The position numbers and the translations under genes are program-made. 64,000 bases of DNA from Thecamonas trahens ATCC 50062 (lineage: Eukaryota; Protista; Apusomonadida): the NCBI RefSeq assembly GCF_000142905.1, contig NW_013657670.1, forward strand, positions 397,498 through 461,497, in the 5' to 3' direction. Shown here in pieces: positions 1-64,000 of this stretch. The notes under the pieces were generated by a model, which was not told the DNA's origin, made no database searches, and saw only the letters and a list, made by a program, of their open reading frames with translations. The first letter of the stretch is position 1. Each line of letters starts with the position of its first letter.

Positions 1-639
1 ATCGCCAACGATCCCCAGCTCGCCAACGGATTCAACCTCCTCGGCTTCTCTCAGGGCGGCCAGTTGCTGCGTGGGGTTGTCGAGCGGTGTGCCCACAAGC
101 TCCCGCCCATGCATAACCTCATCACCTACGGCGGTCAGCACCAGGGCGTGTCCGAGATTCCCAACTGCGAACCGACGTCGGAGCTGTGCCAGAACGCCGC
201 TAAGCTTGCCGGCATGGGAGTCTACCTCCCGTGGATCCGCGATCACATTGTGCAGGCACAGTACTTTCTCGATCCGTTTGACTACGACGCCTACCTCAAG
301 TACAACCAGTACATGGCCGACATCAACAACCAACGCGCCGAGAAGAACCCGCTGTACAAAGCAAACTTGCTGACGCTCAACAAGCTCATCCTCGTCCGCT
401 TCAACAACGACACCATTGTCATCCCGCGCGCATCGGAGCACTTTGGCCGCTATGCCCTCGGCACCATGGACCGCATCGTGCCCATGACCGAGACTCCGCT
501 GTACCAGGAGGACTGGATCGGCTTGCAGGAGCTCAACAACTCGTCGCGCCTTCTCCTCCTCGACACTCCCGGCGAGCACATGCAGATCGACATCGATGAC
601 TTTGTCAACAACGTTGTCAAGCCATATCTCGACAACTAG
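1..639 (+). CDS. PPT1: Palmitoyl-protein thioesterase 1 (5'-truncated by window edge)
   Basis: Frame is open from base 1: IANDPQLANGFNLLGFSQGGQLLRGVVERC (GxSxG nucleophile elbow), NLITYGGQHQGV, YKANLLTLNKLILVRFNNDTIVIP (catalytic Asp region), LYQEDWIGL and GEHMQ (catalytic His), all typical of PPT1. Confidence 0.95.
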   Translation: MANDPQLANGFNLLGFSQGGQLLRGVVERCAHKLPPMHNLITYGGQHQGVSEIPNCEPTSELCQNAAKLAGMGVYLPWIRDHIVQAQYFLDPFDYDAYLKYNQYMADINNQRAEKNPLYKANLLTLNKLILVRFNNDTIVIPRASEHFGRYALGTMDRIVPMTETPLYQEDWIGLQELNNSSRLLLLDTPGEHMQIDIDDFVNNVVKPYLDN

Positions 640-803
640 TCCTTCTACTGACCTCCCACCTCCTGCCTCGCCGTGCTTTGCCCAGCCCGTGCGTGTGTAA
701 CACACAGTGCTTTTTCGCCCTCCACAGCCAGCCAGCCCGCCGGCGACGAGCGGCGAAGCGGCGGTCACCCGACTCTACTTTGCGACAGGCAGGCCAGACC
801 AGG

Positions 804-1085
804 ATGTCCGAGTCATCTGAGGTGGAAGAGTACGGTGCCTGGGCGGCACCCGACGCCGACTACACCACCGACGACGAGGGTTATGTCCCACCTGCCGCTG
901 CCTTTGCCGCTCCGCCTGCACCCGTCGTCGTCTACCAGCCCATGCCCTCGGTGGTGGATGCCGCCTCCGCCGGAGACGCCCCGCCTGCCGCCCACGAGAG
1001 CGACGCCCTGCTACCCAACGGCGGGACAAAGGCACAGAAACAGTACAAGGAGGGCTGCTGTGCATCATGCTGCGTCGTCATGTAG
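804..1085 (+). CDS. Small (93 aa) acidic/Pro-rich protein with Cys cluster and CaaX box (CCASCCVVM)
   Basis: ATG at 804 within ORF 678..1085. Coding-like codon usage, an acidic dileucine motif ESDALL, and C-terminus KQYKEGCCASCCVVM*. Confidence 0.7.
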   Translation: MSESSEVEEYGAWAAPDADYTTDDEGYVPPAAAFAAPPAPVVVYQPMPSVVDAASAGDAPPAAHESDALLPNGGTKAQKQYKEGCCASCCVVM

Positions 1086-1501
1086 TCGTCGACAGTGTGG
1101 TTCCCACCCCCGCAACCCCCCGCCACCACCCCCCGCCAGGCACGTGCCCGGCCACCGCCACCACCGCCACCACCATCACCACGGCTACCACCATCACTAT
1201 CACCACCCATCTTCATACATCGCCACCGTCTTCAAACCTCGCCGCGGTCAATCGCTCTCTCGCGTGCCCTTGGCCCGCCGCAGCTCCGGCATCTCGCACC
1301 ATGCGTGTGCTCGTGTGTGACGCCGACTCGTGCCCCTCCCTCCCTTCCCCCCCTCCCCCTCCCCCCCTCCCCGTGATGAGTAAGACACACTGATGGAGTT
1401 CTCCATCTGCCCATCCCACATCCCACCATCGCCCATCCCCTCTCCCATCACCCGGCTGCCAGCCCCGCCGACCGGCCACGACACCACCATCATCACAACA
1501 G

Positions 1502-1687
1502 AGGGCAGCTTCGCCAGAGTCGGACGATGACGAGCCTGTCGTTACTTCCATCTATGATGTGGCTCCGCATGAGACTGATGAGCCGAGGCCGGTCCTCCCC
1601 TTGTGGGCACATCTCGCGGAGCTGACCATCGTCTCGGCTACCGCCGCCGGCCTCGTCTACATCGCCTGGATGGACTGGGACTTGTGA
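1502..1687 (+). CDS. Probable terminal exon of a small tail-anchored protein (upstream exon unresolved)
   Basis: After a C-rich tract ending in CAG (1499-1501) the frame reads RAASPESDDDEPVVTSIYDVAPHETDEPRPVLPLWAHLAELTIVSATAAGLVYIAWMDWDL*. Absent from the ORF track (its only in-frame starts give fragments too short to be listed). Confidence 0.4.
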   Translation, partial: RAASPESDDDEPVVTSIYDVAPHETDEPRPVLPLWAHLAELTIVSATAAGLVYIAWMDWDL

Positions 1688-2011
1688 GGCCGGGCAAGCG
1701 TCTGATCATGTGCTATACTATGCTGTTAGCTCATGGGTTGCTTGCCATCCCGCCGCGGCATTATTGCGGGCTGCGGCCGGCCTTGGTCGCTCGGATCGAG
1801 TGTTGCTGATCAGTTGTGTCACCTCGCACCAAGCCACTGTTGGCGACAGCTAATCTCACACCCACGCAGCCATTGTGCACGCACTCTACACGTCCTACTC
1901 GTGTAGGAAGCTAGCGGCACATGATGGGCGTCCGCCTGACGGCACAGTGTTAAATCTCTCCTCACTCGCCACAGTCTCAGGTTACACGTGTTTACGAGGT
2001 GCACATGGCAA

Positions 2012-5000
2012 TCACTGCTGGTTGCATCCCTCCTCGGCGCCCTCACCGGCGGCAGCGGTGGTGGTGACGGACCGAGCCGACGCAGTGGCGCCGAGCTGGC
2101 CCAGCCGCGACTTGGACTTGGTCTGCTTGGTCACCCGCGTGGCGCCGCCGGTCGACCCGACCCGGCGGATCTTCTCGCGCGTGCGGACCGGGCCGACCCC
2201 GGCGCCGATCCGCCGCTGCCGGGTTGCCGGCGCAGAGACCTCGGTTCCAGCCGCAAGGCCAAGGGTCTCCGACTTGGACAGCGGTGTATCAGTTCCGCGG
2301 GTCGGGGTGTTAGAGATGTCGCGGAGGGCGGCGCCCTTGGACGCCTTGGCCGCACCAGCCGGCGAGCCGGTTGTTGGCCCCGAAGCCTGCCGGAGCTGGG
2401 CCATCTCCTCCCGAACCAGGTTGAGCTCGTTGGTCAGCTTGGTATTGGCCAGCTGAAGCTGGTGGACATGCGACTCGGTGGTCCGCAGCTTGGACGTCTC
2501 GCTCATCTTCTCCATCGCCTTGGTCTGGATCTCCTCGCGGAGCTTGGCCACCTCCGAGTTGAGCTGCATGATCTCGTCCTGGAGCGCCGACGTCAGCGCG
2601 TCGTCGTCCATGCCCAGCGACATCCGCCGGAGCCGGCCAGAATTGCCGAACGACCGCGCCTCGTCGCGCTGCCGCTTGTTCATCTGCTCGATCTGGAGGA
2701 GCAGCGACTTGTTCTCAGACTCGGCCTGCGTGAGCGCCACCTCCAGCTTGTGCAAGTGGTTGACTTCGGCCGGCTGCGCGTTGAGCGCGTTCTCCAGCTC
2801 AGCGGTGATGGCCTCCACCTGCTCCTCCTTCTCAGCCAGCAGGTTCTCCAGGCTCGACTTTTCGAGCTGGAGCTCGTTAACTGCCCGCATTGACTCGGCC
2901 ATCGACGCGTGCGCCGACTCGAGTGCCTGCTTCCGGTCGGTCAGCGTTGTCTCGAGATCACTCACCTTTTGCAGCAGCTTGTTGTTCGCCTCTTCGGACG
3001 CAATCACACTCTCAATCTGTGACTCCACCTCGGCCACCACCTCGGCGAGCTGAGCATCGCGCTCGGCCAGCTCGGCCTTCAGCGCCGAAATCTGCTCCTC
3101 GCTCTCGGGCGAGATTGCCAGCGGCACGGTTGTAACCTCGCTTGCGACAGCGCTCTTCACCTGCGCGAGCTCGGCCTCCAGCGCCGCGTTGCTCGCCGTG
3201 AGCTCGGCAACAAGCTCCGACTTGCCGGAGTTGGCCTTCAGCTCGGCAATCTGCGCCTCGAGCTCGGCCTCGCGGGTCATGGCATTGGTCATCATCTCCT
3301 CGGCCTGCTCCAGCGACGCCTTGTGCTCCTCGAGCGAGAATGACATCTCAGTCATCTCGGACACGACCGACGCATGCGTCGCCTGCAGCTCCGCAAGCTC
3401 GGCTTCCAGCTGACGAGTCCGCTCGTCGGCAGCCATCGAGCTCTGCTCGGCCTCCTCGGCCGCCGCCGCCGCCGACTCGAGCTCGAGCACCGCCTGCTTG
3501 GCCTCAAACGCCATGTGCCGCTTCTCGCGCACTTCGGCCTTGAGCTCATCAATTTGTGCCCGCAGCGAGTCAAGCGTCGGCGCCTGGCCCTCCATGGCCT
3601 CGGTCGCCTCGGCCACCTTGGCAGTCGCCTCGGCCGCCTCCTCAGCTGCGGCCTGAGCCGCCACCATGGCCTCGTCGGCCTTGGCCTCGGCGGCCTCTAG
3701 CGCCGTCTCGAGCTCTGTCACCCGCATGTTGGCTGCTGCAAGCTGGCGCGCCTGCATCGTCGCTGTCGCCTCAACCTCCTTCAACTCGGCGGCAACCTCG
3801 TTAAGCTTGGCTGCTTTGCTCGCTGCGAGCGCCTCGGCAGAGGCCTTGGCACTCTGCTCGGCCGCGAGCTCAGCAGCCACTGCTGCAGCCTCCTTCCGCG
3901 CGCCAGCTGCCGCCTCCTTGAGCTCATCGGCCTTGGCCTTGGCTGCGTTGGCGTCAGCAATTGCGGCGGCGGCCGCGGCCTCGGCCTTGGTTGCCGTCTT
4001 CTTGAGAGCCGCGACCTCCTTCTCGAGATTGGTCACCGACATCGACGACGACTTGGACGCCGTCGCCGACCGGGTCACCTGCTCGTTCGCCTTCTCCAGC
4101 GCCGTCGTCGCCGCTGCTAGCTCAGCTTCCAGACTCTTGACAGCCTTGGCCTTGGCCTGGGCCTCGCTCTCGGCCGCAGACCGCTGGGCGCGCGTCTCCT
4201 TGAGCTTGTCCTCCAGCGTGGCCAGCTTGGCCTTGGTCTTGTCGAGGTCCTTGCGAAGCGACATCTCGCGCCGCTGCGCCGAGCCGTCGTCCGACTTGCT
4301 GGCCTTGAGTTCCTTCTTGAGTGCGGCAAGCTCGTTGAGCGCGTTAGCCAGCCGCTTGTTGAGTGCATCAGTAGCCCTGGCAGCCTCATCCTTGGCCTCA
4401 AGGTGCGCCACATGGCCAGCATTAACCTCAAGCTGCAGGCTCGACGCGCTCGCCTTGGCCTCCTTAGCCTCGCGCTCGGCCTCGGTAGCCTTGACAAGTG
4501 CGTCGGCAAGCTGGGTCTGAACCTCGGCCAGCTCGGCGGCGACGCCTTCGTGGTTCTTGGATGCCACGTCCGCGGACGCCCGAACCGCAATGAGCTCTTG
4601 CTGGAGCTCACTGTGGGTCTCTGTCAGCTCGGCAAGCTCGGCCTGAGCCTGCGAGGCATCGGCCGCTGCAGCCTCAAGCTGGCTACCAAGCTCCTCAGCA
4701 GCCTCGCGCGCAGCCTCAGCCGCCGCATCGAGCTCCTGAGTCTCAGTAGTGAGCGCTGCCACAAGCTCGTCCGCGTGGGCAATGGTCTCTTCCTGGCTCG
4801 CCACCTTGGTCTCCAGCTCGGCAATCTTGGCCGTCAGCGTTGCGTTGTCGTCGAGGGCAGCTCGGAGGTCTGAGGCAAAGGTCTCAGCAAAGTCAGACAT
4901 GTTCTCGAGATCGCCGACAAGCGTCCCCACCTCCTCCTCGAGCGCCGAGTTGTAAGTCCGAAGCTCGGCGAGATCGCGGAGGTACGCCTCGTTACGGTCG

Positions 5001-6481
5001 GCGGTGGTGAGAGCCTGCGCCTGCGGAAGCTTGAGCGGCGAGAAGAATGCCGCAGCGGCAGCCGACGGGCACCAGGTCTCGCGCCGGGAAGCACGAGCAG
5101 GAGTGTTGACGGCCAAAGCCGCCAACGCAGGTGCTGAAAGTGTCGACTCATCGGCATCGGCCTGCTCCTCAACGGCACGCGTCGGAGTCGCCGGCGCGTT
5201 GCCACCAAACACCACCAGCTTGGACAGGGCATCAACCTTGGAGCGGAGCTTTTTGGCGTTTGCCTGCTCCTCGGCGAGAGCCTCGGCCAGCGAGGCCTTT
5301 TCGGCAAGCACGTTCGGAAGCGATCCAGCGTCGCGCTCTTCAAGAGCCGCACGAAGGGCCTTGATCTCGGCCTCGCGCTTGCGGAGCTTTGCGGCGTCGT
5401 CAAGGACCTCATTGAGGATGGGCTTGTTCTTGATTCGCTTGGCCGACGCGGCAAAGTTGAGCGTCGAGACGGTCTCTGACTCGTGGACATTGGCCGGGGT
5501 GATGTTGCAGATGATGGCGGTCCGCGAGTTGCCGCCGAGCGACGGCTGAAGAATGCGAGTGAGCTTGGAGTTTCGGTACGGAATATGCGACTCGCCGCGA
5601 GAGAGCTTGTGAATGACTGTGCCGAGGTTGAGGAGCGAGGTGTTGATGTGGCCTCCCTCCTTGAGCTGGACCTTGTTGGCGCCGGTCTTGCGGGCGCGCT
5701 CCGATCCAGCCAGATCGACGAGGTTGAGCGACGAGACGCGCATGACAGCGCCTGCGCCGTCAGCCGACGTAGCGTTGGGATCGTCAGCCGCCCACGACTT
5801 GATGACAACCTTGAAGACAGCGTGCGAGCGTGACGACTCGTGGTTCATCTGGGTCGACGAGAAGTGGCGGTGAGCCTCACCCTTGCGCATAACCTCAAGC
5901 ACCTGGTCAGCCGACGTGGCGATTTCCTGGGTCAGGCCTTTGACAAAGATGCCGTGCTCGATGTCCTGGCGGACACGGAGGTTCTTGCCGGCGTGGTTGA
6001 GAAGGTCCTGGATGACCTCGTTGTAGATCTCGAGGTATGAGACCGAGATGGTCCACACCCGCTCAGGGTGATTCGACACGTACTGGAAGACGTCAGCAAT
6101 GGCAGCCGGGATGATACCGGGTGTTTCGTCAGAGCCAGTCATGGTGTACGTCTTTCCGGACGACGTCTGACCGTAGGCGAAGATGGTGCCATTGATGCCC
6201 TCCATGGCCGACTTGACAATCGGCGCGGCCATGGTGTTGTACACCTCGACCGTCGGCGTCTCCATGCCAAACACGTTGTCAAAGGTAAACACCATTGGCG
6301 ACGGCGTGTCGGCGCTCTGGATCGTAGTCTCGTTGAGATGCCAAGCCACCTCGGCCCCGTCCTTCACCTCGCGCGCGTTGAGCGGGCGGACCCGGATCGA
6401 CACGCTGATCGCCTGCGCCTCGCCGGCCACGGGCCCGGCGCCCTCGGTAGACGACCGCTTGCGAGTCCTGCGCGATGCCAT
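2012..6481 (-). CDS. CENPE: Kinesin-7 / CENP-E-like centromeric motor
   Basis: N-terminal motor with IRVRP, P-loop GQTSSGKT, SSRSH, DLAGSE and HIPYRNSKLTRILQPSLGGN. CENP-E-type RRETWCP follows the neck, then about 1000 aa of coiled coil and C-terminal CNQQ. Likely start MASRRTRKR at 6481, because the longer ORF overlaps the neighbouring gene. Confidence 0.9.
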   Translation of the reverse strand: MASRRTRKRSSTEGAGPVAGEAQAISVSIRVRPLNAREVKDGAEVAWHLNETTIQSADTPSPMVFTFDNVFGMETPTVEVYNTMAAPIVKSAMEGINGTIFAYGQTSSGKTYTMTGSDETPGIIPAAIADVFQYVSNHPERVWTISVSYLEIYNEVIQDLLNHAGKNLRVRQDIEHGIFVKGLTQEIATSADQVLEVMRKGEAHRHFSSTQMNHESSRSHAVFKVVIKSWAADDPNATSADGAGAVMRVSSLNLVDLAGSERARKTGANKVQLKEGGHINTSLLNLGTVIHKLSRGESHIPYRNSKLTRILQPSLGGNSRTAIICNITPANVHESETVSTLNFAASAKRIKNKPILNEVLDDAAKLRKREAEIKALRAALEERDAGSLPNVLAEKASLAEALAEEQANAKKLRSKVDALSKLVVFGGNAPATPTRAVEEQADADESTLSAPALAALAVNTPARASRRETWCPSAAAAAFFSPLKLPQAQALTTADRNEAYLRDLAELRTYNSALEEEVGTLVGDLENMSDFAETFASDLRAALDDNATLTAKIAELETKVASQEETIAHADELVAALTTETQELDAAAEAAREAAEELGSQLEAAAADASQAQAELAELTETHSELQQELIAVRASADVASKNHEGVAAELAEVQTQLADALVKATEAEREAKEAKASASSLQLEVNAGHVAHLEAKDEAARATDALNKRLANALNELAALKKELKASKSDDGSAQRREMSLRKDLDKTKAKLATLEDKLKETRAQRSAAESEAQAKAKAVKSLEAELAAATTALEKANEQVTRSATASKSSSMSVTNLEKEVAALKKTATKAEAAAAAAIADANAAKAKADELKEAAAGARKEAAAVAAELAAEQSAKASAEALAASKAAKLNEVAAELKEVEATATMQARQLAAANMRVTELETALEAAEAKADEAMVAAQAAAEEAAEATAKVAEATEAMEGQAPTLDSLRAQIDELKAEVREKRHMAFEAKQAVLELESAAAAAEEAEQSSMAADERTRQLEAELAELQATHASVVSEMTEMSFSLEEHKASLEQAEEMMTNAMTREAELEAQIAELKANSGKSELVAELTASNAALEAELAQVKSAVASEVTTVPLAISPESEEQISALKAELAERDAQLAEVVAEVESQIESVIASEEANNKLLQKVSDLETTLTDRKQALESAHASMAESMRAVNELQLEKSSLENLLAEKEEQVEAITAELENALNAQPAEVNHLHKLEVALTQAESENKSLLLQIEQMNKRQRDEARSFGNSGRLRRMSLGMDDDALTSALQDEIMQLNSEVAKLREEIQTKAMEKMSETSKLRTTESHVHQLQLANTKLTNELNLVREEMAQLRQASGPTTGSPAGAAKASKGAALRDISNTPTRGTDTPLSKSETLGLAAGTEVSAPATRQRRIGAGVGPVRTREKIRRVGSTGGATRVTKQTKSKSRLGQLGATASARSVTTTAAAGEGAEEGCNQQ

Positions 6482-6635
6482 GCTGCTTGCTCTACTTTCT
6501 AAGCTATAACCTCGCTCGCTACCGTCTGCTGGTGTCGAGTGCTGAGAGAGAGCAGTGTGCAGAAGCGAGTTCCTCTGCGCCTGGCTGCGTTTGGCGCGCT
6601 CCTCGGAAAAGTTGAAAATTTTGGAACGACGGCAG

Positions 6636-8054
6636 TCACTTGGATGAAAAGCCGGTCCACGGCAGCGACGCGGTGTCACTTCCGACGACAGCGACGATGC
6701 CCGTCGGCGTGAGGCCAACGGTGCGAGTGAACGTGGTTGGCGCGCCGGGCCTGTTGAGAGAAAGAAGCGACGCTGATCCAAGCACCTTGTGCGAGCTTCC
6801 GTCGATGAGGCCAAGCGAGTAGGTGGCGAGCTCGCCTTCCGCAAAGTCGACAAATGAGAGCACATACGACTTGCCCCAGCGTGCGATCGCGACTGCAGGG
6901 CGAAAGGCTTGCGCTGAGCACTCTTCCTCCGACGCACTGCCTGTCCACATTAACGCGTCCGAGTCCCATACTGGGATCAGGTTCTCATCGCTCAGCTTGT
7001 ATCCGCGGAGTAGCGCCGAGCACGAGCTGTTACCGTTTGTCGGAATGAAGTGAGTTGGCGAGAGCTCCATCACTATCGTTGCGTCATCCGACCACGGCGC
7101 GAGCGACGAGAAGGCAGTGACGCCCGCCTCGAGCGGCGGCGAGCGGGCCATCACTTGTCCGGACGCCGTGTTGATGGCCAGAATCTGAAACGTAAGGTCG
7201 GTTGTGTTCGGCAGCAGAACACCAGTGCTCACCACCAGCATCGACGGCTGCGGCAGACCGCCGATAGTAATCTCGGGCGGGCTTTGCACAAGCAGTGGTA
7301 GCGGCGTTGCCCAACGAATGCTGCCGGTTGCCGCCGCCAACGCCAGGATCGATGCCATCGGCGAGGCCGGCCCCGCTGCTGCCACAGATGGCGACACGCA
7401 CGAGAACGCCACTGTCTCCGCATCGAGGGCAACCGCCTGGAGCGGCAGGCAACCGGCAGCGGCAAAGTCGGCTTGGTTGAGCGCCCATACCTTGGCACCG
7501 GTTTGCGCATCGAGCGCACTCGCACCAGCGAGTGTGATCACCACTCGAGCCCCGCCACTGATGGGCTCGGCGTATCCGTAGAACCCGTAGGTCTCGAGCG
7601 CAACATGCCATGCCACAACCTGCGCGAGAGGATCGAGAGCCACAACATAGGCCGTCGGCCCGGGATTGTAGCCTGCGCACTGGAACATGACCATAGCGCG
7701 AACAGCCGTAGCACCGGAACCGACCAAACCGACGTATTGGGCAGACCAGGCGAGCGAGGGGCAGTTGCTAGCCGTCGCATCTGGCAGCACACCAGCCATT
7801 GACACGTTCCCGATCACAGCACCGGTGCACGCGTCCATCACCGCTACCCACCACACGTTGTCAGCTCTAGGCGTCGGCACGATGACTCGCTCACCGCCCA
7901 CACCCACGTTAAACTGGATAGGCCCCGCCGTCCATGTCTTGCACTCGCTCGATGTGGCGGCGGAGACCGGCCGTGGCGCAAGAACCAGTGCCAGGGCCAG
8001 GACCAGGGCCAGGGGTAGGGCCAGACTCGGGGCTGCATCACGTGCTAAAGCCAT
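6636..8054 (-). CDS. Secreted protein with PQQ/BamB-like beta-propeller repeats
   Basis: Signal peptide MALARDAAPSLALPLALVLALALVLAPRPVSA. Repeated ALDxxTGxxxW blades (VMDACTG, VALDPLAQVVAW, ALDAQTGAKVW, ALAAATGSIRW, AINTASGQVM). Confidence 0.7.
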   Translation of the reverse strand: MALARDAAPSLALPLALVLALALVLAPRPVSAATSSECKTWTAGPIQFNVGVGGERVIVPTPRADNVWWVAVMDACTGAVIGNVSMAGVLPDATASNCPSLAWSAQYVGLVGSGATAVRAMVMFQCAGYNPGPTAYVVALDPLAQVVAWHVALETYGFYGYAEPISGGARVVITLAGASALDAQTGAKVWALNQADFAAAGCLPLQAVALDAETVAFSCVSPSVAAAGPASPMASILALAAATGSIRWATPLPLLVQSPPEITIGGLPQPSMLVVSTGVLLPNTTDLTFQILAINTASGQVMARSPPLEAGVTAFSSLAPWSDDATIVMELSPTHFIPTNGNSSCSALLRGYKLSDENLIPVWDSDALMWTGSASEEECSAQAFRPAVAIARWGKSYVLSFVDFAEGELATYSLGLIDGSSHKVLGSASLLSLNRPGAPTTFTRTVGLTPTGIVAVVGSDTASLPWTGFSSK

Positions 8055-8527
8055 TCCTCCACACACCCGCCTGTCAACGCGAGGACGAGTGACGGTGCCT
8101 TACAGGTGTTTCCACTCGGGCGCGTGCGCCGCGTGTGCACGGCTGCAGCAAGCTGCGCGTCGCGGTGCGCGCGGTGGAAGCTCTGAGCATCACTGGAACA
8201 TCCTTACCACCATCAGCAGCCTGCGTTTGTACCATAGCATTGGTATGTAGTCCTGTAGTCTCGACTCGCACATCTCTGCGAGCCCCCTAGTCTGATATGG
8301 TGAGGAACAGTCGAACCATGGTCTCGGTCACTCGATGTCGCAGCGGCGCATGCGTGTCGTCGCCATCCTTGGCTACAGCCACCATTCCCTCCCCTCCCGC
8401 CGCCATGGCCTCTCCCGTGTCCCCAAGCTACGACGACTACACCCCACTCCCGAAGCTACTCTTGGCGGGTAAGACTGGGTTCTGCTCGGGTGAGGTCAAG
8501 GCGTTGCATTGCTTGCCGCTGGTGGTC

Positions 8528-11422
8528 ATGGCCGGCCTCGTGCGTCTCCTCTGCGTCATTGCTGTTCTGTTGGCTACGGCTGCTGCCTTTCTGCCGCCAT
8601 CGGCCAACAACACGGCGCTGTACGCATGTGATGAAGAGATGTATGCGTCGCTCACGGATGCTGCTGAGGGTCTGGAGGCGTGTCTACGTGCGCCAGACTG
8701 TGGATCGGGCCCGATCTTTCTGATGGATGTGCCGTGCGCGTGCTCGGCTTGCAGCGCTGCGTTTGCACGGGTGGCGCGGATGTACAACACGTTGGCCCGG
8801 ACGGGCGCGTGTGCGGTGCAGCGGTACAATGATGGTGTTGCTGGAAGGGTGGCCAAGATCCTGGCGCTGTATCCGTGTCTTGTTACGGTCCAACCCGGCC
8901 CAGAGCGCGACGGATCGCCGGCGGACTGGTGCCCCGAACCCGGGCGCTTGCTTTGCGGCAACTACCCGCGGCTCTCTGCAGCCGGTTTTCCGCTGGCCGG
9001 AGCCGACCGCACGGCTCAGTGCAAGGCGGCGCTAGGCGCGATCTGCAACCCTAGCGTGGCGTCGCGGCACTATCCTGTCAGTGATTCACGGCAGAACGTG
9101 CCGCCGTACTGCGGCGTCGGCGCCTGCGACACCAACGGTGTTTGCTCGGTCCTCTCCAACGCAACGCAGATGCCGAGCACGGCAACGCTTCCGCTGACTG
9201 CGGTGGTCTGCCAGGCCACCTCGCCATATGCTTCCGCGGTCACCGAGGGCTACGGCCTGGACCCAGATGCGATCGGCGTTGGCTTTCCGAACGCGTCGGA
9301 CGCGACCGGCATTGCCAACGCGCTTCCGTCGATGCCGAGCTTTGCAAGGCCGCCCATTGACTGGTTTGGGAGCGGCGACTACGATACGACGGTGTGTAAG
9401 AGCGGCATGATCTGCCAGAACGGGGCGTTCTTTTCGATTTGCTGGGCAGGATGGACTTGTCCTGACGGCCCGTTTGCTTTCACCTTTGGGCCTACGCCGG
9501 AGGGCGTGTACTCGCCCAAAGGCATTGCGCGGACGTTTGATTGCGGTACGCTGATGGTGTGCGGCGCCGAGAGCGCGACGCCGATTCAGCTCTTCCCGGC
9601 CGTCATTAGCCTCGCTCTCGTTGTCGCCCTCGGCCTTGGATGCGGGGCATGGCACGCGGTGCGCTGGCGGCGAACTCGGCGGCACACTGTGACAACCACC
9701 CCCAGCCCCATGACGCCGCTGCTGCCAGCGAGTGGCATCAACGGTCCGGTGCGGCGTGGGGCCAACGTCGAGTTCCGCGACGTTGTCGTCGACACCCCGA
9801 GGTCGGCGCGGGTCTCGAAGCGCATTTTGCACGGAGTCTCTGGTTCGTTTGCCGCAGGCACGGTTACTGCGCTGATGGGTGCGTCGGGTGCAGGCAAGTC
9901 AACACTGCTCGACGCGCTGCTCGGGCGGATCCAGCTGACGTCTGGCTCGGTGGAGATGAGCGGCAAGGCTGGCTTTGTGCCACAGGCTGACATTATGGTG
10001 CCGGAGCTGACGGTGCGGCAAGTGCTAGAGCATGCGGCGGCGACGCGGCTGCCTTCGTCGCGAGTGCGACGCAAAGCAGTGGACAGGGTGCTCTCGCTTC
10101 TCTCACTGGAGCACGTGCAGGACTCGAAGATCGGCGATGCCACATGGGGCGACCGCGGGGTGAGTGGCGGCGAACGCAAGCGGGTCTCCATCGGCATCGA
10201 GCTCATCGAGCTGCCAGGCGTGCAGGTGTTGTTTTGCGACGAGCCGACGACCGGGCTTGACGCGGCGACTGCGCTGGACGTTATGCAGTCGCTTCGCAAA
10301 CTGGCTACCGTCACCGGACTCACAGTGGTTGCTGTTCTGCATCAGCCGCGACCGGAAATTCTGGAGGCATGCGATGCCGAGCTGCATCTTGCCGGCGGCC
10401 GTGTGGTCCGTGACGCGTCGATGTCTGTGGCGCCGTCCGAGGCGCGGCCGCGGCGGTCGTGGCGTAGCCGACTTCCAGGCATGCAGCGGCTGGAGCAGCT
10501 GCGTCGGACGCTTGCTGCGCGGACTGCCTTTCCAGCGCCGATGTGGCGGCAGACGTGGGCGTGCGCGAAGCGCGCATTGCAGCAGTACACCGCAAAGCCG
10601 TCTCGGCTGGTGTGGCTGGTCATTGTGCATGCGGCGTCGGCGGCGGTTCTCGGCTGCGGCTTCCTGCAGAACAAGGGCTCGGGCCTGCTTCTTCCGCCGC
10701 TGCCTGCAGCGCTTGCGAACCAGTGCCCGCCAGTGGCGCATGAGGCGTGCGCCACCGAGCCGATCGATTGGTTCAACATGCGGCTTTCGTCGTTCTACCT
10801 CTCGCTCGCGCTGGGCTCGGCCGGAGTCGCTGCGGCAATTTGGACATTTGGCGGCGAGCGAGCAGTCTTTCGCCGCGAGTACACCGCAGGCGCGTCATCA
10901 GTTGCCTATGTGGTCGGCAAGTCGCTTGTCGACATCCCGTTCATGGCACTTGGCGCAGTCATCTTTGCCGGCGTGTACTTGCCGATGCTCCGGCCGGTCT
11001 CCAATTGGGTCTGGCACACGCTGCTCTTCTTCTGCATCGAGTTTACGGTCTACGGACTCGGGTACCTGCTCTCTGTGGTGGCTTCACCATCGACAGCGCT
11101 GGTCGTCGGCATTTCGTCGACCTTTGCGGCAGCCATCCTCTCTGGTATCGCGCCCAAGTACCGACACGTGGCTGACTCGTACTCGGCGCTGGTGGTGTTT
11201 TGGGATGTCTCGTTCTCGCGGTACGTTGTCGAGGCGCTCATCGGGCTGGAGGCCCAGGTGTACCTTGACGAGCCGGATGGCGCGTTTGTCGAGAGCGTGA
11301 AGCGGTTTGCTACCGAGTACGGGTTCCGGCTCGACGCATACGTCCTCGACGTTGTCGCGCTCGTCGGCCTCGGCATGGTCACCCGGCTCCTAACCTGGTT
11401 TGCGCTAGTGAGCCAGGCTTGA
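8528..11422 (+). CDS. ABCG half-transporter with signal peptide and Cys-rich ectodomain (Adp1/plant ABCG24-28-like architecture)
   Basis: Signal peptide MAGLVRLLCVIAVLLATAAA, about 330 aa Cys-rich region, one TM, Walker A GASGAGKST, Q-loop GFVPQ, signature VSGGERKR, Walker B LFCDEPT, H-loop HQP, and ABC2 membrane domain (GGERAVFRRE). Alternative starts at 8297 and 8405. Confidence 0.9.
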   Translation: MAGLVRLLCVIAVLLATAAAFLPPSANNTALYACDEEMYASLTDAAEGLEACLRAPDCGSGPIFLMDVPCACSACSAAFARVARMYNTLARTGACAVQRYNDGVAGRVAKILALYPCLVTVQPGPERDGSPADWCPEPGRLLCGNYPRLSAAGFPLAGADRTAQCKAALGAICNPSVASRHYPVSDSRQNVPPYCGVGACDTNGVCSVLSNATQMPSTATLPLTAVVCQATSPYASAVTEGYGLDPDAIGVGFPNASDATGIANALPSMPSFARPPIDWFGSGDYDTTVCKSGMICQNGAFFSICWAGWTCPDGPFAFTFGPTPEGVYSPKGIARTFDCGTLMVCGAESATPIQLFPAVISLALVVALGLGCGAWHAVRWRRTRRHTVTTTPSPMTPLLPASGINGPVRRGANVEFRDVVVDTPRSARVSKRILHGVSGSFAAGTVTALMGASGAGKSTLLDALLGRIQLTSGSVEMSGKAGFVPQADIMVPELTVRQVLEHAAATRLPSSRVRRKAVDRVLSLLSLEHVQDSKIGDATWGDRGVSGGERKRVSIGIELIELPGVQVLFCDEPTTGLDAATALDVMQSLRKLATVTGLTVVAVLHQPRPEILEACDAELHLAGGRVVRDASMSVAPSEARPRRSWRSRLPGMQRLEQLRRTLAARTAFPAPMWRQTWACAKRALQQYTAKPSRLVWLVIVHAASAAVLGCGFLQNKGSGLLLPPLPAALANQCPPVAHEACATEPIDWFNMRLSSFYLSLALGSAGVAAAIWTFGGERAVFRREYTAGASSVAYVVGKSLVDIPFMALGAVIFAGVYLPMLRPVSNWVWHTLLFFCIEFTVYGLGYLLSVVASPSTALVVGISSTFAAAILSGIAPKYRHVADSYSALVVFWDVSFSRYVVEALIGLEAQVYLDEPDGAFVESVKRFATEYGFRLDAYVLDVVALVGLGMVTRLLTWFALVSQA

Positions 11423-11436
11423 AGCTCGAGCTAACG

Positions 11437-13695
11437 CTACCGCTGTTTGGAGCGATGGCGGAAAATCATACAGAAGAAGGCGAGCAGCCGTAGGCCACCG
11501 CCGTACAAGGCCATCCACTTGAGCGCGTTGGCAGTCACGCCGGCGTCGATATGGTAGCCGTAGTTGTTAGAGGCATAGACCGAGATCCAGTACAAGTCCG
11601 ACGGGTGCGCGTTGTGGATGACGAGTGAGGCCTCGGCGCGCCAGATGGCTTCCGAGTAGAAGAACGAGTACGTCGGCGTCCGCTGGAAGGCCATGCCAGA
11701 GAAAACGCCCATGACCATGGCACAGAGGACCGAGGTGACGGCGGCGTTGGAGCGGGCGAGGACAAACGAGGTGAGATAGCCCAGGCCAAAGTTTGTCCAA
11801 AGCATCATAAAGGTGAGCGCAAAGTAGGTGCCGAACGCGCCCCATGGGTCGGCGACTGCGGCGTAGGCTGCGAGGAAGAAAAAGGCAAAGGCAGCGGCGA
11901 GGCCCGTGTCGATGGCGTTGTTGGCCACAAAGTAGGCGAGCTGCGACGAGCCCGATGCAGCCTCGCGCCAGTAGACCGGCATGTGCTGGCCAAACGACGA
12001 GACTGCATAGGCGGTGCCCAGAATGCCGAGAACCATGACCGAGTAGAGGGCATAGAGACCCTGCGTCTCGCTCGTCGGCCAGTTCGACGAGCATGGCTGG
12101 TTCCAGTTCTGTCCGTCGGTCATCTGCGCCGCGCCAACCGGACAGTCGTCCACCATCGATGCCGGCGGTGGCAGCACGTACTTGGGCTCCATGAATGCAA
12201 GGCCAAGGAAGGCACCGGAGCAGGCAAACATGATACAGAGGAGGGCAAGCGTGGTGGTGCCGTTGGCCCATCTCAGTGCCACCCGGCCCATCTGGACTCC
12301 GGCCTGCCATACCAGATTGGGCCGTGTCGAGATGGCGGAGAGACCGGCGACGGCCACGCCGCCGCCGCGCTCATCACCGCCATCATCGGACGAGCTGCTG
12401 TTGGCCCGCGTAGCCCAGCGAGTGGTCACGGTTTGTGGATCTTGAGCCACAACATCAAGAAGCGCGTCGGGTGTGTCGACACCAAAGTAGCCCAAAGCGC
12501 CGGAGACCGAGCCCCAGTAGGCGACGGTACCGCCGGCGGCGAGGACGACCAGCGTGTCAAAAGTGTTGAACAAGTCAGATGACGGCTGGTGGATCGAGGC
12601 CACCACCGTAGTTCCGCGAGCGGACGACGCGGCCTTGAGACATCCGATGGCCTGCGAGGCGGCAAAGGTGTCCAGCCCGGACGTCGGCTCGTCGAGGAGA
12701 ACGATTGCGGGCCGAGTGACAAGCTCGAGAGCAACGTTGACCCGGCGGCGCTCACCACCCGACAGTGTTCGCTGCGAAGGTGGATCGGTGGCCGAGCCGA
12801 TGGGCACTCCTGCCACGTGCTGAAGCATCATTTCGGCAATGATGGCGTCGGCGTGGCGAGCATGCGCTCCCGGCCGTGTGAGGACCGGAAACCGCAGTAG
12901 CGAGGCAACCATCAAAAGCTGCCGCGGCGTAAGCAGAGCGTCGAGCGACTCGTCGTCTTGCGGCACAAAGCCGACGGTTTGGCGGAAGCGCGAGAGCGAG
13001 GTGGCGAGGCCGTTGACCCGGATCGCGCCCGACGCGACGCCCACTGCTCCGCGGAGGACCCTGAGCAGTGTCGTCTTGCCGGCGCCTGACGGTCCCATCA
13101 CCGCCACCATGGCGCCGGCAGCAATAGTGCCGCTCACCTTGTGCAGCAGCGTCTTGCCACCAGCCCGGACGACCACGTCGACCATCTCGACCCCAATGGT
13201 TGGGGAGCCAGACTCGAGGGCGTCATCTTCGTCGACGAGCTCGGCACAGACATCATCAGAACCGTCGGATTCGCAAGCACACCCAACCAGGCTTGGTAGA
13301 AGGAAGAGGGTGATGGCAGCGGCCAGCGCGAGCGCCAGTGGGAGAATGCGATAAGCGCGGGAGGAGGAGCAGACGGCACCGACGGGGCAGTCGACAGGGA
13401 TGGGAAGGCCAAAGGGACAGAACTTGCCCGACGGGCACGGCAGCGGCGGCACACGATCGCCAGCCACCGGTGAAAGATATCCCGCAGGAGTCCGGGAGCA
13501 GGAGGGATAACCCGGCAGCGGATGGCCAGCAGGCGAGACGCAAGTAAAGCCGACATCGCAGTCGCACAGCGGGAGGGCCACAGGGCCACAAGCCGCGCAC
13601 ACGCCCGAGACAGCGGCACAGGGCAGAGCGAGAGAGGCGAGGGCGGCAAGGGTGACCAGAACCAGGACGAGCGAGAGGAACAGACGACGATGCAT
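11437..13695 (-). CDS. Second ABCG half-transporter with signal peptide and short Cys-rich ectodomain
   Basis: Signal peptide MHRRLFLSLVLVLVTLAALASLALPCAA, CPSGKFCP..DCPVGAVC, one TM, GPSGAGKTT, GFVPQ, LSGGERRR, LLDEPTSGLD, SIHQP, and ABC2 TMD (VYWREAASG). Confidence 0.9.
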   Translation of the reverse strand: MHRRLFLSLVLVLVTLAALASLALPCAAVSGVCAACGPVALPLCDCDVGFTCVSPAGHPLPGYPSCSRTPAGYLSPVAGDRVPPLPCPSGKFCPFGLPIPVDCPVGAVCSSSRAYRILPLALALAAAITLFLLPSLVGCACESDGSDDVCAELVDEDDALESGSPTIGVEMVDVVVRAGGKTLLHKVSGTIAAGAMVAVMGPSGAGKTTLLRVLRGAVGVASGAIRVNGLATSLSRFRQTVGFVPQDDESLDALLTPRQLLMVASLLRFPVLTRPGAHARHADAIIAEMMLQHVAGVPIGSATDPPSQRTLSGGERRRVNVALELVTRPAIVLLDEPTSGLDTFAASQAIGCLKAASSARGTTVVASIHQPSSDLFNTFDTLVVLAAGGTVAYWGSVSGALGYFGVDTPDALLDVVAQDPQTVTTRWATRANSSSSDDGGDERGGGVAVAGLSAISTRPNLVWQAGVQMGRVALRWANGTTTLALLCIMFACSGAFLGLAFMEPKYVLPPPASMVDDCPVGAAQMTDGQNWNQPCSSNWPTSETQGLYALYSVMVLGILGTAYAVSSFGQHMPVYWREAASGSSQLAYFVANNAIDTGLAAAFAFFFLAAYAAVADPWGAFGTYFALTFMMLWTNFGLGYLTSFVLARSNAAVTSVLCAMVMGVFSGMAFQRTPTYSFFYSEAIWRAEASLVIHNAHPSDLYWISVYASNNYGYHIDAGVTANALKWMALYGGGLRLLAFFCMIFRHRSKQR

Positions 13696-14339
13696 GCCAG
13701 AGGGGGTAGGTGGGTAGGGGTGGGGGTAGGGGTGGGGGTGGGGGTGGGGGGAGGAGTGGGGGGGGGGTGTGGCCCGTGGCACATGCGTGCTGCCGATGTG
13801 GCTGCGGGCCGCTCAACTGCGCAGCGATCGGCAGTCTCATTGCGAGGCGTGGGTCTAACCCTTAACGGTACTGTCGTTCGGACGCGTTGTCGCGCGTCTC
13901 AAAGTGAACAACTCGATGGTGCTTGACTTCCCGGTGGGAGGCGCGCCCGCACGTGATGGCGGCCGACACGTTGACGCCCGCCTAAACGATGCCTGAGCTA
14001 CCGTCGCGGTGACGGACGCCCGGGAGCACGCGCGAGGCGCGCGAAGTGCCGGATGGCGCAGATCCGGAGGAGCGGCGGGCGCGGACGGTGCTGAGCTTGT
14101 CGTTGACGACCCCGGCGACCGGGAAGGGAAGCAGCTCAGAGTTGAACACTGCGGCCGGACGGGAGAGCGCGAAGACGTTGTGGATCTTCTTGCGACGGAC
14201 GAGCTTACCGGTCGGCGTGGCCGCGCAAGTGGTGCCACGCTATCGTGTACTGGATTCTGGACGCCGCATACGCGCTCTACGCTGACGCGAGCCCTCGATC
14301 CGCCATAGCTGGCGTGGCTTTTCCTTACGACATCATCGA

Positions 14340-14407
14340 CGCCCTCGCCGCCAGTGCCGACGCCGCCAGCTCGCGCCCTCGCCGCCAGTGCCGACGCCGT
14401 CAGCTCC
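14340..14407. repeat. Near-perfect tandem duplication, 2 x 34 bp
   Basis: cgccctcgccgccagtgccgacgccgYcagctc occurs at 14340 and 14374. Confidence 0.85.
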
Positions 14408-14638
14408 GCGCCGTCGCGCAAGCGGAAGCGCACCTCTGCAGCGGCTGCTTGTCATCACCACTCTCCCCAATAAGCCGCTCTACGACGCGACTACCTCGCC
14501 TGCCGGAAGCTTCATGATGTGCGATCGCGGCCGCGGACCTTTTGCGCCGCGTGCGGCGTCCATCTCTGCATCGCCGCCTGTTTTCTGTTGTGGCCACCAG
14601 TGGTCACAGCAGCCATTAACCCAGTATACTACTCTTTT

Positions 14639-14707
14639 ACCACGATTGATGGACGCTGCGACGTCTGTGGAGACCACGATTGATGGACGCTGCGACGTCT
14701 GTGGAGA
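14639..14707. repeat. Perfect tandem duplication, 2 x 34 bp
   Basis: accacgattgatggacgctgcgacgtctgtggag occurs twice head-to-tail. Confidence 0.9.
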
Positions 14708-14986
14708 GCGCGGCTTGCGCGATGGACCAACTTGTCCATTCCGTGCCGTAAAGGGCCAAGGTAAGATGCCCTGTCGCCGTCGCCCTGGGTTTGGCGTCTG
14801 CCGTCGCACCGTCACCGTCACCGGCACCGGCACCAACTCTGTCACCGGCAGCCTACGCCACCACTCTCTCTCCCTCTCTCTCCTCCCCCGTGCTGGCACC
14901 CACCCATAGCAAGGACCAGTGCTGCTATCCCCCACCCACCCCACCCCAACCACTCCTGCTCTCCACCAAACCGTAGGAGAGTGGGT

Positions 14987-17710
14987 ATGGCAAGCAAGGG
15001 CGGGCGAGGCCGAGACCCGCCTTTGTCGACGAGGGCAGGCACAGGGCATCCGTCTGGAGGCACGTCGTCCGGAGGCACACCGCCTGGAGGCGCATCGTCT
15101 GCTCTCGGGACAGGCGAGGAGAGAGGATGGAGACTGGTGCAAGGCGGCGAACGAGGTGGCGCTGATGATGGCGACGAGCACCCGCATCCTCCGCCGCCTG
15201 TGGCAATTCCGACTCGCGATGAAGCTGAGCTTCTGCTAAGAGCCCATGTTCGCGCCGCAGGACATAATCTCACGGCTCTGCTCAACAACCCGGTCCTGCA
15301 GGTCCCTGTGCCCTTCCCTGGACCAATCGGGCCTGTGCAGAGCCCGGCGTATTCACTGGAATCGCCGGACATGACGGTTGTCGAGACCTACCTCGCCGCT
15401 GTGGCGGGGCGGGTCGAGGCTGCGCACGAGCTCACGGTGGCTGCTGCCGCTGCAGACGAGGCTGCTTCCAACAGCGCAGTACGAGATCAAGCTCCTGTGG
15501 TCGGCCCGCATGGCGCACTCGCCGCGGTGCCGGCCATGTTCTTCGACGACCGGTTCTCGGTCGCGCAAACCGATGCGTTTTTGGCTGCTGTGGGCGAGCC
15601 ACGAGCTGGCAAGGCGCGGTCGTCGGCAGTGTTGGAGCACGAGAAGCTGGCTTACTACGTCGACATGGTGGAGACCGAGCTGACCAAAGCAATCGCGCTC
15701 AAGTCGCGATCGTTCTTCTCGACGCTTTCGACCATCCGCGAGCTTGCAGCGCTGGTCGAGGCTTGTAACACCAAGGTCGCACTGGTGCGATCGGTCCTTG
15801 GCGATGCGTCGGCACAGCTCCGCGGCTCGTCGCTCGAGGTCGGCGCTCTCCGCGAGCAAAAGCTACGCGCCGCAGACCTCCAGACGCGACTGGAGCTCCT
15901 CGGTGAGGTTCAAGCCGCGCCGGAGCTCATCGAGGCTGCTCTCGCCGACGGTGACTACGTGGCCGCACAAGATTTTATCGAATCGACCCGAGCGGTACTG
16001 GGCAAGGAGCTGAAGGGCGTACGTGCGGTGGCCACGATGCGGTTTGCGCTCGATGGCTACGCGGCCCAGCTGGAGGATGCGCTGGGCAACGAGTTTGCGC
16101 TGCTGCTGCGCAAGACGCTTGTTGCTGCCTCGTCTGTGTCACTGCCCCTGTCAGCCGGCAGCGATACCGAGGCGCAGACGCGTGGGGTGCGGGTGGTGCT
16201 GTTGAGCGCATCGCGGGTTGGTGCGCTCGCGCGGCTTCCCGTGGTGTGGCGCGACGAGCTCTCCGCAGTGCTCAAGATGCTTGTGCGGTCGACGGTCGAG
16301 TCGCGGGTGACGGCCGTGGTCGATGCCATGGGGGACCGGCCCGACTTTGATGCCTCGGCATCAATCCTGGTCCATCTCAAGGCACTCGATGCGCCCGACT
16401 ACGTCAGCGTGCTCGACGGAGTGTTCGAGGTTGCGCTCAACGCGCTCCGCGCGGCGCACGGACTCGTCAATGTCGTCGACGGCATGGCCGCTGAGCTGGG
16501 AGCGGAGCGGCTGGTTGAGGAGATGCAGACGTCGCTGGCCGACGGCGCTGAGCTTGTCCACTCGCGGGCAGCCAAGTTGCTTGCGGTGCGGGCGCAGACG
16601 AATGCCAAGCTTGACTTTCAGCGCTTCGTGGTCCTCATCCAGACGGTTGTCTCGTTCATTGTGGCATCCGAGGTGGTGGTCGGGCGCAACTGCTACGGGC
16701 TCCGCGGCCCACTCCTCTCCCAGGCCAAGGTCTTCCTCTCGACGCTTCATGACGCCAAGATGACCAAGCTGTCAATTCTACTGGAGAATGAGCTGTGGAG
16801 CCGAGTTGACGTGCCCGTCCACATCTCACACCTGGTGTCCAGCCACGACCACAAAGGCACGGCGAGCGACAATGACGTCGCCGCGCTCGACAAGCTGACT
16901 CTCCCAGCATGCGGCGTGACGTATCCGACGCCGTGCGCGTACCACCTCACGTCGTCGTCGGTCCTGCTCTTTGACATGATGCAAGACTATGTAAGCTGCG
17001 TCGAGCGGCTGCCTGCGCTGGCGCCGGACGCGGTCTCGCGGCTCGGGCTCCTGCTCAAGCACTTTAACTCGCGGAGCTGCCAGCTTGTGCTCGGCGCCGG
17101 CGCGATGCACACTGCCGGACTCAAGGCCATCACTGCTGCGCATCTTGCGGTTGCCGCGCAGTCGCTGCGAGCACTTGCACACTTTCTGCCTATCCTCTGC
17201 GAGCGGCTAGCACAGTTGCTGACGCAAAAGCAGGCCGCCGTGCTGGGCGTGCTGACCGAGGCGCGACAGGCGCTGCTCGACCACGCCGACGAAATCAATG
17301 CCAAGATTGTGGCCATCATGACAGACCGGTTCTACTTTTTCATGCAGGGCGTGCAGGGCGCGTACGATGAGGCCTTCTCCGGAGCGGCGGGGCGAGCCAA
17401 TACCGGTGAGATCTCTGCGCCGATGGCGTACATGCGGAAGATGGTCAAGTCGATTGTGGTTCTTCGCAAGGTTCTTGCGCCGCTTTTACCTCCAGACGAG
17501 CTGGCTGACATCTACAGCAAGCTCCTGGATGCGCTGGAGCGATTGGTGGTGAAGGGCGCGGCGGCGCTGGGGACGGACACACCTCGGGCGCGGGAGCAGC
17601 TGCGAGTCGACATCGCGTTCCTTCTCGCCAAAGTCGACGCGCTACCCGAAGGGCGGTTCTCGGGCACGCTCGCCACGTTTTACCAGCGGCAGCTCGTGCG
17701 GCGGAGCTAA
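14987..17710 (+). CDS. VPS54: GARP complex subunit Vps54
   Basis: HNLTALLNNP, HEKLAYYVDMVETEL..SRSFF, LENELW, and the Vps54 C-terminal motif LKHFNSRSCQLVLGAGAMHTAGLKAITAAHLAVAAQSL. Confidence 0.93.
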   Translation: MASKGGRGRDPPLSTRAGTGHPSGGTSSGGTPPGGASSALGTGEERGWRLVQGGERGGADDGDEHPHPPPPVAIPTRDEAELLLRAHVRAAGHNLTALLNNPVLQVPVPFPGPIGPVQSPAYSLESPDMTVVETYLAAVAGRVEAAHELTVAAAAADEAASNSAVRDQAPVVGPHGALAAVPAMFFDDRFSVAQTDAFLAAVGEPRAGKARSSAVLEHEKLAYYVDMVETELTKAIALKSRSFFSTLSTIRELAALVEACNTKVALVRSVLGDASAQLRGSSLEVGALREQKLRAADLQTRLELLGEVQAAPELIEAALADGDYVAAQDFIESTRAVLGKELKGVRAVATMRFALDGYAAQLEDALGNEFALLLRKTLVAASSVSLPLSAGSDTEAQTRGVRVVLLSASRVGALARLPVVWRDELSAVLKMLVRSTVESRVTAVVDAMGDRPDFDASASILVHLKALDAPDYVSVLDGVFEVALNALRAAHGLVNVVDGMAAELGAERLVEEMQTSLADGAELVHSRAAKLLAVRAQTNAKLDFQRFVVLIQTVVSFIVASEVVVGRNCYGLRGPLLSQAKVFLSTLHDAKMTKLSILLENELWSRVDVPVHISHLVSSHDHKGTASDNDVAALDKLTLPACGVTYPTPCAYHLTSSSVLLFDMMQDYVSCVERLPALAPDAVSRLGLLLKHFNSRSCQLVLGAGAMHTAGLKAITAAHLAVAAQSLRALAHFLPILCERLAQLLTQKQAAVLGVLTEARQALLDHADEINAKIVAIMTDRFYFFMQGVQGAYDEAFSGAAGRANTGEISAPMAYMRKMVKSIVVLRKVLAPLLPPDELADIYSKLLDALERLVVKGAAALGTDTPRAREQLRVDIAFLLAKVDALPEGRFSGTLATFYQRQLVRRS

Positions 17711-18939
17711 GCAAACTTGGACTTGAGGTACTTTTCGACATACTTTTGGATGCGGCGCTTGCACGATGGCGAGACAGAGTCGGGTGCCATGTCACCGTCG
17801 CCGAGCTCACGAGTCACAATCGACTTGCACATTGACTTGATGGCGGCTGTCATCCGCGACTTGCTCACACGAAGCGCGTTTGCCTTGACGTAGATGTTGG
17901 CGGTGCGGTGGACAGCCTTGTGGACCGCAGCCTTGAAAAGCACACGATTGTCGTCGTCCTCCAGCCATCGCTCGGCCACGTTGGCAAACCTGTCCAGCGA
18001 AGCAACCGCCTGCGAAGGCTGGCTCGACGGCACCTGCTCCGGGGCAACCGGACTTTCGTGTGCAGTGGGTGGCTCTTCCTGCTGCATTGGCTCCGCCGGA
18101 GGCAGCGCCTCGGTCGCCTCCACCTGACGCTGGTCCCACACCTGGACTGGCGCGGCAGCCTGGCCGAGCGGAGTCTGCGGGGCCTGCACTGGCTCGGGCT
18201 CGGGCTTGGCGGCGACAGCCGGGTCCCTACCCCGATCGCGCTGGTACCGGTCGTGGCCGCGGTCGCGATCACGAGATCTGTCGTAGTCGCGTGTCTCGCG
18301 CGAGGCACGACCGCGGTCTCTTCCCCATTCCCGGGCGCGGTCTCTTCCCCGGTCCCTATCGCCACCACGATCGCGGTCCCTGTTGCCACCACGATCACGG
18401 TCCCTGTCGCCACCACGATCACGGTCCCTGTCGCCACCACGATCGCGGCCCCTGTCACCGCCGCGGTCCCGGCCTCTGTCACCTCTATCCCTAGGCCGGG
18501 CCTCCCTCGACCGCGACCGCTCCCGTGCCGGATGCTTTTGCTCCAGATGTCCACTGTGGACCGCACGGGCGGCATCATGATCGCCTTTTTGATCATCTCT
18601 TGGCGGTCTGATGACCTGCTTCGGAGCGCGCTGTGGCTCTTGCTTCTGCGCCTGTTCCTGCGGCTGCGGCTGCGGTCTCTGGGAGCTGACCTGTGCCGCC
18701 CTGCTGATCGCCCGCTCGCGCTCCAGCGCGGGCGGACGGACAAGTCGGCCGGCCAGCCGAGCTGCAGACGACGTAGACTGTCCGGGCGGAGATGCGGCAT
18801 GAGCAGGCTTAGCAGTTGAAGGCGCGGAAGACGATACTGGTGAGGAGGAGGAGGCTGGCGGTGCTTGAGGCGAGGGGCCCAGACGGGAGAGAATGGCTCT
18901 GCGGTCGAGACGGACCCTTGCGGGCTGAGAGTCAGCCAT
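17707..18939 (-). CDS. RD/RG-repeat protein with C-terminal SRI-like (Pol II CTD-binding) domain
   Basis: Low-complexity N-terminus and RDRGGD repeats. C-terminal LFKAAVHKAV...IKSMCKSIVTREL...CKRRIQKYVEKYL resembles the SRI helical bundle of Set2/RECQ5/SCAF-type proteins. Confidence 0.7.
   Translation of the reverse strand: MADSQPARVRLDRRAILSRLGPSPQAPPASSSSPVSSSAPSTAKPAHAASPPGQSTSSAARLAGRLVRPPALERERAISRAAQVSSQRPQPQPQEQAQKQEPQRAPKQVIRPPRDDQKGDHDAARAVHSGHLEQKHPARERSRSREARPRDRGDRGRDRGGDRGRDRGGDRDRDRGGDRDRDRGGNRDRDRGGDRDRGRDRAREWGRDRGRASRETRDYDRSRDRDRGHDRYQRDRGRDPAVAAKPEPEPVQAPQTPLGQAAAPVQVWDQRQVEATEALPPAEPMQQEEPPTAHESPVAPEQVPSSQPSQAVASLDRFANVAERWLEDDDNRVLFKAAVHKAVHRTANIYVKANALRVSKSRMTAAIKSMCKSIVTRELGDGDMAPDSVSPSCKRRIQKYVEKYLKSKFA
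18351..18490. repeat. Coding 24-bp minisatellite (about 5 copies; RDRDRGGD on minus strand)
   Basis: Unit ggtccctgtcgccaccacgatcRc repeated in tandem. Confidence 0.85.
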
Positions 18940-18991
18940 TTGGGGAGTAGGGTGGGGGGAGGGGAGGGGTGGGGTGGGGGGAGTGTGGAGT

Positions 18992-18992
<1 letters not shown>

Positions 18993-19032
<40 letters not shown>
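18993..19032. repeat. (GT)20 microsatellite in a divergent intergenic region
   Basis: Uninterrupted GT run, flanked by G-tracts and, downstream, by (CAC)n and poly-C. Confidence 0.95.
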
Positions 19033-19034
<2 letters not shown>

Positions 19035-19348
19035 GAGGGGGGAGGGGGCGAGTGTGCCTGCGGAAGAGTCTGCCACCGGCTCACCCCCACCACCATGACC
19101 ACTGCCATGACCCACTGCCATGACGCCCTGATTACCATCATCTACCACCACCACCATCATCAATCACTACCACCACCACCACCACCACCATCGCCACCAC
19201 CATCATTATCCGTGCCATCTCAACCGCCATCGATGTCACCACCAACATTCCTGTTCCCCCCCTCCTCCTTCCCCCACCTCTCGCTCCCCCTCTCCCCCCC
19301 CCCCCCCCCCCCCCCGCCCCCTCCCCACTCACCTTTACCACCACCACC

Positions 19349-19888
19349 ATGGCAGCATCAAGAGTACTGGAGATGGACGACAGATGCGGAATGGGCAGTG
19401 AGGAGGACGGGGTGGACGAGGGCGAGGCCTGGGTGAGAGCCACGACGGTGGCGCAGGTGCGGAGCCGCGGCGCTGTCCAGACACAAATAGACGGTCGTGA
19501 GGTTGTGCTGGTCCTGGCGCCTGATGGATCGGTGGCCTGTCTGGACGCTCGATGCTATCACCACGGCGGCGAGCTTGCTCCGGGCAAGGTGAAGCACGTT
19601 GGCGGACGGGCGTGCATTGTGTGCCCCTGGCACAAGTACCCGATCACCCTCGATACTGGCGAGGGTCTCTACACTGCCCTCGATGGTGTTGTCAAGTCCA
19701 AGGGCGTCATGCAGCGGGTCCATCCGGTCCGCGTCACCGACAATGGCCACATCTGGGTCCGCCTCGCTGTTGGCGGTCCTCGCATAGAGTCGGACACCTA
19801 CGCCGATCCGCAGCCAGAGCCTGACGCTGACGGGGTCGTCGTCCTTCCCAACGGCGCCCGGGTCATCTACCCCCAGCCACGCTCGTGA
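19349..19888 (+). CDS. RFESD: Soluble Rieske [2Fe-2S] domain protein (RFESD-like)
   Basis: Rieske ligands CYH...CIVCPWH followed by KYPITLDTGEGLY and SKGVMQRVH, as in RFESD. Confidence 0.88.
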   Translation: MAASRVLEMDDRCGMGSEEDGVDEGEAWVRATTVAQVRSRGAVQTQIDGREVVLVLAPDGSVACLDARCYHHGGELAPGKVKHVGGRACIVCPWHKYPITLDTGEGLYTALDGVVKSKGVMQRVHPVRVTDNGHIWVRLAVGGPRIESDTYADPQPEPDADGVVVLPNGARVIYPQPRS

Positions 19889-19933
19889 CCAGGCGTTTAG
19901 TACGCTGCACCGGCGCAAGAGCAAGCGGCGGGG

Positions 19934-22900
19934 CTACGAGGCTGCAAGAAGACGCAGTGAGAGCGGGCGGTCCGAGGTCAGCACGCCAGCCATGTGGCGG
20001 ATGTAGACACGGCGGCGGCGCTGCCGCTGGATGAGCGCCGCGTCGCGTGTCGCCAGCCGTTCCAGCATTAGCTCGAGGTCGTCCTGCACCTCTGGCGCCT
20101 CAAGCGCAACCTGCGCCCGAAGCGGCGTCGAGTGAACGCTCTCGCTCGACGGCGCGGTGAGTGCCTGCGCCTGTGCCAGGAGCTCAGCGTGCGGAGCCTG
20201 TGACTCGCCTGCGTACGATGCGAGCTTGGCCACCGCCTCGGCCCGCTCGCCGAGGCTCTCGAGCACGTCATCGGCAGTGCGGACGGCCGACCTCGCAATG
20301 GCGCTGCCGAGATCAGATTCGGCGTGGTACAGCGTGTTCCACACGATTCCCAGCTCCTCCAGGTCATGAAACTCCCACATCCATGTCTCAAACACTTCGA
20401 GAAGCTCGTTGGGTCCTGCCGCCAGTCGCCCGCCCGACGCCCAGTAGAACCAGGCCTGCCGAAAGAGCTTTCCGAGAATAGCAAACACCTCGAGCTGCGC
20501 ATCCGGCGAGTCGCCCTCGCCCTCGGCCGCTGCCAACCGAAGGCCGGCTAACGAGTCGGCAGCAATGACACAGACAAGCGCGGCGACGACCCGGATGTAG
20601 TTCTTGAACAGTGTGGCATCGCCGAGCTCGCCTGCCTCCGCCGCTGCATTCACCGCGCTCGACGACAGACGACAAAACGCGCCAACGGCGTCATCGGCCT
20701 CTTCAACCAACGCGGCCAGTGGAGGCGCACGGCTGCTGGCCAGAAGCGGCGTGGTGCCGTGCGCATACAGGCTCGTCATGTACGCATTGAGCGCATCGAG
20801 CGCCGTGCAAAAGCTCGAGTCGTCGGCCTCCATCGGCCATGCCTGGCAGAGCTCGTCAGTGAGCTGCTGGACAAGCGCAAAGCAGACGAGCGAGTCGATG
20901 GCGGCGCGCTCGAGCTCGAGCGTCTCGAGCAAGTTAAACGCGGCATGGGTTTTGTCAGCGACAGCGTCGGCGGTCCAGCCGAGCCGATTCAGCAGCGCCG
21001 GATCCTCGAGCACCTCGTCAAGCACTTCCTTTTCCGAGAGGACCCGGGAGTAGGATGCCTGCCAGCGAGCGCGGAGGTCAAGCAGCTCAGCAACCGGCGT
21101 GCTGACTGAAAGATCGTCGCCGATGATACGCTCGTAGAGGACGTGGCGGCGGTGTGCGAGTGTCGCCATGGTGTACGGCGCCTCGTGAAAGGCAAAAACT
21201 TCGCGAGTGTGCGACATGACAGTCCGTAGGCCAGGGTCGTTGAGCACCTCAAATGTGAGGCTCAGAAGAGGCACATCGTCAGCGAGCCGTGCGCTCCCGC
21301 CGTGGACTAGCGCGTTCGACGAGGCCAAGAGCCGAAAGCCAACAAGCTGCTTGACATGGAGGACGTGTACATAGGCGTGACCAACGTTGGCAACAGCGAG
21401 CAGGTCCAGTACCAGTGACGCCGCCAGGACCACTCGCGTGGCAAGCAAAAGAGTGAGGACAGGTATCATGGACCGCTCGCTTGGCGCAAGCGCCGCAAAC
21501 AGGCCCGATCGGAAGAGGCCCTCAGTCACCGCCGGCGTCATGTCGACGTCCTGCACCGCTCGCCACGTCGGCACAAACGACGGCGCCACGCTCTCTACCA
21601 CTATCGAGACAACGCACTCGAGGCCGTGGTAGGCCTGCACAAGCGCGCCCGGGGCGGACCAGTTGATGACTGAAGCACCGCCTGGTGCGCCTGGCGCCCG
21701 CTGATCCGACACCCACCCAATGCCAAAGACGGCGCGGAGGAGGTCGGCGAGCCGGTACTGGCCGATGGCCACCAAGACAGCCACTGCCTCGCGGACGTAG
21801 CTTGCCGCCAGCCACCCGAGATTGGTCTCAAACCCATCAATCGAGGCCGGCATACAAACACCAGCGAAACTGAGACGCAGGAGCGAGAGCTCAAACGCCA
21901 CCGCGAGCGGGCGGCTTTCGGTCCGACTGCTCTGGCCAGCGCGGGCCATGCCGCCGGAAACATGCAGCGCAGCGCGGGCGAGCTGCAGCGTCGACGACCA
22001 CGCCGATGGCCGCTTGATCCCGGCTGCAGCGAGTGCCAGCTGGGTCCGTCCCACAAGCACGTCATGGATCCGCAGCACCGCAGCCCACGCCGGCTCGCAC
22101 TCGCCTGCCTTGGCCAACGCAACCAGTTGTGGGGTGAGCGCCGGCCAGTCACTGCTGCTGCTCCCGCTGCTGTCAAGCATAATGCCGTACAGCTGAGCGA
22201 GGCTCCCGCCCTCGATGTCGATCTGACTCAAGAGCGCCGCATACCGAGCTTCCGAGTTGATGAACGGGAAGAACTTGCTGCCGACGTGGGCCTCGTGAGC
22301 CAGCACAAGCTTGGCCAATGCAGCGAGAACGGGTGGGCCGAGCAGCGGCTGGTCAAACTGCGCCAGCGGCAAGTGATTGACCAGCGAGACTGGAGTGTCA
22401 TCGAGCGCCTTGAGCTGCTTCTCGCCGTTGAAAGCCGGACGTGTCTCATCCGATGCCCACATCTCAAGCGTATGGGCCAGAAAGTGCCGGGTCGAGGCGC
22501 CGCCTTCGCGCTCGCCCTGAATCCACATCCCGACTAGCGTCTCGCGCAAACTCACCGCAAGCGGCAGGCTGCCGGGCTGCAGCAGGGTCTCGCCCAAGCT
22601 TCTTGAAGAGGCTGAGCCTGCGGTAACGCCTGCTCTGATGCGCGCCATCGCCCGCCGGAGCCACCACGCTTCCCACGGACGGAGCCGGATTCGCGGCTCA
22701 AGTACCGCCGAGAGGACCGCAACGCCATCTCTCACAAATGCACCTCCATTGCCGTTGCTGCTCTCACGCCGCTTGCGCACCAGCCGGATACCAAAGGCAG
22801 CCCCCGCTCCAACAAGCAAGTCAAACGAGACGAGCGAGACGAGGAGTGCCACCGCGTCAGCAGAGACGGCATCGCGCGCGCCAGATACCACTACCGCATG

Positions 22901-23707
22901 AGTCGCCGACAGCACCGCATGTAGTGAGCCCACGCTCGGGGAGTGCAGAAAGAGAAAGATGGCCGAGGCCATCTCGGGCGGGACAACGGCAAAAGCCGGT
23001 GGACGCGGAGGGACGGCGACGCTCAGCATGTAGCCGACCACAACAGACTCACTCTCTGCATCGCCCCTTCCCTCTGAGCGCAGCACCAGCGCTAGCTCTG
23101 CCCGCGCTCGCCAGCTATCCAGCGAACTGAAGTCTGGCCAGTGCGCTGCGCGCTTAGCCTCTGCTCGCCACGCCCTGCACACACCGGCAGCCGCAACCAG
23201 ATGGCGGGGCGCCGTGCTGAGCCAGGGAATGATGAGCGCAGCGAGGCCTGCCCATCCCCGGCGTGAGCCCATGCTCGCGGCTGTATCACTGGAACTTGCA
23301 GTACGGCTTGCATCTGAGCCTGCCGGTGTGGTCGGGTCGGCCATGGCCCGGGCCGCCGCGCACGAGCCTGCAATGACAGCGAGCGAGACAAAGAGCGGCG
23401 AGGCGGCGTAGTTGTGATCAAAGGCAAGAAGATGCGTGACCCCAACAGCGAGCTGCGCTCCGATGAGAGGGGCCGGCAGGCGCTCTGGAAGCGAGCGAAA
23501 GGCGCCGTATCGGTCGTCGAACCGCGAGAGGCCCGTGGAGGCATTGTCGCCGCGGACAGCGAGTCGCGCCAGGGCGTCCATGCCCTCGAGGGCAGCAAAG
23601 GTCAGCTCGTGGCCGGCGGCATCCGAAGGAGGCTCGTCCCCAATCACACCCAGACCAGCCGCAAGCACATGGGCATGTGCCGCACATACCTCGTCGTGGC
23701 TCTCCAT
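19934..23707 (-). CDS. Large (about 1250 aa) hypothetical helical protein with an F-box-like motif
   Basis: Uninterrupted Ala/Leu-rich ORF of about 3.9 kb. LIIPWLSTAPRHLVAAAGVCRAWRAEAKRAAHW fits the F-box pattern. Probable start MESHDEV at 23707 (ORF extends to 23899). Confidence 0.75.
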   Translation of the reverse strand: MESHDEVCAAHAHVLAAGLGVIGDEPPSDAAGHELTFAALEGMDALARLAVRGDNASTGLSRFDDRYGAFRSLPERLPAPLIGAQLAVGVTHLLAFDHNYAASPLFVSLAVIAGSCAAARAMADPTTPAGSDASRTASSSDTAASMGSRRGWAGLAALIIPWLSTAPRHLVAAAGVCRAWRAEAKRAAHWPDFSSLDSWRARAELALVLRSEGRGDAESESVVVGYMLSVAVPPRPPAFAVVPPEMASAIFLFLHSPSVGSLHAVLSATHAVVVSGARDAVSADAVALLVSLVSFDLLVGAGAAFGIRLVRKRRESSNGNGGAFVRDGVAVLSAVLEPRIRLRPWEAWWLRRAMARIRAGVTAGSASSRSLGETLLQPGSLPLAVSLRETLVGMWIQGEREGGASTRHFLAHTLEMWASDETRPAFNGEKQLKALDDTPVSLVNHLPLAQFDQPLLGPPVLAALAKLVLAHEAHVGSKFFPFINSEARYAALLSQIDIEGGSLAQLYGIMLDSSGSSSSDWPALTPQLVALAKAGECEPAWAAVLRIHDVLVGRTQLALAAAGIKRPSAWSSTLQLARAALHVSGGMARAGQSSRTESRPLAVAFELSLLRLSFAGVCMPASIDGFETNLGWLAASYVREAVAVLVAIGQYRLADLLRAVFGIGWVSDQRAPGAPGGASVINWSAPGALVQAYHGLECVVSIVVESVAPSFVPTWRAVQDVDMTPAVTEGLFRSGLFAALAPSERSMIPVLTLLLATRVVLAASLVLDLLAVANVGHAYVHVLHVKQLVGFRLLASSNALVHGGSARLADDVPLLSLTFEVLNDPGLRTVMSHTREVFAFHEAPYTMATLAHRRHVLYERIIGDDLSVSTPVAELLDLRARWQASYSRVLSEKEVLDEVLEDPALLNRLGWTADAVADKTHAAFNLLETLELERAAIDSLVCFALVQQLTDELCQAWPMEADDSSFCTALDALNAYMTSLYAHGTTPLLASSRAPPLAALVEEADDAVGAFCRLSSSAVNAAAEAGELGDATLFKNYIRVVAALVCVIAADSLAGLRLAAAEGEGDSPDAQLEVFAILGKLFRQAWFYWASGGRLAAGPNELLEVFETWMWEFHDLEELGIVWNTLYHAESDLGSAIARSAVRTADDVLESLGERAEAVAKLASYAGESQAPHAELLAQAQALTAPSSESVHSTPLRAQVALEAPEVQDDLELMLERLATRDAALIQRQRRRRVYIRHMAGVLTSDRPLSLRLLAAS

Positions 23708-24030
23708 AGAGGGTGGGGTGTCTCGCCCTGCCAGGGCGCAAGGCCGCCGCCACAGCAGTGGTTGGTGCCCGCGCTCAAACCCAGCTGCTCTCCCTGACAC
23801 ACCAGCATCGCCTACGTCGCCCACATCGCCTTCCACAAACACATCAAGGACATCACCAGCCACATGCATGGCCATCACTGCTTGCATCACCCGCATCAAT
23901 ACGATCGCTCATATCAACCACATCGACCGCCGCCGGCATCGGCTGTCAGGCAGGGTACTCACGACGCACGACCTCACTTGCACAAGTGGCCGCGGGAGAG
24001 GTGGCGAGTGCAAAATCCTGTACAGCGGGC

Positions 24031-25152
24031 ATGGCTGCGGATGGGGACGATGCGGTGCGGTGGCTGGCCCAGGCCCTCCAGAGCGAGGCGAGACTGGACA
24101 AGTTGCTGACCATGACTTCCGCCGAGTGTGGCGACGGCGAGCAGAGAACAGAAGAAGCTGAGAGGGGGCATCGGCTGAAGCGGGCGCGAAAGGCAAAGGG
24201 CTTTGCAAGGACACTGCTGAAGGCCGACGATCAGCTGCCTGAGGCCCGGCGGGTGGCGATGGAGAACGAGGTGGCGGCGGTGGCGGCCGAGTGGCCCGAA
24301 CTGGCAGAGCTGGTCATGGAGGATGCCGTAGCTTTGCTTGCCGAGGGCTTTGCGCCGCAACAGGACCGGCCACCACTCCACCCTCTGGAGGAAGAGCTGG
24401 TGGCAAGGACCGAGGCCATGCTGACTGTCGAGGAGCGGGAAGCGCTGGATGGGTCGACCGAGCGAGAGACTGAGGTCGGGCGCAAGATCATGGGCGATGG
24501 CCCCGACACGCCGTCGTTCGCCTACCCGAACGGGCGGTCACTGGCGGGGCATCTAGCGAAGCAGCTTGTGACAAACCGCGGGGTGCCGCCCCAGCTAGCG
24601 GTCCCGCATCCGTGTTTTGAGCTGCGCGTGGTAAGCGAGAGCGAGGCGCGCGGGCTTGCGGACCTCGCCGCGGCGATGACCGAGTACGCCGCCGCTCCCT
24701 CTACGTCTGCTGCTGGCAGGGTAGCCGAGACTGGCGCTGCTTGCCCCCACGCATGCTGGCGGGTCATGGGCTTTGCGATGACGGCGGCAAGCCTGGTGCG
24801 CCCGCTCCCGCAGCGCGCCACGCTCATTGCCGCGTTTGAAGCGCCGGTTTACGGCGCCAAGCGCCTGGTTGGAGCGCAGCTCTCTGCCGGCGCGCGGGCA
24901 TGGTCCAAGCATGTTGGCCGGACACCCGATGGGCGATGGCCCGAGGTCTGCGGCTCGGTGGCCGAACGCAACGCCAAGGCGCTCGAGCTCTGCATCGGGG
25001 TGCTTGACGACGTCCGCTGGCTCAACATTCACCTTTTGTACACTGGAACGCTTGTGCTCGAGATGCGGTCAAGCGGCGGGCGAGGGATGCGGTGGCTGGC
25101 GGACGGCTCGCTTTTTATCGGCTTTCTCGAGCCGCACGAGTACAGAGCGTAG
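24031..25152 (+). CDS. Hypothetical protein with C-terminal GARAWSKH...FIGFLEP domain (plant ASCH-protein C-terminus / bacterial toxin-tip-like)
   Basis: Probable start MAADGDDAVRW at 24031. The last 90 aa, LSAGARAWSKHVGR..W..G..N..WLNIH..LEMR..G.GMRW..DG.FIGFLEP, match from memory the C-terminal domain of plant ASCH-domain proteins. Confidence 0.75.
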   Translation: MAADGDDAVRWLAQALQSEARLDKLLTMTSAECGDGEQRTEEAERGHRLKRARKAKGFARTLLKADDQLPEARRVAMENEVAAVAAEWPELAELVMEDAVALLAEGFAPQQDRPPLHPLEEELVARTEAMLTVEEREALDGSTERETEVGRKIMGDGPDTPSFAYPNGRSLAGHLAKQLVTNRGVPPQLAVPHPCFELRVVSESEARGLADLAAAMTEYAAAPSTSAAGRVAETGAACPHACWRVMGFAMTAASLVRPLPQRATLIAAFEAPVYGAKRLVGAQLSAGARAWSKHVGRTPDGRWPEVCGSVAERNAKALELCIGVLDDVRWLNIHLLYTGTLVLEMRSSGGRGMRWLADGSLFIGFLEPHEYRA

Positions 25153-25190
25153 TCCAGGATAGTGTGCTGCTGGTGTGGAACACCGCCAGT

Positions 25191-28164
25191 TTACCAGTCG
25201 TCGTCGGAGCCGAGCTCCTGGACGGTGTCGGCTGGGAGCTCGGACTCGTCCTTGATGGACATGACACGGTGCGCGGCGCGCTCCTGCTCGGCCGAGAGGG
25301 CGATGGTCTTGCGGCGCTTGCGAGACGGAGCCTCCTCGGGCTCGTCGTCATCGGACGAGCTCTCGTCGTCGTCAGAGCTGTTGGAGCTCTCGTCGCTGTG
25401 CGGCTGCGAGCGCTTGCGCTTGGCGGAGCCGGCGTGGTCGTCCTCGTCGTCCGCGCGCGGGTCAGTGGCGGCTTCGAGGGCCTGGCGCAGGGTGTTGTGC
25501 TCGGCCGGGTCGAGCTTGTCGTCGTCGTTGCCAAAGGTGGCGGCGGCGGCGGCATCGTCGGCGAGGCGGGCGCGCTCGGCCTCGTGCTCCTTGAGCTTGG
25601 CGACGTAAGCCTTCTGGATGGGCGACTTTGCGGTGTTGAGGCCGGCCTCAAAGGCCTCCACGGCGGCGGTGTCGCCGGGCGCAAAGGTGATGGAGTCGCG
25701 CTTAGCGCGGATCCAGCGGGAATGGTTGCCGATGGCGGAGATGAGGTAGGCGACGCGCTTGCGGAGGGCGGGCGCGATAGCCTTGTTCCTGGAGAAGGTA
25801 CGGACCGAGGAGAGGACAGGCGCCAGAAGCTCCGGGAAGGCAATCGTGCCAGCGAGCGAGTGGGCGTGGCGGAGGAGGATAAAGGCGACGCGGTCGACGA
25901 CCGAAGTCTTGAAGGCGCGCGAGGTGGTGTACGACTTGGTCACCTTGACTACGATGGTGAGGTCGATGGGCTTGGTCGTCGACGCCGCCGACTTTTTGGC
26001 GAGCGACTCCGCGTGGAGAATGGAGAGGAGGGCGGTGGCAGCCGGGGTGACGAGGCCAGTAGCAGCGGCAAGGTTGACAAGGTCCTCCATGACGTGCAAG
26101 TGGAGCGGGAAGTAGCGGGCCGACGGCGCAAGAGTGGCGATGCCGGACAGGATCTGGATCACCGGGTAGCGGAGCGGCTCGAGCTTGTCCGAGTCCTTGT
26201 ACTGCGCAAGGATCTGGGCCCAGAGGCGGAGCGAGTGAACAACCTGCCAGTTGTAGACGGTGGCGAGCGAGGACTTGGACTGGGCCGAGATGGCGGTGCG
26301 GAGAAGGATGGCGAGCTGGCGGATGTAGACAAAGGCGTGCTGGTACGAAGCCTCGACGTTGATACCAAAGAGCTCGACCAGACAGTTGCGGAGGAGCTGC
26401 TGGCGGGCGGCGGTGTGGGCGGCGGTGTGCTTGACCTCGCGGACAAAGGCCATGTACGAGCGCTTGAGCGCGTCATTGATGAACCAGGCAGGCAGGTTGA
26501 GCGCCATGGTGCGGATGGTGAGGAAGGCGTGGAGCATGGTGTCCTCCGACTCGGCACGGGCCCAATGCGCCACAAGGGTCTTGAGCAGCCGCTTGGCCGT
26601 CTTCAGCTGGTGCTGCATGAACGGAATGAGCGCGTCGAGGTGGACAAAGACCAGACGCAGGATGGACGGGTCGCGGACGCCATCGACAAACACAATGAGC
26701 GTCCGGAGGTACGACTGGACCGTGCGCTTGATACCGACAAAGCCCGGGACCTTGGACGGCACAGCCCGCGGGCCGGGCGTGTACGGCTTGCGCTGCGAGC
26801 CGCGGCTCCGCGCCCGCTGCGACTGGATTTGGAGGTAGGCGTTGAAGATCTTGTGCATGTTGCGGAGCGAGAAGAGGACAATCATGTTGAAGACTGCCTC
26901 CGACTCGACGCGGAACCGAATCTTGCCCAGGGCCTTGGTCACTGCGGCCTCGTTCTCATCGCGCTCGGACCGGGTGCTGGCGGCCTGCCCGCTGGCGTCG
27001 ACTGTCATGGCCACTGCAGACTTGAACGCCGCCACAAAGGTACGGATCCGGCGCGGAGTCAGCTCCTTGGTCACAAGCAACTTCTTCCACTGCGAGTACA
27101 TCTCTGCCGAGATGACTGGCAGCTTGCTCAGCGGCATGTCCTTCTTGCGGTTGCGCTTCTCCTCGGCCGCAGCCTCGCGGAGGAGCTCGGCCTCGGCCGC
27201 AACCTCTTCCTCCTCGCCGTCGTCCGACTCGGCGGCAAAGTCGAGAAGCCCGGCGTCGTGCTCCTGCAGAAACTTGAAAAACTCCGGATCCTGCTCCGCA
27301 AGCTGGTCCATCTGCATCTTGTGTTCATCAACTACCTTGGCACGCGCGTTCTTGGCGCTGCTGGCCACGTTGTTCGACGCGTCGTCCGATGCGCTGCCGT
27401 CGTCCGACGAGCTGAAGCCATCGACGCCAAACTTGGCCACCAGATCGGCCTCGGTCACGCCTTCTCCCTCGCTGCTCTCGCCCTCGTCGTCGTCGCCATC
27501 CGAGGACGCCTCCGCCGCGCCATCGTCGTCATCATCGCTGTCCTGCATCTTCTGCATAAAGCCCTCAAAGTCCAGCCCGGCGTACTTATCCTTCTTGCTC
27601 CCACGAGCCGACTTGCCAGCCTTGCCGGCCACGGCATCACCAGCCTCGACAGCCATGGCCAGCATCTCATCAGCCTCGTCCGACTCTTCGTCCTCGGGCA
27701 GAGCCGAGATCTTCGGCCGCTGACGCTTGTTCTTCTTCTTCTTGCCCTTCACTCCGAGCTCGGCCGCGCCCCGGGCCTTTGCTTTGGACCTCGACTCCTC
27801 CTTAGCCAGCCGGATAGCCCTACGGATGGCCTTGCTCTCCTCACGCTCAGCCACATCCTTCACCACTTTGCGCCGCTTGAGCTCTCCCTTGAGGTTCTGT
27901 GCGTGTGAAGGGGAAGGGGGTGAGCAATGCGGTAGGATTGGGGAGGCGGGGACTGGGTGGGTGGGGAGGGGGGGGGGGGAGGGGGTGACCATCCTCCCAT
28001 CCATCCGCCATCTCGCCGACCTAGGGGGGGGGGGGCAGGAGCAGGGGGGGGGGGGGACAGGGGTGGGGAGGGGGGAGAGAGAGAGAGAGAAGAAGGAAGA
28101 GGGAAGAGGTAGTACGTACCTTGTTCTCATACTTCTTGGTGGCCTTGTCCTTCTTGCGCACCAT
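25191..28164 (-). CDS. NOC2: Nucleolar complex protein 2 (2 exons: 28164-28120 and 27896-25191)
   Basis: Spliced N-terminus MVRKKDKATKKYENK|NLKGELKRRK. Motifs QLAEQDPEFFKFLQEHD, YQHAFVYIRQLAILLR, VYNWQ, PLRYP, RYFPL and IAFPEL. Confidence 0.93.
27897..28119 (-). other. Spliceosomal intron in NOC2 (223 nt, GTACGT...CAG)
   Basis: Donor AAG|GTACGT, pyrimidine/C-rich body, acceptor CACAG|AAC. Removal gives an in-frame Noc2-like N-terminus. Confidence 0.85.
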
Positions 28165-28420
28165 TGTCCCTGTGGCGGAAAGACGAGTGACAAAGCCCTG
28201 AGCGACGGGCCTGGGGCTGGCTCACCGAGAGGGGCTGACTCGGCTTGGCTGGGCAGGGCTGGCTGGCAGGATGGTGACCCGTGGCGGTGGTGATCAGACG
28301 CGACACGACGACTGGTAGTCCTGCCGCTGCCCCCACCATTGCGCTTGCCCCTCCCCTCTACCCCTCCGACCCACCTACGCACCATCTCCTACCACTTTAC
28401 TCTACTCTACCCTCAGGTCT

Positions 28421-31400
28421 ATGCTCCGGGCGTACTGGGCGCGGATGGTGCCGGTGGCCACCTTGGCTGGTCGGAGGTGGGCTGCTAGCGCGGGCGCGGG
28501 CGGGCTGGCGGCAGGGTACGAGCCCGCGGCTGTGGAGGCTGGCAAGGTGGCGCGATGGGAGGCCTGGCGAGTGCAGCAGGCCAAAGAAGCAGCAAAGACA
28601 GGCAGCTTGCGAAGGCCGACGTTTACCGTCCTCCTCCCGCCACCCAACGTGACTGGCGCGCTGCATCTGGGCCACGCGCTGACGGTTGCGGTGGAGGATG
28701 CGGCGGTGCGGGCGGCGCGGGCTCGCGGCGAGGAGACTCTGTGGATCCCCGGGCTGGACCACGCTGGCATCGCCACCCAGGTTGTGGTTGAGAGCAAGAT
28801 CCAGCGCGAGCGCGGCATCTCGCGGCATGAGCTCGGCCGCGACGCATTTGTGCGCGAAGTTCACGCTTGGAAGGAGGCGACCGGCGATGGACGCATTCGT
28901 GACCAGCTGCGGATGCTAGGCGGCGGGCTCGACTGGGCGCACGAGTACTTTACCATGGATCCGGCGCGGTCGCAGGCGGTCGATACTGCGTTTATGCAGC
29001 TCGCCGCCGACGGGCTTATCTACCGTGATCTGCGGCTGGTCAACTGGTGCCCAACGCTGCGGTCGGCCATTTCGGATGTCGAGGTTGACCACGTCGACGT
29101 CGCGCCCGACTCGACCATTGCCCTGCCCGACGGCCGCCGGGTTCCGTCCGGTCGGCTGTATACTATCCGCTACGCCGTCGCCAACTCACCGTCTGGAGAG
29201 ACCGTGGCGGTGCAGACAACCCGTCCCGAGACGGTGCTGGTTGACACGGCGCTGGCCGTCCACCCCGACGACCCGCGCCACGCGCGGCTCGCCGGCAAGA
29301 GCGTGAAGCACCCGCTGACGGGCGCGCTGCTGCCGGTGGTTGCCGACGCGACGGCCGTCGATCCCGAATTCGGAACAGGCGTGGTCAAGATCTCGCCCGG
29401 CGTCGACTTTAACGACTACGCCACCGGCGTCCGGCACGGCCAAGCTCCGCTGACGCTCTTTGACGACGTTGGCCATGTGGCGCTGAGCGAGCTGGTTGCC
29501 CACCTCGGTGACACACCACTCCCGGCTGAGTTGGCTGAGCTTGAGGGCGTCGACCGGTACGAGGCGCGTGCACGCATCATTGAGCTTCTCGAGGCTAGTG
29601 GTGCGTACGGCGGCCATGAGCCGTATGCACAGAGCCTTGCGGTCTGCTCACGGACTGGCGACGTGCTCGAACCGCTCCTCCGCCCGCAGTGGTTTCTCAG
29701 GACTCGCGAGCTAGCCGAGGCGGCGCGTAAGGCGGTCGAGACTGGCGCGCTCACGATTGCGCCCGCGTCGTTCGAGGCAACATGGGACGAGTGGATGCAT
29801 CAGCTCAACGACTGGTGCCTCTCGCGGCAGCTCTGGTGGGGCCATCGGGTTCCGGCGTGGCGGGCACCGGGCTCATCGGGCTTGCACACTTCAGACTGGG
29901 TCTTTGCCGCCGACGAGGCGGCGGCATCGGTTGCCGCCGCCGAGGTCTGGGGCTCGGGTGACGTGGTCCGCGACGACGACGTGCTCGACACGTGGTTCTC
30001 GTCGGCGCTGCTGCCGATGTCGGCGCTGGGGTGGCCGCATGCCGATCCGCGCCGCGCCGGCTACCCGCTGACACTCATGGAGACCGGCTCGGACATCCTG
30101 GTCTTTTGGGTCGCACGCATGGTAATGCTCTGCACCCACCTCGCGCCTGGCGGTGAGCTCCCATTCAAGCACATCGACCTCCACCAGATGGTCCGCGACA
30201 AGTCAGGGCGCAAGATGTCCAAGTCGCTCGGCAATGTACTCGATCCGGCCGACCTCATTCAGGGGGCGTCGCTGGACAAGCTTCTCGCTGCGCTCGAGGG
30301 CGGCAACTTGCCTGCGGGCGAGCGCGCCCGTGCAAGTTCGGACCTCAAGGCTGCGTTCCCCGACGGTTTTCCGGCGTTCGGCACCGACGCGCTCCGGTAT
30401 GCCCTTCTCGAAATGACTAAGCAATCGCACTTTATCAATCTCGACCCATCGCTGGTCCTCTCGGCGCGCAAATTCTGCAACAAGATCTGGAACGGACTCC
30501 GGTATGTGCTGCTTGCCACCGAGGACGAGGGTGCAGTTCCGCAGTACGTCCAGCAGCTGGCGTCGGGTGCTGATGGGCGGGCCGAGCTCCGGCTGACGCC
30601 CGACACCGCGGCGGCGCTGACGCCAATGGACGCGTGGATTCTGAGCAAGCTTGACGTCATGGCGGCCGAGGTGCAGGCAGCGGCGCAGCCGCCGCTGGCG
30701 CTGCACAAGGCGGCTCGCGCGGTGTCGGGCTTTTTCGTCGATGCTTTCTGCGACATCTACGTGGAACACACCAAGGTGAGTAAGGGCGGCGTCGAGGGCG
30801 CAGTTCTTGCCCACTGTGCGCTCTCATTCCTCACGGCGGCGCACCCGCTGCTACCGTTCCTCACCGACGAGCTGGTGAGCCACGCGGTCGGGCTGTGCGA
30901 CGAGCTGCCAGCAAGTGTCGATACTCGGGTTGCGCCACTCCCCGAGGCCTTTGCGGTCTCGCCGTCGGATGTGCCTCGGCAGCTTGCCAACGCTGCCGCC
31001 GCAATCGACGGCTACGTCCTTCCGTTGCTGGAGCAGGTCCGATCGCTTCGGGCGAGCTGGACCCCGCCGCGCGGAGCAGCAGTGTACGTGGTGAGCGAGG
31101 CGAGCAAGGTGGTGGCCGACGCTCAAGCACGAAGCCAGGTCCACGCCCTTGTGGCGCGGCTAGCCAAGGCCCAAGACGTGACCGACACGCCTCGCGATGG
31201 GTACGTCGAGCACGGTGCCATCGAGTTTGGGGTCGGCCCGCACGCCATCCGGGTCGCGCTCACGGCCGAGCCCGGATTGGCGCTCGGCCAGGCCGCGCGG
31301 ACGCTGAGCAAGAGCCAGCGGGCCGAGCTCGGCGCCCGTTCGGCCAAGTTGGAGGCACAGATTGCCAAGTTGGAGAAGATCATGGCTGGGGAGCACTACG

Positions 31401-31495
31401 CCACCCGCGTGCCGGCGGCGGTGCAGGCCGGTAACGCGACCAAGCTGGACGAGCTGAGAACCAAGCTGGAGAGTCTGACCAAGGCGCTGGCCTAG
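28421..31495 (+). CDS. VARS2: Valyl-tRNA synthetase, probably mitochondrial
   Basis: PPPNVTGALHLGH, GLDHAGIATQ, DWCLSRQLWWGH, DVLDTWFSS, KMSKS and a C-terminal coiled coil. The N-terminus MLRAYWARMVPVATLAGRRWAAS is an Arg-rich, acid-free presequence. Confidence 0.93.
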   Translation: MLRAYWARMVPVATLAGRRWAASAGAGGLAAGYEPAAVEAGKVARWEAWRVQQAKEAAKTGSLRRPTFTVLLPPPNVTGALHLGHALTVAVEDAAVRAARARGEETLWIPGLDHAGIATQVVVESKIQRERGISRHELGRDAFVREVHAWKEATGDGRIRDQLRMLGGGLDWAHEYFTMDPARSQAVDTAFMQLAADGLIYRDLRLVNWCPTLRSAISDVEVDHVDVAPDSTIALPDGRRVPSGRLYTIRYAVANSPSGETVAVQTTRPETVLVDTALAVHPDDPRHARLAGKSVKHPLTGALLPVVADATAVDPEFGTGVVKISPGVDFNDYATGVRHGQAPLTLFDDVGHVALSELVAHLGDTPLPAELAELEGVDRYEARARIIELLEASGAYGGHEPYAQSLAVCSRTGDVLEPLLRPQWFLRTRELAEAARKAVETGALTIAPASFEATWDEWMHQLNDWCLSRQLWWGHRVPAWRAPGSSGLHTSDWVFAADEAAASVAAAEVWGSGDVVRDDDVLDTWFSSALLPMSALGWPHADPRRAGYPLTLMETGSDILVFWVARMVMLCTHLAPGGELPFKHIDLHQMVRDKSGRKMSKSLGNVLDPADLIQGASLDKLLAALEGGNLPAGERARASSDLKAAFPDGFPAFGTDALRYALLEMTKQSHFINLDPSLVLSARKFCNKIWNGLRYVLLATEDEGAVPQYVQQLASGADGRAELRLTPDTAAALTPMDAWILSKLDVMAAEVQAAAQPPLALHKAARAVSGFFVDAFCDIYVEHTKVSKGGVEGAVLAHCALSFLTAAHPLLPFLTDELVSHAVGLCDELPASVDTRVAPLPEAFAVSPSDVPRQLANAAAAIDGYVLPLLEQVRSLRASWTPPRGAAVYVVSEASKVVADAQARSQVHALVARLAKAQDVTDTPRDGYVEHGAIEFGVGPHAIRVALTAEPGLALGQAARTLSKSQRAELGARSAKLEAQIAKLEKIMAGEHYATRVPAAVQAGNATKLDELRTKLESLTKALA

Positions 31496-31504
31496 TCGTC
31501 ATTG

Positions 31505-32908
31505 TCATGGGAGGAGTGAGAGAGCAATGTTGACGACGAGCAGGCCAGTCCCGATGCGGAGCAGCCATGTCGTCGCAATAGCAGCAGAGTGCGGAGCGCG
31601 CGGGAAGAGCGCGGCCATGCCGATGGCGTAAACATGCTCGCCGTCTAGAGTGTAGACCGGCGCCGCATTGAGTGCGGCGAGGCCGGCCGAGAGCGAGACC
31701 ACAAACGAGAGGACGGACGAGACCGCTTCGAGCGCCGAGAGCGCAAGCCAGCCTCCGAGCCGCGGATAGAGATCGCCGACGCGGACCGCGGCAAAGACCG
31801 TGGCTGGATGACCGGTAAAAAAGATGTGCTGCTCGCTGTGTGCAGGGCTCTGGGCGAAGGTGATGCGATAGAGGAACGAAATGCCGGCATCCGGCTCGAG
31901 GACTGGTGTTAGGCACGCTTGTGAGGCCAGGCAAGGACAGGCATCGCCGCTCAGTGCGGATGACGCCTTCATGCACACGACGCTGCCAGCCGCAGCAATG
32001 CTGAAGCACGGCGGTGGATCGCCAGGCCCACGGACGCGCGGTGGAAGGTCGCCGCGAGCGACGCATCGCGATGCCGGAGCCGCTCCCATCGCAACCTCGC
32101 TCAAGCAGCGCTGCCAGGCCGCAGGCGATTCAACAATGCAGTCGTCGACGCGAGTCACCAGATGACCGGCCTGCAGCGAGGCGGCGAGCGGCGAGCTGGG
32201 GTCGACGCTATGAACGTAGGCGCCGGCGCCGGCGGCCGAGGCAAAGAGCGGGGAGACAGCAAGCGGAAGCGCCCATAGGAGTACAAGTGCAAGGAGCGCT
32301 AGAACAGCGTTGTGGAAAACACCGGCGAGAAAGATGCGCAGGCGAGCCGCTGGTGTTGCGCGCTCCAGATCGGCCGAGTCGATCTCGACGTAAGCGCCCG
32401 GGTAGACGACGACAAGGACGAGGCCGGCGCCGCGGATGCGAACGCGCTCTTGAACTGCAGCCAGGGCGTGTCCGGCCTCGTGGACAACCGTAGCAATAAG
32501 AAGGGCGAGGACAAAGGCGATGATGTCGCCGCCAAGCACGTTGTAGCCCGGGATGATGGGCACGAGCAGTGGGGCAGGGGCGGGCTTGGCCTCCGGGTTC
32601 GTGGCATCCTTAGCGGCAGCAGCAGGAGCGATGGCCGTCATCCGAGCATGGATACCAAGAGCCGCGTTAGCGGCGAGGGCCAGGAGCGCCAGAGCGCAGA
32701 GAGCGACGCCGATGACTGCGCCGGCAGCAAACCACCGCGAGGTGAGGTACGCGGCAGCGGCGCCGAGGCCGCGGGGCGGCGACGGGCGGTGCAGGCGAAG
32801 GACGACAAGGGAGCGGACTGAGGCCGCGTGCGGGAGCCAGCCGAGGGCAGAGGCGACGTTGAGTGCAACCCATGCTATTACGAGGCATGCCGCGAGGTGA
32901 AGGAGCAT
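31505..32908 (-). CDS. MBTPS2: Site-2 protease (M50 intramembrane metalloprotease)
   Basis: HEAGH zinc motif, RIFLAGVFHN, PDZ-like segment, Cys-rich insert, NAAPVYTLDG, multiple TM helices. Confidence 0.92.
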   Translation of the reverse strand: MLLHLAACLVIAWVALNVASALGWLPHAASVRSLVVLRLHRPSPPRGLGAAAAYLTSRWFAAGAVIGVALCALALLALAANAALGIHARMTAIAPAAAAKDATNPEAKPAPAPLLVPIIPGYNVLGGDIIAFVLALLIATVVHEAGHALAAVQERVRIRGAGLVLVVVYPGAYVEIDSADLERATPAARLRIFLAGVFHNAVLALLALVLLWALPLAVSPLFASAAGAGAYVHSVDPSSPLAASLQAGHLVTRVDDCIVESPAAWQRCLSEVAMGAAPASRCVARGDLPPRVRGPGDPPPCFSIAAAGSVVCMKASSALSGDACPCLASQACLTPVLEPDAGISFLYRITFAQSPAHSEQHIFFTGHPATVFAAVRVGDLYPRLGGWLALSALEAVSSVLSFVVSLSAGLAALNAAPVYTLDGEHVYAIGMAALFPRAPHSAAIATTWLLRIGTGLLVVNIALSLLP

Positions 32909-32971
32909 GGTGCTTGTGTGGGGGGGGGAGGGGGGGGAGTGCGGTCAGGATGGTCAGTGGGAAGGTTCATC

Positions 32972-34176
32972 TCATGCGTTTCTTGACGAGCGGGTGGAGC
33001 GGCGGGTGGAGCGGCGGGTGCGGACAGGCGAAGGCTCGGCATCGTCCGACTGATCGTCGACGGCGGCCTTGGCGGGCGTCTTCTTGGCCTTGGGGGTCTT
33101 CTTAGCCTTGGCGGGCGTCTTCTTGGCCTTGGCCGGGGTGGCCTCGGCCTCGGCCTCGGCCTTGGCGGCGGCCTTCTTGGCCTTGGGGGTCTTCTTGGCC
33201 TTGGCCGGCGTCTTCTTGGCCTTGGCCGGGGTGGCCTCGGCCTTGGCGGCGGCCTTCTTGGCCTTGGCGGGCGTCTTCTTGGCTTTTTCGGTCTTCTTAG
33301 CCTTGCCCTTGGTAGCGTCGTCATCAGCGTCGGCAGCCTTGGCAGAGCGGGCGGCGACCGGGGCGGAATCATCGTCGTCGTCGTCGGACGACGAGAAATC
33401 GTCATACGAGTATTTGATGCCGGCGGCGGCGATCTTGGCAGCGTTGGCCTTGGCAGTCTTGGCGGCCCGGTTCGCGATGAGCTTGGCACGCTCCTCAGTC
33501 ATGGGCTTTGAACGCTGCTCGATATCGCGCTTGTGGTGGTCGATGACGAAGAACCTGTCGTCGTGCTTGTCAAAGGTGTTGGGGTGGACCTTGACGCGCG
33601 GCACGTACTGGCAAACGAGCATCGACTCCATGAGCAGGTAGTTGTTCATGGCCTTGGCCACAATCTTGGCCACAGTCTTGGAGGCAAACTCGATAAAGGC
33701 GTAGTGCTTGGAGCGCCCGGTCTTCTTGTTGCGGGCAAGCTTGACCTTGTTGACCGTGCCAAACTGCGAGAAGAACCCGCGCATCTGCGGCTCAAAGAAG
33801 CCGTGCGGGATGTGACCGAGGTAGACAACGCCAGTCTTGAGTTTCCGCTTGCGCGTGCCAGCCTTGCCGGTCGACCCGGCCGCCTGGGCCTCGTCATCGT
33901 CATCGTCGCCGAGCATGATGTTGCCGTCGTCCGAGGCGTCAGCGCCGTCGTCGCCGTCATCGGACGACGAGAACTGTGCAAACGAGTCACCAGCAAAGCC
34001 CATGCTCGCAGCAGTGCCATCCGAGCTCTCATCCTCCGACTCATCCCCTGACGACGAGAGCGAGAGCGAGGGGGCGCACGACGCCGAGCCCGAGTCATCC
34101 ACCGACCGCGAGCCCGAGACCGACTTGGACAGCTTACGCTGCTTCTTGGTCTTCCGCGCGGGAACCTTATCCGAGG
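32972..34176 (-). CDS. NIFK: Nucleolar RRM protein NIFK/Nop15 (first exon probably in or near the gap)
   Basis: GVVYLGHIPHGFFEPQMRGFFSQFG..LARNKKTGRSKHYAFIEF..MNNYLL. The frame stays open up to a TAG at 34177-34179 that looks like a splice acceptor. Lys/Ala-rich tail. Confidence 0.88.
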
Positions 34177-34296
34177 CTATTCAACCATGACATCCATCCG
34201 GGGAGGAGGGGACGAGGGAGGGGGGGGGGGGGAGGGTGAGTCGGGCTGTGGACGGAGGGGAAGAGGGGGGGAGGGGAGGCAGCGGGAGTGGTGAAG

Positions 34297-34890
34297 NNNN
34301 NNNNNNNNNNNNNNNNNNNNNNNNNNNNNNNNNNNNNNNNNNNNNNNNNNNNNNNNNNNNNNNNNNNNNNNNNNNNNNNNNNNNNNNNNNNNNNNNNNNN
34401 NNNNNNNNNNNNNNNNNNNNNNNNNNNNNNNNNNNNNNNNNNNNNNNNNNNNNNNNNNNNNNNNNNNNNNNNNNNNNNNNNNNNNNNNNNNNNNNNNNNN
34501 NNNNNNNNNNNNNNNNNNNNNNNNNNNNNNNNNNNNNNNNNNNNNNNNNNNNNNNNNNNNNNNNNNNNNNNNNNNNNNNNNNNNNNNNNNNNNNNNNNNN
34601 NNNNNNNNNNNNNNNNNNNNNNNNNNNNNNNNNNNNNNNNNNNNNNNNNNNNNNNNNNNNNNNNNNNNNNNNNNNNNNNNNNNNNNNNNNNNNNNNNNNN
34701 NNNNNNNNNNNNNNNNNNNNNNNNNNNNNNNNNNNNNNNNNNNNNNNNNNNNNNNNNNNNNNNNNNNNNNNNNNNNNNNNNNNNNNNNNNNNNNNNNNNN
34801 NNNNNNNNNNNNNNNNNNNNNNNNNNNNNNNNNNNNNNNNNNNNNNNNNNNNNNNNNNNNNNNNNNNNNNNNNNNNNNNNNNNNNNNNNN
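34297..34890. other. Assembly gap (594 N)
   Basis: Run of N flanked by G-rich low-complexity sequence. Confidence 1.
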
Positions 34891-35113
34891 TGTGGCGATG
34901 AGGGGCTGGAAGTGATGGTGGAAGGGGGAGGGGGGAGTGATGGTGGTCATGGTGAGTATGATGATCCATGATCTTCGTCATGGTCATGGTCATAGTCATG
35001 GGTATGGTTCGGCCCGTCATGTGCCTGTCCGCCCTTGCCCCCCCCCCCTCACCCCCCACCCCTTGCAGCCACCTCTTTCCCTTACCGCCACCTCTCCCTT
35101 CACCAGCCACAGG

Positions 35114-36325
35114 ATGGAGTACACAGCCAAGACACGGAAGCTGATGAAAGCGCTGCGTGCGTTCATGGACGAGCATGTGTACCCCAACGAGGCGGCCATG
35201 GCAGCCCAGCACGAGGAGGTCGGCCAGTGGGCCGTCCCGCCGCTCATGGAGGAGCTGAAGGAGAAGGCCAAGGCCGCCGGCCTGTGGAACCTGTTCCTGC
35301 CAGAGTCGGAGCTTGGAGCGGGCCTCTCCAATTTTGAGTATGCGCCGCTGTGTGAGATCATGGGCGAGGTCCTCTGGGCGCCTGAGATCTTCAACTGCGC
35401 CGCGCCCGACACCGGCAACGCCGAGGTTCTCGCCCGCTACGGCACGCCCGAGCAAAAGGCCACCTGGCTCGTCCCGCTGCTTGATGGCAGCATCCGATCG
35501 GCCTTTGCCATGACCGAGCCCGACGTTGCTTCGTCCGACGCCACCAACATCTCCACCTCGATTGTCCGTGACGGCGATGAGTACGTCGTTAATGGCCGCA
35601 AGTGGTGGACGTCGGGCGCGGGTGATCCGCGTTGCGCCTTCCTCATCGTCATGGGCAAGACTGATCCCAGCGCCCACAAGTACTTGCAGCAGTCGATGAT
35701 CTTGGTCCCCATGGACGCATCAGGCCTCACCGTCCGCCGCCACCTCAAGGTCTTTGGCTACTCGGACGCCCCGCACGGGCACATGGAGATTGTGTTTGAC
35801 AACGTGCGCGTTCCGGCCGCAAACATGCTCCTTGGCGAAGGCCGCGGCTTTGAGATTGCACAGGGCCGGCTCGGTCCCGGCCGCATCCATCATTGCATGC
35901 GCCTCATCGGGACCGCCGAGCGTGCGCTGCGGGTCATGGTTGACCGCGTCCAGCGCCGGGTGGCGTTTGGCAAACCGCTCGCCGCCCTCGCCTCCATCCA
36001 GATCGACATTGCCAAGTCGCGGTGCGAGATTGACGCCGCCCGCCTCCTTGTCCTCCACGCCGCGTACATGATGGACAAGTACGGCAACAAGAAGGCCCGC
36101 AAGGAGATTGCCATGATCAAGACCGTTGCCCCGCGCATGGCTCTCGACGTCATCGACCGCGCCATCCAGGCTCACGGCGCTGCCGGCGTCTCGCAGGACA
36201 CCCCGCTCGCCTACCTCTGGGCCCAAGCGCGGACCCTGCGCATTGCCGATGGCCCCGATGAAGTCCACTGGCGAACGGTGGCCAAACTGGAGCTCCGCGG
36301 CGCCAGCAAGTCGTCCAAGCTCTAA
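35114..36325 (+). CDS. Peroxisomal acyl-CoA dehydrogenase (ACAD10/11/FadE2-type catalytic domain)
   Basis: [60 protein letters not shown] and C-terminal PTS1 -SKL. A short upstream exon is possible (CAG precedes the ATG). Confidence 0.93.
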
Positions 36326-36593
36326 GCTCTGGCGCTCTGCCGTGGCTCGACTCTCAGCCGCCAGCCACAAGTCACCAGCCGTGTGATTACCCACCGCACG
36401 ATGGACAACTGCATGATCGATAGCCGCACGACGAGTAACACGTCCTCGTGTGGGAGTCGCCCCACGGTGCCAGCGGACTATGGCCAACAAACGGCGCCAC
36501 CGAGGTTTGGCGGGGTGGAAGCGGAGAGAGACAGGCACGCCACCTCACGTAGCCGACGCCGCCGACCCCCAGCCACCCACGCAAGCACGAGAC

Positions 36594-37829
36594 ATGGAGC
36601 GGCAGGGAACACGACGAGTGATATGGAAGGCATTGTGTGTGGTGGTAGTGGCACTGGCACTGACGGGCAGGCCATGTGCAGGCCATCCGACCTTTGCTGT
36701 CATACATTGCGGTGCCGCAACGTCGCCGCACGCCAAGCTGACGGGCACCGAGCTGTGCACCCAGTTTGCGGTCCTTGCGGCCATGGCACTGGTGCTGGCT
36801 ATTGCTGGGAGTGTGGGGCTGGTTCGGGTGTGGCGAGCTGGTCAGCGATACCGTGCTACCCGTATGCTCATCCTCATGTTCTGCACCCTCGAGTCGTCGG
36901 TGGCCTTTGTGGGCTGGTTCGCCTTCCCCTTTCAGAACATGATGTACACCGCACACATTCTGGAGAACTTGGTCATCATCACTGTCGCCCTCAATCTATG
37001 CATGTATGCCTTGACTATCTCGCGGCAAGAGTTTATGCTCCGATCGCTCGTCTTCCCCGCCTTTGGCGGCCTCTACATCATGGAGGGTGTCCTAGTCATC
37101 CTCATCTTTGGTTTTAACGACACCCGCTCCGCAGGCGCCGGCTGCGAGAGCCCCGTGTGGATGATCATGGTGAGCACTGGTGCCATCATGACCACCGTCT
37201 TTGTCATTGCCGGCGTCTACATCCAGGTCAAGCTCAGCTCGCTCGTCGCCCGAAACTCCATCTCGCGCGCCTACTACCGTGCCAAGAAGCGCAAGCTCTG
37301 GATCCTCATCATCATCTACGCCACCTGCGCATACCTCTCGCTCGCTTTTTACATTGTCCAGCTCGCCGTGGCGGCCGGCGACTCGTCAAACGAGCCGTGC
37401 TACACCTTTCACGCCTCGTCCGGCACCGCGCTGGTCGTCGAGCGCATCCTGGTCCACTCTATCACGTTCTACGTCCCCATTGCCGCCGTCATCTATCAGT
37501 TCTCGTCGGTCCGTGGCGAACTCGACGAGTCGACGACCGCGGCAACGGCAGCCATCGGCGCCTTTTCGCCGCTCAGGGGATCGTCCTGGTCGCGCGGCAC
37601 GTCGCCTTACAGCGGCTACGCCTCGCTCGAGTCGTACAACTCGGCTGCAGCGTCGGGCTCGCTGCCGTCGTCGGCCGTACCAGGTGTCTACCGCATCCAG
37701 AGCTCCAAGGGCCTCCTCACTCCGCCGTTCTACAGCAACGACAAGCAGCCGCGTCCGAGCTCGCCGAGCACCGGCCTCGCCGGCCGCGGCATCCGGGTAG
37801 TCAGGAAGGAGTCAGCCGCCACACCTTGA
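36594..37829 (+). CDS. Orphan seven-transmembrane protein (GPCR-like topology)
   Basis: Putative signal peptide, seven hydrophobic segments, basic loop between TM5 and TM6 (YYRAKKRK), Cys in outer loops, Ser-rich C-tail. Confidence 0.8.
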   Translation: MERQGTRRVIWKALCVVVVALALTGRPCAGHPTFAVIHCGAATSPHAKLTGTELCTQFAVLAAMALVLAIAGSVGLVRVWRAGQRYRATRMLILMFCTLESSVAFVGWFAFPFQNMMYTAHILENLVIITVALNLCMYALTISRQEFMLRSLVFPAFGGLYIMEGVLVILIFGFNDTRSAGAGCESPVWMIMVSTGAIMTTVFVIAGVYIQVKLSSLVARNSISRAYYRAKKRKLWILIIIYATCAYLSLAFYIVQLAVAAGDSSNEPCYTFHASSGTALVVERILVHSITFYVPIAAVIYQFSSVRGELDESTTAATAAIGAFSPLRGSSWSRGTSPYSGYASLESYNSAAASGSLPSSAVPGVYRIQSSKGLLTPPFYSNDKQPRPSSPSTGLAGRGIRVVRKESAATP

Positions 37830-38766
37830 CCTTGCCGTCCATGCCCACGCTCGCCACCCGTGGCTGGACCGGCGCAGCAAGGACCCGGGTGACTACCGAG
37901 TCGTGCGCGGCCGCCTGCCTGCCGGAAAGCACCCCGGTTGCCGCCTGCCACACCCGCAGGCCGCCGTCGGCGTCGCCGGCCACTACGGTGGTGCCCCGCC
38001 CCGCCAGCACTGCGTTCGTTCGCAGCTGGTCCTCGCGCATGCCGCGCTCAGCGTAGCACATCGCAGCCTCGCCAGAGGCAGCCGCGTACGATCCGATGTG
38101 GCCCGAGAGAGTCCTCACCAGCAGCATTTGCCCGTCGACAGAGACGTCGAGCGAGGCCAGCCCGCCCTCCCCAAGCTCGTCGACCACCAAGCGGCCGGAT
38201 CGAAGCTCCCAGCTGCACACGCTGCCATCAAGCGAGGCGGCGCGGATGACCGGCGCCGGCAGCGGATCCGGAGCGTGGCTCTCGTCAAAGACAATGTCAA
38301 CAACCCGGTCGGTCGGCCCCTTGAGCACCTGCAGCGGGGTGCGGACGCCCGAGCGGACGTCATAGACAAGCACGCTGCTGAGCGATCCGGCGAACAAGAC
38401 CGAACCCGGGCCGTTGAGGGCGACTCCCGCAGGCACACCCGGCAAGCGGTCCCATCGGCGGACAGGAGCGCCGGACTCGATGTCCCACACCGCGAGGGCC
38501 TTGTCGCCCGAACCTGCAGCAAACCGAGCGCCATCCGCAGTAAGAGCCAGCGCCTTGACGGCCTTTGCAGCATGTGGCAGAGCCGCAACATGGAGGCCAT
38601 CGACCAGGTTACACAGATGTACCTCACCCGCCGAGTCTCCCGCGAGGAGGTATCGCCCCTGCGGTGCGTACGCTCCTGCTGTCAGCCCGACCGCACCCTC
38701 CTTGCCCTCCACCGCCACCGTCATCTCCAGCTCCAGGCACGAAGCCGGTTGGCTAGCCGCCGCCAT
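37801..38766 (-). CDS. WDR83: WD40 repeat protein WDR83/MORG1
   Basis: GSGDKALAVWDIESG.VRR, VYDVRS..PLQVL, ASLDGSV..WELRSGRLVVD, SVDGQMLLV and GMDGKVKVW, co-linear with MORG1. Confidence 0.8.
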   Translation of the reverse strand: MAAASQPASCLELEMTVAVEGKEGAVGLTAGAYAPQGRYLLAGDSAGEVHLCNLVDGLHVAALPHAAKAVKALALTADGARFAAGSGDKALAVWDIESGAPVRRWDRLPGVPAGVALNGPGSVLFAGSLSSVLVYDVRSGVRTPLQVLKGPTDRVVDIVFDESHAPDPLPAPVIRAASLDGSVCSWELRSGRLVVDELGEGGLASLDVSVDGQMLLVRTLSGHIGSYAAASGEAAMCYAERGMREDQLRTNAVLAGRGTTVVAGDADGGLRVWQAATGVLSGRQAAAHDSVVTRVLAAPVQPRVASVGMDGKVKVWRLTPS

Positions 38767-38988
38767 GTCCCGGGTATTGGAGTTGGGTGCTGTCGACGTC
38801 AAATGTCACCGACGCCGTCTGTTGTGGGTTGTTTGTCGTCTGGGGCGTGGCCTGTCGCCTGTCGCCTGTGGCCTGTGGCCCGTGGCCCGTGGCGTGTCGT
38901 GTGCTGTGCTGGCAATGGCAATGACACGGCAGCGACAGGGCAGCGGAAGCGGAGGGGCAGACAGAAGCACTTGTCGCACGCAGAGAGT

Positions 38989-41232
38989 ATGGGTGTGAAG
39001 AAGAGCAGTATGAAGGGGAGGGGGACGAGGAAGGGGGAGGGCAAGGGGAAGAGGAAGGGGAAGGGGAAGAGGGAGAGGAAGGGCAAGGGCAAGGGGTACA
39101 GCAAAGGGAACAAGGCCAGGTCATCGACGGCATCGACATCGGCGTCTGCATCAGCATCGGCGTCAGCATCAACATCGGCGTCTGCCTCGGTCCCGGACTC
39201 GGTCTCGGACTCGGTCTCAGACTCGGTCTCGTCGCCCGGGAGTCGCTACACAGCAGATGGTCTGGGTTCGGTGTCGGTGTCGGTGACGTCGGGCTTTGAC
39301 ACGCCGCCCACGTTGGTGGTCGGCCCGGTCATCGGCCTCGTCACCGCTACGTCGGCGCGAGTGCTGGTCGAGACTGATGCGGCGGCAGAGCTGGAGGTAG
39401 TCGCCACTCCGCACGCAGCCATTGACCGCAGTGCACGGAGCTTGGCTGCTCTGGAAGAGCCAGGCGAGGAGGTCTCGGCGCGGGTCGCCTGCTCGGGCCG
39501 CGCGCCGGTGGCAGTGACACTGCTCGAGCTCGAGCCGTCGACAATGTACAAGGTTCGGGTGGTTGTAGTGTCGGGCAATGGCGAGCTGGCGAACCCCGGC
39601 GCGGGACGCGGGTGGATCGCCACCTTTCCGCCCGACGACGAGGTCGACGCGGCGACAATCTCGGTCCTGGCGTTTTCGTGCGACAAGTTGACGATTGCCG
39701 ACCACGACGCCATGTGGGAGCGGGTCGATGAGGCCTTTGACACCTCGCCGCTCTTTGCCGACATTATGATCCACCTCGGCGACCAGGTCTACGCCGACTC
39801 GGCGTTCAAGGCCGTGGCGGAGGAGGCGCACGAGCTGGTGGCGCGGATGAAGGACAAGCGGTCCGAGGGTGCGTGGTGGCGGCTGGAGGGCGCCGACAAG
39901 CTCGCCGAGCACTACCGCGACATATACCGGCGGACGTGGGGCAACGCAGTGACCCGGCGAGTCCTCGCCCGCTCCTCGCACATCATGGTGTGGGATGACC
40001 ACGAGCTGGTCAACGACTGGTCGACCTTCTCCTCCCACCGGGATCCATCTTCGTTCGACTTTTGGGTCGGCTCTATCGCCCGCAAAGTCTTCTACGAGTA
40101 CCAGCGCACGCTCTGGGATGCCCAGCTCGAGCACTTTGACGACCTGCGCTTCCCCGACGTGCACGCCGATGCATTTGCCCTCCGCTGGGGCACCCTCGGC
40201 ATTGTCGTCCTCGACGTCCGCGGCGCGCGGTCATTCCACGCCCGCTCCAACGAGGACACCCGCGACAACCACGCCGCCATGCTCGGCGTGACCCAGTGGA
40301 ACATGCTCGACGCTCTTCTCTCGGATGGCGAGTACGTGCCGTCGAAGCGCTCGCCCGAGGGCAAGGCGCTGGCTAGACTCCCGGTCTCACACTTTGGCAA
40401 CGTTCGCTCGCTCATTGTTGTCTCCTCTATTCCGCTCGTCTACGCTGACAAGTGCATGTCGTGCTGCGTCTCGACGACCATGCCGTGGATCCGCGACAAG
40501 ATGGGCTTTGCCCGCTTCCGCGATGAGCAGGCCGCCCTCGTCCGCCTCCTCCACGCCTGGCGCTACGACGAGGATGAACTCGAGCGCGATGTCATCGTCG
40601 TCTGCGGTGACATGCACGCCACTTGTCAGGGCGAAATCACCCACGACGACAAGCTCGTTGCTCGCCAGGTCGTCGCCTCACCCATTGCCAACAACCCGCC
40701 TACGGGCCTCAAGCTCCGCTGGAGCAAGTTTCTCTCGGCTGCCTCGGTCGTCCTCGAAGGCGGTGACTACCGCTACACCCGCACTGTTCCCTGGACAAAC
40801 CGCCGCAACGTCATTCGCCTCCGTCTCAACTCGCCCACCGCAGCCAGCCACTCGGCCCGCCAGGCCATCAAGTCCAAGCGAGCCATCGCCAACGAGGCCA
40901 AGCGACTCTCGGTGAGCTCAGACGATTCTGATCGCGGCAGAGGCAAGAGGAAGGGCAAGAGGACGATTGGAAAGAGCAAGGGGAAGGGGAAGAAGAGCAA
41001 GAAGAAGAACAAGCGGGGAAAGCGCTCAGACCCGAACTCGGATTCGGACGCGGAAAACTCGCACCGTGGTTCGCCTGTATTCTCCATCGACACCTACTTT
41101 GTGGACACGCCGCTGCCGGATCCGATCTCACTCGATTCAGATATCGAAATGGTGGCTTCCGGCTGGCGCGATTCGACAGCTGTCTCCAGCTACGGCTACA
41201 GCTCGTATGCGAGCGAGTCGGCATTGTCGTAA
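38989..41232 (+). CDS. PhoD-like metallophosphoesterase with Lys-rich termini
   Basis: VVGPVIG.VT..SARV (N-terminal domain), HLGDQVYAD, WDDHE, VLDVRGARS and CGDMH. Start MGVKKSS at 38989. Confidence 0.85.
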   Translation: MGVKKSSMKGRGTRKGEGKGKRKGKGKRERKGKGKGYSKGNKARSSTASTSASASASASASTSASASVPDSVSDSVSDSVSSPGSRYTADGLGSVSVSVTSGFDTPPTLVVGPVIGLVTATSARVLVETDAAAELEVVATPHAAIDRSARSLAALEEPGEEVSARVACSGRAPVAVTLLELEPSTMYKVRVVVVSGNGELANPGAGRGWIATFPPDDEVDAATISVLAFSCDKLTIADHDAMWERVDEAFDTSPLFADIMIHLGDQVYADSAFKAVAEEAHELVARMKDKRSEGAWWRLEGADKLAEHYRDIYRRTWGNAVTRRVLARSSHIMVWDDHELVNDWSTFSSHRDPSSFDFWVGSIARKVFYEYQRTLWDAQLEHFDDLRFPDVHADAFALRWGTLGIVVLDVRGARSFHARSNEDTRDNHAAMLGVTQWNMLDALLSDGEYVPSKRSPEGKALARLPVSHFGNVRSLIVVSSIPLVYADKCMSCCVSTTMPWIRDKMGFARFRDEQAALVRLLHAWRYDEDELERDVIVVCGDMHATCQGEITHDDKLVARQVVASPIANNPPTGLKLRWSKFLSAASVVLEGGDYRYTRTVPWTNRRNVIRLRLNSPTAASHSARQAIKSKRAIANEAKRLSVSSDDSDRGRGKRKGKRTIGKSKGKGKKSKKKNKRGKRSDPNSDSDAENSHRGSPVFSIDTYFVDTPLPDPISLDSDIEMVASGWRDSTAVSSYGYSSYASESALS

Positions 41233-41255
41233 AACATTGCAGGCCATGGCGTGCG

Positions 41256-43449
41256 TCACAACGAGCTCGACCACGAGTTAGACCACGAAGATTCTTCGGG
41301 TTTGGACTTGGGTGGCGACGCAGCTGTATGCCCTCGGCGGCGACGCTTGCGACGCGGATGAGGTGGGCCGGAGCGAGCGGGCGGCGGCGACGGATTCTTC
41401 AGGCGAAGCGGGCGCGGCGGCGGCAGGCTCGACGGCCCGGCGTGGCCATCTCCTGACGACGACGAGAAGAGCGTCGACGAGGCCGAGTCGGCGAACGAGT
41501 CGAGACCCGATGAATGGCTACCTTCCGAGAGCTGGCCATCGTGGGTGACCGACGCCGACCGCAGGTGGCCCGGCGGGTAGAGCGTGCTCACGACCACTTC
41601 CTCGCATTCCGACGAGGCGTACGAGTACGGCGGAGTTGACGATGGAAGGCCTGAGGGCCCAGCGTCGCGGGCGCGCGAGGACGAGGCACGAGCATGCAGC
41701 GAGGCGCGCGACGAGCGGCGGCGGCGGTGGCGGCGGCGGACCCGGGTGGTGCGGATGATGTTGCCCGACTCGTCGAGGCGCTCCGAGACTGAGACGACAC
41801 GACCGCCGGCAAGGACTGCGGCATGATCCGGGTGGACCGGGACCGAGGCCGGCGCCTCGGGTGCGAGGACTACTTCGGAAGGCGGGTTCGGATCGGAGAG
41901 GACCGAGTCGGTGACAAACGAGTAGAAGCGGGTGGCGTAGAGATTGGGCGGGACGGCCGAAATGGAAGTCCTGTCGAAGCGGAACGACTTGTACTTGTGC
42001 TCGAGCGTCTTCTTCACGTTGTACTTTTGCAGAAAGTCGATGATGCCCAGAAAGTAGAGCTCTGAGAGCGGTGCGTCACTGGCATCGGTCGACTGCAGAC
42101 CGCCCAGCTCTGCGGTGAAGACCGAGGAAAAGACCGATCCCGGGACGCCAGAGGCGACCGACGGCTGGTGGGTGAGCGAGGGCAGGTCCGAAGTCGAGAG
42201 CGGCGAAACGAGGACGGGGCGCTTGTAGAGGGCGGTTTTGGCGGCGCGGCGCGCCTTGCGCTTGAGACCAGCGCGGCGGATGGCGTCGCGATCGGCGAGC
42301 GCGGGGGCTGTTGGCGTCACACGCTTCAGCAGCGTCGCGCGGAGCCGGGCCGAGTTGGAAATGTTGAGGTCGTGGACGCCGAGAAGGAGCGAGTAGTCCA
42401 TGACGTTGATCGAGGCGAGGAACTCGACGTCACGACGAACCTGAGCCTTGAACAGGTTGGCCTTGGCCGGGCCGAGCCGGATCTTCTTGCCCAGCGCCAC
42501 AAAGTCAAGGTCCTTCAGCACCGCCGACGCCCGCTCGGACGGCGGCAGCGCCATGACCGCGGGCCCGACAGACCGCCCATGGGTCGAGCCCTTGAGATCA
42601 TAGCGGGCGTGGACGTCGAGCCATGACGGAAAGACGTTGGTCATGATGACAAAGTATACCTTGGGCCCCTTGCGCGGTTGCAGCCGATGCAGGCCGCAGA
42701 ACTTGGAGAGAAGCGTGTTGGGGTTGGAGTACATGTAGTGATAGTACCGGTAGAGGATGGAGCGCAGAAACTTGGCCTCGGCGTGAGTGATGGTCTTGAT
42801 GACAAACCGCAGGTCGTTAGAAAAGTAGAAGCTTGCGCCCGACTTGCCCGGCGAGGCCATAGTCGTCAGCGCGTTCTCGCGAGTCAGCGAGAGCAGGTAC
42901 TCGTCCTCGTTGAGAAAGATCGAGCGGATGGCCTTGAACGTCCGCGGCGCATAGTCCTGGAACTTAAAGTCGGAGTGCTTGTGCGCGGGCGTCTTGGGCG
43001 TGCCGTCCGAGAGGAACTTCCACCGCAGAACCTCTGTCGAGTCGGCTGGAGTAAGGATGGTGTCGGCCTCTAGCTCGCGGGTCTGCGAGACCACCGTCCG
43101 AATGCCCAGAATCATGATCACTAGCTCATGACTCGGATCGCCTTCTTCCACCCGCCATCCCGATCTCCGTCTGCTCTCTGACGCGCCTGCATCGTCCACT
43201 CCTGCCGCACCATCGTCCACTCCTGCCGCATCATCGCCCACTCCTGCCGCATCATCGCCCACTCCTGCCACACCATCGCCCAGCTCCAGCTCGTCCACTT
43301 CGCCTATGCCATCCCCGCCTCCTCTGCCGTGCCGTGCTCGGCTGCGTCGTCTGGTCCGCCTGCTCTGCCGTGCCGTGCTCGGCTGCGTCGTCTGGTCCGC
43401 CTGCTCGTCCCTCTCGGCCTGTCGGTTCACCCCGACGATCTTCCGCCAT
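41256..43449 (-). CDS. Phosphatidylinositol-4-phosphate 5-kinase (Mss4/PIP5K1-like); 5' end out of frame as assembled
   Basis: FKFQDYAP, SPGKSGASFYFS..RFVIKT, YDLKGS, LKDLDF, MDYSLLLG, LGIIDFLQ.Y, ISAVPP..YA.RF. The best ATG (43449) is not in the main frame. Confidence 0.9.
43322..43406. repeat. Perfect tandem duplication, 2 x 41 bp, in the PIP5K 5' region
   Basis: ctctgccgtgccgtgctcggctgcgtcgtctggtccgcctg occurs at 43322 and 43363. Confidence 0.92.
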
Positions 43450-43451
43450 GG

Positions 43452-43540
43452 GAGAGGGGCAGGGGAGGGGAGGGGGGAGGGGGAGAGCGAGGTGAGAGGG
43501 GCAGGGGAGGGGAGGGGGGAGGGGGAGAGCGAGGTGAGAG
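43452..43540. repeat. Purine-rich tandem duplication, 2 x 42 bp, directly upstream of the PIP5K ATG
   Basis: gagaggggcaggggaggggaggggggagggggagagcgaggt occurs twice. Confidence 0.9.
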
Positions 43541-43947
43541 AGGATAGGCGCGGGGTGCGGGCGGTGAGGAACGGTCATGGGTCTCCGTTGAGCACCTTGG
43601 CTGACTTGAGGTGTTCCTGCTAACGTATCACTGACGAAAAAATGGCGTGGTGGGGCAGAGCGTAGAAGAGGGGGAGTGAAGGGGGGGATATCGCAACTGG
43701 ATGTGGGAAGATGTGATACGTGGATGACGATGTACATCTGGGGAGTTGCACGGGTTTGTGGCTGTGTTGTTTCTGGGGAATGCTGGCCCGTCATGGTCAT
43801 TGCAGCGTGTTTTCATCACACTGTGCTTGAGACGTGGGATCATCAAAAACGGTTGCCCGACTCTCGCGCACACCCTCGCAGACGTGGAGCCTCCACTTGG
43901 TTCTCTACAAAACATGAAGCAAAGACGATCGCTACGACACGAGAGGT

Positions 43948-45753
43948 TTATCGTGCCCCACTCGACTTTCGCGAGATAGAGGCGAGGCGGCGCGGAGAGG
44001 CAGTCTTGCTCTCGCGGCGGCTAGAGATGCTTGTGCGCCGCGGGTTGGACATGACGCGGCGGGACGGCGGGGATTTCGCCATTGAGTCCGGGTCCTCGAC
44101 GATGGCGGGGTGGGAGGCAGTCATGCCCGGCTCACGCGATCGCGTGTTTGAATAAGAGTTGGAGAGCGACGATGCATTCGATGCCGACGATGATGACGGC
44201 GATGACGGCATCGGCGACGAGCCCGACCGCGAGGATTGCCCTCCAGAGTCAAGAAGTGCGACCGAGGCGCGCGCTTCGGGTTTGGATGGCCTGGCGGACT
44301 CGAGCAAGCGGTCGGAAAAGGCGGCGGCAGCCGACTCGGTTCCCGGGATTATGCCGACGCGCGCAAGTGCCATCCGGCGCTTCTTGCGGACGACAACGAG
44401 GACGATAAAGACGACGGCCAAAAGGAAGAAAAGGAGAGCCACAGACGAAACAAGCATGGTGCTATGCTTCGAGAAGACAGGGGCAGGCGACTGTGCCGCG
44501 CCGGCAGTAGAGAGCGCACCATCTGGCGAGGTGGTGGCGTCGGACGTCGGCGGCGGCGGCGGCGGCGACGACGGTGGTGGCGGCGGCGATGGCGGCGGCG
44601 ATGGCGGCGGCGGCGGCGGTGGCGGCGGCTGCAGTGTGAGAACATGCAGGTATCCGTCAAAAGACGTCGCTTCCCGAGTCGCGACAGCAATTCGCGAGTC
44701 CGGCAGGACCGCCAGGTGCGGCTCGAGGCCGGTGTTGGTCGCCATGCCGGTGGGAGTGAAGGTGGCGCAGTTGGTGACGTCCACGTTGCAGGCGAGGATC
44801 GAAGTCCGCCCATCGACGGACGACTCGGCAGCGACAAGGAGGCGCGGAGGCGAGGCGTTGGCATCGATGGCAATGGCACCCCATACGCCAAAGCCGGATA
44901 CACCCGACTCGGCCGTCATGTCGGTCTCAATGCATCCGGTGCCTGAGGTATCGCACCGGAGGATGTAGTAGTGCTCGTCCGTGCCGGTAAAGCCGAGGAG
45001 AATGTTGGGGTTGGTAGGATCAATCACCAGGCTCAGCCGTTTGTCCATACTGGCCGCCGTTGTCGAGAGCGACGCCGAGCTGCACGCCTCACCGTCCGGA
45101 TTGCAGATATGCAGCAGCGGCACCGTCGATGCCACACTTGCCACGTACGCCTTTGTATTGTCGGCGTTGAGTGCAATCGTGACCATCGACGACTGTGAGC
45201 TCGCCTCGAGCTGGCTCGACTGGGTCCATCCGGACAGGCTCTCATCGGCGGTGAGGATGTACGGCCTGTTACCGGCAAGAGCCACAAACGTCACCTTACC
45301 TGTCGCCGAGTTGTAGGTAGTGAAGCTCTGTGCGTACGAGTCATCAAATTGCCCAGGCTTTCTCGAAAAGGTGAGCCCTGCGCCATCGTGCCCAGTTGTG
45401 TACCACGAGTCGAGGTAGTCGTACAAGCCTTTGGCTCCGACAGCCAGACGGCCATCGGCAAAGACGGCCAACGATGGCACGACGGCTTCCGAGAAAGCAG
45501 CGACAACGTTGGTGCAGGCATCGGCCGCAGAAGCACAAAACCAAAGATTGATCTCACCCGAGTTTGTCGTCGAGGCCACAATCAGTTCCGATGATCCAGG
45601 CGCAGTGCTCACAGCCACAAACGGAGTTTTGCCTGCGCTCCCGCTGGTCGACGCGAGGTCGGCCAGGCGAGCCGTAGTCGACGTCATCTGCAAGCCACAT
45701 GCAGGACAGGAGACAACAAAGAGGACCACTACTACAGCATATAATACACGCAT
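43948..45753 (-). CDS. Single-pass type I membrane protein with Cys-pair propeller-like repeats and polyproline stalk
   Basis: Signal peptide MRVLYAVVVVLFVVSCPACG. Repeats WFCASAADAC, HICNPDGEAC, LRCDTSGTGC and LACNVDVTNC. Poly-Pro stalk, TM VALLFFLLAVVFIVLVVV followed by RKKRR, and Ser/Arg-rich tail. Confidence 0.82.
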   Translation of the reverse strand: MRVLYAVVVVLFVVSCPACGLQMTSTTARLADLASTSGSAGKTPFVAVSTAPGSSELIVASTTNSGEINLWFCASAADACTNVVAAFSEAVVPSLAVFADGRLAVGAKGLYDYLDSWYTTGHDGAGLTFSRKPGQFDDSYAQSFTTYNSATGKVTFVALAGNRPYILTADESLSGWTQSSQLEASSQSSMVTIALNADNTKAYVASVASTVPLLHICNPDGEACSSASLSTTAASMDKRLSLVIDPTNPNILLGFTGTDEHYYILRCDTSGTGCIETDMTAESGVSGFGVWGAIAIDANASPPRLLVAAESSVDGRTSILACNVDVTNCATFTPTGMATNTGLEPHLAVLPDSRIAVATREATSFDGYLHVLTLQPPPPPPPPPSPPPSPPPPPSSPPPPPPTSDATTSPDGALSTAGAAQSPAPVFSKHSTMLVSSVALLFFLLAVVFIVLVVVRKKRRMALARVGIIPGTESAAAAFSDRLLESARPSKPEARASVALLDSGGQSSRSGSSPMPSSPSSSSASNASSLSNSYSNTRSREPGMTASHPAIVEDPDSMAKSPPSRRVMSNPRRTSISSRRESKTASPRRLASISRKSSGAR

Positions 45754-46256
45754 ACCACCAATAGTCCGAGTAAAGTGTCTCCCAAACGTGCTGTCTTTGT
45801 CGGCCCCCCGACCCGGCCTGCTCGCAGTCCCCCTCATGTGGCTGTTTTTGGGGATGGCGCCTCAACTCGCACAAATTTGCCTAAGTTGAAGTCAATGGTT
45901 GAACCACATTGGAAGGGGGGAAAGGCGGTGCATGCATGGCATGGTGCGAGGGTGTACTGGTCCGTTGTGATCATTTGAGGGGGTTTACACAACATACAGC
46001 TACGATGTGGCATGTGCATGCTTGCTATGTTGTTTGTACTCTCATGTGTGACATTTAGTGTCTGTGGTGGGCTGTGGGAATGTTGTGTACATGCGCGCCG
46101 GTGTTTGCTTTGCCGCTTGTGCGCAGCGACTCCTGCCGGACTGGCGCACCAGCGTCCTGCACCACTCCCGCGCCCACGGCCAAAGCCACGCCCACCTCTC
46201 AACCCCATACCGCACTTGAGGAAGCCTGGGTAGAGAAACGTATCAACTCGTGGACT

Positions 46257-49200
46257 ATGTGGTCTACCACGATGATGCGGTTGGCAGTGGTGGCTGTGGC
46301 GGCTGTGGCTGTGGTGATGGTGGCTCTGGCGCCAGTGGCGGTGGCCGTGTGTAACAAGCCCAATTACAAGCCGGTCACGCCCGTGAATGCCGGGACCGCC
46401 AGCGCAGCGGTGATTGTGGGCGCCATGGCAGCGCTCAATGGCGATGCCGAGCTGGATGTGGTGGTGGCAGGCGGCGGAGTCGGAGGTCCGTACGCGGTCG
46501 AGGCCATGTTTGCGGCTGCCGATCTGACGCTGACCAGCGGAGGGACCATCGGCTCGGTCGCCAATCTTTCGCTGGCGTTGGTGGCGGCGGACTTGCTAGC
46601 GTCGTCATCGGCGGATGATGTTGTGGTGGTGACCGACGCGGGGCATGCGGTAGTGCTGGAGAATAGCGATGGGACCGGCGGCGCCTTTGTGCAGCACGCT
46701 AGTCATGCGGCCGCAGAGGAAGGCCAGACGGATCTGGTGGGCGTGGCCAGCGGCGATTTCGTGGGTAACGGTCGCGAGCAGTTGCTGGTGTGCTTCTCGG
46801 GGGGATTGTCATCAACTATGACGGTGCTAGTTCCCGACTCTGCGGCAGCATCTCGGCTTGTCGGCCACGTGGTCGACCCGACTGGCAACCTTGTGCAGGC
46901 ATGTGGCGCTGGCGATGTCAATGGCGATGGTATGACGGACGTAGTGGTCCTGTTGCCATCCCGCGACATCCGGGTCTGGCCGTCTATTGGCGGCGGGGAG
47001 TTTGAGGCAAGCATTTTTCAAGCCGCGGCTCCCTCCTTTGGCGGCTCTGTACAGGTGACTGTGTGCGACTTTGAAGGCGACGGCTTTGCTGACGTCCTGA
47101 TCAGCAAGTACAACCAAGCTTCTATATTTAGCAACATTGGCGGCCGCTTGGCAGACACGCGAGTGTCGTCCGTCCACGGCTTGCTCTCGAGTCTATCCGA
47201 GGTGGCTGTTGGCGACATCAACGCAGACGGATCGCTGGACGTGCTGATGGTGACGACAAGCGAAGTGTATGTGGCGCCCAACTCGGGTCTGGGCTCGTTT
47301 GGCCAGGGCGAGCACCTGGTCATGAGCGTGGCGTCCGGCTTGCTGCTACGTGCCCGGATTGGACGCGATGCGACGAGGGTATATCTTGCGTCGGGCGCCG
47401 CCATCAAGGCCGTACCGATCGGGCAGGTCTCAGCCGGCATCGCGCCGTGGGGAGAGCGAATTAGCCTCAGTGATCTGCCGTCGACGTCTGGATCGGCGGC
47501 ACCGATGACTGTGGAGGTGGCCGATGTGAACAGGGATGGTATCAACGACGCCGTGACGGGCAACGCTGCTGGTGTGCAGGTTTATCTTGGGCGTGGAAGT
47601 GCCAGCTTTGTGTTGAGCCAAGTGGTACGGTCCAGCTTTCCCGTTGCTCTGCAGGTCGTTGATGTGACTGGGGATGGGTACGCGGACATCCTTGTCAGGG
47701 TCACATCACTGGTTGAGCTGTATATCAACGATGGCCAAGGTCGGTTCCCATCTTCGTTCCGCTCGCTTCCCTGCCCAAACGTCCAAGCCATGTTCAGCTT
47801 TGACGTGGACGGCAACGGGATTAGCGACGTTGTGTGTGTTGCAACGCAGCAGGTTACTTGGTTGGAATCTCGTCCAGGCTTTGGCCCAGTCACGACGCCT
47901 TCTGCGCTGCTCACGTTCCCATCCACCATGGGTGCTCAGGGTATGCGGGCTCGCGACTTGAACGGCGACGGCTGGGCAGATATTGTTGGAAGGAGCGCGG
48001 GGTCGCTTGTTGTTGCGCTGGCGACTGGGCCGGGCGAGTTTGGGGCACCGACAACGCTGTCTTCCACGTCTGCATGTGCCCAAGCGATGGAGGTGCTGCA
48101 CATCAACCAACTTGTGGACAACCATTTAGACATGATTTGTGTCAGCTCCAGTGCCACTGATCTGGTGTACTTTCTGGGTGATGGAGCTGGAGGCATGGTG
48201 TACGGCGGGAATATCGGGACGGCAACGCTGAGCAAGTTCACCATTCAATGGTCGCTGGCTGCGGACATGGATGGAGACGGGCTGGCTGATTTTGCAGTTT
48301 TGGATAGGGATGTTGGGGCGACGGCATGCAAGCTCTGGCGGGTTCTGTTTGATGGTCTTGGTGGTTTCACCATCGACATGTTAAGTCATACTTACATCCA
48401 CGGCGCTTTCGCCGGCGACGTCACCAACGACGGCATCAGTGATATGATGCTTGTTCTGGGGCCCACTCCTGCCAACGGCGGGACGAGTGCCACTTACAGC
48501 GGCTCGTGGTATGTGCTTGCTGGCCAGGCAGCAGTCAAGATGACCAACCCACGACTGGTTACCGTCCCTGTCTCGACAAACCCCATTTCAATCGCGCCGA
48601 CGCTGGGCGGTTTGACGGCGGGGCCGACTTGTTGGGCGGCTGTGGTCGAGATTTCGGCTGTGGTGCATGGGTGCACTCGGATTGGCGGGCAGTACGTCGA
48701 GAAGGAGCAAGAGCTGATCATCCGCCCGGCGGGCGGAGGTAGCACAGCCACCATCGACTGTGGCGGCGGCGGCGGCGGCGCGCTGCTGGAGAACTACGGA
48801 CGGACGTTGCTGAGCAAGATGAGCGTGTTTGGGACGACGGTCGGCACTCGGGAACGAGTGCAGCCGGCGTGGTGACAGCCGGCGAGAGTCGGCTCATGCT
48901 GCGCGATGTGGTTGTCGCCAACTGCTCTTCGATGACCTCAAGCGGGGTCCAGAGTCTCTCGGGGCTCGGCGGCGCGATCTCAGTCCGCGACGCAGCGATT
49001 CTACAGACGCTTGACACTCGCTTGGAGGGCAACACGGCGCGCGTCGCGGGTGGCGCGGTGGCGGTGACTGGCAACACCGCCGAGGCGTGGCTCATCCGGA
49101 CGACGCTGACTCGCAATGTGGCGTCAGGCTCGTTTGAGATCCAGGGCGGTGGCGGCGCCATCGCGCTTCTCGGCATGTCGGGGCAGATGACGCTGTCCGA

Positions 49201-52024
49201 GAGTGTAATGAGCAACAACGTTGCTGTTGCGAGTGGCGGCGGAGCGTTTGCGATGCCCTCGACGCGCGAGTCGGACGACGACCCGCTGCCACAGATCGAG
49301 ATTGTGGCGTCGACGGTGTCGGGCAATACGGCCGGCGCCGGCGGGTGCCTGGCGTGTCTCGGATGTTCGCCAGGCACGATGGTGCTCGGCAGCGGTGCGG
49401 TGGTGACCGAGTGCCGGGCGGCGTTTGGCGGATGCGTGTCTACGGTTGATGCTGTGAGCTACGTGATGCCGGTGGCCGACGCGAGCGTGGCTCGCTCAGC
49501 GTCTGCAGGCATGCTGCGAGGCGTGGCGCTGCCCCCGCCCCCGCCGCCAGGAGCGTACGCAGTGCTGACGTCCAAGACCGGCGCGCAGATTGGGCGATGC
49601 TCGGCTGACTACGGCGGACTCTCGTTTGCGTGTGGGGCGGGTATTGAGCTGACCGCGGCGAGCGTGGCAGGCGGCAACGTGGCTGGCGTTGGCGGCGGCC
49701 TGCAGTTCACGTGTCCGCTTGAGAGCGGCGCGGCGCCTCCGCTGGCATCGAGCTACACGTGGTTGGCGCTGCCAGCAAGCGTGGCAGCTGATCCAGCGAG
49801 CGTGGCAAGTGTTGGAGGCAACGGGTATGGACTGCTTCGCGCCACGCCGCCGGTGCGAATGGCACAAGAGGTCGCGAGTGGTAGGCTCACTTCTGGAGTG
49901 CCGGCGACGGCAGGCGAGTTTGTCATGTTGGATGCGCTCGGCAACCGGGTGAAGGACGACTCGATTGCGGGCAGTGTGGCGGCGGCGAGTGCGAGCTCTG
50001 CACTGGTCCAGGGCTTTGAGCTCGGGATCAAGCCGAGCGTGGCGGGTACACTCTCGGTCCGCGGCATGGTGGTCTCTGTGGCTACTGCCGCGGTGGCGGC
50101 CGGCCCGACACCGGTGACACTCGAGCTCAAGCCGGACGTGTTGTATGATGGCGTGACGACGTTGTCGGTGGACATCGAGGTCGGCAGCTGCCCGATCGGG
50201 TTCGGCGCGCTGGTGAGCGAAGAGGATGGCATACTGCGGTGCGGCAAGTGTGGCGAGGGCACGTTCTCGAACGACGAGTCGACCGCGCCGTGCGATGTTA
50301 TTCCGGCGTGCCCGAAGAATTCGGTTCGTGTGGATGTGGCGGCCAACTCGACGACAGGAGGGGTGGTAACTGGCGAGGCGCTACCGTGTCTCTGCCTACC
50401 CGGTTACTGGCGGCCGGACAATGTGTCGTTTGCCGAGCCGTGCATCGAGTGCCCGCCGGGCGGGGTGTGCCGTGGCGGACACGAGGCGCCGATTGCGGCA
50501 AGCGACTTCTTTCCGATCCGGCCAGGCTCGACCAACTTTGTGCGGTGTCTGCGGCCGGAGGTGTGCGTGGGCAACGGTTTGTGCTCGACTGGCTCGACAG
50601 GGTACATGTGTTCGGCATGCGCCGAGACATACTACACCGGGCCGACGGGCGAGTGCCTGGCGTGCCCGGGTGGAAGTGATTATGCGTTCTCGGGCGTGGC
50701 CTTTGTGCTCTTGTCGGTCTCTGTTCTCATCGGCGTAGTCATTGCGCTCAAGATGAACGCCAACGTGACTGGGCTGCGTGTGCGGATGCTGCCAGCGACG
50801 CTCGCGATGACGCTTGTGGCCTTCCAGGTTGTGGGCGTGTTTTCGGAGGCTTCGTTTGCGTGGACTCGTGCGTCGCAGCAGGTGCTCTCCGTCTTTGCGT
50901 TCTCCAACGTGGACACGACAGTGTTTGCCACCGAGTGCGAAGTCAGGAGCTGGCATGCGCGGTATCTGACGACGCTGGGCATTTTCGCGACGTTTTTGCT
51001 CGCACCGACGGTGGTGGTTGTGATGATCAAGGCGACGGTGGGCGATCTGTACGCGCGGTTTGTAACGCTCAACAACATGAGCTACTCGGCGGCGGTCCAG
51101 TCTGTGCTCAACACGCTTGCACCGCTGGTGTACATTCCTGTTGCGCGCAACGCGCTCATGCTCTTTGACTGCATCGAGCTGCCGTCGGGCGACGTGGTGC
51201 TTGACGCGGATCCGGGTGTGGCGTGTTTGGACGCGGCGTGGTGGTCGTCGCTGCCGTTTGGCGTGGCCTTTGTCATCGTCTTTGTGTTTGGCTTTCCGTT
51301 TTTGGGATGGGTGTGGCTGTATCTCTCGTCGTACCAGCTGCGAGAGAACTCGACGTACCTCCGGCTGGGGACATTATATCGTCTCTACCGGCTGCCGTAC
51401 TACTGGGTCGGCATCGCCGAGCTGTGCCGGCGGCTGATCCTGGTCATTGTCACGCTGTTTTTCTCGTCTCTCCCGCTTGGGCAGTTTGCGCTGCTTGTGG
51501 TGGTCTTTGTGGGCTCGCTCGGCTTTGTGGCCTCGAACCGGCCGTTTTACTTTCCGCTGTACGATGAGACCGAGGTGCGCATTTCTGCAGCGCTCCTCTC
51601 GCTGCTTTTTATGGGCATGGCGTCTTACGCGGAGCGGTCGACGAGCGGCGGCTCGGAGACGTTTCTTTACGTGGGCACCCTCATCTGCCTCGGCGTCCTT
51701 GTTGCCGTCTGTGCCAACGCTGTCATCCGCGACATCAGCCAGATCTACCGCGAGCGCTCGTCGAGTTCGACGTACACCACTTCGTCTGTGCGGCTTGATA
51801 GGCTGCTGGAGATGGTGGACAAGGAAGCTGTGGATACAGACCCAAAGGCGCTCCAGGATCGCCTCGTGGCGCGGCTGAAGTCGGTGCCCGGAACCAGCAG
51901 CGGTGCGTTTGTGCCTGCTGTGCCTGCTGCGGGGCAAGACTCAGGCTCGGGATTGGGCCTAGCCTCGGTCCACGGGCATTCGGGATCTTCATCAACCTCG
52001 TCACTTGGATCCGAGTACGTGTAG
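46257..52024 (+). CDS. Giant FG-GAP/VCBS-repeat, GGA-repeat, Cys-rich multi-pass surface receptor (single gene, frameshifted at about 48847)
   Basis: Signal peptide and about 10 DxxGDGxxD loops (ORF 46074..48875). GGA(I/V)...N repeats, Cys-rich C..C..G.Y/F modules and about 9 TM helices follow in ORF 48869..52024. The two ORFs join seamlessly if 1 nt is added. Confidence 0.82.
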
Positions 52025-52182
52025 CGATGCAGCCCATTTATGAAAAGAAGAGAATGATGGAGGTGGGCGGTTTGGTTGGGGGGGGGGGGGGTCAGCCGTC
52101 AATCGGCCGGGCGGCCGGTGGGCGTGTCAATGTCGGTTGGTGGGTGTTGAGCGGCTCGAGCGAGTACACGTAACTCGCAGGC

Positions 52183-54374
52183 ATGAACACGGGCGATCTG
52201 ATCCAGGCGTGCGTCAAGAGCCCCTACGGCCTGACGGGCCTCTCTGCAGAAGGTACGCCGCCAAGTACAGCAGTTGCCCACAGTGGTCTGCTACAACAGG
52301 CCAGTCCGTTGCATTGCCGCGGGAGCGGTGCTACGAGCCAAAAAACGGCCGCCAGCCGTTGGCGAGGTCGATCGGGCGGCAGGCAGGCTGAAGGAGAGCG
52401 GGGGAAGGCATGTCTGGAGGAGCAAGACAGGGTGGGAGAGAGAGGAGAGGAGAAGGAGAAGAATTGCGAGACTCACGAGAGGGCGAGGTGTCTGTCTGGG
52501 CGGGTGGGGCAGAGATGGGCGCTGTGTGGCGTGGGATTGGGCAGTTTGTGGCTGGTGGCATGGCGCAAGGCAAGGGCGTGGTCGTCCCCGGTCTAGGCCA
52601 GTTTACCTTTTCTGCGGCGAGCACGGATCTGGGCAATAGCGTGAAGCATCGGGCGGCGCCTGCATTTTACCTCAACGAGCGGTTTGCAAGGACGCATGGG
52701 GTGCGGAGCAAGAAGGCTCATCCAACCTCGCGCATTCCGCAGGTCTCGCTCAATCTGGCGGCGGTGGCCCGGCGGACGGGCAGCTCGCGCGAGGCCGTGT
52801 CGGCTGTCCTCAAAGACGTGCTGGTTGCTGTTGCCGATGCCATCCATGTCCGCAAGCCAGTCACGCTCGACGTGGGCGTGGGCCGGCTGCTGTTCCGCGG
52901 CGGGTCGGCGGTGATGAAGTGGAGCCCGCAGGTTGTGGAGCAGTGCCGGGCGCTGGGCAAGCGGGCAACGACCAAGGCGCGACCGATGACTGCATCTGCA
53001 GCGCTGGCCCGGAGCCGGAGCCGGGGCTCGCGTGCCGGAGCGTCGATCCGGACCGGCTCGTCGCGACCGGCGTCTGCGCAGAGCTCGCCGCGGGGAGGCG
53101 GTGCGCCGCCGCAGAGCGTGCGGTTCGACGGCAGCGCCGGCAGGCGGCGGCCGAGCTCGAGCGCGAGCTCACAGGGAGGGTCGTCGATGTTTGAGGCGCA
53201 GGCGCCGCCGGTCCGGCCGATGTCCGGCACGGTCCGGCCGCCGGTGGAGGCGACCGACGCCAACGACCCGGGCGGCGTGCTTCTCGACCGGCCGCCTGCC
53301 GAGGGGACGTGGGTGGCCGGGACGTCGGTGGCACCTGCGAGCCTGGCCAAGACCCGGCGGCGGACTATCGAGCAGGGCGAGGGTGACGACGAAGTGTACG
53401 ACTACGACCGCGTGGAAGAGGCGCGGCGCAACTACCGTGAGGCGCTGGCGGCCAAGCGGGTGGTGCAGATGAAGGAGGACGCGATGGACGAACACATCCG
53501 GGCAACGCTGGCGGCGGACGCGGCCGAGGCGGCAGCCAAGGACGCGGCCGAGGCTGCGGAGCGGCGGGCGGAGGAGGAGCGGATCCGCAAGCTCAACCAG
53601 CAGATGGCGGCCGAGCGGGCGCGGACGCGCGAGCTGATGCGGCAGTCGGAGCGGGCGTTTGAGGAGAAGCCGATCTTTGGCGACCGGCCTGCGACGCCGC
53701 CGCCGGCCATGAAGGCCAACGAGTATTCGCTCCTGCTCGAGGAGCAGATCAACTACCGCAACGCTCGCAAGCGCCAGGCCATCGAGGAAGAGATGGCGTA
53801 CGCGGCAGTGACGCAGACCATCGTCGACTCGGAGCTCGACCGCGCTGACGAGGAGTACGAGGCCGAGCTTGCCCGCAAGAAGGCCGCGACTGCGGCGACG
53901 CTCAAGATGCAGATGGAGCTTACCCAAAAGGCGCGACTGGAGGAGGCGCGCGCGAACGCGCTTGCCCCGGCGCTCTGCATCATCCCCATGAAGGAGTCGG
54001 AGACCAAGGCGGCGCAGCAGGCCTCGACCCGCAAGCTCTTCACTGACCAGATGGCGCTAATTGCGCAGCGCAAGGCAGCCAAGGCTGCACAAGACGCGCG
54101 CGATACCGAGAATGAGCGCCAGCAGCTCGCCAAGCTCTCCACCGAGCGCTTTGCCTCCACAATGGCCGACCACGAGCGCCGCATGGCCAAGCGCCGCCAG
54201 CTCGAGGAGACCTGGAAGATTCAGATCGATCAGAAGAAGGCGCTGGCCGCCGAGGAGGGCACAGACATTCCGCGAAACACCTCACTTCCGCTCAAGCGTC
54301 GCCCCATGCGCCGCTCCGGCCGCAAGAATGTGGTCCAGCGCCGCTACAGGCTGCAGACTGGTCTCGGGTTTTAG
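52183..54374 (+). CDS. CCDC81: CCDC81 (two HU-like domains plus coiled coil); exons 52183-52252 and 52513-54374
   Basis: Spliced N-terminus ...GLSAE|EMGAVWRGIGQFV..GKGVVVPGLGQFTFS..PAFYLNERF..LNLAAVA..GVGRLLFRG, matching the HU-CCDC81 domains, followed by an E/K/R/A coiled coil. Confidence 0.85.
52253..52512 (+). other. Spliceosomal intron in CCDC81 (260 nt, GTACGC...CAG)
   Basis: Donor AAG|GTACGC, candidate branch site GACTCAC near 52470, acceptor GGGCAG|AG. Splicing restores the frame and CCDC81 similarity. Confidence 0.75.
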
Positions 54375-55211
54375 CCGTAAAGGCTTTCAGAAAACTCACA
54401 CACTCTCTTGTCTGTGTGATCAAGGCCGAGCGATTCAAGAAATAAAATCGTTTCCACAGGTAGTCAACGGGGGTTCGCAGTGACATGCGGTTGTGACAGG
54501 TTGCGAGCTGTGCTTCGCAATGTCAACCAATGTGGGCATCGTTCCGCAGTGGCTGGTTTCACCACCTCTCGCCGCCCCTCCCCTCCCCCCCTCCTCCTCC
54601 CTCCCCCTCCTCCCCAACCTCCACCACCTACGGGGCGAACTTCTTTACCAAACACCGTTTGTATCCGCCCACCTTGCAGACACTCCCGCTCTTTGTGTTT
54701 GCGAGCTTTGCACGGAACGGCTTGCTTGTTCGTCTTCACCACCTAAGGAGTGCGGGAGACCAAAGCCAATTGGGGAACCAGTGCCAGGCCCTCCACTGCC
54801 ACAAGCCGACGTTTGCAGCTGCTGCCACGGACTTGAACCCATCTCTTTACACCCTTTTATCCACGTACGACAATCGACGAGATCTCTCTGTCTCTGTCTC
54901 TAAGACACTCTTGATTGACGTCGTCCATTAGTTGACGGCCGGCAACAGAGGCCAACTATCTTGTTGTCGTACCAGCGAACGAACGATTACGAACGAACAT
55001 CTGCATCTTTGTGCAATCGTTTGTGGCTCGTGCCCCCCCCTCCCCCCCCCTCTCCTAACCTTCTCAACGCGTTTGGGTTGTTCTTGGCGAGACCACCACC
55101 AGCTAACCACCACCACCGCCATCACCACCTCCTCCTTCACCACATTTTGTTCTCTGCCCTCCTCATCTACGCTCAGTTTGCTCCTTGACTGAACTGTGAG
55201 CATCACTCGAC

Positions 55212-58200
55212 ATGTTTGGGTCGTCGCCGCCACCGCCTTCGGCGTCTGCGGCCAACGCGTACGGGCCTGGTGCGGCGTCCTCGACCGGGTCGGCGGGGCT
55301 CGGGGTGGGTGGACCGACCGGCCCACAGGCCGGAATGCCGTCTGCGGCCAGCACCCATGTGTGCGACGCAGTGGCGAATAACTCGATGAACGATCTGCAG
55401 ACCTTCCTCCCGCTGGTCGACGTCAACGCGGCGTCGAGCGAGACCGGCTGCTCGCCGCTGCAAGTGGCTGCCTTCTACGACCGAACCAAGATGCTCCCGC
55501 TCCTGCTGCAGGCCGGGGCACGGGTCGACAAGGCGCATCCCAAGCTCGGGACGCCGCTGTACATTGCATGCAAGAAGGGCCACGATAAGTTTGCGCGGTC
55601 ACTGCTTGACGCCGGCGCGGATCCCGACGCCATCAACACCTCACAGGGCATGGCGCCGCTGCATGTGGCGTGCTCAATCGGCGCGCTCGAGGTTGTGCGG
55701 GCTCTTGTCGTTGCCGGCGCCAACGTGTCGATTACCGACACCAAGAACGGCGCGACGCCGCTGCACCGTGCGGTACATGGCGGCCACCGCACGGTCGCGC
55801 TGTATCTCATTCGCGAAGTCGGCGCCGACATCAACACCATGACTTGCTCGGGGCGAACACCGCTGCTCCTTGCAGCACGCTCTGCGCAGGACAAGGTCAT
55901 CGAGGCCCTGGCTGCTGCCGGCGCGTTCATCAATCTCGCGGACGACCAGGGCCAAACGCCGCTGCACATGGCGGCCAAGGGCTCGAAGAAGTCGACGCTC
56001 AAGCTCCTCCTCAAACTCGGCGCTGAGCCGGGCATGACCGACCATGCTGGCAAGACGCCGGCCGATTTCGCGACACAAAAGTCGTGGCGGAAGCTTTTGC
56101 GCAAGGCCGCGGCCAAGGCTTCGGCGGGCGGCAGCTCGTCCGTGCCTTCCGGCCCATCGTCTGCGCTCGCCTTTCGACGCAACCGAGCCACGTCGGGCGG
56201 TGCCGCATCATCGCTCAGCTCTTCACCGCCTACACAGTTTGGCATGCGGCCGCCGGCGTCGCGTACGTCGCCTATCTCAATGCTGCCGGACCCGCCGTCG
56301 AGTCGGCCGAGCGGGCGCGGGCGAGCGTCGACGAGCGAGCGCATCAACCGCCCGCCGACCAACTTTGGGCATTTCTCGACCACGCCCGGGCAGACATCGA
56401 CACCTGTCGACATTCCCGGCACAAGCTCGTCGCCGCCGCCGCCGACCTCGTCGTCGCTCCTGGCGCCGACTGACTACCCGGCATCGGCCTCGCCGGGCTC
56501 GGCCAACGGCATCATGTCACCCATTGAGCGGTTGCTCAAGTCGGCAGACTCGCCGTCGTCCGACCGAGCCGCCGCCGCCAGCAGCGGCGGCGGCAGCACC
56601 GGTGTCACATCACCGTCGACGCTTACTGCGCTCCGCCGCGAGGCGCTTCGTCCACCGGCTTCGGCCGCCGGCGCAAGCTCGGGCTCAGGCTCCAGCAAGA
56701 GCAAGTCGAAGAAGGACAGCAGCAAGAGCGACCAGGCGGCGTATGAAAAGGTTCACGGCTGGCTCAACTGCCGGCCGTCGGGAGGCAAGTGGGCCAAGCG
56801 GTGGTGTGTCCTCCGCGGCTCGATCTTCTCGATCTTTGAGTCTCGCGAGACCGACGACGGCTCGACCGCGCCGCGGCCAGTCAACTGCATCCGCACTATT
56901 GACACCGCCCACGCCCGAGTCGCCATTGTCACCAACGCGCCCGACACCTCGCGCCACTGCTTTGCCGTCACCTCGCACACCACTCGGGAAAAGCTGTACT
57001 TTGCGGCCATGTCCGAGAAGCGGCTGCGGACTTGGACGACGCTGCTCATCCAGGCCGGAGGGCGAAAGCACGCGCAAGCGTCGGGCTCGGAGCGGGCCAA
57101 GGCGGCGGTGCTCGCTCCGCAAGCGCTCTCGAACCTTTCAGCGCTCATGACTGGTGACGGAATCAAGGGCGGAAAGGCCTTTGGCTCGTCGCACTACACC
57201 TCGTCAATCCATGAGGCTGTCATCGACGGTGCACTCGATGTGTTCAAGGCCTTTGTCACAACCAACCCGTCAGCGGTCAAGAAGCGGAACGCCAAGGGTG
57301 AGCTACCGCTGTATCTCGCAGCCCGATATGGGCACGAAGCCATGGTTGATCTCATGCTCTCGGGCAGCCTCAAGACCAAGGTCGAGGTCGACGCCTTTAA
57401 CGGCCAGCTTGGCGAGCGGGGCACTGCGCTCCTTGCCGCTGCCTCCAAGGGCCACGACGACATTGTGCGCAAGCTTCTGGCAGCCGGCGCCCAGCCGGAT
57501 CTCTATCCACCGGGCGCGGTTGCCGACACGCCGACTATCGGCGCCGCCAAGTCGGGCGCTTTTGCTGTCCTCGACCTGCTTCTCGAAGCTGGTGCCGACC
57601 CGCTCCTGCCGGACCGGTCGGGCAAGACGCCGATGTACTGGGCGTCGCGCCGATCGCACGATGGCGCCGTCTCGCTCCTCCGCAAGCACGGGGCACTTGA
57701 GCTCAAGGTTACTCCGCCGCCATTCCAGTCTCCCGCCGCGGTCAAGGCCGCCCGCGCTGAACGAGCGCGACACAAGAACACGACCAACGCAACGCGCAAA
57801 CACGCTGCTGACGACTCCGTTCCCGAGCTCAACACCTCGAACCCCGAGGGTGGCGTCGGGAGCCCCAAGGCGTCCGGCTCGTCGGCCATGGCCACACCCA
57901 GGCGCGCCAAGCTGCCACAGGCGGCACTTGACGTTCACGACAAGTCCGGGGCGACGTCGACAAAGTCGCTGGCAGCCACTGGAAGCGCGGCCGACTTTGG
58001 AGACGGCGACGGGACCGGAAGCGACGACGACTCGCTCGCGCCACGGCCTGTTGCCGGCACCGGAAAGGAGATCGACGACGCCAACGAGCCGTCATCGATG
58101 CACATTTCCGACTCGTCCTCGCGGTTGGAGACCGGGACCGAGCCGCCGCCACCGCTCCCGCCGCTCCCGCGTACCGCCTCGGATGTGGCCGGAGACATTC

Positions 58201-61200
58201 TCGCCCACGTCGAGCGCCGCGACTCGTTTGAGTCGGACGAGTCAGCGGGCAAGGCCCGCGCTGCCGCGGTCCGCGCAGGCGGCGTTGTGCTCTCAGACGA
58301 GCTCTCGGACGAGGATGACGACGATGATGATGACGCCGAGGTTGTGACCGACGACGACGAAGACGACGACGACGACGACGACAACGGCGACGAGACACTG
58401 GTGAGCTCACGGGCGCGACGTCTCGCACGCGCCGGGGATGTTGATGAGACTGGCTCGGCCACGGGAACTGATATTGATCTCCTTGCGCAGCTCTCCACGC
58501 CTTCGCAGACGCCTGGACACTCCCGGACGGGAACGCGGACCGAGTCTGGATCGGGCTCTGAATCAGGCTCCGGCTCTGGCTCGGGCTCGAACTCGGACTC
58601 GGACTCTGAGCTCGATTCTGAGACTGGCTCGGGCTCATCCCTCTGCCGATCGGGCTCGTCGCTCCTTCAACCGCACGATCTTTTGGGCATGTCGCAAGTC
58701 TCAATTGCGGAACCACCACCGATGCTCGAGGTGTCTGACACAGACGACGATGGGTCGCGCTCGTCGACGCTGCTAGGCATGGAACCGACTGCGCAGCCAC
58801 CACTCGGCCTCTCGGCGTTTTCCGAGGGCGAGTCGACAGATGCTGACTCGATGATTGCGTCGGTCCCGAATCTGGTTACCGACGGCCTGACTGCCGAGTC
58901 GATGACCGAGGGCTCTCCACGGGTGCTCACACCCAAGTCGACAGTGTTTGTAGCGTCGCCGGTGGAGCGAAGCGACGGGCGGCGGATGCGGAGCTTGTTG
59001 GCGCAGCCGTTAGCTAGTCGGTCGACGAGCGCGCTGCCGTCGTCGCCAAGCGAGTCGTTCATTCCGACCGCCCTCGACAGGCTTGCCGACAAGATGCGCG
59101 GTGTGCTGCGGTCACGGGCCGAGGCTGAGGTTCTTCTTGCACCACGCAGCAAGCTCGCCAAGCTGACCGAGGCCGCACGCGCTTACTGCACCTCGGCTAG
59201 CCTTGACTCATCGGTCTCGATATTTCTCACTCGGCTGGAAAAGGCTGTGGGCGAGATGGATGAGCTTGAAGCCGAGCTGGCAGCTTCGCTCGGCGGTGAA
59301 AGCCGCGAGGCACTTGGCTTGCCGGAGCGAACGAGTCCGATGCGCGAGCTCAAGGGTAAGGAAGTGGTGGACGTGCTCGACTCGCCGCGGACCGGACCTC
59401 CATTCGACCCACACAAACTGCGGCGGTACCGGGTGCTCCGCGGCGAGGTGGCGAGTTTGATGGGCCGGCTGCAGCGGGAGCTCGGCGAGTGCGGCGAGTC
59501 CGAGGGGCCGGACGCGTTCAGCGCGGTGGCGCAGGCCCACACTGAGCTGGTCACCATGCACTCGGAGCTTGTGGCCAACTCGAGCTCGGGCATGGCGTCG
59601 CCGAGCTCGATGACAGCAGTGTCGGCGAACGAGATGCTTGACGCCCTGCTTGCGGCCGAGCGCGAGGCCGAGGCTGCGACAGCGCGACTGGCGCCTGCAT
59701 CGGCGCGGGTGGAAGCGCTGGTGGCGGAGCTGGGCGAAGCGTTGGAGGAGGAGGCGCAGATTCTTGCGGCGTCCCAGGCGCGGCTGGACGTCATGTTCAA
59801 GCACGCGGTCTCAGTCTCGTCGCGGTTTCTGCTCGACGACAAGCGGGCACGACTTGTGCGCGCGCGCGCCACCGTCGATACGCTCGAAAGCAGACTAGTG
59901 TCTGCGGATGAAGCCAAGGCCAAGGTTGAGGCACTGGTGAGCCAGGCCGAGGAGCTGAAGAAGACGATGAAGGCCAAGGCGCTGCTGCTTATCGACATGA
60001 AGCGCGAGATCATCCAGCGCGAAGACGAGTGGGATGTGGAAATCGCTGCACGGGCGCATGCTGAGCACGATGCACTTGAACAGGAGCTGACAGACCTCAA
60101 GTCGCAACGTGGGCTGCTCATTTCCGACATTGCGCGCGAGGCTGCGCACTCGGGCAACCTCCATGTCCTGCTCGAGGTACCAGAGCTTGCGTCGCCCGTT
60201 GCAGCGCATCGGCGCGAGCGCCGGCGGCGGAAGAAGGATGGCGGCAGCAGTGGCGGCAAGGCGGGCAACGCTGACGATGATCCGTTTGAAGTCAGCGACG
60301 ACGATAGCGGAGAGGGAGCAAAGCGGGCTTTTGACAAGTCGCACGAGTCGGACCGGGAGCTCGTGCTGCAGCTCCGCGCGTCGCTGCCTGGCGACAGCGG
60401 GGCAGCGGAAGCCGCTCCCGGTGGAGGCGACGGTGAGTCTGCCATGCCACGACTGAACCCCGCAGATGCGTTTGCGCAGTCGCGGGTCCTCCTCCCGCCC
60501 AACGGGGCGAGTCAAGTCTCCGGCTGCCGCCTGCTGCAGGCTGTGGAGAAAGAGTCGGGCGCACGGGTGGTGCTCAAGGTCCACCCAAGTCGCGAGTCTG
60601 CGGTGCACGAGCACCGGATGCTGAGCTCGATCACCTCGCCTTTGGTGGTCTCTACCCGCGGCCTCTACACTCACCAAGGCTACGCGTACGTGGTGATGGA
60701 CGAAGTGGTGGGTGTCGATCTTGTGGACGTACTCGACGGTTCGCTCAAGGTGTGGGAGGTACAGAGCCTGTTCTTGCAGATCTTGCAGGGTCTGGCGGTG
60801 CTCAACCGGGCCAAGCTCATGCATGGAGCGCTCGACCCGTGGCACATCCGGCTCGATGCGTCTGCGTCTCGACCGGTGCTTGTCTCTCTCCGGCACGCGG
60901 TGCCGATTTCAGTGTTTGCTGCGGCGCCGCTCGGCGAGAACACGCGGTCACCGGCGTACGTGGGGCCCGAGGTGGAGAGCGGGCGGGTGGTGCCAGGCTC
61001 GGACGTGTACTCGGTCGGCATCATGTTGTACCAGGCAGTGACGGGTCGACTGCCGTCGATGGCCCAGGTGCTGCACGGAGCGACCGGTGATGATGTCAAG
61101 GATGTTAAGCTCAAGTCGCTCCTCAACGGCATGCTGCAGCCAGACCCGGACAAGCGGGTCGGAGTGTTTGAGGCGCTCACCCACGAGTTCTTCTCGCACT

Positions 61201-62336
61201 CTGTGGCCGACACGCTCTTTGCTGACCGCAAGATCCTCGAGTCCGAGCAGAAAATCAACTTGCTGCGAAAGCACCTAGAGGCACTGCGGGCGCAGAACAA
61301 GCGCAACTTTGTGCGGCTCACAATCTCGCGCGAAGACATTGTAGTCTCTGTGGTGCGGGCGTTCTCGTCGCTGGCGCCGTCAGAAATGCTCTGCCCGCTC
61401 AAAGTGCACTTTGAAGGCGAGGCCGGCGTAGACGCGGGCGGGCTCACGGGCGACATGTACACCGAGTTCTTTATGCACGTATTTGAGCCACGGTACGCGC
61501 TCTTTGAGTGTGCAGAGGATTCGGGCGAGGCAACAGGCCAGGCGTACCTACCGTCGGCCAAGGCCGAGTCGCCCAAGTCGCTGTACGCTCTCGAGGTCAT
61601 GGGCCGTGTCCTCTGCAAGGCGCTGCTCGACGCGCGGTCTGTGTACCTTCCATTCCCGTCGTCGCTGTACAAGTACCTTCTCGGGCTCCCGGTCAACATC
61701 CGCGATCTCGAGGCTTACGACCGGACAGCAGCAGCCAACCTCCACAAGGTGCTCACCGAGCCGGACGTCTCGACATGGTGCCTCTCGTTCCCCAACGAGG
61801 ACGGCGACCTCATCGACGTGACGGCCGGCAACGCGGCGCAGTACGTTGAGTGGCACGTGAACGACAAGCTCCTCAAGTGCCGCGAGAAGCAACTGGCGGC
61901 ACTCAAGACCGGGTTCTTTGCGGTCGACTCGGTATGCGACATGCGGACGTTCCTCTCGGTCTTTAACGCGTCGGACCTCATGCTCGCACTCGGTGGCGAG
62001 CCGACCATCGACTCGCGGCTCATTGTGCGCGCGTTGACATTCCACCCCAAGTCGTGGAAGGTCTCGGGCCGGACGCCGCGGTACATCAAGCGGTTCCTCT
62101 CGGAGCTCTCGCTCCACGGGCTGCGGCAGTTCTTGCGGCTCACGACCTCGCTCTTCACCGTCCCGTATGGCGGCTTTAAGAAGAAGCGCATCGTTATCCA
62201 GCAGTCGAACCGGATCTTTGGCCACTCGTGCTCGTTTGCTCTCGAGCTTCCCGAGTTTGACCGGTACGAGGACTTGCGCAAGTCGCTCCTGCAGGCGCTA
62301 GCCCAGGTCGAGGCTGCCGGGTTCTCTGATCGGTAA
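55212..62336 (+). CDS. Ankyrin-PH-ankyrin-coiled coil-pseudokinase-HECT E3 ubiquitin ligase (2374 aa)
   Basis: TPLH-type ankyrin repeats. PH domain (GWL..KWAKRWCVL..LYFAA..W). Kinase fold (VVLK, E, YVGPE, SDVYSVG, PDKR). HECT domain (VHFEGEAGVDAGGL, LYKYLLG, FLRLTT, GHSCSFALELP). Confidence 0.92.
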   Translation: MFGSSPPPPSASAANAYGPGAASSTGSAGLGVGGPTGPQAGMPSAASTHVCDAVANNSMNDLQTFLPLVDVNAASSETGCSPLQVAAFYDRTKMLPLLLQAGARVDKAHPKLGTPLYIACKKGHDKFARSLLDAGADPDAINTSQGMAPLHVACSIGALEVVRALVVAGANVSITDTKNGATPLHRAVHGGHRTVALYLIREVGADINTMTCSGRTPLLLAARSAQDKVIEALAAAGAFINLADDQGQTPLHMAAKGSKKSTLKLLLKLGAEPGMTDHAGKTPADFATQKSWRKLLRKAAAKASAGGSSSVPSGPSSALAFRRNRATSGGAASSLSSSPPTQFGMRPPASRTSPISMLPDPPSSRPSGRGRASTSERINRPPTNFGHFSTTPGQTSTPVDIPGTSSSPPPPTSSSLLAPTDYPASASPGSANGIMSPIERLLKSADSPSSDRAAAASSGGGSTGVTSPSTLTALRREALRPPASAAGASSGSGSSKSKSKKDSSKSDQAAYEKVHGWLNCRPSGGKWAKRWCVLRGSIFSIFESRETDDGSTAPRPVNCIRTIDTAHARVAIVTNAPDTSRHCFAVTSHTTREKLYFAAMSEKRLRTWTTLLIQAGGRKHAQASGSERAKAAVLAPQALSNLSALMTGDGIKGGKAFGSSHYTSSIHEAVIDGALDVFKAFVTTNPSAVKKRNAKGELPLYLAARYGHEAMVDLMLSGSLKTKVEVDAFNGQLGERGTALLAAASKGHDDIVRKLLAAGAQPDLYPPGAVADTPTIGAAKSGAFAVLDLLLEAGADPLLPDRSGKTPMYWASRRSHDGAVSLLRKHGALELKVTPPPFQSPAAVKAARAERARHKNTTNATRKHAADDSVPELNTSNPEGGVGSPKASGSSAMATPRRAKLPQAALDVHDKSGATSTKSLAATGSAADFGDGDGTGSDDDSLAPRPVAGTGKEIDDANEPSSMHISDSSSRLETGTEPPPPLPPLPRTASDVAGDILAHVERRDSFESDESAGKARAAAVRAGGVVLSDELSDEDDDDDDDAEVVTDDDEDDDDDDDNGDETLVSSRARRLARAGDVDETGSATGTDIDLLAQLSTPSQTPGHSRTGTRTESGSGSESGSGSGSGSNSDSDSELDSETGSGSSLCRSGSSLLQPHDLLGMSQVSIAEPPPMLEVSDTDDDGSRSSTLLGMEPTAQPPLGLSAFSEGESTDADSMIASVPNLVTDGLTAESMTEGSPRVLTPKSTVFVASPVERSDGRRMRSLLAQPLASRSTSALPSSPSESFIPTALDRLADKMRGVLRSRAEAEVLLAPRSKLAKLTEAARAYCTSASLDSSVSIFLTRLEKAVGEMDELEAELAASLGGESREALGLPERTSPMRELKGKEVVDVLDSPRTGPPFDPHKLRRYRVLRGEVASLMGRLQRELGECGESEGPDAFSAVAQAHTELVTMHSELVANSSSGMASPSSMTAVSANEMLDALLAAEREAEAATARLAPASARVEALVAELGEALEEEAQILAASQARLDVMFKHAVSVSSRFLLDDKRARLVRARATVDTLESRLVSADEAKAKVEALVSQAEELKKTMKAKALLLIDMKREIIQREDEWDVEIAARAHAEHDALEQELTDLKSQRGLLISDIAREAAHSGNLHVLLEVPELASPVAAHRRERRRRKKDGGSSGGKAGNADDDPFEVSDDDSGEGAKRAFDKSHESDRELVLQLRASLPGDSGAAEAAPGGGDGESAMPRLNPADAFAQSRVLLPPNGASQVSGCRLLQAVEKESGARVVLKVHPSRESAVHEHRMLSSITSPLVVSTRGLYTHQGYAYVVMDEVVGVDLVDVLDGSLKVWEVQSLFLQILQGLAVLNRAKLMHGALDPWHIRLDASASRPVLVSLRHAVPISVFAAAPLGENTRSPAYVGPEVESGRVVPGSDVYSVGIMLYQAVTGRLPSMAQVLHGATGDDVKDVKLKSLLNGMLQPDPDKRVGVFEALTHEFFSHSVADTLFADRKILESEQKINLLRKHLEALRAQNKRNFVRLTISREDIVVSVVRAFSSLAPSEMLCPLKVHFEGEAGVDAGGLTGDMYTEFFMHVFEPRYALFECAEDSGEATGQAYLPSAKAESPKSLYALEVMGRVLCKALLDARSVYLPFPSSLYKYLLGLPVNIRDLEAYDRTAAANLHKVLTEPDVSTWCLSFPNEDGDLIDVTAGNAAQYVEWHVNDKLLKCREKQLAALKTGFFAVDSVCDMRTFLSVFNASDLMLALGGEPTIDSRLIVRALTFHPKSWKVSGRTPRYIKRFLSELSLHGLRQFLRLTTSLFTVPYGGFKKKRIVIQQSNRIFGHSCSFALELPEFDRYEDLRKSLLQALAQVEAAGFSDR

Positions 62337-62385
62337 AAAGTGAAGGTTGTTGTGCAGTGTAGTGCGAGGCGTTCACTGGGCCGGG

Positions 62386-64000
62386 CTACAGGTGGAAGGG
62401 CCGGTTGCGGTAGTCAGGCGCAGCGTGTGCCGGACGGCGGCCTGCAGCGGCCTGCGGCGGCGGGGCAAAGTTGGCCTGATTGGTGGTCTGGTACGGCGAG
62501 TGCGCGGCGACGGGATGAGCAAGGAAGTTGCCCTCGGAGGAGGCCAGGGCAGAAGCGGCCGGGCGGGAGGCTGCGGAGGAGGTGGCCCAGGGCGGGGCCG
62601 GGCCTGAGGAGCCGTACGGCTTGGGCTTGGGCTTGAACCCGGAGCGGAGATCCTCCGGGAGAAGGTTGACGTCGTTGGCATCCTTGAGGACGCCCTTGGG
62701 CAGGTAGCCGAGGAGCTTGGAGGCGTGCTCCTTGATGAGGCGCTGGCGCTCCTCCTCGATGATGGCGGCGCGATAGGCCTCGAACTCGCGCTCCTGGGCG
62801 CGGCGGTCGTGCTCTGCAGAGAGCTCGGCCTCGTAAGCTTCGCGGCGCTGGCGAATGAGCTCGTCGACTTCGCGGCGATGCTGGATCTGGCGCATGCGGC
62901 GCTTGTTGGCGGCCATCTGCTCGAGCTTCTCGTCCTGGGCAAACTTCTCGAGCATGGCAGCGCGGAAGGCCTCCTCCTCGTCGCGGCGGGCCTGCGCTCT
63001 GCGGGCCTTGGCCTCCATCTGCTCCTTGTACGACGCCTGCATCTCGATGCGCTGGCGGATGCGCTTTTCCATCTCGGCGCGCTCGCGGGCACGGGCAGCA
63101 GCCTCCTGCTCCTCCCAATGGAGCTCCTGGCGGAGGTCTTCGAGCTCGCGGCGCGAGGCCTCCTGCTGGGCAATGGCGGCAGCCTGCTGCTCACGGACAC
63201 GCTCGCGGAGGGCGTCCTTGGCGCGACGGGTGGCCTCGAAGCGCGCCTTGCGTTCCTCTTGTTGCTTGACATATGCGGCGATTTCGACGTTCTCGGCCTC
63301 GATGCGTGCACGCTCGGCGGTCTTGATGGCCTCGCGCTGGCGCATAAACTCGTCGATGTACTCGCGGGTCTCGCGCTGCTTCTCCAGTCGCTCGCGGGCG
63401 GAAGCGTCGTCTTCGGCCTGGATCTTGGCGACGATCTCGTCGATCATGGCCTTCTCACGGAGGAACTCCTCATAGGCAGCCTCCTTGGCAGCCTCCTTGG
63501 CTTCGAGCTGCTCCTGCAGTGACTCGCGGTAGGCGGTGGCCTTGGCAGCGTTGGCGGCCATGCGGGCGTCCTCGTCGACAAAGGCGCGCTGCCACTCTTC
63601 CAGCAGCTGGCGGTCACGGGCTTGCTCCTCGGCGACCCGCTGCTGGAACATGAGCTCCTTCTCGGCCATCTGCGCCGCGCGCTCCTTGGTCAGATACGCG
63701 GCCTTGAGCCGCGACTGCAGCTCGCGGAGCTCCGCCGAGTCCTCGCGGATGAGCTGGCGGAGCTTGGCGTCTCTCAGTGCGTCGGCCTTGCGGCGCTCGA
63801 CCTCGTTGGCGAGCGCAACTTCTTCGGCACGTCGGCGAGCGGCGGCTTCACGAGCTGCACCAGTCCGCTCGACCTCGGCAGCCATCTGAGCCTCCTGCTG
63901 AGCCGCGCGCATCTCACGCATCCTCCGCTTGGCTTGGACACGATCGTTGGAGACATGGGCGCCAAACTCAATCCTGTCCGTTGCCAGATGAGAGTGCAGC
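62386..64000 (-). CDS. MNS1: Meiosis-specific nuclear structural protein 1 (ciliary microtubule inner protein), 5'-truncated
   Basis: LRQLIREDSAELRELQSRLKAAY..ERAAQ, MLEKFAQDEKLEQM..KRRM..HRR, IIEEERQRLIKEHA.KLLGYLPKGV. The frame remains open to the window edge. Confidence 0.92.
   Translation of the reverse strand, partial: LHSHLATDRIEFGAHVSNDRVQAKRRMREMRAAQQEAQMAAEVERTGAAREAAARRRAEEVALANEVERRKADALRDAKLRQLIREDSAELRELQSRLKAAYLTKERAAQMAEKELMFQQRVAEEQARDRQLLEEWQRAFVDEDARMAANAAKATAYRESLQEQLEAKEAAKEAAYEEFLREKAMIDEIVAKIQAEDDASARERLEKQRETREYIDEFMRQREAIKTAERARIEAENVEIAAYVKQQEERKARFEATRRAKDALRERVREQQAAAIAQQEASRRELEDLRQELHWEEQEAAARARERAEMEKRIRQRIEMQASYKEQMEAKARRAQARRDEEEAFRAAMLEKFAQDEKLEQMAANKRRMRQIQHRREVDELIRQRREAYEAELSAEHDRRAQEREFEAYRAAIIEEERQRLIKEHASKLLGYLPKGVLKDANDVNLLPEDLRSGFKPKPKPYGSSGPAPPWATSSAASRPAASALASSEGNFLAHPVAAHSPYQTTNQANFAPPPQAAAGRRPAHAAPDYRNRPFHL

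Follow-up and report, generated by a model that had tools for sequence, protein, structure and literature searches.

The window, a 64,000-nucleotide stretch of the Thecamonas trahens ATCC 50062 genome (contig NW_013657670.1, positions 397,498 to 461,497, forward strand), carries on its forward strand an open reading frame (ORF) of 2374 codons that joins two ankyrin blocks, a PH domain, long linkers, a coiled-coil-type region, a kinase fold and a C-terminal HECT domain. Its features, in window coordinates, are as follows.

55212..62336, forward strand: whole ORF, 2374 codons plus stop, a single exon as far as can be read (ORF listing; GC3)
55377..56096, forward strand: ankyrin block 1, about residues 56–295, six to seven repeats (Pfam Ank_2/Ank/Ank_4/Ank_3/Ank_5, 105–182 bits; repeats read by eye)
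56097..56753, forward strand: Ser/Pro/Ala/Gly-rich linker, residues 296–514, probably disordered (P+G+S 47%; no Pfam family)
56754..57053, forward strand: PH domain, residues 515–614 (Pfam PH, 39 bits; cut-off 25)
57282..57806, forward strand: ankyrin block 2, about residues 691–865, four to five repeats (Pfam Ank; Ank_KRIT1 at residues 738–813)
57807..59195, forward strand: Asp/Ser-rich acidic linker, residues 866–1328 (D+E 18%, S 16%; no Pfam family)
59196..60152, forward strand: coiled-coil-type helical region, residues 1329–1647 (heptad script; AF2 helices)
60537..61208, forward strand: predicted pseudokinase domain, residues 1776–1999, CAMK-like fold (Pfam Pkinase residues 1777–1994, 59 bits; AF2 pLDDT about 80–93)
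60819..60845, forward strand: degenerate catalytic loop MHGALDPWH, with HRD Asp replaced by Ala, loop Lys by Asp and Asn by His
60882..60890, forward strand: VSL in place of DFG, the Mg-binding Asp being replaced by Ser
61209..61331, forward strand: basic, helical kinase–HECT linker, residues 2000–2040 (best conserved segment against the orthologue, 71% identity to P0155; helix in the AF2 model)
61332..62333, forward strand: HECT domain, N-lobe and C-lobe, residues 2041–2374 (Pfam HECT residues 2086–2367, 119 bits; HUWE1 1e-25; Foldseek 6xz1)
62229..62231, forward strand: codon of the catalytic Cys2340 (GHSC), aligned to the active-site Cys of HUWE1

The start ATG is positioned only four codons inside an open frame of 2378 aa. 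GC3 in this frame ranges from 0.66 to 0.90 in all 100-codon blocks, those of the low-complexity linkers included, while the 838-base spacer upstream is of 55% GC; at the given base composition, 2374 sense codons in succession cannot be ascribed to chance. An independent ENA contig matches the 3′ end of the ORF at 99.7% identity, and an unbroken kinase–HECT ORF was also found on an independent marine (Tara) contig, L011, where the frame is still open as the contig ends on its 5′ side. The single ORF and the order ANK-PH-ANK-linker-coiled coil-kinase-HECT, as proposed in the first-pass annotation, were upheld by the ORF listing, Pfam, GC3 and AF2, with coordinates that proved correct, any deviation being of a few tens of bases at most, and the domain scan suggested there as a check, run with Pfam, gave matches above the curated cut-offs for Ank, PH, Pkinase and HECT. 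On this sequence evidence the ORF represents a single, real gene, which encodes a predicted large HECT-type ubiquitin ligase.

Neither the coiled-coil region nor any of the three linkers matched a family in the Pfam scan. The PH domain (residues 515–614) found weak matches in PDB, namely the PH domains of myosin X and SKAP55. In PH domains that bind phosphoinositides, the β1–β2 region usually carries a basic K-Xn-(K/R)-X-R signature; that region here is GWLNCRPSGGKWAKRWCVL, in which, by eye, the basic signature is only partly present. A crude heptad script flagged 43% of residues 1290–1740, against 10% (sd 8%) in shuffled sequences, and the AF2 single-sequence model contains unbroken helices at residues 1469–1532 and 1535–1647 (pLDDT about 75–93). 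The ANK blocks and the PH domain would determine the choice of substrates and the cellular place of the ligase, and the coiled coil may allow its oligomerisation.

At the other end of the protein, the HECT domain looks competent, as every feature of thioester catalysis visible in its sequence and predicted fold is retained. Retention of the catalytic Cys (GHSC) and of the Phe at position −4 (C-terminus GFSDR followed by the stop), both pointed out in the first-pass annotation, was borne out by the alignment with HUWE1 and by the family at large: Cys is common to all 51 members with a residue in that column, and Phe at −4 is found in 45 of 57. By sequence, the closest solved relatives of the domain are HUWE1 (1e-25) and Tom1. 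An AF2 model of residues 1740–2374, built from the family alignment, reached a mean pLDDT of 87.8 with a pTM of 0.62, and in Foldseek its best match is 6xz1, in which the HUWE1 HECT is conjugated to ubiquitin (target TM 0.79). AlphaFold modelling of the kinase–HECT pair, likewise suggested at the outset, thus delivered confident folds for both domains, but at this pTM a fixed contact between them is not shown.

The kinase fold, for which AMPK and CDPK are the top PDB matches, is degenerate. Active kinases carry HRDLKPxN at the catalytic loop. Three of the four key catalytic residues (HRD Asp, catalytic-loop Asn and DFG Asp) are absent from the 2374-aa protein, whereas the β3 Lys is present; the αC Glu is retained as well. 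The losses are identical in the orthologues P0005 and P0155, and the kinase fold is predicted to be a pseudokinase. Between orthologues, identity is 60–67% in the kinase lobes, 56–67% in the HECT lobes and 71% in the linker between them, against 26% in the stretch just upstream of the kinase. Conservation of the degenerate fold equals that of the HECT domain, and the contrast of 60–67% and 71% with 26% indicates constraint on both the dead kinase and the linker. In length, too, the linker is nearly constant: from the kinase end to the start of the extended HECT there are 42 aa in the 2374-aa protein and 38–54 aa, typically about 40–50, in most of 92 family members. Such conservation of both sequence and length argues for mechanical coupling of the two domains.

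Taken alone, the kinase domain scores 35–55 bits against the kinases of the family described below and 36–49 bits against ordinary kinases encoded in the same genome; since it is no closer to the former, its assignment to the family is based on position, linker and HECT phylogeny. One apparent close kinase relative, P0127 (109 bits), was rejected because it is an unrelated protein in which the scores of four kinase domains had been summed.

To determine the spread of the kinase–HECT unit, residues 1740–2374 were run against 1.84 billion representatives in a profile-free search, after which the best 150 clusters were compared by phmmer. In the search, 86 clusters fell below 1e-30, many of them aligned in a single HMMER stretch that runs over both domains (query positions about 50 to 630), and 92 of the 150 best clusters harbour both kinase and HECT. 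Named members come from Gloeochaete (a glaucophyte), Tieghemostelium (a dictyostelid, with RCC1-kinase-HECT order), Paraphysomonas (a chrysophyte), Papus and Phytomonas (kinetoplastids), and Pharyngomonas and Naegleria lovaniensis (P0022; heteroloboseans), and the remaining ones are metagenomic. The members from Papus, Pharyngomonas and Gloeochaete are transcriptome-derived, thus placing kinase and HECT on one transcript. The marine orthologue encoded on L011 is 62–64% identical to the 2374-aa protein. A word-index search of proteins of 1300–4150 aa, with 8000 candidates scored and own-genome records left out, returned TOM1-type HECT matches only and no full-length orthologue. Within the own genome, the search for a close paralogue with both kinase and HECT found none; a second member of the kinase–HECT family is encoded on another Thecamonas contig (C3), and the kinase catalytic residues are lost in both Thecamonas copies.

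With members in at least five eukaryotic supergroups, the kinase–HECT unit is not the lineage-specific system that had been proposed for it. The N-terminal modules, by comparison, are diverse: among 37 long members, Ank was found in 7, TPR in 6, zf-RanBP in 3, filamin and LRR in 2 each, and RCC1 and Kelch in 1 each. The occurrence of ANK in several separate clades indicates that it was probably gained independently. The PH domain is absent from family members by phmmer and among the first 25 of the 40 Pfam families of the 37 long members, phmmer with the PH domain and the coiled coil of the 2374-aa protein gave no matches in the family, and an ANK-PH-ANK-coiled-coil N-terminus was not found in the other kinase–HECT members examined. 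This N-terminus alone looks lineage-specific.

The family profile has its best PDB match, at 279 bits and far above any other kinase, in 9gmp_A (‘Map kinase kinase-like protein'), which is also matched by the Papus member at 2e-58 and strongly by the kinetoplastid members. We infer that 9GMP is the kinase domain of TKUL, the Leishmania protein discussed below, which is not stated in the name of the entry.

A quick IQ-TREE phylogeny of 107 HECT domains, in which deep nodes are weak, separated the HECTs by the presence of the kinase. Twenty-one of the 23 HECTs in which no kinase was detected fall in one clade (support 99%) that is composed of HUWE1/Tom1-type sequences, paralogues from the own genome and other matches, while all 84 kinase-bearing HECTs are on the opposite side, along with the remaining two sequences without a detectable kinase. 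The kinase label requires two changes on the tree, compared with a mean of 20.9 in shuffles, and the distribution fits a single old kinase–HECT fusion. The 2374-aa protein and its marine orthologue pair with a support of 100, adjoining (support 88) four metagenomic members, of which P0008, P0009 and P0013 harbour zf-RanBP and P0019 is an N-terminal fragment; in all three adjoining members where they are readable, the kinase motifs are partly degenerate.

Across the family, the catalytic residues were examined in 56 complete modules: the β3 Lys is present in 48, the HRD Asp in 41, the catalytic-loop Asn in 43 and the DFG Asp in 42. With about three quarters of the modules retaining them, most members are probably active kinases. 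The Gly-rich loop is atypical family-wide, even in members with all catalytic residues. Degenerate members are scattered: they comprise the clade of the 2374-aa protein, P0024 within an otherwise intact clade, P0031 together with P0039, and P0037, and two further clades are degenerate with very low kinase scores. Their scatter on the tree indicates that catalysis has been lost several times. About a quarter of the complete members have thus lost catalytic residues while the kinase is still under constraint.

Proteins with both domains have been noted before. The first-pass annotation knew of no characterised HECT family with a kinase domain plus PH; as regards the kinase, that view is superseded. 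LmjF35.4000 of Leishmania major, which combines a HECT domain and three TPR motifs with the kinase, was listed as a unique kinase (Parsons et al. 2005; PMC1266030), and ‘unusual protein kinase domains' were described in HECTs of Naegleria and Ectocarpus in a survey according to which HECTs also expanded independently in Thecamonas trahens (Grau-Bove et al. 2013; PMC3673628). The kinase-bearing HECTs of Naegleria and Ectocarpus, classed there as ‘GL-Bikonta' (class IV), are uncharacterised, and N. lovaniensis P0022 is in the kinase–HECT family. In 2025, TKUL (HECT12, LmxM.34.4000), the L. mexicana orthologue of LmjF35.4000, was characterised and reported to be both a kinase and a ligase (Fokkens et al., Mol Cell 2025, PMID 40997810, as cited in bioRxiv 10.64898/2026.05.08.723729 and PMC13196369). 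According to the two citing texts, both activities matter in amastigotes, the ligase activity requires autophosphorylation, and a kinase inhibitor acts as an allosteric block on the ligase. Gating of the ligase by the fused kinase-fold module, as had been envisaged for the Thecamonas protein, is thus reported for the characterised member of the family, and by analogy it may extend to the 2374-aa protein.

Architecture and the HECT tree place TKUL and the 2374-aa protein in one family: in both, the kinase fold is located directly before the C-terminal HECT with a short conserved linker between them. Judged by these sequence criteria, the 2374-aa protein is a member of the widespread protist kinase–HECT (TKUL-like) family. 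The two differ in that TKUL is reported to be an active kinase with autophosphorylation needed for its ligase activity, whereas the 2374-aa protein has lost HRD Asp, Asn and DFG Asp; in the N-terminus, which is TPR in TKUL but ANK-PH-ANK-coiled coil, with no TPR family by Pfam, in the 2374-aa protein; and in subclade, as that of the 2374-aa protein adjoins zf-RanBP members. Ligases without a kinase are more distant. By both sequence and fold, the nearest of these is HUWE1/TOM1 (class VI), not G2E3, and although HUWE1/Tom1 provide the best sequence and structure match to the HECT of the 2374-aa protein, HECTs of this type form a separate, well-supported clade without the kinase fold. HACE1 and HECTD1 are likewise HECT ligases whose recognition module consists of ankyrin repeats; however, in the 2374-aa protein a PH domain, a 460-residue linker, a coiled coil and the kinase fold are interposed between ANK and HECT, and the HACE1 HECT is a weaker match (1.3e-11) than that of HUWE1. 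What is new here is the combination of a pseudokinase with an ANK-PH-ANK-coiled-coil N-terminus, the kinase–HECT core being already known and characterised.

The explanation that we regard as probable for the locus as a whole is that the gene encodes a ligase of the kinase–HECT family in which a dead kinase fold has been kept as an allosteric controller of the HECT domain. The fold would no longer have phosphorylating activity and would act as a non-enzymatic conformational (allosteric) module on the adjoining HECT, as in TKUL. Since a dead kinase would not autophosphorylate, the switch would have to be set otherwise, by phosphorylation in trans, by a partner or by a nucleotide, or it might be permanently ‘on'.

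Among the alternatives, the pseudokinase could serve mainly as a surface on which substrates or partners of the HECT are docked, and not as an allosteric switch. Scaffold roles are common among pseudokinases, the kinase stays in the family while the N-terminal recognition domains vary freely, and a pTM of 0.62 is no proof of a fixed kinase–HECT interface, all of which would suit a docking role. Yet a linker that is the best conserved segment (71%) and of almost constant length throughout the family is less readily accommodated, as is the reported allosteric regulator role of the kinase in the one characterised member, TKUL, and we consider docking as the main function unlikely. Docking and allosteric roles of a pseudokinase are mutually compatible.

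That the kinase fold is still enzymatic, through relocated or unusual catalytic residues and with autophosphorylation of the TKUL kind, appears quite improbable. The β3 Lys and αC Glu are in place, the Gly-rich loop is atypical even in family members with all catalytic residues, and some predicted pseudokinases have proved active; however, HRD Asp, catalytic-loop Asn and DFG Asp were lost together, the losses are fixed in the orthologue, and the aligned loops are without an evident compensating acidic residue. Hardly credible is an artefact or decay, that is, two genes fused by assembly or a frame accident, or a pseudogene with a dead HECT, because the Pfam scores for HECT (119 bits) and Pkinase (59 bits), which are low for those families and would agree with it, are set against a uniform coding bias over 2374 sense codons, an identical kinase–HECT junction in the orthologue, the 99.7% match of the independent ENA contig over the 3′ end, and the retention of the catalytic Cys and of the Phe at −4 in a HECT domain whose fold is modelled with confidence.

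Allosteric control by a dead kinase fold, if it is the correct reading of this locus, may be one instance of a more general principle, which we put forward tentatively and with some doubt: throughout the family, the kinase fold might be primarily a conformational switch for the HECT, for which catalysis is dispensable, with the pseudokinase state reached independently in Thecamonas and several other lineages and the switch set by a partner, by a nucleotide, by phosphorylation in trans or by coiled-coil oligomerisation.

The fusion of kinase and HECT has been a studied regulatory principle since TKUL of Leishmania. The unit is no kinetoplastid oddity, as it belongs to a large family that reaches at least five eukaryotic supergroups and in which the targeting modules at the N-terminus, most commonly ankyrin and TPR, are swapped freely. 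The dead-kinase members are natural experiments that can separate the structural from the enzymatic role of the kinase fold in the control of HECT ligases; if the proposed principle is true, these natural variants would show that a kinase fold can control a HECT domain without phosphotransfer.

A search of the Thecamonas trahens genome returned 24 HECT matches representing about 22 separate loci. Many of these sit in open frames of great length, the longest 2991 aa, which agrees with the HECT expansion that Grau-Bove et al. 2013 (PMC3673628) described for this organism. A locus on another contig (C3) encodes a second member of the kinase-HECT family, in which a protein-kinase fold lies just N-terminal of the HECT domain:

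G000:C3:467715-470945 (L020:1216-4446), + strand, second gene of the kinase-HECT family, 1076 aa

The kinase fold of this protein scored 21 bits with Pfam Pkinase, under the cut-off, and 60 bits with the family kinase HMM; the beta3 Lys is replaced by Arg and the HRD Asp is absent, with DF retained. Judged by sequence, this fold is more degenerate than that of the window's HECT gene. The HECT domain of the C3 gene scores 92 bits; its Cys, within AAHTC, is retained, as is Phe at position -4.

Within the window, the HECT gene is followed by a convergent neighbour, the two stops being about 50 bases apart:

62386-63921, - strand, convergent ORF, 511 aa

An independent public assembly carries this junction: its contig L013 (ENA ERZ505273, NODE_9902) matches window positions 61649-63003 at 99.7% identity over 1355 bases, a stretch that takes in the HECT gene's 3' end and its neighbour, and therefore the same or a very close organism was present in the ERZ505273 sample. 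The L013 gene corresponding to the 511-aa ORF has a TPH (PF13868) match. Elsewhere in the window, an assembly gap of 594 N (34297-34890) explains why the 34-36 kb block appears to fall to 45% GC.

Two other proteins are of note:

P0031, 1960 aa, Logan contig, ANK-kinase-HECT
P0127, 1957 aa, metagenomic, four kinase domains in tandem, a STAND-type ATPase region and, at the C-terminus, an FHA domain

P0127 was rejected as a relative, being an unrelated protein that surfaced only through the summing of four kinase scores. The ANK-kinase-HECT architecture of P0031, whose kinase has Asn in place of the HRD Asp, was also found in P0090, P0039 and P0129. Since these proteins belong to other clades of the family, unrelated to that of the window protein, the kinase-HECT unit has been paired with ankyrin repeats recurrently. 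In the family alignment (A1) and that with the best-matching solved structure (9gmp_A), the usual GxGxxG is missing from the Gly-rich loop of family kinases, even with all catalytic residues present; an atypical Gly-rich loop may be a trait of the kinase-HECT family.
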